The translations under genes were made by a program, and so were the position numbers. The notes under the pieces were generated by a model, which saw nothing but the letters and a program-made list of their open reading frames with translations, ran no database searches and was not told the origin of the DNA. From Sphyrna mokarran (taxonomy: Eukaryota), in the NCBI GenBank assembly GCA_024679065.1, contig JAGIQG010000006.1:86428001-86492000 (forward strand): 64,000 bases of DNA, read 5' to 3'. Positions 1 through 64,000 of this stretch are shown here, in pieces. Each line of letters starts with the position of its first letter. The stretch's first letter is position 1.

Positions 1-189
1 GAATTGTAGTGGCCTTGATGGCTGCCTAGGAGGAAGCTATGCAGAAGAGGTCAGAGTCAGGAACAGAGTGTTACTGGAGCATGGTGGTGCATTGAGGTTA
101 CAACGAGCAGATCAGAGATGAGGAATGGGAGGATTTAATCACATAGATTGGAATATTAAATTTAGCGTCCACACCGTGGATATTTGTAT

Positions 190-410
190 GGAATTTGAAC
201 ATGTTTGACAAAGTACCACATAAAAAGATTATTAACAATCATGATATAGTAAGTCTCAATTTGGATGAAACATTAGTTTAAGGATAGAAAGCAGTGCTTC
301 GTGGTGAACTTTTTCAGACTGAGAATTGATGGACTGTGATTTTCCCCAAGTATCATTGATATTACCACTGCTTTCTTTGATGTATATAAATGATTGGGAT
401 ATTGAAGTAG
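190..410 (+). mobile_element. Decayed CR1 LINE RT fragment
   Basis: tttgacaaagtaccacataaaagatta encodes FDKVPHKRL, followed by degenerate RT sequence. Confidence 0.65.
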
Positions 411-2053
411 AAGATAGGGTCTTGTCCACCTCCCCGGACTGGGAAGTAAGGTGAGTGGGGGAACCTAATTGAGGAGGAGATAATATACCAACTTCTTGAT
501 AGTGGAATGGAAGTTTGGTATGAAGTTGGCAATGGATTGATGGTAGATCATGCTTCCTGATGGCAAGTGGCAGGAATTACTTTTTAATATATTTAAAATC
601 CATTAAAACGCAACTTGGATAACCCAACAAATGAGAAACATGTGCCTTCAGGTTCATAGCTGGTTTAATGTGGTGTGTAGAAGGTGAGGTAGTCTTCCAG
701 GTGGATTTAGACTGCAGAAGAGCTGATTTTCTTGAGTGGGGAGCTTTGTTGAAGCAGAGAGTACTAGGCATTGATACATTGAGATTGAGTGACAGCTGTG
801 AAAGGGGAACATAACTTTGCTGACTGAGGAAGGGAAGTAGTAGTCCGATAGCTGCTTGCGGGAAGCACAAGGAAGAATTTGGATTATACAAGGGAAGTCA
901 ATATCTTTAGGTGATAGATCAAGCATGATTCTGGGGATAGCATTTCCCTGAATATAGCAGGAAAAAGGGTGTATGGAGGAAGATCCAACTGTCCTGTCAG
1001 CCTCCCAGCCAGCCCTGTATAGAAATCATGGCCAGAGTGAAGGGATGTATGTCTGAATGCAATTCTAGTAGCCACTGATCGTTCTACAGGACTCTTAGCT
1101 CCCTTAGCGGTCACAACATCTCCATGTAGGAACTAACACTCACATGCCAGAGCCATGGCAGCACTTGGAACTTGAATGGATACTCTCCTCCACTCATCGC
1201 TCAGGGCCAAACACAGCTTCTGACATCTCCACCAGCTGTTCCCCTATCTATCTCTGCATCTCCACTCATTTCTTTACAACCATTTCAAGAGGGATGTTAT
1301 CAGCGTGCAGATCAACAGTCCTGCGGCTGTCAGGGACCTTGACTGTCACATCCCCCATCGCTGTAGGGATGTGTCTGTGTGTTAATCAGATTGTGACCCT
1401 CTATGTCTAACTGTGAATGCATATTCACTGAGGATACTGTTTGTATGCTGGTGGAGCATTGATAGGAATGATGATTCATCCTCTGAGTGTTCAGTGTCAT
1501 CATCCTCAGAGCTTGGTATGGCCTGGCTTGGACATTTCATTTAACTGCAAGGACCTGCAGTGGAGAATTCAAAGCATTAGTCATAAAATCCCATTTCCTA
1601 TCAATGCATCATGTGTATCTCCTGTATGTCCAGTTATCAACACCTGATTGGGGGCAACCTCACTTGGATGTCTTGAAGTCCTGACTTCTTCATTTGTACG
1701 AGTGGCCAGTTTTTTCTGGATAAATTGGCTGCCTGCACTTTGGCAGGGATGCTCCATTACAATGTGTGCCTATTTATGTGGCAAGCTGACAAAATAATTG
1801 AGTGTTCTCCCAGTCGTGCTTAACCTCTTTATGAGTGTATTTAGCAATTATATCTCCTGTGCCCTCCTTATTAAATGTTCCACACAGGCACTGCTCTGCA
1901 ATTAGTACACCTTGCACATGCATACAGTCGACATGTTCTATCTGAGCTGAGGCTGTAACCCAAACTCCCATCTGGCATTCTTCTTCACTCAGACGTTTAC
2001 ATTGCTGAATGCCCTCACGAGTAGCACTTGGCAGTTGACTGTGTCACTTAACC

Positions 2054-2248
2054 TTATAGGTCAGTCATTTTTTTGTGGCACTGGACACAATCATGTTTTT
2101 GGACTCCACAGATATTAACCTCTGCTGGCAGGCCACTCTGCTGGTGAAAGGGTCTCTTGTTGCCAACACTGGGAAACAAGGTCTCCCACTGTTTCTGGAT
2201 GGCCAGAAAAAGAACCTGTAGGGAGACATTGCTCAACTTTGGGGCCAC
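2054..2248 (-). pseudogene. Relic of a Harbinger-type Myb/SANT-like (Myb_DNA-bind_5/NAIF1-like) ORF
   Basis: APKLSNVSLQVLFLAIQKQWETLFP..NKRP...AEVNICG...VQCHKKMTDL follows the pattern AP.FS...L..L...V......LF...AEVN..G......QC.KK..DL. The flanking ~1.0-2.6 kb is probably the same decayed DNA transposon. Confidence 0.6.
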
Positions 2249-2699
2249 TCATCTATACTGGGGACATTACAGGTAATGGGTATCAGCAGGTGGCAGAGCA
2301 ATAGCATTCTCAGTAGTGGCGGGTGACAGGGTGATCAGTGGTTCCACAAATCCATTGGGAAGCGATAGATTAGAACGGAGGAAAGATGCAGCAATTTCCA
2401 AAATCACCATCTACTCATAAGCAGTAGCGCTGATCCTGCTGAATGGCAGGGAGTGAATGCCTGTCCAGCTAATGTTTATTAAGAATGACGACTAGAACTT
2501 CAATCCTGTGAACAGGGCTGGTGAGTTCTGGCTTTTCCTGTAATTAACTGGGACTCTCACCTCTGCATATTGTATCTAATTGAGTGGTCACCATGCGTGG
2601 CCAGCCATGCTAACTGTGAGCGAAAGTGCTACACGTTTAAGGTCTCACAGTTGGGACCCATGACACTAGAAGAAGATTCTGCCCATGAGTAATTAAAAG

Positions 2700-3255
2700 T
2701 AATGTCCATGATGCCAAACTTGGAGGAATGACAAACAGTGAGGATGATACAATTCAACTGCAATAAGACAGATTGGCTAGCAGAATGGGCAGACTGATGG
2801 CAAATGGAATTTAATACAAAGCGGTGACAGTGCATTTTTACCGAAAGAAATCGGGAGAGGTAGTATAGACTTAATGGCATAGTTTTAAAGAGTGTACAAG
2901 GGACCTGGGATTGCATATGCGTAGATCTTTGAAAGTGGCAGGACGTATTGAGAGTGGCCAGCAAAGCATTTGGGATCTTGGGCATTATTAGCAGGGAAGT
3001 TATGTTGCACATTTATAGGCTCTGATTAGGCCATAATTATTATGTGTACCACCATCATAGAAGAATGTGAGGGCCTTTTGACAGACTGCTTCCTACGAGG
3101 GTGATGGAAATGGAAGTAATCATTGATTTCAAACAGAAATTGGATGAGCACTTGAAGGAAATTAACTTAGAGTCAGTGGGATAGAGAGATGGAATGAGAC
3201 TGATGGGATTGTTATGTGAGAAGCAAGTGTAGATTGGGTAGGGAGAATAGCCTAT
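2700..3255 (+). mobile_element. Decayed CR1 LINE 3' fragment
   Basis: gatgccaaacttggagga (DDTKLGG-like), tggcaaatggaatttaat (WQMEFN) and a CR1-type 3' UTR. Confidence 0.8.
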
Positions 3256-3289
3256 TAGGCTATTAGGTCAACAAAAATAGGTTCATTGC

Positions 3290-3600
3290 AATCAGAAGAC
3301 ATGTAGAAGAGCCTTGGATGTGTTGAGATTACAAAAATGGGAGGGTGGCCAGGGAACATATGAATAGTCCAGTCTGGAAGCGCTTAAAGGCACCAGTGAT
3401 GGGCTGGGGACGGGAGTGCGTAGACAGTTATGGAGATGCTCTTTGCATTATGAAGCTAAACTCAGGATTAAATTGAATGCTAAGGTTACAGTCTTTGGTT
3501 CAGTCTGGAAGAGGCTGAGATGGAACTAGGGACAACTTTGCAGAGCTTGTGGGGACTGAAGTTAGATGGCTTTGTTTTTCCCATTGTAGAAGTAATGGAT
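3290..3600 (-). mobile_element. Decayed L2-like LINE fragment
   Basis: Degenerate similarity to the reverse-strand L2 RT segment at 36590-37085. Confidence 0.4.
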
Positions 3601-5649
3601 GAGTTATGCATGAATGAGAATCACGCTTAGTGTATACCTATATGAGAGGTCTGCGGATGAAGGTATAAGATACATTCGGCCTGAGTTTGCTTTTGGCACC
3701 TCCCTGATTTTTGGGCTGCCTGTTAGGTGAGTTAATGGGTGCTGGGAAATGTGGTGAGGATTTAGTCCATCTGAACCCTGATCACTTTTGTACTTTCTGC
3801 TTTGTTTTCACTGTCACTTTAAGTGAAAGAGCCTGCTGAGTTTTGGATGGACACGTGCAATTGAGACAGCAATGATGTAAAGATATGTTAAGTTCTGTTT
3901 TCTGTCATTTCCATATAATTTGTAGTGAATCATAATCACAACGATACAAAGCTGGTGTCCTGGGTTGCTGGTTGAAGAAGCAGTGAATTTCCAAAGACTA
4001 TCTAATTGCAAGTGTTGTTCAAACCATAGAGACACTGAGAATTTCAAGCCTCAAGATGGATAGAACACAGACAGGAAAGGTTAAAATTGGAAATCTCACT
4101 CATTGTTGTTCAGTGTGTTTTTGGGGTGGTATAAGTAACCTAGACTCAAAGAGGGGTTGATTATTCATGTGTGTTAATCAGGCAGTATCCTGGTAGCTGT
4201 TGGAATAATTGCAGTGCATTGGGTTTCTTAGGGCTTTTGAAACCTGGCAGCTGAAGGGAAGCGAGGATTGTTGAACTTGTTGGATAAGTCCATTTCTTAC
4301 GTGGTCTCCCTCAGCTCCCAAGGTTAATCTGCTTGCTGCCGCTGCCACTGCCACCCAGCCTTGTGATCGACTGTCTCTCCCTCCCATCTCTCCACTACCA
4401 TCTCCATGCACGCACAGCCTCCCTCTCTGCAATTTTTTATCTATCACCTTTCTTTCCTCCTCTCCATTCCCAAAGCTGTGGCTTTGTATTACAAGACTTA
4501 CTCACATGGCAACAGTTAGCCTCTTAATCTGAATGGCTGTCAGATTGGGAAAGCAGTTGAAAAGTTCCACTCAGGATCTGCTGTTATGTAAGCCAGGGCC
4601 TTGCAACGTTTCCTGTATCACTGGGTTTTTCTGCCAGCACCATTTATGTGCCATTCTCTCAGTCTCCCTGTCAACGTGGCAACCATTGAAGTTTTCAATA
4701 CAGCAAGAGGCCAGTTAGATTGATACATCTGAACTAGCTGTTTATGGCCAGGTCTCTTATTCTAAGCTATTGTTATCTTCCTTTGCTTCAACTGTTTATC
4801 TCAATAAAAGATACAACATCTTCTACCTCAACTACTCTTCATGGCAGAGTATTCCACGTTCAGCAATGGCATTATCTGCTTCACACTCACCTCGTGACAA
4901 TTTTAAATTAACCACTTATCACTGACTCTTCAGCCAGCTTAAATAATCTCTCTCTATTCGTCCTATCAGAAGAGTCAATAACTTAAAATCTTTATTCAGT
5001 CTTCTCAAAGCCATCTCAATAAAATAGTTCCAAGATCTTAAATCTCTTCCCACAATGATAATTCCCCACCTCTGGTGTGATCTTGATGAACCTTTGGCAT
5101 ATCCATTCTATCAACTTAATGTCCTTTCTTTTCCACAATGATGTCCCAAAAACTATGCGTAGAACTTTTAATTGTGATATAACCAATGGCTTGAAGAAAA
5201 TTATAATTATTTGTTTCTTGATGTCCTATTTCTGAAATGGTGAATATGTCATTAAGATCATCCTGGGAATCTCTGTGGCTGGAAAAGTAACAATTCAATG
5301 TGTACAAAACAGTAATGAAGGTACATCTAAACTTTGGTAGAATCTCAGAACTTGTCTAATGATTATGTTGGATTATTTTTCAGCATCAAGAGTATCATAT
5401 GAACAGTTGCACCATTTCTACAGGCCTTTGTATACTGACTGTTGATGACTTTAGGGATCTCAATCTGCAGATAGACAAATACACTGAGCTATGACATTGT
5501 TGTAGCTTTGCACGTGCAGGTACAGCAGTAGTCTAAATTTGGTCAGTGCTACAAAGGGGAACCTTGGGGATGGCACTGTGGAGTGGCAAAGCTAGCTCAC
5601 AAGCACTTCATGTAGCCTAACAATCTGGATATATATCCTTTGTCTTTGC

Positions 5650-5790
5650 TAGGCAGAAGCCTTGGAAGTTGCTACTTGACAGCACTCTGGACTGCAGCAG
5701 ATCAAGAAGACTCATCATCTTCTCAAGGGGAATAGAGGTTGAGCAATATATGTTGGCTTTGCATTCATATCCTCACAATAAATAAAACAC
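5650..5790 (+). mobile_element. LINE/SINE 3' tail fragment
   Basis: ggactgcagcagatcaagaag...cttctcaagggg...gcaatatatgttggc...aataaa is the same tail seen reversed at 40220-40330. Confidence 0.55.
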
Positions 5791-6384
5791 TTCAACATCA
5801 ACAGCCCGTAAACATGGTTTTCTGCTCTGCCACTTGTCTGCAGACTCCTGCTTGCATCTAGGATTCCATTTTCTGTTTTTTTTTAATTAATATTTTTTGT
5901 TACTTCTTTGTTAAAGTTACAAAGCTAATACACAGAACAGACAGGGCAGGCCCTTAATCCATCTCCCTGCTTGCTCCAAAAACCAGTTCAAATTGAATCC
6001 AATTTATGTTCCCCAGGGAGAGATATACAAGATCCAAGCAGACAAGGAAAAGCATTGCATTCCATCTTGGCCTTGACCTGATGCTTGATCTTGATTTCTA
6101 TTTTTTTGCAAATGTATGCATTACTCATAGAATAGCTGAAAGAACGTTACAAACATTCCAAAATGCCCATCACACATTGTGTAATAATATTCAGGTTCTT
6201 TACATACATCGAGTTGCACTCTGCAGTGCTTCAATACAATTAGAAAAACATTACAGACATTTCAAAATGGTCTTTACAAATGATGCAGAGGTAACTAAAA
6301 GTAGTTGACATAGAACATTTTGCACTCTGCGATGGTTCCAAATAGTTGTGACATACGTAACATTCACTGTACACATTCAGTGAG

Positions 6385-7995
6385 TCATTCAACCTGAGGA
6401 GGTTTTGCTTCCCTTGGTTCACTGTGGCAGGAAGGTGAAGAACTGCAACTTCTCCATTATGTCTCTGTGGCACATAGTCTTGGATTTGGAATGTGCCTGT
6501 CTGCCATACTCAGTCGGGGACAATTCCTGCACTCAAGATCAACAAGTTTTGGAGCAGACCAAAGGTCATCTTTCACTGAGTTGCTGATCTTCCAGCAACG
6601 ATTGATGTTTGTTTTGGAATACACCCCTGGGAACAACACAAGAGTCTTGAGTCATTGAGCTGCTTGGGATGTGCAGACTGGTCAACATCTGTGACCAGTT
6701 CAAATTGGCCTTGGTTGCCAAGGTGAATCGTGGCAAAAGTAAGGCCATGTTCTTTAGGAACTGGGCAGACCAAACCTTAGTCCTCTTCATGTCAGGGAAA
6801 TGATCTGCATATGCCACCTCGTGTATCTTCTTTGCAAAGGCACATTCCACAAGGAGGAGGACAACTACTCCATTGTTGACACCTTGAGGGCAATGTAATG
6901 ACAGAGTGAGATTCCAGGTGTATAGAAAGGATGTGACAGTGATGGTCTTTCTCACCACCAGCCAAGTCTTGGTGCTTGTTTGAATGTTCTGGTGATGAAG
7001 CATTCTACCAAATGACTTTGGCAGTCTGCTCATGGAACCATTTGACAGGGTCAGTCATCTCCTTTTCCAGTAGGGCCTTGAGGAAGTTACGTGGAGACTA
7101 CCGCTGGATGTACTTATGGCCGAAGATGTTTCTCTGCATAAAGTTTTCCTTGAAGGACAGGTGATATGGCATGGTTCAACTACTTGAAATGTTCTGCGGG
7201 ATAGCATGACCAGACACTATCCTTTGTAATACTGAGGACAGGTAGAACATAGTAACACTCAATGTTTGCATAATGAGGATGCACAGCTTGGTGCAGCCAC
7301 ACGGTGTTCCTAATGCATGTCCTGGTCCCACCAAACCATATCCCCAGCATATGCAGACCGTCTCCCTAACATGAAGAGAACTAAGGTTTGGTCTGCCCAG
7401 TTCCTAAAGAACATGGCCTTACTTTTGCCATAATTCAAATTGGCAACCAAGGCCAATTTGAACTGGTCACGGATGTTGACCAGTCTGCACGTCAACAATG
7501 GACTTGAGCAGAAGATGATAACATTGTCTGTACGCAGTGAGGCTTTGACCTGAGTGCCTCTGTTGCCTTGGACCATCACTCCTTTTGTACCTGAAGTCTT
7601 CCTTATGTACTCAGTAAAGTGATCTATATGACAGACGAACAGGACAGGGAGAGAGCGGGCAGCCTTGCCTGACCTCCAGAATTAATTAGAAAGTTTTCTG
7701 ATTCCCATCCATTGATTGAAACTGCACTAGCGATGTTTGTGTAGAGCATTGGATCCAATTGTGGGTTCTCTCCACAAGCCCCATTTTGAAGAGTACATCC
7801 ATCTTGTAGATGTACGATATTTTTTTAAATGCCTTTGCCTGGTCCAGGCTGATAGGGCAGGTGTCCACCCTCCTGTCCTGCACATAGGTAACCATATCTC
7901 TGAGTCATGCAAGGCTGTCAGAGATGCTGGAACAGAGCAGTTCTGAACAGGGTGGATCATCAGCTCCAGAACCTGTTGATTGTCTGCCTTCAACT
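6385..7995 (-). mobile_element. Fragmented Tx1/L1-clade LINE ORF2 (RT and C-terminus), internally rearranged
   Basis: The minus strand encodes ISLDQAKAF.KIS..Y..DVL.KMG (RT domain 3), VRQGCPLSPVLF (7640-7676) and an N.GKS.AMFF.NW motif, with multiple frameshifts. Confidence 0.85.
6671..7490. repeat. 144-bp inverted repeat pair (6671-6814 / 7347-7490)
   Basis: gtgcagactggtcaacatc...atctgcatatgc is the reverse complement of gcatatgcag...gatgttgaccagtctgcac, roughly 85-90% identical by eye. Confidence 0.9.
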
Positions 7996-8449
7996 TTGAT
8001 TAATGAATTAAAAAGATTTTTCAGCAGACTTTTATTACTGTCCCTTAACTGTGAGATAATTCTCCCTAATTGTTTCAGTTTTAATTCAGCACAATTGTCC
8101 TCTTCCACAGCTAATTTCATTTTAGGTTTTTGTAATCTGCACCCAGAGTTGTGAATAGTTACGCAACTAAGACTCACCTGGAAAATTTAGTGGAATTTGC
8201 ACTTGATCTTTCAAAGGGATTGCTGTGGTTTAAAATGATTTAGAACTGACCTTGAACTTTTAATAACTAATCTACTTCAATTTTCCACACATCCATACAG
8301 CATATCCAAGGTGCAGCCCCCAGTTGCTCTGAAGTTGCAGACACCAGACTGCAGCCTTTCAATTCTCCCTCACGCTGGATCCATTATCCTGAGCATACAA
8401 TCTTCTACAGAGTAACCCCAAGTGCCATCACCTAGGTTAACTGGATTAC

Positions 8450-8578
8450 CCATGGTAAAATGCGTGCGTTGAAGGGTTAGAGAGGGTTGGATGGGCATGA
8501 GTTCGATGCTCTTCCGGAGAGTTGGTGCAGACTTGACTGGCCTAATGGCCTCCTTCTGCACTGTAGGGAATCTATCAC
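8450..8578 (+). mobile_element. HE1/V-SINE-type SINE 3' half
   Basis: ggtgcagacttgactggcctaatggcctccttctgcactgtagggaatctat is the CR1-derived SINE tail, also seen reversed at 14433 and 31436. Confidence 0.7.
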
Positions 8579-8635
8579 TTGGAGCCTGCCTCGTCACTCC
8601 TTTAGGGTCCAAGCCCTGGATGCCTCACCTTCTCA

Positions 8636-9570
8636 TTGCAGATGACACTAAGCTGCATGGAAGAGTAAAATTTGCAGAGGACGTTGAAAGTTTGCAAAAG
8701 AATATAAATAATCTAAGTGAGTGAGCAAGGGTCTGGAAGATGGAATACAATGCTGGTAAATTGAGTTCATCCAATTAGATAGGAATAACAGCAAAATGGA
8801 CTATTATTTAAATAGTAAAAAATTGCAGCATGCTGTTGTGCAGAGGGACCTGGGTGTCCTTGTGCAGGAATTTCAAGGAGTTGGTTTGCAGGCGTAGCAG
8901 GTAATTAAGAAGACAAATGGAATTTTGTCCTTCATTGCTAGAGGATTGGAGTTTAAAAGCAGTGAGATTATGTTGCAGCTGTATAAGGTGCTAGTGAGGC
9001 CACACCTGGAGTACTGTGTACAGTTTTGGTCTCCTTGTGAAAGGATATACTGGCACTGGAGGGAGTGCAGAGGAGATTCACTAGGTTCATTCAAGAGTTG
9101 AGAGAATTGACTTATGAGGAGAGACTGAGCAGACTGGGGCTATATTCATTGGAATTCAGAAGAATGAGGGGAAATCTTATAGAAATGTGTAATGAAGGGA
9201 ATAAATAAGATAGAAGCAGGGAAGTTATTTTCCACTGGCAGGTGAAACTAGAACTAGGGGGCATAGCCTCAAAATACGGGGAAACAGATTTAGGACTGAG
9301 TTGAGGAGGAACTTCTTCGCACGGAGGGTTGTGAATTTGTGGAATTCCCTGCCCAGTGAAGCAGTTGAGGCTGCCTCACTGAATGTTTTTAGGGCAAGGA
9401 TAGATAAATATTTGAACAATAAAGGAATTAAGAGCTACGGTGAACGGATGGGGGAGTGGAGCTGCGTCCACAAAAAGATTAGCCATGATCTTATTGAATG
9501 GCGGAGCAGACTCGAGGGGCCAGATGGCCTACTTCTGCTCCTAGTTCTTATGTTCTTTATGTTTTTATGA
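8636..9570 (+). mobile_element. 5'-truncated CR1 LINE with intact 3' end
   Basis: ADDTKL, LVRPHLEYCVQFWSP, RRNFF..RVVNLWNSLP, then a 3' UTR ending in (ttcttatg)-like repeats. Confidence 0.92.
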
Positions 9571-9786
9571 CCCATTTGTATGTGCAGCACCAGTTCTTAT
9601 TCATACTCTATACCTACCTCCAACTTGGTAACATGTCACCTAGCACCAGGGCATATATCCTAGGCTTTAAGTGTAGTGAATACATAGGGAAAGGAAGATG
9701 TGAACTTAAGGATAGTTTGAAACAAATAAAAGAAAGAAGAAGGACAGCAAAAGAGAAATTTAAAGAGTGCTTGAAAACAAATGAAC

Positions 9787-10140
9787 AACCATTCAATGAG
9801 ATAGCCTCAACTGCTTTACTGGATAGAGAATTCTGCAAATTCAGAACCGTGTGTGTGAAGAAATTCCTCCTCAACTCAGTTCTAAATCTGCTTCCCTTCA
9901 TTTTGAGGCTATGCCCTCTAGTTCTAATTTCACCTGCCAGTGGAAACAACTTCCCTGCTTCTTTCTTATTTATTCCCTTCATAATCTTACATGTTTCTAT
10001 AAGATTCCCCTTCATTCTTCTGAATGAATATAGCCTCAGTCTACTCAGTCTGTTCTCATAAGTCAACTCTCTCAACTCTTGAACCAACCTAATGAATCTC
10101 CTCAGCTCCCCCTCCATTGCCAGTATATCCTTTCTCAAGA
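9787..10140 (-). mobile_element. CR1 fragment, inverted near-copy of 9034-9388
   Basis: ORF 9614..10144 (RRFIRLV..LRELTYENRLSRL.LYS...RTRGHSLK..GSRFRTELRRNFF) is closely similar to the + strand copy 400 bp upstream. Confidence 0.9.
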
Positions 10141-11257
10141 GCAAGACTGGAAGACAAATCAGTGAATAGAGAATTAGCCGGAAGGTATTAAGTTCATTGC
10201 AAGAAAAGGATGGTTTTGGTTTTTTTTTGTGAACAAAGCCACAGAATCTCCATTACTGCATTTTAACGTTACAAAGTGTGAGAACTTTGAAGTCCTCATT
10301 TTCAAATCTCTGGTGGAACTCAAGTCACAATGGGTGACCAACCTTTTATTGCTTGTAGAAAAAGTTGTTCCAGATTACATGTCACAAGGCCCTTGATCTT
10401 TAATAAATGGACTCGAGATTGTGTTAGTCATGTGAAATCTTGAGGACAACACGGATACTCTGGTCTCTGGGATTGCGAACTACAGATGTGACTGCAGAAT
10501 GCCCAGGAGAGTGTGTGTGCCCTTCTCTCTTCAGCCCTTTCACTAAAAGAGATAAAAGGATTAGTGAGGCATCTAGTGAACTTTCTTGAGGGTCAACCCC
10601 TTCTGTCGTTGCCTGGTTTATGTATGCTGCTGTTGTAATGTCCTGAAGTGTGGTTATAAATGCTGTAGTCTAACTTCCATGTAAATAAGTGATTAGCCAT
10701 AATCACTATTTCAAGTGGATATGCAAATGAGTGGGTCCAAGAAATCCTGTTCAAACTAGTTCTCCTGATCATTGATGGATGTCAAAATCTTTTTTGCGTT
10801 ATAAAGTAGTTGTGAGCACACAACTCACTGCATTGAAATTTTCTCCTTATAAATTTGCCTCCATCTCCCCATTGCTAAACTACCTTACTGGAGGAAGTAC
10901 TAGACTAGCTAAACTGGCTACAATAATTCACCCACGCACAAGCAAGAGTGCCAACTACCAGTCCGGAACTCGGTGTTCTGCAATCCAATTTAACCTCAAG
11001 TATCAAGAACAAACAAATTGCATCTACCCGTATAGCTTCATGGTGTCTGGTACAACAAAATCATCAATAAACTTTTCTGTATTTATATACTTTCTCTACA
11101 AGCACTGTGTAATTAAAATAGCAATTATGCAAAAATACTTGAAAATACAAAACACGCACACAGGGTTAATTCTATCTAATGCAGAGGCTAGCATGAAGTG
11201 CCAATAAAATCACAGTGACAAAAACTGCAGTTGTAACTTTATTAGTATCAACAACAT

Positions 11258-11510
11258 GGGGAAGCAGTGTTACAGTGATATTGTCATTCAGTAGTAATCC
11301 AGAGACCTGGGGTAATGCTCTGGGGACCCAGATTCAAATCCCACCGTTTCGGGTAGCAAAATTTATATTCAATAAAAATCTGGAATTAAAAATCTAATGA
11401 ATAGATTGTTGGTTAAGGAAGGAAATCTGTCATTCTTCTATGCTCTGGCCTATATGCTATTCCAGATCCACAGCCATGTGGTTGACACCCTCAGGGGTAG
11501 GCAATAAATT
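11258..11510 (+). mobile_element. tRNA-headed SINE (shark type), internally deleted
   Basis: Degenerate A/B boxes (gcagtgttacagtg...gattcaaatccc), body ggaaggaaatctgtc...ccacagccatgtggttgac and tail ggcaataaat. Confidence 0.65.
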
Positions 11511-12124
11511 TGATCTCAAAAAAATGGCAGCAATAGAAAAAACTACTGTCGAGACTTCAACTGCAGTATTCTTGTCAGTTTTATTTGCCACGACAGGCAG
11601 ATACCATAATTTGGATTTTCATTACTCAAGTTATCCAGCATCCTAATTATTCATTAACACACTGCCTGCAGTGTTGAATCTACCTGATGAATTACGAATA
11701 AAAGCAAGAAAAAAGAGCTTTTCTTGATGAATAAAACCATTTAATCTTTTTCATTGATTTCATTCTACTGCTAAAGTATTGCCTTTTTTCTGTCTGTCTA
11801 GCTTTTATTTGAGACATAATTTAAAAATCCGGTACTGCACACTATAACCCCAAGGGTCAATTGATTTATTCCGGACCTTCATTTTTCTCCTCCAGTTTCA
11901 GTTTTCTGAAAGATGAGAATGTTTTGGTGAAAATTTATTGCTTTACCTTCAGTCCAGGGTTGTTAAAAAGGCAGCAAAATTAGACAACTTTTTGTGCTTT
12001 TCATACTCTGAAAATGTTACACCTGTCCTTTTGCAAAACACACCAGTGTGCAGCTCTGATATATGCATTAGATTTAAACTAATCTATATTCAACTATTTT
12101 TGCTTTTCCATTCCCACAGTTAGC

Positions 12125-12620
12125 ACTGGTGTCTCTGAAGGATCTATCTTTGGTCCCTTTGTATTTCTCATTTACATGCTGCCCTGTAGCAATGTTATCT
12201 GAAAGCACGTCAAATTCAACTCTACCTCACCACTACCTCCCTCTACTCCTCCGCTTCCTCTAATTTGCCAAGCTAGCATGACATTTCTCTCCCTTAATTG
12301 TCTCGCCCCTCCTCGTCTCTGAAATTTCCTACACAATCCTCCCAAAGTATCTGTGCTGCACAAACTCTAACCTCTTGTGCATCCCCGATTTTAATCACCC
12401 CACTATTTATGGCTGTGCCTTAAGCTGACTCAATTCTAATTTCTGGAATTCACTCTCCAGTTAATATCTCTATACCCCTCTCCCCTTTCCTCCTTTAAAA
12501 TCTACCTCTTTGCCCGGACATTTGGTTTGATATCTCCAATTGTGGTTTGTGTCCATTTTTGATTGGTAACACTCCTGTGAAGTATTTTAGGGTGTTTTGG
12601 TGTAGTAATTTACTTCAGCA
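12125..12620 (+). mobile_element. Decayed L2 LINE (RT motif and 3' end)
   Basis: ggtgtctctgaaggatctatctttggtccctttgtatttctcatttacatgctgccc resembles GVPQGSILGP.LFLIYMLP. The 3' part ggctgtgccttaagc...ctggaattc...tacctctttg is typical of L2. Confidence 0.7.
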
Positions 12621-12779
12621 GGGATTTTCCAGCTCTACACAGACATGCACAGAAACACACAGATGCAGCCAGGAAATCACAGTCAATGTGAGTGATCAAA
12701 AGGGAAGAAAATGAATTGAGTAAACTGGAATGAAAAATATAAAAACAATAAGAGTTTCTAGACGTAGATGAAAAGGAAG

Positions 12780-13258
12780 AGGTTAGCTGAAATAAACATT
12801 GGTCCCTTAGAGGATGAGACTGGTGAATAAATATTAAGAAACAAGGAAATGGCTGGAATTTTGAACAAATATTCTGTACGTCTTTGTGGTAGAAGAGACT
12901 AAAAACATCCCAATAACAGTAAATAATGAGGGGACAAAGAAATAAAGAACTTAAAATAATTATTACCACTAGGAAAAAAATACTAGGCAAACTAATCTTA
13001 GGCAGAGACGAGGACAAATTTCTTCTCAAAGGGTCGCGAGTCTTTGGTATTCTCTATGCTATGGAACTGTAGTGGCTGTCATTGAATATATTAAAGATTG
13101 AGATGGATATATTTTTGATCTACACAGGTGTCAAAGTTTATGGGGAACAGGAGGAACATTGAAGTTGAAGCCAAGATCAGATCAGTCCTGATCTTGATGA
13201 ATGGTAAAAGCAGGCTGGAAAGGCTGTGTGCCCTGCTCCTAATCTTAATGTTCTTTAA
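12780..13258 (+). mobile_element. CR1 fragments (internal piece plus 3' UTR)
   Basis: aaggaaatggc...ttgaacaaatattctgtacgtct (EMA..LNKYF.S) and 3' UTR agatcag...tcttgatgaatgg...ctcctaatcttaatgttctt. Confidence 0.7.
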
Positions 13259-13516
13259 GGCTCTGTATAGGGAATGCGTGCAAAAAAAAGGTGAAAGAAT
13301 AACTTGAGCGCATGTTGTTGTTTCACAGAGGACTGAACTGTTACTTAAAATATATTAATTGTTTTGTTTGCCCGTAATACAAAATGCTGTTTTGAACCTT
13401 ATATATTGTGAGTGCACATTTGAGTTATATGTGAGCTTAAAATCTTACTTAGACATTGCTTAAAACCGGCAAATGTACATAGTTTTAAGTAACCATCCTT
13501 TTATTTTCCTTTACAG

Positions 13517-13803
13517 AGGGGCGTTTGCATCTCCAGGATATCCCTTCCATAACCAGCAGAGGGCACCTGGAGGCTACGCCAGACCTGGTAGTGGACTCTT
13601 CCTACTACAGCAACTTTTATCAGCCATCTCTCTATCCAGCTTACTACAACAATTTATACAACTATCCCCAGTACCAGGTGGCGGTAGCAGGAGATTCACC
13701 TGCTTCTGACGTCAGCTCCACACTGGGAGGGACAACTGTGAAAAATAGCCTTCGAGGCCTGTCTGCATCACTAGTATCTGGTCAGTCAGGAAACCAGTGG
13801 CAG
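13517..13803 (+). CDS. DMRT1: DMRT1 internal coding exon (equivalent to human exon 3; Pro/Tyr/Ser-rich region)
   Basis: Acceptor ttttcctttacag|AG, donor CAG|gtaggc, 287 nt, phase 1 to 0. Encodes (E)[95 protein letters not shown]. This matches the recalled human DMRT1 [48 protein letters not shown]...VKNSLRGL...GNQWQ. Confidence 0.97.
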
Positions 13804-14269
13804 GTAGGCTGAACATTGATTTTCAATGACACAATATTATTATTGTCATTTTTGCTAATGAGTATATAAGTATTAGAATTTATGAATAAGCTGAATGAAT
13901 TGTAGTAGCAAAATAAGGTAGTGAAATGCTGATGGTATGAAAACAATGGTTTGTGTAAGGAGGCTTTGGAGAGGTTTTCTGACCTTTATTCACAGGGTAC
14001 ACTGATTTCCCAGGTACCCGATGGAAGATAAATGGAATGGGACCCAGTCAGTTTTGAGTCTTTTACATGTCTTTGGATATCTGGGACTTCGCTTGCAGGA
14101 TGGACCCATTGGGTATCAGCTCATTCATTGAATGGGAAGTGAGGATCTGGATGTGTCCCCTGACAGTTGATCCTATTTTTTTTGAAATTGGTCCAAGGGG
14201 CATCCCGCTGTGGGGTATTTCTAGAAGTTGTGTCAGAATCTCTTACTAACTTTTGTGTGGGGTGGAGTT

Positions 14270-14295
14270 GGGGGGGGGGGGGGGGGGGGGTGGGG
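14270..14295 (+). repeat. Poly-G tract (G21 TGGGG), G-quadruplex-capable
   Basis: 21 consecutive G at 14270-14290. Confidence 0.85.
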
Positions 14296-14432
14296 CAGGA
14301 GATGTGTTCTAGGGTGGGTGAGACATCCCCATTGTAATAAAAAAAATCTTGGTACCATTAACCACCTGATCTACAAGTCTGTTGCAATAGTAACCTTCCC
14401 CAGTTTTCTTGTGCTGGGTCACATTAGGAAAA

Positions 14433-14726
14433 TCCATAGAATCCCCATAGTGTAGAAGGAGGCCATTTGGCCCACCACTTCTGCACTGACTCTCCGACAG
14501 TGATCCTACCCTTGCTCTATCCTCTTAACCCCACATCTTGGAACACTAAGAGACAATTTACATGCCCAGTCCATCCAATCTGTGCATCCTTGGACTGTGG
14601 GAGGAAACTGGAGCATCTGGAGGGAAATCCATGCAGACAAGGGGAGAATGTACAAACTTTACACAGACAGGTCACCCAAGGCTGGAATTGAACCCATGTC
14701 CCTGTTGCTAATCACTGTGCCACCCC
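14433..14726 (-). mobile_element. HE1/V-SINE family SINE
   Basis: Reversed V domain ttggactgtgggaggaaactggagca...gaaatccatgcagacaaggggagaatgtacaaact, with tRNA head at 14680-14726 and CR1 tail at 14433. Confidence 0.88.
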
Positions 14727-15250
14727 AAAATGATGGGGTGAGTGTACAAATGTGCTATATTAAAGACCCAGGACACCAGATTTGACTGTGCCTGGCCTAA
14801 GAAGGCGCAATACTATATAGAGTGGGAGAGAGAACCAGGAACTTTGTCCTTTATATTCTTTGACACATAAATTTAAAAAAAATGATCCTTTTACTCCTTT
14901 AAATTGAAGGAAGCATTTTGAAGCATTGCTGTTAATTTCACACAATTTAGTTTAGATACGTCTTTACTAATGCAACTGCCCATTCTATGTCTGTTCATCC
15001 CACTGCCCCCCACCCCCCGTTCAATATTCCCTATATTTTCTTTCCTTGCTTTAATTTAGATTTTCTCTCTCTCTCACACACATTCCTCCCCATTGCACCC
15101 TGTGCTGTCCCCTAACAAGATGAGCAGGTAAACTGGTTTCTTCAGTCAACATAAGAAAAGGCATGTTCCTCTGACAGGATTTCAGGATGTCCTGACTGAG
15201 AGGCTTTAGATTAGAAACTTAAAATATGGACATTCATAGCAGGAGCTAAG

Positions 15251-15292
15251 TCTTTTTTAAAATGACATGCGAAGATGTCATTTTAAAAAAGA
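15251..15292. repeat. Perfect 18-bp inverted repeat with 6-nt loop
   Basis: TCTTTTTTAAAATGACAT-gcgaag-ATGTCATTTTAAAAAAGA. Confidence 0.95.
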
Positions 15293-16210
15293 AATCTCAA
15301 TCCCTTTGCCAATCTGCTCATTTCTGGATTGAGCAGAGATGGGATGGGGGTTAACTGTGACCAAACCAAATCCTTCCAGGAAGAATTTAATCATCTCAGC
15401 ATTTTAGTGGATCTTGGGCCTCGTTTTTAACCTGCCTTACAAATTTGACCCTGACTGGCCAGATTTTGCAGGCCATGGGAGTTCAGAGCTGAAAGGAGGT
15501 GAGGCAAAGCTAAGTGTTCTTGCAGTACAGCTTGTGGGCTAGGAAAAGCAAGCATGCTTTCTCCAGCCCATCAAGCTACCTTTATTTCAATCCTCTCCCC
15601 TCCCCCGATCCAATCTTAAATCTGTGCCATCTGACCCTTGTTAGAGATTTGAACCCCCTTCCCCCTCCCCAATCCCCCGACTAATGTGCCAGCTTCCTTT
15701 TCTGCAGCCTCCTGTTTCCTGCTTGACAGAAAACCCAGTCTGTTGATTGATTTGCCTTTGGGTGGGAGCCTATTGGAAAATAAATAGATACACAATTAAA
15801 ACTTCACAGCATCCCAACCAGAACCCAATCCAATTTCCATATTACTTGAGTAACCTACTGCTTATGGCTTTAGGGCTGCTGTTCACCAGCCAGCTGTGTG
15901 CTGCTTTCTTGTTTTATTAATGAATGTTTGACTTCATATTTCTTTAATGCTCATCAGCAAATCTAATAAAACCTACGTAGCTATGTACCTGAGTACTGGT
16001 GACCTATTAATCAGTATAATGATTGTGTGTTAAACCTGTACTTAGAAACACAAAACGACTTGATAATTTGACACCTTTTAATATTCCCATTACTTGCTTT
16101 GACTTATGGACACAGACATGTTTTGTTAAAAATAGGTTGCATTTGTCAGATCTAACATTGCATATCTGGGTGAAAGGGTTTATTTACGTTGCATATGTTT
16201 TCATTTTCAG

Positions 16211-16231
16211 AGAAATGAAAATGATGAGAAG
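16211..16231 (+). CDS. Candidate 21-nt in-frame DMRT1 microexon (RNENDEK)
   Basis: gttttcattttcag|AGAAATGAAAATGATGAGAAG|gtaagt. It has a perfect AAG|GTAAGT donor, a pyrimidine-rich acceptor, a length that is a multiple of 3 and no stop in phase 0, the phase of intron 3. Confidence 0.55.
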
Positions 16232-19200
16232 GTAAGTACTCATGTTTGTTAGTTTCTGCGTAGCAATTCCTTCCCTCCTAATTTTTTCAAAATGCTTTCA
16301 GATCTAATATCTTGATTTCTCTGAATATTTTTGTCCATGTACTGCATGCACTAATTTTATGCTTTTTCTCATTTTGTGCTTTTTTAACCTTGCCTTTTAC
16401 CAAGATTCGCCTGGAGTTCTTGTAGCTGAGGCTATACTGGTATATGACTTTCAACATCATGGTTTATCCTTGTATTAATGTTGCAGGAACATGTCATGTG
16501 AATATTATAACAAACAGAAGGCCCTGCATACGTTACAGGTGAAATTTCTGGCTGGGCCTCACACAAGTCTTGTTGAAAAACCTCTGGCATTGCATCTGAA
16601 GTATGTTACCTATATAACCAGCGCTGCTGTCCTTAAGCTGAATTTTATTTTGAGTTTCAAGAAAGGTTATGAATTGGAATAAGTGATTGTTGGAACTGGC
16701 TAGTAATCTGAATTCTGGGCTTTAAGACCCTTGAGAGATTGTCCTGCTATTAATGTCTTTGTTAAAATAGCAGCCAGAAAACTTCATACACACTCATGCT
16801 CATTAACACTACACCCCCATTTAGTTCCCAAGAACAAGTTAGTTTGCTGTCACCCTCAAAAGAAAGAGTATATTCTGGAAAAACATTAACAAAAATAATC
16901 TAAGCAAAATGTTCAACCTTAGTCAAATTGTCAAAGGAAAAGAATTAATGAGCTGAGGCAATACTGAAAAGTAAAATCCAGTGCAGTGCTCAAAGAAGAA
17001 AAACATGATCGTGCTAATAGGCCACTGAAAACCTCTAACCTGACCAGAGGAATGAGTGGGAAGCTCTTCAAAATTGTACCTGATGTCAAAACAGCCACCG
17101 TGGATTCACAGATGCTGTGTAAGTCCTAATTGTATTTACTTTAATTGTGATAACTCTCAGGCAGAAAAAGCAATGTACATAATTGTAAAGTAAATGCACT
17201 TAAATTATACGTTAAAATCTCTCTAAATATATGTCAATTGTTATTTATTTTTCAGGGTTATTTTGCTTCTCAGTATATAAATCTAACAGTTCATTTTGTT
17301 TGCTACCCTTTTTTTGTGTTCACAGATAAATCTCAATCAACTAGTTCCACTCATTTATCATAGAGGTCAAAATGTTGTGAAGAGCACTATGGACGTATCA
17401 GAACCAATTCACGCTGTTTCCACAGGGCTTCTGCTTGAATTACAATGAGAAATCAAGCCCATCCCACAGAAGTTGTCCTTTCCAGAGTTTGGTGATGAGA
17501 GGAAGATTTGTTGCTGGAGGCGACAAAATGTTTCCATTCGGCGGAGGGTTTTCTGCAATCAGCTACTGAGTGGTTTAGAGAGCCAGTTGGTGCCAGATTC
17601 TTTATATGGGATTATTGGAAGCTTTTCAAACTTGTAGATGATCCGTCATCCATTGAGGCAGATTCTTGTACCATTCCCAGAATCTCACATTGCAGAATTT
17701 GGGCCTTCTGCAGCATTTGTTGTACAGTGACTGCGCAAGCACCAGCTTGAACAGTGTGATGTTATGAAGTTGGGCTGGATATGATTGACTGAGCTCCATA
17801 GCCCTCCTGCTCATTACAATGGCTACACTTCCCTGTGCAGCTCGGTCATTAATTTGGGGCCCTCTTTGACTTTTTCATGTCTTTGGTAGCTGCTTTTTTC
17901 AGACCCAGATCCTGCGAGGGTTCAGATTTTTACCAGTGTGGCCCCTCCCTTTGTGCAGCAGAACTAAAACTGTCTCTGGAATGTCTTTCTATGGTTTTTT
18001 TCTCATAGGGGCACTGAAAACCATGTGTCATTAGGATAGAGACAACATTACCTTCACTGTAAAATCAGCTTGTGACAGGTAGAGCTGCTCTCCATATAGA
18101 CGCCTCTAGTCTCCCAAAAACCAAAACAGTAGAGCTAATGGAGGTTAAACTGAGCTCGGTAGCATCTATTCTTCAGGTGTTACATGGGCTTCTAAGGAAC
18201 CAAAATGTCAGGTGTGAAGTTGATGTACAGCTCTGATATACATTGGGATATTGGGAAAGGGCAAACATGACGTCGTTTATCGAAAACAAAATGCCTAAAG
18301 CAGGTGATACTACTTTTGTATATATAAATACAAGGCCTATCACCTGCTTTAGTTTACTGCTGCAGCTTTGGTTTACCTTGATGCAGCCAGTGCCTGTCTC
18401 TAGGAGAACTAAATCAAAACATGGCGCGAGTAAAATAAAAAAGCAAGCAGTCAGCACCAGTCACTGCCATTCCCAGTCTCTCAACTCCTCACTCCCTCCC
18501 GCCTGCCTGATGATCCCTTACCCCAAGACACATAGGATTACCACTCACCTGTTAAAAAATACAAGACTTATACTTCCTGCTGCGTCACCTTTATGATGAT
18601 GAGGTCAAAGGCTTTGTACAGGCCTTTCAAACCTCAAGATGCTCAAAAATGGTAGCAGAAATTCTATCCCAGTGAGTTTGCCAAATTATGATTTGGGGAT
18701 CAACACAAATTTTGAGAGATGTGACAGGCTGTCTCACCTTGGGACTCCTGGTCAGGTTATTAAATTTATTTCTGTGCTGTAGCCAGGTCTTGGTGTAAAT
18801 GTTGCTCAGGTCCACATACTGTGCCACTTCTCAATATGTCCAATCACCAATTCACTTAAAAGAAAAGGGCACTTGCATTTTAAGCTCTGGCAAACAGTTA
18901 AAAAACTGCTGCACTATTAAATTTCCAGAACCTAGTTCCAGCCATGCTAAGTGTGCTTTACTCTAGCATCTTGTCTACCGTGTGCTGCTGTGGGAAAACT
19001 GAGACAGGTTCTTCACTGGTTACGGAGGCAACCATTCCATTTTTCCCACTCTTCTGCCAGTTAGTTTTACATAGGGAGACTAAAATCAATTAGCTGTACT
19101 TTATAGTTTCCTTTGAATTAGTGCAACCTTTCAGACATCCCCCCCCCCTTTAAGGTTGAGACTTTAAAGGACATGCTTTCATTATCTTCATTTGATTTTA

Positions 19201-19553
19201 GTATTGGGGGTGTGGGGGGGTTTTGTGGGGGGTAATGAAGTAGCTATATCGGAGTTATGTTTTAACCCCACGAACCTTGGCGCTGCTGAAGAAATGATGT
19301 GGGGGAGAAGGGGGCTATTAGCAAATCTGATCTCTTTCACTACTTTTACAGTTATGAGATTCAGGAAGAAGTAGGCTCTTTTACACCCGAGTCTAAATGG
19401 CTAGTTATGTGACTGCTGTTTTTGTTTTGAAAAATAATTGTCATTTGAAAAATAGAGAACGTTAAAATGTGTGTAGAATAGTCTGAATTGAGAATTGGGT
19501 TCGCATCCTGAGACACAGGTTTGGAGTCTGTGGAGATGGTAGGATGGAAACAG

Positions 19554-19680
19554 AGGGTGGCATTTTCCCACTCCCCCACCACAGGAATGGTAGTGGGCAG
19601 AGGCGGACCATGAAAAGGTCTGTTCACCTCAGACGGGATTTTTTGATCTTGGGGCAAGCGCTGCTGGAAAATCTTGCTCA
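19554..19680 (-). mobile_element. ~125-bp MITE-like element (copy 1)
   Basis: Reverse-orientation relative of 26132-26257 and 43437-43562, with ends gggtggcatttt...aaaatcttgctc. Confidence 0.55.
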
Positions 19681-22600
19681 GAATGACAGAAACTGATTAC
19701 TTGTGTTTCTGGTCACCCTTGCAGTTCTGACCTGACTTCTAGTGATATATTTTAGGCTGAGTTCCCAAGTGGGGATCTGGCTGCTGGCTTGGTCATCACT
19801 GAAATGTGGAATCACATCTGCAAGTATTTAAATGCCAGCAGCACTCTCTTGGAGTTGGAACATCTTCAAGATGAATAGAATGAAGATATTCATATCATAG
19901 CACATTTAAACTAAATGGAGCGTCATAGTTGAAGAATTGCTAGATTTTGTATTGCACAAGATGAAGCCCTGTTGCATGAGATGCATGCATGGGACCTCAA
20001 CGTACCTCTTCAGAATAGAGCTGTTTGTGATACCTGAACTGGTATAATGCCATCTCCAGAATTCACTAAATCTGGATCCAAATGAACAAGAGGGTAAAGG
20101 ACTTGACGAGAATGACTAAGATAATCCAACGGTGTCCAAAACCCAGAAGCTAATCAAGCTTGAATGCTGCATATTGTTTCCTCTTAACTTTTAAACTTGT
20201 ACTATTAACCCATTCAACATATTGGCAAAAAAATACCTGAACGTAAAAGAGCAGGGCATGTCTTACTGCTGCAAATGACCAAGTTTACACTTGTCGCACT
20301 CACCACTTAAATAACATCGACACTAAACACTCGTACAACACGTGGTGCATGTTTATTAACTCACATATTGAGTTACAGCTGGACACTTGTGTGACTCAAT
20401 CATCTTTAATGTCCTTTTGTCCTCGGGTTTGTAGAAGTTCCGGATATAACCAAACAAATGTTACTGCAGTTTCTGCTGGTCTTTTAATCCCGCAGTGATA
20501 CCTGACTACCTATTTCCACCTAGTGAAGAACCACTGCAGGGTCCTTTCCACATTGGAAGGTGGCCTCCATTGTGCAATTAATATTGATTCCTTAATTAGT
20601 TGCAAGGTTAATGTATAAAGGGTCAGACAGGTTGTTCTTTTGCACTGACCCAATTCTGCTGGTATTGCATTTTCTGGCTTCTCAATTACTGAAGTAAGGG
20701 ACTTATTGCCTGTTTCTGACAGCCACCATGGACACCTGACAAATGGCCCAATACAGTATCAGGTCAGAAGTTCCACAAATAATAATGGGAGATGAAATAT
20801 GATCCCCAAATTTGATCCATGTGTCTATTTTAGTATAAGTGGCACAGCGAGACCTAATTTGTTACTTGTATTGTTTAGAATGTAGTTTTTTTGGTATTTG
20901 TGGTCAAAATTAAGAGAGATATTTTAAAGATGCATGGAGAGGGATGGAGAAAAAAAAAGAACACATCCCAGAAACAGCATTAGAAGAATATGATAAAATG
21001 GGGGAGCAGTAATCTGGATATAAGACTGTTCATATATTTGTTGGCTTTGAGGCTTGAAATGCAGAAGACAGTCAGCATCTGAAAGAAGATACATTAAAGC
21101 TTTGGCAAGAATCCCTCATTGCATCTATTTCTCCTGGTAACCTATCTCACTTTCAGAGGCTGTGTGATTTAAAGCTAATCTCTCGGAGTTTCTAGCGTAA
21201 TTGCAAATAATGTTGCATTCCATTTATAGTGTTAAGCATTTTCTTTTGATTGTTGTAAAATTCTCGTAATTCTTCTTAGAGATATCAAGATAGATTAGAC
21301 AAACAGGAAACAGAATTTCAGTGTGTAACAGTGCTGCTCCTTGTTTGTCTACTAAGTTATCCACATCATTGTCAGCACCAGCTTGCTGCAATAAAGATAA
21401 TTTTTAAATTTAAATTGCAACCTCCTCTTTAAACAAAATTCAGTAAATCTTCACAATTTTGCTGTTCAGTTCCAGGATTCAATTCCAGCCCATAATTCCA
21501 ACTAAAATGATGTAGGTTTTAAGAAAACATTTAAATCATTTTTACAATTTGGGTGCAGTCATGAGTGTATAGCATTTTAATTTGTGACACTGTCTTAACC
21601 GGCTGCATTTTAAATTATTTTATGTTTTTTATCATCTTTGTTTACCCTTTTACACATTCTGATGTTTTGACAGGAAATCCACCAGCCTTGTAATTAAATG
21701 AGTAATCTTGAAAGCATAGAATTATTGATGAAACAGAATATATATTATAGCTTAAGAAAAGAAATGAACATTATTCAGACTGATCGATTAACCAAAACAA
21801 TGAGATTAACATCACTGTTGCATATACTGATTTGATGACAAAGGAATTAAATATTGGAACAAAGAGTTTGAAGAAAAATTGCAATGTGTGTGATAAGGCT
21901 ACAAGGAACAAAATAAAATTAAAATGGACGTATAATAAAACAATGTGCTAAAAATGAGTAGCAAACAAATCGGCATCTGAAAGAAAGATTGGTTAGCATT
22001 TTAGGTATAGCCTGTCAAAAGAACCACTAGGTATAAAACTTATACCAAAAGGTTGTGGAGCAATGCGGTCCTTAGTCTCAACTCCAAGAGCTACTGGTCA
22101 GTCAAAGGTCAGTCAATATTATTATTGTACAATAACCACAAGGCCTCAAATCAAAAAAGGGCTCAGGCACATGTGAATGATGGTGGGGACGGGGTTCTTG
22201 TAGGGAGTTGTGAAATGGTTGTGAGGGCAGTAGGTGACTTTCAGGAGCCTTCCACCTTCCTGATGCTGGATCTCTTGAGAAGCGTGAAGTACTTTTGAAC
22301 GAGGGACACCATTCCCAGTTAGACCGCAAGCAAACACACTAAGGTTTCCCTGTGCTCCCTGCAAAGGATCTCTGCCTGCTATTGACTGACTGCCAGTGGT
22401 GGTGGGATCAGTTGTTAGGGCTGGATGGCCATCTTTGGACCTTCCTGGACATTATCTGGGTAGAGGTGGGAAGGTGGCATAGTCCACACCTGCCATCTCC
22501 CTGACCAAATAAATTCCTCTCTCCACTTTGAGGGCATAAGACTTTGCTCTGTGATTTCCTTCTCACCTTCACTGTTCATTTAGTCTGGGATCACACATGG

Positions 22601-22889
22601 AAACATTTATATTTCATTCTTCAGATGGTTTTTGACTTGCCCTTCTCAATCTCTGGGAGAACATCTCGTGAATCTCCTGCAGCTCAAAGATAAAACTAAG
22701 CAAAAACTGGAGCTTTAAATGAAATGTGTTCTTCAGTAACTGCAGAGAGATAATAAAAAAAACTCACTTAACATAATGACATAACTTGCTGTAAATATAT
22801 AAATCAAGATGTAATAAATAAAGATGTGCCACACTTCACAGTTACACAAATACTTCCATCTGTGTCCAATTGGCTTCTGTTCATTATAT

Positions 22890-24433
22890 GATAATTGCCC
22901 TCCACCCTGGAAACCCTGAATGAACCTGTATCCGGGGTTACCATTGCAGATGTCATAGCAGCTTTCTCAAAGATCAGTCCGTGAAAGCGACTAGCCCAAA
23001 TTGGATATCCAGACGAGCACTCAGATACTGCATGGATCAGCTGGCAGGGATAATCATAGACATCTTCAACCTCTCTTTACAATAATCTGAGATCACTATC
23101 TGTTTTAAGAAGACAACCATCATCCTGGTACCTAAGAAAAAAGTGTGCCTTAATGACTATTATCTGGTGGCTCTGACATCCATTATTATGAAGTGCTTCA
23201 AAATGCTAGTTATGGCATGAATTAATTTTAGTCCCCCAGACTATGTGGATTCACTATAATTTGCCTACTGCTGCAACAGGTCCACAGCAGATGCTATTTC
23301 CCTAGCCCTGCCCTCAACCCTGGAACATTTAGATAACAAAGACACCAATATCAGACTCTTATTTTGACTACAGCTCAGCCTTCAACACCATTATTCTCAC
23401 GAATTTCAATTACAAACTCTATGGCTCGGGCCTTGGCTCCTTCCTCTGTGACTGGATCATGAACTTCAGTAAGGCTAAGCAACAACACCTCCATGTTCAT
23501 TCTCAATACCAGTGCCTTACAAGGCTGTGTTCTCAGCCCCCTACTATACCTTATTATACTCTTTATACACATTGACTGTGTGGCCAAATTCCCCTCCAGT
23601 TCGATTTTCAAGTTCAAATGACATCACCATTGTGGGACAGATCTCAAACAATAATAAGAGTAACAAGAATGAGATAGAAACTGGTGCAGCGACAATAATG
23701 ACTCCCGCAATGTCAACAAAACGAAGGAGATTGTCACCAACTTCAAGAAACATAGAAGAGAACATGCCCCTGTCTATATCAGTGGGCACAAAATAAAAAG
23801 GGTCGAGAGCTTCAAGTTTGAGATGATCAGATCACCAACAACCTGTCCTGGTCCCTCCATGCTGACACCATAATTACAAAAGCCCTTCAACACTTCTACT
23901 TTTTCAGAAGGCGAAGGAAATTTGGCATGTTAGCTACGATTCTCACCATCTTTTACAGATGCACCATAGAAAGCATTTTTTCTGGTTGTGTCACAGCTTG
24001 GTATGGCTCTTGCTCTGCCCAAGACTGCAACAACCTACAAAAGGTTGTGAGTGTTGCCTAATCCATCATGCAGACCACCCTCCGATCCATTGATTCTGTC
24101 TACATGTCCCACTGCCTCAGCAAAGCAGATAGCATAATTAAGGACCCCACGCACCCCGGCCATACTCTCTTCCAACTTCTTCTGTCAGGAAAAAGATACA
24201 AAAATCTGAGGTCACGTACCAACCGACTCAAAAAAAGCTTTTTCCCTGCCTCTGTCAGGCTTTTGAATGAACTTACCTTCCATTAAGTTGATCTTTCTCT
24301 ACACCGTAGCTATGGTTGTAGCACTACATTCTGCATTTTCTCACTTTCTATGAACAGTATACTTTGCCTGTAAAGCACACAAGAAACAAAACTTTTCACT
24401 GTATGTTAATACAAGTGACAATAATAAATCAAA
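22890..24433 (+). mobile_element. Rex1/Babar-clade LINE, 5'-truncated, decayed RT with intact 3' end
   Basis: [59 protein letters not shown]...RTNRLKKSFFP and tail gtgacaataataaatcaaa. Confidence 0.88.
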
Positions 24434-25704
24434 ATTTTATACTGATATAGGTAAGCATATGAAATAATAAATAAAGAGTCCATTATTATGTAAGAATATT
24501 ACTGTAATAATTATATAACAATATTGCGCATTGCAGTATTTACTCTCACAGTTGTTTCTTTTACTCAGGTAACTTAAACATACAAGCTAAACAGCACTAA
24601 GTTACCCACTTTAAAACATCTTAACTTTTATGGCTAATTCATTTATTTATTGATTTATTGAAGCTATTTTAATTAATATTTACCAGAGGGGAAGCTAAAC
24701 AAAAGTCCTGAAAAAATCCAGGTCTAGTTTAAGAAAATAAATTAAAACAGCTGTAAAATGAGCTGCAGATTCACTTTTGCCATTTTCTGTTTTTGCTGAA
24801 GCCCATTTCCATATACATAAACACTGAATCATGAAGGGCCATGCTGTGTTGAAAGTTATGTACTCCATTTAGCATTCTAACTTATGTTGCTGTCTCTTCC
24901 TGTATGCATCTCCCAAGAATAAGCTGCAGTTGTCAGTACTGGAGATGAGGCTAGCACCTCACGTAATCCTGCATCACTCACAGCGCAAGTCACAAACTCC
25001 AAGGCTCTAGTCTACAATAGACTGCCTTTTATGGATCTGATGTACTGGGCATAGATGGAGACAGCCATTTCATATTGCCTCACTTCACTGCCTTCATTAT
25101 TACCCTGAAATTTGCTTCCAGACAAGTCAACGGACTTGTTGAGAACTTGCCTAATAACTGGCATGTGCTGGAATAGGTGCGGATGTGGCTGCTGCTTTTC
25201 AGTCATCCAGCGTAGCTTATCTTGCTTAATGAATGACAGAACATTTGCCAGATGGCCAGCTGGATCAAAAAAAAGCATTGACGAGTCAGATATGGCGACA
25301 GCAGTTACAGGGATGTCTGATGACCCCTCAAAATGAAGCACAGGATAGGCAGTTGTCTCCCACAATGAGAAACTCTTGAGTTGTATGGTGATACAGATCT
25401 TAATAGGTTTACTTTCAAATGGAGTTTGATATTACAGTAGGACTGGAATGAGACATCACTTATCACCTTGTACACAACACAAGAGGGTGATCTGCATGGT
25501 GCAGTAGCCAGCCAACTCTGTCTTTCATGCCATTGAAGTATTGGATTGTGCACTGAGTTTGGCAGTTAAGCATATGACAATATATGTGGTCTGTGTTCTG
25601 GAAATCTTGGATATACTATATAAAATCTTCCTCAACATTCACATTCCTGCTGTGGAGGCTTTGCACTAAAACTCCAGGATGCAATTAATGACCACCTTCA
25701 TCTA

Positions 25705-26030
25705 ACTACTCAGCATCTTCTGCTGCTGATCCATGTCTTAATTCCATATTTCTGTTCGATCTCCCTACAGTCCAAAAACCTAGCGATATCAGTCTTGAAT
25801 ATTCCCAACGACTGAGCATCCATAGCCCTGTAAAGTTGAGAATTCCAAAGACTCACAACTCTCTGTGCGAAATGGCTAACATTTTTATCCTGAAACATGT
25901 CCTCTAATTCTAGACTTGACAGTCAGGGAAAACAGCTTGGGGCACCTACCCTAACAAGTGCTCTCAAAATCTTATGTAATAAGAGGACCTCATTTTTCTA
26001 AACTCTGGAAAGTATAAGCTGACTCTCCTC
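25705..26030 (-). mobile_element. CR1 3' fragment
   Basis: ORF 25710..25898 F.QRVVSLWNS....FKTDIARFL. Confidence 0.8.
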
Positions 26031-26131
26031 GTAGGTAAAACTCACTCTTAAGTACTGAAACACCTAGTAATGAACGTATGTACCTATCTAACATTCACAA
26101 ATAGCTGACATCATTCCCAAACGCACACTAC

Positions 26132-26257
26132 GGGTGGAAATTCCTGGCCATGCTCACCCCAAGACTGGAAAATCCCACCCAAGATCAACAGACCTTCGGA
26201 TGGTCTGCGTCCTGCCTGCTACGATTCCCATGGCGGGCAAGATGGAAAAATTCCACC
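26132..26257 (+). mobile_element. ~125-bp MITE-like element (copy 2), probably Harbinger-derived
   Basis: Terminal inverted ends ggtggaaatt...aaattccacc. Core aaaatccc...caagatcaac.gacct is shared with 43437-43562. Confidence 0.65.
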
Positions 26258-26424
26258 ATGCATATATTTAAGTATCAGTTCGACCCATTATGTATACACT
26301 CTTGTTTAAGTACTACATTTTGCCTTTTATTTATTGCAATGTGATTTTCCTATCCAAGCATTTCATTATTATCCTAATCATAATCTAATTTCATGTTGAG
26401 TACAATTATTGACTTCATTGCCCT

Positions 26425-26920
26425 TGAGGTTCACTAAGCTGATACCGGAGATGAGAGGGTTAGCCTATGAGGAGAGATTGAGTAGACTAGGTTTGTACTC
26501 GTTGGAGCTTAGAAGGTTGAGGGGGGATCGTATGGAGACAAATAAGATAATGAAGGGGATGGATAGGATAGAGGTAGAGAGATTCTTCCCATTTAGAAAG
26601 GATAGCAGTATTAGAAGGCACAGCCTCAAAATAAGAGGGGGGGTGGTTTACATCAGAGTTGAGGAGGAACTTTTCACTCAAAGGGTGGTGAATCTTTGGA
26701 ATTCTCTGCCAGTTGAAGTGGTGAAAGCTACCTCACTGAATATATTTAAGTTACGCGTAGATAGGTTTCTAATAAGCAAGGGAATTAAGGGTTATGGGGA
26801 TAAAGCAGGGAAGTGGAACTGATCCACTTCAGATCAGCCATGATCTTATTGAATGGCGGGGAAGGCTCGAGGGGCTAGGCTCGAGGGGCTACTCCTGCTC
26901 CTATTTCTTATGTTCTTATG
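26425..26920 (+). mobile_element. Young 5'-truncated CR1 LINE
   Basis: RFTKLIPEMRGLAYEERLSRLGLYSLE.RRLRGD...FTQRVVNLWNSLP, tail ttcttatgttcttatg and retained CpGs. Confidence 0.93.
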
Positions 26921-27429
26921 AGATGAAGCATGGATTATAAGACCATTACTTGGAAGAAAGCGCCTTCCAAGCTCTTTCTTTTGGTACTAATTTTAAGCTT
27001 GTTATCAATTAACCGTCTGGTGGAAATAACCTTTCACTAATAACCTATTTCTGTATTTTTGAAGAGTTTATGGTCATTTAGCCACCCCTGTCTTGTAAAT
27101 ATTTCCATATCCCGCACACATCTTTAATCATAATTACATATCCTCTCATTTCTGATGCCATCCTACTAAATCTACATTACTCTTTTTTGCATGATGTTCA
27201 TTGCTGTGCCTCCAGTAAAATGCTTAGAACTAGCACAAATCTACAATAGTGAATTAACTTGTGCCTTGTATAGCTTCACTATAACTTCTGTGCATCTTTA
27301 GATAAAACTTAAAATTTCTAACTGGAATTCAGCATTTAATGATCTGTATATTTAGAGCACAGAGCTTACTTATTCACTCCATTGTAAAGTATACTTCGTT
27401 TCTATTCTCTTGTTTTTCTCTAAAATAAA

Positions 27430-27732
27430 AGTTAGAAGTTTTATTTGTTAGTTATAAGTAAGCTTACATTGACGCTACTGAAGTTACTGTGAAAAGCCCC
27501 TAGTCATCACACTCCGGCGTCTATTCAGAGACACCTGAGGGAGAATTAGCATGGCCAATGTACCTAACTAATCAGAATATCTTTTTGATTAGTTAGGCAC
27601 ATATTAGGTGGGAGGAAATCAAAGCACATAGAGGAAACCCACACAGACACTGGGAGAACATGCAATTCCAGCTGGAAATCAAACCTGAGTCCCTGGTTCT
27701 TTGAGGCAGCAGTACAAACACCGTGCTGCCCT
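27430..27732 (-). mobile_element. V-SINE variant with a different 3' tail
   Basis: gtgggaggaaatc..agcac..agaggaaacccacacagacac V domain. Tail aagttactgtgaaaagcccctagtc is also present at 55322-55428. Confidence 0.82.
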
Positions 27733-29149
27733 TCATATGATTTGCTGGATTTACGCTCCTTGATTTGAAGACGGTGGGGGGGATCTTCGAAAATCCAGCT
27801 TTTTGTCCATCCCTGGCTAGTCAGGCCTATTAAGGCCCTAAGGAGCCAACTAGTAGCTACTTAAAGACTTTATTCTACCCCTGGCCTATATTGACCAGCA
27901 GCTCTCTAAGGTGGAACTTCATGAGATGTGGCAGATGTCTTGTCTTAAAGAAGTCAATGCTGCTATAAGTGTTAAATTACTGCAGGACAGCCATCGCTCA
28001 CCAACTCTTCAGCCAGGGGAGATTGGGAACCATAGCGCCCTGCTACGTATCTGATTACATCCCTGACCTCCCAAAATGAACCTAACTTTCCTCATCTTTT
28101 TTTTGTTGTGCACATAAATTCAACTATCAGAAAGCACAAAGCTACAATAGTGAAAAAAGTTTTAACGGGACCTGGGTGCCGTCGTTGGCTGTAGGTCAGC
28201 ATGTTTTTCTCAAACCCAATTTCACTTGAGATAATGGTGCTCTGTCTCCTAGAGCCGCTGCAGTCCATATGGTGTAGGTACAGAGTGATTTTGACTCATG
28301 CATTGACTTCTGCAAGTAGCTGGAAGACTGGTATGGTAATTACTAGTATATGTAATTATGACAGAAAGATTGATGTGCAATAAAAGTAACTACTGGCTTT
28401 TGGAGAGTGAGTAATCCTCGTAACGCTATTATAATTCATAAAATCTCTGAACTTTGCAGCATATAAGTTGGCCTTTGTGCCTCTGCTGGTTTTGCTTTGA
28501 CTATTGACCTCTACTTCTAGCTGCCTTTGTTGCCCTCGTACATTTTTCCTCCACCACTGGCAGCAGAGCTTTCAGCTATTTTGGCATTATTCTGGAATCC
28601 GGTCCATGAACTCTTCCATCCCACTGTTTCTGTGTGTCCTTAAAACTCTTCTCGCTAACTGTTCTTGACTTTTCCAAACGCGATGTTGATTTGTTTTTTT
28701 GTCCCCTCTGTGAAATGTTTTGGGAATATTTTGTATGATAACACCACCATTTAAATGGAGGTTTTTAATTTTTTTTGCTGAATGTAAGATATTTTTGAAC
28801 CCAGATGTTTAAAATTGTGTGGTAAAGTTTATAAAGCTGCACTAGTGCTAACTGGATCAGTATAATGCCAGAAACCATGCAATAGAAATTCAATGAGAAT
28901 AGTAATTCATAGATTCAACTAGTTTGTTATTTTTGAAAATAGATCAAGCATCATGTTCAGTTATTCTCTGGATTAATGCAAATATATTGTTCAGTTTATA
29001 AATCACGAGTTACATATTTTGTATATTCCTCAATATTTATGTTAAATGTGTAGTATTGTATTACTTAGACCCTGATGCTTGGTCAACGTGTGGCATTTTA
29101 CAACCAGCTGGCTAATAATTGTAGAAAAATTGGTTTTGGGTTTTAGTCA

Positions 29150-29385
29150 ACTATAGAGGGTCAGAGCCAACTGGGTTATGTTTTCACTTGGCACCTGCAC
29201 ATACTGACTTTTTAATGGGAATAATTGAATATTAGCTGGTTTTCATCTGAGCAGTTCTGACACAAATTGCAGCCTATATACTGTTGCCCAGATGAGATCG
29301 GCTAACTCAAAAATGACCCATCCCAAATATCAGAATTCTTTTTATGCTTTGTAGGCTTGAATAGAGATTAGGCTAGCGAACAGCT
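29150..29385 (-). mobile_element. Old tRNA-SINE fragment (family of 32690-33060)
   Basis: tgagatcggctaactca is the reverse of tgagtt(t)gctgatctca at ~32747. Confidence 0.5.
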
Positions 29386-30161
29386 TCCCTCTACTATGTC
29401 CAAGTAGCAAGCAGAATGTTATGTCGCCTGTGGACAGATTTGCAAGGGTGGGTGGGAGGGTGGCCTGAAGAAATTCCGAGGGTGCCTTACCTTCGCACCC
29501 CAACCTATTTATGACTTAACAGGTGGCGGGAAAGCTCCAAATAGTCCTCGTGTCCTAAATGACCATTTCCTGACAGGCCCCTTTTCCATCAGAGGTCTGA
29601 CACCCCTCGCAAACAGGCATACTCACTCCTAGGTCAAGCGAGTTGGCTGGCAGATCTCTGAAGGAAGTCATCCTGGCCAGTTGACCAATTACCAGAGCAT
29701 TGACTATCCCACTTGAGCAGGGACAAGTTTAAACCAACTTCATTGATAAAATCCTGCCACCCGTAAAATCCTGCCTAATGCTTCTAAATTCTACAATCAG
29801 AAGTGGGAGGGGGAGGTGTTCTGCTAACTTTTTACATACTGATCCACAGGGGGAGCTCCTCAGTCATTTCCTAATTGTATACCTCAATATGCTGATATAT
29901 ATCCAGTTTGAATTATATTTTTCTCCACTCACTAATTATACTATGAAAGTAGATGCAAGTAAAAAGGCAACTTCATACCCTGAATTATTAATCAGCATAA
30001 TATAGTTCCACTGTATGTCTAATTATCATTTTGTCCCAATGGGTTGTCTCATACTTGGGTAAATTGCCATAAATAAACAAAATACTAAACACTGCAGACA
30101 CTTTACTATTGTTCTGCACAAAGGATTTATGGTGAATAATGTGTTTGTTTTTTTATTACAG

Positions 30162-30336
30162 CAAATGAAAACTCCAGAGAACCGGTTTTCGGGCCACAAT
30201 GTGACACCACAATACAGGATGCATTCTTACTACTCTGCAGCCTCATACCTGGGTCAAGGCCTAAGCACAGCTGCTTGTGTTCCTCAGCTGTTTACTCTGG
30301 AAGATGGTTCCTCTTTCTCAGATGTAAAATCCAATG
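30162..30336 (+). CDS. DMRT1: DMRT1 internal coding exon (equivalent to exon 4)
   Basis: Acceptor tttgttttttattacag|CAA, donor AATG|gtaggt, 175 nt, phase 0 to 1, in frame with the previous exon. Encodes QMKTPENRFSGHNVTPQYRMHSYYSAASYLGQGLSTAACVPQLFTLEDGSSFSDVKSN, with the DMRT1 signature QYRMHSYY..SYLGQ..VPQ.FT.ED. Confidence 0.97.
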
Positions 30337-31289
30337 GTAGGTTAAAATTTTTTTCGCTCAGTTCTATTATTAAAACTTAATTGCGTTAAAAAAAGGTCAG
30401 TATACATTTCTTTCAAAATCAACTTACTTGCAAAACACATAAAGTCCTTATTTGGAGTGGATGAATTACATGCTCATGAAAGTGGATAGAATGGGCAATA
30501 GAACATTTTTCCTTCCTTAACTGAATGTCAGCATCAGGCACTCCAGAGATTGTACATAGCAAAGGCCATATACAGGGTAAATTTTCCTCTACTTTGTCCA
30601 AAGAACATGCTAATTATGGCCTCAAAGTGTACTCCCCGCTGCACCAGTGCAACCTTTTTTATTTCCAGTATCTTCCTATGAAATTTTTTTTGGCGTGTCT
30701 CCCTTTATGTTTAAATGTTTTTAGATTTTTTTTAAAAAAATTAAGTGAAGTATTAAAATACTGCAGTTACAATGCCTATTAATTTTTCCACAAATAGTTT
30801 ATTATTCTATTAGCTTGCATCTCAAAACATTAGTACATGGTTAGCCAAGGGTAAAGGTCCATGACAAAATAAACAAGAAGTGAAAAAAACATATCAGTTC
30901 ACCGCTCTTGCATCTGAAACAAGACTTATGTATAAATACAAAAGGAATATTACAAATCTTTAATAAAAGAGGGTAAAAACTGAAAGTGCAGAGAGGTTAG
31001 TCAGCATGTGAAAGTAAGGTATGCCCAACAGTTCAAATGTAGTTCTTCGCCAGAATTTTGGTCCAAACTGAATGCTTGGTATCTTTGTTTAATAAACATT
31101 AAACATTTAATCATTTAAAAATAGCCAATAGGAACTAAATTAAATGCTTTCCTCTCCCATTTTTCCTTATTCTGTCTTTATCTGTCTTTTATTGCACAAT
31201 TTGCACTATATTATTGTCAGTTCATTGTTGTGCATTTATTCTGCACATTAGCAACACTGCCGCTTTTAAAAATCTTGAACTGTGGCTTT

Positions 31290-31335
31290 GTGGTTGAATT
31301 CTGCTGAGCCGTGGTTGAATTCTGCTGAGCCGTGG
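31290..31335. repeat. Perfect 21-bp tandem duplication
   Basis: (gtggttgaattctgctgagcc)x2 followed by gtgg. Confidence 0.95.
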
Positions 31336-31435
31336 CTGTCCTAAAATGAGAGATATGATCGCTCCTTTGTCATTAGATTCCTTGGGATGATCTTGGATTC
31401 CCATGGTAGGCAGCTTGCAGCCTGAGGTTATTCAA

Positions 31436-31778
31436 AGAATCCATAGAATCCCTAACAGTGCAGAATGGGGCTATTCGACCCACAAGTCTGCTCCGATTCT
31501 CTAAAGTAACATCCTACCCAGGCCCCATTTCTATAATCGCACGTATTTACCCATTAATCCCCTAACCCGCACATCCTGAAACACTAAATGGCAATTTGGT
31601 ACGGCCATCAACCTAACTTGCACATCTTTGGACTGTGGGAGGAAACTGGAGCACTTGGAACAAACCCATGCAGACATGGGGAAAATGTGCAAACTTGATG
31701 CAGACAGTCACCCAAGGCTGGAATTGAACCTGGGTTCCTGGCGATGTGAGGCAGCAATGCTAACTACTACTATCGTAC
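31436..31778 (-). mobile_element. HE1/V-SINE family SINE, near full length
   Basis: CR1-type tail, V domain and tRNA head (gaattgaacctgggttcctggcgatgtgaggcagcaatgctaactac). Confidence 0.9.
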
Positions 31779-32689
31779 CACTAGGTGAAAAGCTAGTTAC
31801 CATATTGGTATCTATTTCCTATCAGTAGAGAAATGCTTATTTACTTAAGATGTGCAGGAAGAAACAAGATTGGCCACTAATGTATGTAGAGTGAGAACAA
31901 ATTAGTTTACTGAGTGATAGAGATGCTGTAAGGAGACTCAGGGAGAAAGCATTAAGTCCTTTACCCTGGTTTCTTCAATGACAATGTTTAAAGATAAAGC
32001 AGGGCAGATTCTAAAGTATGGGATTGCATGATCTGTGGATGCCCTTACAGTCTCTCTGAGCAGTTGTCAGTTGAACAAAATTATGGTAAAATATTGGGCT
32101 TGAGACTGCCAAAAGTTTGTTAGAATATTTATAGCTAGCAGCGAGAGAGCTTCTATTCCACCTTGCAAAAGACTCATTGTCCACAATTTTTGTAGACCTC
32201 CCAGTCCAACAATGTTTTTTTGTCTGCAAACACATTGCAACTATTTTGCTGCCTATCAGTATAGTGCAGTATGTGTCTGTTCAGAGATTTAATGGAATAA
32301 TACCCTTGAGAATATGTTCATCATTCCAGTGCATTTTAGAGTAGGCCTGTCAGAAATCCGGGAATTAGAGTGAAGGAATGGGAATTCTTGCTGTCCGCAA
32401 ACAATCCAGCAAACTGAAACCTTGACTCAATTTAGATAATCGTTGGATAATTCTCCAGAATTTGCCGAGGCTTGTTACGTTTTCCAAATTAGATTTTAAA
32501 ATGTGCATACAGTTTTACCTGCATCTCAGTTGCTGCTGAACGATGTGCTAGTCAAATGTAGAATTTATTTTCTGCTGTGTGTTATATATGTAACCTGCAG
32601 GTGGTATGCTCTACACTGTAGAGGAATAAACACTGTATAACTTAAAGATGTAATTTAGACTCCTTCCAAATGATGAGAGGATAAAGAGT

Positions 32690-33060
32690 AAGTGTAGCAC
32701 TAACTCCTAAAGAACAGAAGTTCAAGTCTTAGTCCTCCATCTGTTCTGAGTTTGCTGATCTCAGCTGCAGTAATGCTCAGGTGCAACAATTTTTGCTTAA
32801 CTGACTTAGAGTCCTTGAACATGGTAGAGAATAGTCACCTGTGTTCTGCTTCTTGTTACTATCCAGTAGCTTCTGCTGGCAGTGCACATATATTTGCATT
32901 TATATATATGAAGATTGCATTGGATTTATAACACAACTCATGGATAAATAGTTTAATGGCACTCATTGTCTCAACACATATATTAGACTATTGAGAAAGT
33001 CATCAGAGAGAAATCAGTGTCTCTTGAACCATCTCCAACAAGAGACAGAATTTTCAGGAA
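32690..33060 (+). mobile_element. Old tRNA-derived SINE
   Basis: ctgttctgagtttgctgatctcagct...ctgcttcttgttactatccagtagcttctgctgg core, with related copies at 29150-29385 and possibly 52720-52940. Confidence 0.55.
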
Positions 33061-33799
33061 GAATGCAATATAAATGGTACTCCCTTTACTTGTAAAATAA
33101 ATTCTTCCAGTTTTGAAACCAAAGTGCCATTACTGTCACAAATGCCCACAAGTACTATTTTTCCCATTAGCCTATCATTGGAAACTGCACAGTCACTGCA
33201 ATTGCTCTGATGCGTCCCTTGCATCCAAGATTGCTAAGTGCCTAGGGAGGGGATATAAATTTTAAATATTTTTAGCAGTACCTTTGTAGAGTGATTGACT
33301 GTATGAGCAGAACTGTCATTCAACATTCTAAGGCATTTCAAAAAGAACATCTCATAGCTCAGCCTCCATTTGTCTCCTAACTTAGCCAGGGTAGTTGTCC
33401 TAGCTGTGTTGGCAACTTCCCAAGATATTTAATTGCACTTTATTCCCAAGAAATACAGGGAATAGACAAAGGGCAGGTAGGATGTTCAGTCCCCAGGATG
33501 GTTCCTGGTGAATTTGGGCTCTGCACATGTTACATCAGTTACAATATTGCACATTAATTGTTAAAAGGAGGAAGAAAGTCAAAGACTAGATCAGCAAACA
33601 TCTGGTACTGATCACAGAGGAATGTAAAATTGACAAATACTAATCACAAAAACTAACTGCAGAAGAGATGATTTGTGTGACAGGACAACATTAAGTTGTT
33701 TAGATTCCCTTTAACCGTGTTTCTAGTTTGATTTCATTCATTTATTTGAGGATGCATGCCTGTAAAAAAGAAAGCTTTACTGTTAGCACTGAGAGTCTC

Positions 33800-34190
33800 C
33801 TGTCTCGTGTAATGCACTGGAAGGTATTTTAGCACACTATTGTTTCACTTCTGGTATCTGGCTTTAAATCAGCCCAGGATGATGGGATGAAGGTCTCCTC
33901 TCTCTGGCTGTAAGGATCCCATGTGAAATTAATTTAGGCAGTCTCAATTTAGTTCCTAGTGGGTTATGGACCCACGACACAAAACTGCTCTTAATTTGAT
34001 ACTAATTGGCAATCTTACTCAGAGAGACTGGTGTATGGGAAATGGAAATATTGCACTGGTGTAGTAGGGAGTGCTGTCCTGAGGTTAGGATTAAGGCGCT
34101 TTGTTGGAGCAAAGTAAAGGGAGCTTTACTGTGCAGCTGCTGTTGCTGTGCCTGACCTGGGAATTCTTTACACTGATGCTGGGTAACTGA
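33800..34190 (+). mobile_element. LF-SINE-like ancient SINE
   Basis: Collinear blocks match the recalled LF-SINE consensus: tttcacttctgg..aaatcagcccagg; ccatgtgaaat...gtctcaatttagttcctagtgg...ccacgacacaaaac; actaattggca; aggttaggattaaggc...gggagcttt...gctgtgcctg. Confidence 0.7.
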
Positions 34191-36589
34191 ACAGGGAAAG
34201 TTTTCCATTACCCCAACACTACCATTTCTCGATGAGGATTAAAATTCATCGAACAAAAATCTGCAGCGATTAAAACAGTTGTTGGCATCAATACACCAAG
34301 CTCAGAATCCTCTCTGATGACACTGTTGACAACATCCAGAAGCCCTGACTACACTTCAGGAATGCCACTCAATGCAAACTGCTGAGTGTCTCTGGAGACA
34401 GGAACCTCTGAGTCCCTGAAGGTAAAGCTTCTTGATAATGATCTTATCACATTTTCTCTACTGAAAGTGCTCAGTTATCACTCTGAATAGCAATATAATG
34501 TTCCAGTAAAGGAATGGCAACATTATGTTGGCAGTACTATATGAGCCGTACAAACACTGTTTAGTTTGCTTACCAGATTCGCCAAAGGAATACGAGTGTG
34601 AGGACTTCTCAGCCTGAAACTGTTCCATCACCAGAGGTAATGTCAGGGAATACATTACAAATAAAAGATTCTTCTATCCGTTTTTTTGTAGTCAAACTTT
34701 TTGTTCATCATTTTATTTGTTGCTGTTTTTTAATGGAGAAAACCGATAAATTCTATCTAAAATATGTTCAAAATACTAGATTAATTTCTGCATATGGTTT
34801 AAAATGGTGGAAAAATCAGACTAATGAACACAGTTACGTAGATTCATCTGGAACTTTTAACACCTTCCAGATCTAGTGGAAGAGAGGTTTAGGTCATCTA
34901 GCTCCAAACTGAGACAGTAGCAACATACTTAGAGAACTACAGTGAAAGTATATGTCACTTCCAGCTCACCCCTTTCCTTCTCATTCAGTCAAACAGTGAG
35001 ATGAACATTAAACGGTAACTAATCTCTATAACATCTGGGCATCAGTCAAATTCTTAACTCTGTTTATTACAGTGGAGCCTAGAAAATATGATAGAATTGT
35101 AGTAGATGGATTAGATCCAAATTGGTTAAGTTACTCATCATAATAACATGGTTACCAATTATTTTTACATTTCAGTTAAGTGTGTGTGAGAGAAACTGTT
35201 GCTTCATAAAGTAGAAATTTGAAGAGTGAACAGCTGGAAGCTAAGACCTCTCTAATATTGTGGTTAATGTTACAACTCAGTATCTTTATAACTGAGATAA
35301 AGATCTCAGTTATTTAATGAGATATAGTTTACTGACATGCTGGATTCTGGCTTTGAGTCTGTTTGCCAAGTATAGCTTTTCTGAATTCTGATACTTGTAC
35401 ATTCAGCTAATGCTAAGTATTATAAGTATAAATATATGAATGATGAGGTGAGTGCACGAATGTCAATGTTACTGCAATGTTTTCTGTCAAATTACCAAAA
35501 ATATAATTGGTGCAATATCTGCAGAATTTTTGCAGGTAAGTAGGACAATTGTTTTAGATTGGTATTTCAGGAAATTAGAATATGTGCAGGAACTGATTGT
35601 GCAGTTGTACATACTTTGAAGCATAGCCATTATGTTATTCACTTCAGTTGTCATTTGTATCTGACCATAGTGAAGGAGGCATTGCCTGCAGATTTCAAGC
35701 TTCCCCTCTCTTTTAACCAGTGCAAATAAATTTAAAGAAGGACTAACAGATGCTGGAACCAAAGAATCCCTACAGTGCATAAAGAGGCCATTTGGCTCAT
35801 CAAGTCTACACAAACTCGCAGAAAGAGCATTCCACCCATTAAAAAAACTCCTAGATTAAAATAAAGCAACTTTTTATTTTTGTTCCCGACTTAAAGAACT
35901 TATCCTGTGAATTATATGTTTTGGTTAGTAATAGGTGTGAATGTTGGTCTGAGCATATACATAATCTGGGCAGAATTCTCCCAGGCCCCAGCTGGCGGGT
36001 TTGATGGTGGGCATGAAGGGAGAATATAGTGGGAGGCTCAGAAATCGGTTTCATACTGGCGTAAATTTACAGTGAGATCTTGTACTGGTGTCCGCCATGA
36101 TGGTTGTTAAATCTGCCAGGGGCCAGCTTGACCCTCACTTGCTTCCCATTAATCTGACGTGGACAAAGGCCAGAATCCCATGCCAGATTCTCTGCGCTAC
36201 CAGCAACAAAACATGTCGCTATGAAACACATTCGGGACAAAGTGATGTGCAGATGTTGAACTCACGTGAACAACCTCTGGGATTGCCTCAGGAGTTCATT
36301 GATGGAGGCCACCTACAATCCTGGACCTTGAAACACCACACAATGGATCAATGGTGCACCTGCAGATGAACCTTCCAGATTAGCTACTCTGAAAGGGATC
36401 TTCCAACCTCAGAATGTTCCTGAAGATCCATCTTCATTCTGAGGAGATCCATATTCCGTTCTCTGAGTGCCCCTCAAGATTTATCTTCATTTTCAAGAGT
36501 GAGTCAGTGATGTTGACTGCCTTTTCAATATGGCACCCAGCACAAGTGGCGGACTTCACACCATCCGGGCCTGCCCATCACTAAATATT

Positions 36590-37085
36590 AGAAGAGCACG
36601 TAGATCTCGATGGGTTGCAGGGCTGGAGGAGGTTACAAACAGGGAGGGCGGATGAGGTTGTGAAGAAATTTAAAGATGAGTGAGAAAGATTTTAAAATTG
36701 AGGTGTTACCACATTGAAAACAGATGTGGGTCAGCAACCATTGGAAATTGGTGAATAGAACTTTGTGCGAGTTATATTATGGCAGTATTGTTTCAGATGA
36801 GTTCAAGGCTGGCCTGGGAAACATTGGACTAGTCAAGTTTAGATATACTAAGCATGGATGAGGGTTTCAGAGCAAATGGGTTGAGTCAGGAGTGGAGTCA
36901 GGCAGTGTTACAGGGAAGTAAGTAGGTAGCCTTGGTGAAGGTACAGATTAGGGTTTGTAGTTTCATCTTGGGGTCAAATATGAGACCAAGGCTTTGGTTT
37001 GCCTGTTTCAGGCTCAGACAGTGGCTAGGGAGAGAGGCTGAGTTGCTGATTGGGGAATGGAGTTTGTGGCAGGGTGCAAAGACAG
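36590..37085 (-). mobile_element. Decayed L2 LINE RT fragment
   Basis: ORF 36898..37092 LSLKQ..QSLGLIFDPKM......TKATY.L.NTA resembles L2 LGV.FD..L.F..HI....K.A.FHL.NIA. Confidence 0.75.
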
Positions 37086-37134
37086 GCTTCACTCTTTAAT
37101 ATTTTATTTCCTCTGCTGGGGCAGCCTGCAACGA

Positions 37135-37405
37135 GGAGGCATAGGCTTAAAATTGGAGCTAGGACATTCTGCAGTGAAATCAAAAATTATTTTTCACACG
37201 AAGACAATGGAAATTAGGAACACTTTCAAAAGGATGCTTAAGGGGTGGGAAGGGAGTGTGATTTCAAGACTGAAATTGTTAGGTTTTCTTAGGTAACGGT
37301 ATCAAAGACGATGGATCAAAAATAAGTAGTGGAGTTAGATATAGATCAACCATAATCTAATTCAATTGGTAAAGGAGGTTAGAGGGGCTGTTTCTATGTT
37401 TTTCC
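37135..37405 (+). mobile_element. CR1 3' fragment
   Basis: ggcataggcttaaaatt (GH.LK) and 3' UTR agatcaaccataatctaatt. Confidence 0.7.
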
Positions 37406-38571
37406 TGTGGAATGCCAAAATAATTATACAGTGATCCTCGTTCACGGACTAAATGGGAAATAAAAATGCAAGGGACCAGAACAGATCATTGTACTCCATC
37501 TCACTAGTTCCACTGAGTCCCATTTTGCATCCTTTTTCTGCAGGACAAAGCAGACCCCAACTACTATAGACATATTGTCCAATCCATATTAAAATCCGGT
37601 TTAAATAAATTATAAAACTTGTGTAATTTTTATATTTGGGTTGCGTCTCTGTGAAACACTTTGTGACATTTTCCTGTATTAAATGCACTGAACAACTGCA
37701 GTTATTTTTGTTTGATGTAGAACGATATACAGGGTAACTGCACAGCAGGCTATATGTAGCTCAGTGATAGACTTACAAAAGAGGCTCTGCATGTTTACCA
37801 CTATGCCGGTGAAAGCAGTGAAGTCTTCATTTATCAATGTTGTGAGGGTTGAAGTGAAAACATCAATATATTTAATCTGTCAAGTATCAGACACCGTGAT
37901 GTATTGAACGATCTAAATAACAGAATTTTGATAGGATGAATTGTGGTATATTATTGAATTCACATTACTGAAAAATAACCAGAGGGTATACATTTTGTAA
38001 GAAAACTCATTATGTTAAGATTAACTATGTAGACTGTTGTAACATGTTTAAAATGTGTATGCAACACTATGTAGTAACAGCATACTTGTTTATTGGAGCT
38101 GGTCTAAATAGCATGCATTTACACCATAAAACATTTGGAGTAATGTATCGATATCAGTGAAGACTAGGTTCATAGGTAGGCCCTGACGGCACTGTCTGCA
38201 TGCATGAAGATCAACGTAGGCCTGCAGAGCATTGCTAGAATGGACTGTGTATGAACAGGTTTCTCCCCAGTGTTTACATCATCAGAACAGACTATTCAGC
38301 TGACAGGTCCATGGCAGTGTTTATACTCCTCATAAGCCTTCTCCCACTCTACTGCATTTCATCTCATGTGTATATCTGGCTTTCTTCTAAATGTATCTTT
38401 GCTCATCACTAGAACTACCCCTTCTGATAATAAGCTCCAATGTTAATCATTCCCCATCCCCCCTCGGGCTGCTGACTGTTACTGCCCTGGAGCCTAATGA
38501 GCATTGATTGACTGCGTGCAGGACTTCCATCTCTCACTTGGCAGAAATTCCTGCTCCAAGAGCAGAGTATA

Positions 38572-38940
38572 AAAGCTGGTGTCTAATGTTGCAGTTATAG
38601 ATCGTTGGTTAGACCACATTTGGGCTGTTCTCCTTGGAAAGACAGAGAATGAGAGGAGAGCTAATAGAGGTGTATAAGATTATGAAGGATACAGAGAGAG
38701 TGAACAGTGGGAAGCTTTTTCCCAGGTTGGATACGAAAATCATAAGGGGCTATTGGCTTAGGGTAGAGGGGCGAGGTATAATTCAGATGTTAGAGGGAGG
38801 CTTTTCACACAGAGTTGTGGGGATCTGGAATGCACTGCCAAGTAGGGTGGTGGAGACAGGCATGCTAGACTTGTTTAAGACTTATCTAGAAAGGCACATG
38901 AGCAGACGAGAGATGTAGGGATACAAAAGAATGTTCTAGT
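38572..38940 (+). mobile_element. CR1 3' fragment
   Basis: RMRGELIEVYKIMK...FSHRVVGIWNALP. Confidence 0.85.
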
Positions 38941-39242
38941 GAAGGATCAAGAGCCTCAGGATGTTCCTGGGAATCAATAGATTCTTATGGGCCGTTCAAC
39001 ATATTTTATGGCTCACCTGTCTCTTACATTGAAGCTACTAGGGATCTTCCCTGAATATCTGTATAGGCTGTGTATGTTTATAAATGTCTCTTTTTTCTAC
39101 ATCCACAGGTGATTTGGTCCGCCTTGTTATCCAACAAGGGGCATACATGCGGTGGGTTGTGAGAGGACTGCTCTCGGATGTTGCTTCGAGAGTTGCCCAG
39201 TGCTTTACGTCGTAAGTGTACGCTTAAACTGGACCAACTGAT

Positions 39243-39640
39243 GGGCAACACGACAGCTCAGTGACTAGCCCTGTTTGTTGTGCAGATACAGGGACCCGAG
39301 TCAGATCTCCAACTTGGGTCGGTGTCTGTGGGAGTTTGCACGCTCTCCCCGTGCTTGCGTGGATTTTCTTCAGGTGTTCTGATTTCCACCCACACCCCAA
39401 AAACATGCCTTTAGGCTGATTGGTGTTAACAAACTGTCCCTAAATTGCACCTCCCTTAATCTGGTGCACATATAATTCTCTAATTTGCACCCCTTTATTG
39501 TGGAGTCCAAGAGGCATTGACAAAAGTCGTATATAGAAGAAGGATTGGAATGAGGCACTCACTGAGTGTTAAAATGGGTGGCGTGGGCTTGTAGGGCGAA
39601 GGGGCCTGTTTCCTGTGCTATGTTGTTCTTTGTTCTTTGC
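39243..39640 (+). mobile_element. V-SINE (HE1-like)
   Basis: tRNA head cagctcagtgactagc...agggacccgag, V domain gtctgtgggagtttgcacgctctccccgtgcttgcgtggattttc and CR1 tail ggcgaaggggcctgtttcctgtgctatg. Confidence 0.85.
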
Positions 39641-52500: not shown

Positions 52501-54061
52501 CTTTTGTCATAATTTATGAAGTTGTATGAGTGATAAACCTTCCAATTCTTCATGAAATCTGGAATGCCTCGAGTGAGGTGCTTACATTGCATTGAAATCA
52601 TCTTGGCTTCAGCTATGACTATATTTTTTTTAAGTAGGGAAAATGTTTCTTTTGTGTTGCAATTCTCTTCCCGAACCAAGTGGTGCACTACAGCAGACAT
52701 TTGTCTATTTCTATAGCAAGTAATTCTTGGAACAGGTCACTGGTCTGTCACCAGAGACTTCTTACAGCATGATGGGGGGAAGGATTTGCAGGTTGACACC
52801 AATTGGCCATTGAGCTCTGGCATAGAGGCAGGGATGCTACCTTCTGTGCCACAAGACCTCCCCCCACCCCCCACCCCCGTCTTTGGTCCTGATAGGAGTG
52901 TATCACTTAATGAACAGACTACAGTATTTTGGTACATTGCTGTTTCTCTATCTGTTCTATCTAGGAACACAAATGCTGCTTAAACTGAGCACCAAAGTTC
53001 TTTTTATCTTTACAAGCAACAACAAATATGTAGACTTAATGTCTTTTATATCGTGGAGTAGCCCTGTAAACTGTTCAGTTCTGTTGGAGAGTCCCTTGAC
53101 ATTAATTTACATTGCATGGTAGAATGCAGATAATCAAACATAATAAACTGACACTTACACCAAAGTGCTGTATTGACTGTGGTGATTTAGCTCCATTCAA
53201 AGCAACCTACTACCTGTGCACTTTGCTAATTGCATCATAGATTTTGTCTTAATGAACACAAGCCAAATTAACAGTAAAGCATTAATGTACCTGGGAGCAT
53301 TAAGATACCTGTGCATTATGGTCATTTGTACGGGCAACACAGTCAAAACCTCATGCATTTAGCTACACAAACATTATTGTTAAATGATTGGCTGCTTGCA
53401 GTTGTTGACAGATTGCAGCCATATGGGAGACCGAGGATGAAACCAATCAGGAAGTTAATGAGGAGAAAAATTACCACTGTGGCTGCTCCATAATTACATT
53501 TATGCTGGGCAAGAATAGAAGGTGTGGGTGGATTTGAACTCAGCTGTTATTTGTAAAGGTTAGGTGGGTCAAGAACCTTTCAATTGGTTCATGTATCTTC
53601 CGTGGCTGGTAATCTGATAGGTTATTATGGCTCAGGAATGTCGTGGCTTGGCTACTCTCGATTTTAGTGTTTTTATTGTGGTCTTCATGCAGTTATGGGC
53701 CGCACACAAAATGTGGCAACATTTCAAGGCACTGAGTCAATTTGTATGTTTGTTTTATTTGACAGTTCTGGTGAAATTCTCTTTTATTTCACAAAATTAA
53801 ATTATAAAAAATAACAAGAACCCAGTTGGAATAATTATGGTCAGTAAGTAATAGTAATAGACACTTCCTACTGTCTGTTCTTCTGTTAGTTCTTCCCCAC
53901 TTACTCTCCCCCCACCTTCACCTTTTGAAAACATGGGAGGAGGAATTCAAACCTTTTACCAATTCACAGAATCAAATGGTTAACACATTGAGAATGTCAG
54001 CGAGAGGCTTGAGTTTGTTTCACTATTGAACCCCAAGTGAATGGGACAAGCGGGCTGTGGA

Positions 54062-54737
54062 TAGAACTCCAGGAAAGTTACAGTGCTGAAAGGCCATTCA
54101 ACCCATTGTGTCTATGCTGGCTAAAAAAAAGAAACTATCTATTCATTTTAATCTCACTTTCCAGCACCTGGTCTGTGGGTTACAGTACTTTAGGTAGTTT
54201 TTAAATGAGTTGAGCATTTCAGCTTCAACCACCAACTTAAGCAATGAATTCTAGCTGCCCACCACCCTGGGTGAAAAACTTTTTTTCTCACGTTTCTTCT
54301 AATCTTACAGCTTATCCTTAAAACTGTGTCCCTTGATAATTGACCCCTCAACCTGGGGAAATAGGTCTTTCCTGTCAACCTTAACTAGATCCCTCATAAT
54401 TTCTGACCTCAATTAGGCCTCCTCTGTTCCAAGGAAAACAACTCTAACCTATTCAGTCTCTCCTCTTAGCCGCAATTTTCAATCCCTGGCAGCATTCTTT
54501 TAAATCTTCTCTGTACTCTTTGCTGAGTAATTATGTCCTTTCTGTAATATAGTGAACAGAACTGTACATAAAATTCCAGCTGTGGCCTAACCAGCATGTA
54601 ATACAGTTCCAATATTACATCCTGACTCTTGTATTCAATACCTTGTGCAATAAAGGAAAGCATTCCATATACTTTTTTGCCCGCCTGTCCTACCCCCTTC
54701 AATAACCTGTGAACATGCACTCCAAGGTCTCTCACTG
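54062..54737 (-). mobile_element. CR1 3' portion
   Basis: ORF 54466..54735 RDLGVHVH...LVRPQLEFYVQF.S.YYRKDI...QRVQRRF.RMLPG. Confidence 0.9.
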
Positions 54738-55321
54738 GAGATTGAAAGATGCAAATGAGTCTAAAGGTTGTGAAGCAGGCTAGGAGATGGGCAAGAAAAT
54801 GTCAGGGTGATACAGAGGAATGTTATTGCGACATTTTATCACTTTGCCAACTATTCAAATGGTTGTGGCATGCGGAAATACGTGCTTGGATCTCCTCGAT
54901 CATTAGGGAGAAAAGATAACAAGAGAAATTGCATACCATGAAAATCTACTAAAGAACATTTCATTGGAGCAGATTTGTCTCACTGCTGTCTTGGCTAGAG
55001 GATTGTACATACTGCTGAGGAGAAGTGCTATCTTAATGTGCAAAGGGAACCAAATTCACAAGCTGCAGTTTATAACAGGAAGGAGGGCAGGGTGGACGGA
55101 AGATTCAGGTGACTTAAATTGATAAAAGAGTTGGACTCCCACCCATCACCGGGGAGGAAGTCCTGCTTCGGGTGCTGCCAGCCAGTCCGATTGTCTGGCA
55201 GTGCCAAGAGCTCAGTAGTTGGTACAGCCAGAACTCAACTAGTTTCAAGAAGAAGGCCCAATGGATCTTGGAAATAGGTTCAGTCAAGGTATTGGGCCGG
55301 GTGGGTTTCACTAGTTTCTTT

Positions 55322-55428
55322 GAGTTTATTCATTGCTGTCACAAGTAGGCTTACATTAACATTGCAATGAAGTTACTGTGAAAATCCCCTAGTCACCACA
55401 CTTTGGTGCCTATTCAAATACACTGGGT
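55322..55428 (-). mobile_element. SINE 3' tail fragment (family of 27430-27732)
   Basis: gtcacaagtaggcttacattaacattgcaatgaagttactgtgaaaatcccctagtc. Confidence 0.75.
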
Positions 55429-55479
55429 TTTGCAGAGCAAATGGGTATGAAGAAAGCCAGGAGACTATCTAAGGGGGTG

Positions 55480-58350
55480 ACTTTGATGCACCAAAGGGCA
55501 CTCCCTGAAGATAGTTTCTCTCCCAGTTTTCACAATGACTAGGACTGGGTGCTCAACATTCAAGGGTCTGTAATATTTCAAGAGAACAGGCCAAAGGGGA
55601 AAGGAAATGGGGATAGCATTATTAATCAAGGAATGTTTCAGAGCAGTGCTGTGTCGTGATGTAAAGGCAGTGGATAGTAATGTAGCATCGTTTTGGGTTA
55701 AAATCATGAATAGCACGGGAAGAAAGATGAGTAGGAGTAGTCTGTAGACACCTATAATGTGACACAAGAAGTCACTGCATAAATGGGGAAATATCAAGGG
55801 TATGTTTGAAGGAAACTGCAATTATCATGGGAGATTTTATTAATTGGATAAACCAAACCAGCAAGGGTAGCATAGAAGAAGAATTAGTGGAATGCATCAA
55901 GTAATGCTTTTTAGAGCAGTATGTTGTAGAAGCTACTCAGGGACAATTTTAGATTTGGTCTTGTGTAACAAAGAAGTTAATAAGGGATCTTCTAGTGACC
56001 ACAATGAGATAGAATTCCAGATATAGTTTGTGGGTGAACACCATAGGTCCATAAACTATGCCCTCAATTTAAATAAGGGCAATTATAATAGTATGAGGGA
56101 GGAATGTGTAGGATGAACTGGGTAAACAAGTTTTTACTTGCTGAACCTACAGGCTAACTTCTTGTATCCTTGTATCAGAACTGTCTGAATTCTGTCTGAA
56201 TGTCAACATTTAAAAATTTCACGCCTTTTAAAAAATGTTCTGCTTTTAGTTCTTACTTACAAAGTAAATAATCTCACACTTCCCCATCTCGGACATCTTG
56301 TTTACTCACCAACCAGTCTCTTTGTGTCCTTCTTGCGCTTTCAATTTAAATGAGGCCAATTTTAATGGTATGAAGGAGTTGTTGTTTAAGGTGAACTGGG
56401 TAAACAAGTTGAGCAGAAATTCAAACAGCTGATCGCAATCAAAAAGAGGGATTCCCCAAGTAAAAGGCAAAATCCATTGTTAGCAAGGGAGGTTAATGAT
56501 AATGTTAAATTGAAAAACAGAATATACAGAGTGACAAGGGACAGTGGAAGACCAAAGGATTGGGAATTTTTTGGATCCAGCAGCAAAAGACCATAAAGCT
56601 CATAAGGGCAAATATGAATTTTGAGAGAAAACTTGCATATAGCATTTAAACAAACAGAGTTTCTATGGATATATAAAAAAGAAATGGACGACGAAGGTAA
56701 ATCTACTGAATGAGGTAGATGAACTGAAAATAGCAAACAAAGAAATGGCAGACAGGCTAAATTAACTTTTGCATCAGTTTTCACTGTGGAAGACACTGCA
56801 ACTATCCCTAAAATATCAAATAGGCTGATTTCAAATAACATAGTAGAACTTACAAAAATCCCAATCACAATATTAGAGAAACTCAGGGGGCTAAATGCAG
56901 ACAAGTCGCCAGAACCCAATGAACTGCATGCTAGGGTTTTAATGGATGTGGCTGCACGGATAGTGGGTCCGTTGGTTGCAATTTTTCACAACTCGTTAAA
57001 TTCTGAGAGGGTACTGGAAGATTGGAAGACAGCCAATGTGACATACTTGTTCAAAAAGGGAGACAGGCAGAAGGTAGGGAGCTATAAGCCAGTTAATTTA
57101 ACATCTATTATTGGCAAAAAGCTGGAGTCAATAATCAAATTGGAAAAAACAAATAATTTAGGAAAGCTGAATATAATCAAGCCTAGTCAATATGATCTGA
57201 GGAAAGATAAATCATATTTGACAAATTTGTTTGGATTCTTTGAGGATGTGACAGGAAGAATAGATAGAGAGAAACCTGTAGATGTAGTATATTTAGGTTT
57301 CCAAAAGGCATTTAATAATTGCCACATAAGCGGTTGATGCATAAAGTAAATGTCCATGGAATTGGAGGAACTGGCATGGATTAAACACTGGCTGTCTCAT
57401 AGAAAACTGAGTAGAAATAAATGGATCCTTTTCAGACTGGAAAAATGTAACTAGTGGAGTACCATAGGGATAAGTTCTTGTTCTGCAGTTTTCACTATTT
57501 ACATTAATTACCTGGAGGAAGGACAGAATGTAAGGTTTCCAGATTTACTGATGATATGAAAATAGGTGGAAGGGCAGACTGTGATTCTGCAACAGAATGT
57601 AGGTAGATTGGATGATTAGGTGAAAACATGGCAAATGGAGTTTAATGTGGGGAAGTGTGAGGTCATGCACTTCGGTCGGTCGGAAGAATGAAAAGGTAGA
57701 TTATTATCTAAATGGGGAGAGACTGCAGGTGAATGAAGTACAGAAGAATCTAGGCATTCTGTTGCGAGAATCACAAAAATCTGACAGACAGATCCAACAA
57801 GTAGTTAAGAAAGCAAACGGTAATTTGGCCTTTATTGCAAAGGGGTTGGAGTTTAAAAATAGGGCAGTTTTGTTGCAGTTTTATCCTAGAAAGGATGTAG
57901 TAACATTGGAAGCAATCGAAAGGAGATTCACCAGACTAATTCTAGGGATATCCTATTAAGAGAGACTAAATAGTTTGGATTGGTATTTCTTGGAGTTTAT
58001 AGAAGTGAGGGGTGACTTACTGAAACATATAAGATCCTGAGGGGGATTGACAGGGTGAGTGGTGAGATGTTTTCACTAGTCGGAGAGCTTCAAGGTAAAG
58101 CGTGTCCTTTTAAAACTGAAGTAGAGGGTGATGAATCTCTGGAATTCTCTGCCCCAAAGGGTGACAGAGACTGGATATTAGAGTGGAAGTGGATAAATAT
58201 TTGATAGATCGAGAAATAGAGGGCTATGGGGAAATAGCACAGAAAAGGAGTTGAGGCCAGCTGGCATAGATCAGCCACGATCATTTTGAATGGCCAGATA
58301 GGCTTGAAGGGCCTGGTGGCCCCTGCAGCTTCTATTTCTTGTGCTCCTTT
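55480..58350 (+). mobile_element. Long decayed CR1 LINE (endonuclease, RT and 3' UTR)
   Basis: APE remnants (DW.LNIQG; IIMGDF; ILDLVLCN; SDHN.IEF), KSP.P..LH.RVL, DWKTANVT.LFKKGDR....YKPVNLTSIIGK.LE, VDVVYLGFQKAF, WQMEFNVGKCEVMHFG and a 3' UTR. Confidence 0.93.
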
Positions 58351-59654
58351 CTGTACTTTTAAAAACGTTTTGAAAAAACAGCCTGTTCACAGCAATCATA
58401 TGATCATATCAGCATGAGTAGAGTATTATTGGGGTCAGTTCACATGGTAACAAGCTCAATTGACTCTTAATTATTTATTTACATGTGGCAGGTGAGTTGC
58501 CAATTTTGACACCATCTGCTTGTCATGTTATGGGGGCGAGTTCAGGGGCGAAAAGAAAGTGGTCGGGCATCCGCCAAAAACTCATTTGGCTGAGGGATGT
58601 GAAATCCACCCTCACAACTCTATTCCATTTGCAGTAGGCTGAATGTTAATTAACCTGATATATTGTAATTCGCATTTTAATGCAAATAATTAATATTGAC
58701 AGTCACCACGTTCAAAATGTCAGTTGTCATTCGACCTTGAACTCAGTTTGCAAACCCATGTTTCTTGAAGAAAAAAAGAATGAATACTTCAGCAAAACCA
58801 GTCATTACAATAGAAAGTAGCTGAGTTAATCGTCCTGCTAGCCAGTGACCAAATTTGTTCATGGTAACCAGAGAAAAATGTCTTCGGCCTCCATCTCAGA
58901 CTCTCCATCCTTTCCAGAGGAAATGTGCTGATGATAAACAAAATTTAATTAGAAAAAAGGTTACTTTGAAATTACCAATAAATTATATCTAGTATAAAGT
59001 GGTAGCTCCTCTCGCCACCATCCCTTCTATCCCCCATATGTTAACTGTAGGCCTTCACCTCACCCAAGTCTATTTTTTTAAAAAAATCTATCATGCTATG
59101 TTTTAGTGAAGTTCTTCTCTCTTAAAGATGCTAGTGTTGAGGAAGGGTATAATTTTCCTGTTCAAGCCTTTATTGTCAGCACCAAGTATTCCAAGACCAG
59201 GTATTCCACAATCAGTTTAGAGAAAGTTTTTCTAACCGAAATGCACCATAACCTGAACCACTGAACAGCACTCAATGCCCCACACGCAGTCATCCTCTGT
59301 TTTCTGATTGAAATTCCTATCAGTGTTAGTTTTATGCAGCTGGTCCATATATAGTCCATTCATCTGACTAAGATTATCGAACTTCACTTCACAGAAGATA
59401 GCAATCGCTGGAAGCTAGGGGATACTTTTATCCTGTTTGTTTGGGGTAGATTTCACTCCAGATCCCAGATGTAAAAGGAAGAGTTTTCTAACCCATTGGT
59501 CCACCAAGGATCTCTTGATTTATAGGGTTTTTTTAAAACGTATAACTGGATATGGTGTACATCTGAATTACATGTGGGTTAAAGTTATTTTTTCATGAAT
59601 TATCAGAGACATGTAAAATATTAAACCAGGTTTTTACTATTTGTTTCATTGCAG

Positions 59655-59803
59655 TATTTTCACCTTCCAGTAGTCAGGACTCAGGTTTGATCTCTCTGTC
59701 CAGCAGTTCCCCTGTCAGCACCGGAAGCATTAAACAAGAGTGCGAATCTGTCACCGAGTCTGGCACCTTTTCTGTCGATTCCATTATTGAGAGTGCAGAG
59801 TGA
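59655..59803 (+). CDS. DMRT1: DMRT1 last coding exon (equivalent to exon 5), ending at TGA
   Basis: Acceptor tttgtttcattgcag|TA, phase 1, compatible with exon 4. Encodes (V)[48 protein letters not shown], matching human [22 protein letters not shown]...ECE...FTV..IE. It is missing from the ORF track because it is short and has no start codon. Confidence 0.96.
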
Positions 59804-59824
59804 GTAATGAGAATGATGCTTAAA

Positions 59825-59834
59825 CTGCTGGAAT
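59825..59834 (+). promoter_or_regulatory. Candidate D3U-box-like 3' UTR element (CTGCTGGAAT)
   Basis: Lies 22 nt after the stop codon and resembles the conserved dmrt1 3' UTR motif CUGCUGCCGAU found just after the stop in other vertebrates. Confidence 0.45.
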
Positions 59835-59943
59835 TACAAAGCATGAATCTGAAAAGAGTACTTTAGCATCTGCTAAAATGGAGAAAAACTGTTTTTGTTG
59901 TATTTCTTACACTGTTGTTGAATAGTTTTAAAAACTACAGTTC

Positions 59944-59949
59944 AATAAA
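59944..59949 (+). terminator. First AATAAA after the DMRT1 stop (candidate polyadenylation signal)
   Basis: AATAAA at 59944, with further copies at 60278, 60644, 60815 and 60916. The sequence alone cannot show which is used. Confidence 0.35.
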
Positions 59950-62900
59950 TAATGCCACAGCAATTAATTACTAACCCTTTGCCACCCTGACTGAAAGCAT
60001 TACTTGATAGTGTATTTTTTTGCCAGGCTGCATACACTGTTCTTTGGCTCTGAATTAACAGATACAAATTTTTACGCATCATGTATACACATGGGCAGTC
60101 TAATTAGTTGTTGAACAATGGGCTGATTTTCAAAGGTCTGGCAATTGTATGGGCCATAACAGAATTTGTGATCTTTTTTGAACTGCAATTTGCATATGCT
60201 GGACTGAAAGCTTCATACATGCTCACAAATTACACATTTTTTTGTAATCAAAGGTTATATAGAATTAATCTTGTCAAAATAAATCACTGTATAATTAGCA
60301 AGAACTGATCACTAAAGTCACAACTTCGTATCAGGATTTGTCAGGCTTTTTTGGTAAGCACGAGTCAACCAAATTGGTTTGGCATCCAAGTATGTGTCTA
60401 CGCCCCTCGATCTGTATTACATGTCATTCAGGTTTTCTTCTTAATTTTTCTCAGGGCAAAATTGAAGTTAGATATTGAGATTTGATATGTTTTCTATTAA
60501 GTTCATGCATAAGCCATGAAATTTTGCTATTTTTCATCCTAGTCAACCATGTGATTGAAATTCCACTGTGCAATATTAGTAGCATGTTCTCATGAAATTC
60601 CCCTGTTCTGCAATTTTAGTAAAGGTAGCAACTCATTAAAAAAAATAAATGCTTTCACTAAAAGGCAAATACATTTGGTACAAACATGTTCATTACTAAT
60701 CAAACAAAGCATATTCCGCTTACATAATATTTAACCAAGAAAATAGTGAAAATATGATATATCCTTGATACTCAGGAGTGGTGGGTATTTCTACTTTAAT
60801 TAGAAACACGATTTAATAAAATCTTTCAAACTGCACATGTTTGTTAATGATATAAATTACTTTTTGAGAAAATGAAAGACTGAAAAGTTCAACCATGTTA
60901 AGGTTTGCAACCATGAATAAACCTCTCATCTACCCCCACATATATGTATCCTTGTGGCAGTGGATGATGTTTTCTCTTCAGTAATCATTCATTTACATTT
61001 TGTAAATTAAGCACAAATATAAGAGTGTGAATTTTTACATAAAAGAAAATCACAAGTGATAAGATGTTATTATATCATGAACTTGCTGAAAATCAGACCC
61101 AGAATTTGTTTAATACCGTTTTTTTTCCCCCTGTACCCAAAGCAATCATTAAACAAAACTACAAAGTTCAAACAGTACTTAAGATCTTTGTATGCAACCT
61201 CAATGCTTGTATAATAAGTTGAATATGTATAGTATTGTATTTCATATAATAACTGTGACACAATCGAAAGCAATTGCTGAAGGCATTGATACTTTGTCCT
61301 CATCAGGCTTTTGTCGCAAACTAGTCTAGGGTGGCAAATGAAAATTAAGTATATTTTGCAGCATTGCCATATAGTGGGTCATTTTAAAAATTAATTTTTT
61401 TGTCTATAAAGTAACTTTCAACTGTAATGTGTGCAAGGTGTTTCTGCATTTGGTTTGATGCATGTGCAATTATTGTTAATTTTATTTTTATTTATTTGCA
61501 TATATATGTGCGTGTTTATGTATGTGTGTATGATATTTTTTCCACCAGAATGTAGAAAAGATGTAATTGTTTGGTTACACCTCAGCAAATTCAGAACAAA
61601 TTGGCTCAGGAAGGCCATTTCTTTTGTGTGTTAAATTTAAGACAGATGCTTGTATTAAATGAAAACAACTCAGTCTGGGAAAGAGCTCAACCTCTGCGTG
61701 TTACATGTAATCAGTACTGATATTAAAAAATTACGTGGGTAGGAGAGGACTTTCTGCAGGGTTCTTCCAACCCATTTCCGATGAAGGACTATGGGGCTCA
61801 AATTAACAACACTTTTCCAAGGTGGATAAGGCTTGCCCCATTAATGTTACAACAAATGTTTGCAAACCATCCCCACAATCTATCCCTCCCCCCATAAAAA
61901 TTCACCCCCAAGAAATCTTGTGTTTTCCCACCTTTGCATCCATTTATTTTTCTCTTTTACCTTTGGATCTTTTGAAATTAATTTTCTTTAGTATAGCATA
62001 CCCTTCTTACGGGTTTTTCCTACAAGTCCTTTCAATAATTTTAAAGTCAAGTATTGTTGATGACAGATGCAATAATCTTATTTATACATCTGTGCTGTTG
62101 CAACTCATGCCCATGGAATTGGTTAGCTGCAAATGAATGTAGAAGGGAAAGAAAATACAATATCGGTGGCCTAGTTCCTATAAAATATAAGCACTAATAG
62201 AATGGAAGATCATAGCTGTGCCATTTTTTATTCTTAGACTTCTTCTTAGATTTGGTTCTTACCTATTAGAGACTGCTATGTCAAATCATTATCTGTGGAA
62301 TTGCAGTATGAACCATTCTTCCACTTAAGTGGCCTGTCTAAAGCATAACTTCTTTGAATCGGATTTACACTGCAGCTGTAACATCAGTATGAAGATGTTT
62401 CAATTTGGACCCATCCTGTAGTTGCAGAGCACATATGGTGACACTAAAACAAAATGGGAAGGGATGTCTCATTCCACTTCAAAGTCACTTCAATTCCTAG
62501 CACTGCTTTCTACTATAAATGTTTAGTAGTGACATTAAAGCTGGAATCAGGCAAAGTATACTGATGTTAAATGTGTAATGTGAGTAGACACAAAGTGTTC
62601 CTTTTTCTGGCTTTTTTTTTGCTTATTAAAATAACTCACTATATGAACTTGTTTATTTTTATGTAGGGGATTGGAAAACGTTATAAGCAGAAAAATCTTT
62701 TTAAAAATTGCTTATTTGTAGAAGTGTTATTGTTAAGGCATGAATTTTTAGGGTTAAACTGGTAAAACCAGATTATATTCTAATTCAGTCCCTCTTTGCA
62801 AAAGGCAGAAATAATTGCTCATTGTTGCCAAGTCTTAAAACTGTGCACTCAAAATGGGGAATCACTGTTAACTGTTGAAATCTGGTAAACGTTTCTCCTG

Positions 62901-64000
62901 ATCACTGTGTTAGTTTCATTGTAAACAGAGTAGGAAGATTTTGTATATTAATTGAAAGTGTTCTGAAGGAGCATATTTATGATTTTACTGGGACTAGCAA
63001 TAAGACTAAATCTTCTTGCTGTGTTTACAAAATCTCTTAACACTTAGCACGCAGAGGATGTCTTCCTGACTCCCAGAGTTTGCTCTGATGATGATGATCT
63101 GAGAAAAAAAACAGGACGCTGTGATTCTGATTTCCTATTCACAAGTCTTGCATGAAAGAAGTGTAATTAAAAGAGTCATTTCACCCAACTTGTTCTTCAT
63201 AGTGGGCAGAGGTTTCAGTGTTGGCAGGGGTGTAAAAGGACAATACTGCATTAACTAAGCATAATCTCCACCCAATTTGCCTTTGACTCGGGGTGGGTTG
63301 GGGGTGGAATATGAAGAGGAATGTACCCATCCAGTATCACACATATACACTTGAAATTACAAATTCTGGTGAATGTCTCAAGTGAATCTCAAACTTGACA
63401 TTTTGAACATTTAATATTTTCACCCAATTTTAGATTTTTAAATGGATTTCATATAAAATTTCATTACAAAAAAACCTTGAAGAAATCATGCCTTGCTTAC
63501 TGTTACTAAACAGTAATTATTTTTGCTGGTGTTGTTTACATTAATGCATTTTACCAAGTGTTTTTGAACAATTTGGTTCTGTGTTGTAAGTTTTTGTCTT
63601 TTTATAGAATATCTGATAACATGATTGTAAGCATCAAGGACATATACAGTCGTCACTGACTTAGTGTCAGATGAAATTTTTGAATTGTATTGAATTTCTT
63701 GGCAGATATATATTTGATGCTGGATAGAAAAAAAAGAAATTACTTGTATTTTCTTTGCTTTCTGCATTAAAAATGTCTCTTTGATTTCACCACATCCATT
63801 GTAATCAATAACTTGGCCATCTTGTTTTTTTTTATTAAATGCACTTACTCTTAATTTCATCCACCAGTGGTTTTAGGGAGAATAATGTTGAGTTACCTAT
63901 ATAGGTCTGACATTATAAATCACTTCTTGAGACCAAATTGTATGGTAGTATCGATTGATCCTGATATATCACAGAAATTTACTGTCACTTCTGTTTTCAA

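Follow-up and report, generated by a model that had tools for sequence, protein, structure and literature searches.

Accounts of DMRT1 give it five coding exons throughout the vertebrates, and it is stated in the accessible text of bioRxiv 10.64898/2026.07.14.738559 that extra DMRT1 coding exons are unobserved outside monotremes. The non-DM part of the protein, which according to the same text has no known structure, is thought to recruit co-regulators. In sharks, Dmrt1 expression is male-biased in juvenile gonads and was undetected in gonadal primordia, as given in the available part of bioRxiv 2025.03.13.642935.

Constitutive micro-exons are characterized by a strong donor, a T-rich tract 5–20 nt upstream and a purine-rich, enhancer-rich body (Li et al. 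2015, PMC4317164), and non-neural microexons differ from neural ones, in which the tract sits at 15–30 nt (PMC12871342). The element on which SRRM3/4 act consists of UCU_CUC followed by UGC and occupies the gap that separates a displaced tract from the AG (bioRxiv 2024.09.17.613571).

The stretch of Sphyrna mokarran DNA analysed here (64,000 nt, 'the window') covers the 3′ portion of DMRT1, which is single-copy; exons 1 and 2 lie approximately 65 kb before the window starts, and more DM-domain genes follow on the downstream side. On the + strand, exon 3 in its long form (13517..13803) ends NQWQ and its product is 98 % identical to residues 163–259 of S. torazame DMRT1 (99 % to that protein in the search with exon 3 alone), exon 4 (30162..30336) begins QMKT, and exon 5 starts at 59655. 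A preliminary description of this DNA had proposed a regulated microexon in intron 3, which we find is an annotated and probably near-constitutive DMRT1 exon of chondrichthyans.

The microexon and its splice sites

The 21-nt coding microexon lies in DMRT1 intron 3 at 16211..16231 (+ strand), in the context tgttttcattttcag then AGAAATGAAAATGATGAGAAG (16211–16231) then gtaagt, and the position and AG/GT flanks given for it in the preliminary description were all verified. Its sequence gives RNENDEK in phase 0/0, a peptide matched in public models, and as exon 3 ends on a whole codon the peptide would be inserted between NQWQ and QMKT without a frameshift, as had been predicted. Donors were scored against the consensus MAG|GTAAGT, by which AAG|GTAAGT (16232..16237) matches at 9/9 positions and the donors of exons 3 and 4 at 7/9, these strengths being rough consensus match counts, not MaxEntScan scores. 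Hence, the donor is indeed the full consensus and stronger than the established DMRT1 donors. A T-rich pyrimidine tract adjoins the CAG acceptor (16196..16210), and pyrimidines make up 82 % of positions −15 to −5 relative to the AG, falling to 60 % at −30 to −16 and 33 % at −45 to −31. The exon body, described earlier as purine-rich, contains 18 purines among its 21 bases.

With canonical AG/GT borders, a size within the 3–27 nt range of microexons and an open frame, this is the sole frame-keeping candidate of 3–27 nt that combines a pyrimidine tract with a donor scoring at least 8/9 on either strand of the 64-kb window. When the + strand was shuffled preserving dinucleotides, a comparable candidate arose in 0/40 shuffles at a donor score of 9/9 and in 6–9/40 at 8/9. 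The microexon sequence has a single match genome-wide, in a search that passes over very common words, and the site is free of recognizable repeats, as claimed (no tandem repeat, and no match by self-BLAST). The exon at 16211–16231 is very likely a real DMRT1 exon, because it is unique in the window, its splice sites and frame are intact and its peptide is present in public models.

Flanking motifs and conservation in related organisms

The accessory motifs listed in the preliminary description, TCTAAC (16151–56), TGC (16190–92), TGCATG (16343–48) and ACTAAT (16350–55), are all at the places reported, with TGC at −21 from the acceptor and TGCATG at +112 downstream of the microexon. Taken singly, none stands out: across this intron, 53 % of 45-nt windows contain TGC, and 6 and 7 % of 150-nt windows contain TGCATG and ACTAAY, respectively. 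TCTAAC does resemble a branch point, but that role is doubtful because an AG at 16175–76 intervenes before the acceptor. The upstream flank (16100..16195, +) includes, in addition to the TGC and the distal CTAAC (16152–56), candidate branch adenines at 16182 and 16186.

The orthologous intron was aligned from three related organisms, in each of which one contig spans 16090–16420 in one piece. The AG, the tract, the donor and the 21-nt length are unchanged in all three, which bears out the conservation expected of a genuine exon. The sole exonic change, found in 3/3, is A>G at 16221, which replaces Asn by Ser. Upstream, the 111 nt at 16100–16210 carry 5, 1 and 4 changes in the three relatives, and the TGC at −21 is kept in 3/3. 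Downstream, a conserved intronic block (16329..16410, +; 82 nt) that contains TGCATG, ACTAAT and a T-rich tract has 2, 3 and 2 substitutions vs 11, 11 and 11 in the preceding 86 nt (16243–16328), counts from which 2–4 differences per run near the stretch ends are absent and which come from organisms that share history. The clustering of substitutions around 16329–16410 has p=0.004 for a window width chosen after the data were seen. The low counts in the flanks would be unlikely (p 0.0001–0.03) under a neutral rate of roughly 10 %, a rough figure inferred from exon 3 word shares.

The downstream block is possibly a splicing enhancer, a cryptic 3′ site or a DNA regulatory element. From 16350 to 16404 (+) it runs from CTAAT to an AAG through an extended T-rich tract in which TCTC and TGC occur, resembling a 3′ splice site of SRRM3/4 layout. 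A second exon behind the AAG at 16403–04 would be doubtful, there being no good donor (5–6/9), an in-frame stop, and no poly(A) signal nearby. A likeness between 16390–16411 and the acceptor sequence at the alternative last exon described below was attributed to chance, as 9/312 windows score equally.

Distribution among DMRT1 proteins

Public DMRT1 proteins do contain RNENDEK-like inserts, which the preliminary description had proposed searching for. RNE[S/N]D[E/D]K is found in 25 models from 11 of 20 chondrichthyan species, a set assembled by a protein search with exon 3 alone and look-up of cluster members, and in all 25 it lies exactly between NQWQ and QMKT. These carriers were compared at the protein level, and the model of one species may draw on those of its relatives. 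They range over chimaera, rays and sharks (S. torazame, S. canicula, Rhincodon, two Chiloscyllium, Pristiophorus, Leucoraja, Rhinoraja, Narcine, Hemitrygon and Callorhinchus), and one, GCC23408.1, is from a submitter annotation outside RefSeq. The same seven-residue insert in the same place is seen in XP_072372978.1 (Scyliorhinus torazame) and XP_038660607.1 (S. canicula), and likewise between NQWQ and QMKT in XP_055488793.1 (Leucoraja erinacea), XP_069783848.1 (Narcine bancroftii) and XP_042201382.1 (Callorhinchus milii). Five of the seven insert columns are invariant (vs 8/14 on each flank), and of the remaining two one has either S or N and one either E or D. RNENDEK as encoded in the window is identical to the insert of five Narcine isoforms; Asn at insert position 4 is found here and in Narcine, and Ser in most sharks and in the three relatives.

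Nine of the 20 species are each represented by one model, which is without the insert. This suggests that the insert-less single models were built without good transcript support, because seven of the nine have faulty exon 2/3 junctions or odd ends. Both Mobula models lack the exon and have otherwise ordinary junctions (one was fully checked). Three partial Callorhinchus UniRef models also show no insert.

Outside the chondrichthyans, the insert was in none of the 136 bony-vertebrate DMRT1 proteins with a readable junction between long exon 3 and exon 4, where the spacing is 12–15 residues vs 23 with the insert; the other 26 of the 162 non-chondrichthyan proteins were unreadable at this junction, being fragments or having odd ends or the short ray-finned form of exon 3, which in sturgeon, paddlefish and bichir is joined straight to exon 4. 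Coelacanth and lungfish DMRT1 lack the insert. A loose motif search of all 345 proteins, many of them other DM proteins or fragments, gave no match outside chondrichthyans. The best 150 representatives included tetrapod-like and ray-finned-like DMRT1, both without the insert, and none identifiable as lamprey or hagfish; the one divergent outgroup candidate looked up was an amphibian, not a jawless fish.

The suggestion that the exon is chondrichthyan-specific or ancestral agrees with its spread across chondrichthyans and its absence from the bony-vertebrate proteins examined, and no jawless-fish DMRT1 was identified by which to choose between the two. As judged from the sequences compared, a gain in the chondrichthyan lineage and a loss in that of bony vertebrates would be equally good accounts of its distribution, and the exon appears to be at least as old as the chimaera–elasmobranch split, approximately 400 million years ago. 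It also provides a clear marker of exon gain or loss at the root of the jawed vertebrates.

The preliminary description did not recognize the exon from the five-exon mammalian model, and it is indeed absent from bony-vertebrate proteins, yet NCBI shark, ray and chimaera models already hold it. Hence it is no discovery, but a little-noticed lineage feature that involves no new mechanism. No paper describing an extra exon in shark DMRT1 was found in a literature search that covered mostly open-licence sources and few subscription journals, and sharks are unmentioned in the accessible parts of PMC7605655, PMC7085901 and bioRxiv 10.64898/2026.07.14.738559. Read as predicted proteins, the shark models contradict the monotremes-only statement in the available text of the last of these. 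The monotreme exons 2a, 3a, 4a and 4b (bioRxiv 10.64898/2026.07.14.738559) are likewise lineage-specific coding exons in the non-DM part. Exon 3a, which is alternatively spliced, is approximately 108 bp (291 vs 183 bp products) in the same text and the shark exon is 21 nt; homology between the two was rejected on size only. To the five coding exons the cartilaginous fishes add a microexon and a conserved alternative last exon, which corrects the comparative picture of DMRT1 and flags the single-model shark and ray annotations without the exon for rechecking.

Inclusion of the microexon

We consider it fairly probable that the microexon, as the counterpart of the annotated chondrichthyan seven-residue exon, is by default part of the majority of DMRT1 transcripts. 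All 17 numbered isoforms from the six species with multiple isoforms include it (6/6 species), though they differ from one another elsewhere. The level of inclusion is inferred here from gene models, which may have evidence in common through aligned proteins and may represent the abundant forms alone. A search of sequencing runs listed none recorded as RNA that contains the sequence and none sharing half or more of its words. Of nine runs classed as probable RNA, four from relatives were compared with 13450–30400; they covered parts of exon 3 only, with none over the microexon or exon 4, and their junction tables were filled with repeats. One further run aligned nowhere on 16090–16420. These blanks weigh neither for nor against inclusion. 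Among short proteins, three were found and none spans the junction of exon 3 and exon 4.

An exon of this length would be too short for ordinary exon definition, and strong built-in signals may carry its splicing, the T-rich tract against the AG serving to bind U2AF and the perfect donor to bind U1, together with the purine-rich exon body; the conserved downstream intronic sequence could act as an enhancer that assists inclusion. In its strong donor, proximal T-rich tract and purine-rich body the shark exon has the features of human constitutive micro-exons (PMC4317164), and a tract at −15 to −5 fits the non-neural microexons of PMC12871342. It differs from the human constitutive group in its flanking introns, which are 2.4 and 13.9 kb vs a median of 955 nt (PMC4317164), and its conserved flanks and TGCATG are features that the accessible text of that paper ties to alternative, not constitutive, micro-exons.

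These last features bear on the principal alternative, namely that the exon is a regulated cassette, included in adult testis, presumably the source of the gene models, and skipped in ovary, germ cells or embryos, with RBFOX-type control exerted via the downstream block. TGCATG is intact in 3/3 relatives inside an 82-nt block with 2–3 changes vs 11 in the adjacent 86 nt, the upstream flank is conserved too, two Mobula models skip the exon, and other alternative splicing is annotated in shark DMRT1. Furthermore, TGCATG is enriched downstream of alternative microexons, and conserved flanks mark them (PMC4317164). Against this, both forms never co-occur among the RefSeq isoforms of any species, and at the observed rates a 6-mer would remain intact in the three close relatives by chance with p=0.27–0.55. 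In RBFOX-dependent microexons, moreover, splice sites are often weak and exonic enhancers sparse (PMC4317164), the opposite of what is seen here, where the donor is 9/9, the tract is proximal and 18/21 bases are purines. We therefore retain from the proposed RBFOX site that TGCATG, kept in 3/3 relatives within a conserved block, may point to some regulation, and note that the weak splice-site profile that tends to accompany it is missing. The proposed QKI site fares worse. The QKI motif is ACUAAY, and ACTAAT reads GCTAAT in 2/3 relatives (16350 A>G), so that the site is broken there. On this evidence a regulated cassette is rather unlikely, and the earlier picture of a regulated exon with SRRM3/4, RBFOX and QKI motifs is not supported as it stands, as every isoform in 6/6 species includes the exon and the layout of the 3′ site is constitutive.

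A bolder form, in which the exon is a 400-million-year-old DMRT1 splice switch of cartilaginous fishes, included in testis and skipped in ovary or germ cells via the downstream block, and may be an ancestral jawed-vertebrate exon lost in bony vertebrates, is clearly improbable. If true, it would give DMRT1 effector regions that differ by sex or cell type, much as in insect doublesex, and only if inclusion is sex- or cell-type-specific would the microexon have greater importance.

Dependence on SRRM3/4, as in neural or endocrine microexons, is very doubtful. The shark exon shares with SRRM3/4 neural microexons (bioRxiv 10.1101/2024.09.17.613571; PMC12871342) a length below 27 nt that is a multiple of three (21 nt, frame-keeping), a strong donor and an upstream UGC, the TGC before the AG being kept in 3/3 relatives, and neither UGC nor its usual position is strictly needed for the response to SRRM4 (bioRxiv 2024.09.17.613571). 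The claim of a UGC enhancer is correct as to the TGC at −21, which would lie between a putative branch point and the AG, but such a TGC is commonplace at 53 % of 45-nt windows, and the rest of the element is missing. The shark tract is proximal, between TGC and AG and not displaced upstream of TGC, placing the UGC outside the gap between tract and AG, and UCU/CUC or UCUC-type words are absent from the 100 nt upstream (no TCTC, TCTT or CTCT in 16110–16210). Again unlike the neural microexons, the exon belongs to a gonadal gene, male-biased in juvenile shark gonads (bioRxiv 2025.03.13.642935), every isoform in the models includes it, and RefSeq has no skipped isoform beside an included one. Least credible of all is a conserved look-alike that is not, or is no longer, spliced in this species, since though 9/20 chondrichthyan species have models without the exon, it is unique in the window with splice sites and frame intact, and its peptide is identical to five Narcine isoforms.

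Predicted consequence for the protein

The default-included exon would add a charged seven-residue spacer that separates two conserved blocks, NQWQ and RMHSYY, within the C-terminal half of the protein, which is predicted to be disordered. In S. canicula X1 the insert corresponds to residues 259–265, and AlphaFold2 gives a pLDDT of 35–39 and no secondary structure over residues 251–270, which suggests that the region is disordered in a model that is poor overall (mean pLDDT 45, with the zinc module near 50). The spacer would lie far from the DM domain. It is likely to affect how the effector region is spaced or charged and not how the protein binds DNA, and its putative role is likely to be that of setting the distance or charge between two conserved effector-region blocks. 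A literature search returned nothing on DMRT1 effector function.

Other features of the DMRT1 locus

An alternative last exon (DSPKEYECEDFSA-stop) that is conserved in shark and ray DMRT1 is found at 34565/34577–34617 (+), followed by AATAAA at 34660. It replaces exon 5 and is 100 % identical to annotated Scyliorhinus and Pristiophorus isoforms, and a second acceptor 12 nt upstream adds VCLP. A further candidate last exon, at 45042–45091 (+), shares 13/15 residues with the end of Chiloscyllium plagiosum isoform X1.

Exon 3 has a weak internal donor (5/9) at 13677|13678 (+), where exon 3 of ray-finned fish ends. It is used by five single chondrichthyan models, while sturgeon dmrt1b-type proteins read past it, and it may represent an alternative 5′ splice site of ancient origin. 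Also within exon 3, an 84-nt GT..AG segment (13588–13671, +) corresponds to 28 residues that S. canicula isoform X2 lacks, and this segment, which includes a tyrosine-rich block, is possibly an exitron. Finally, the acceptor of chondrichthyan exon 4 is shifted 3 nt upstream relative to most tetrapod models, which gives the exon one more codon (Gln) at its start (30162–30164, +).
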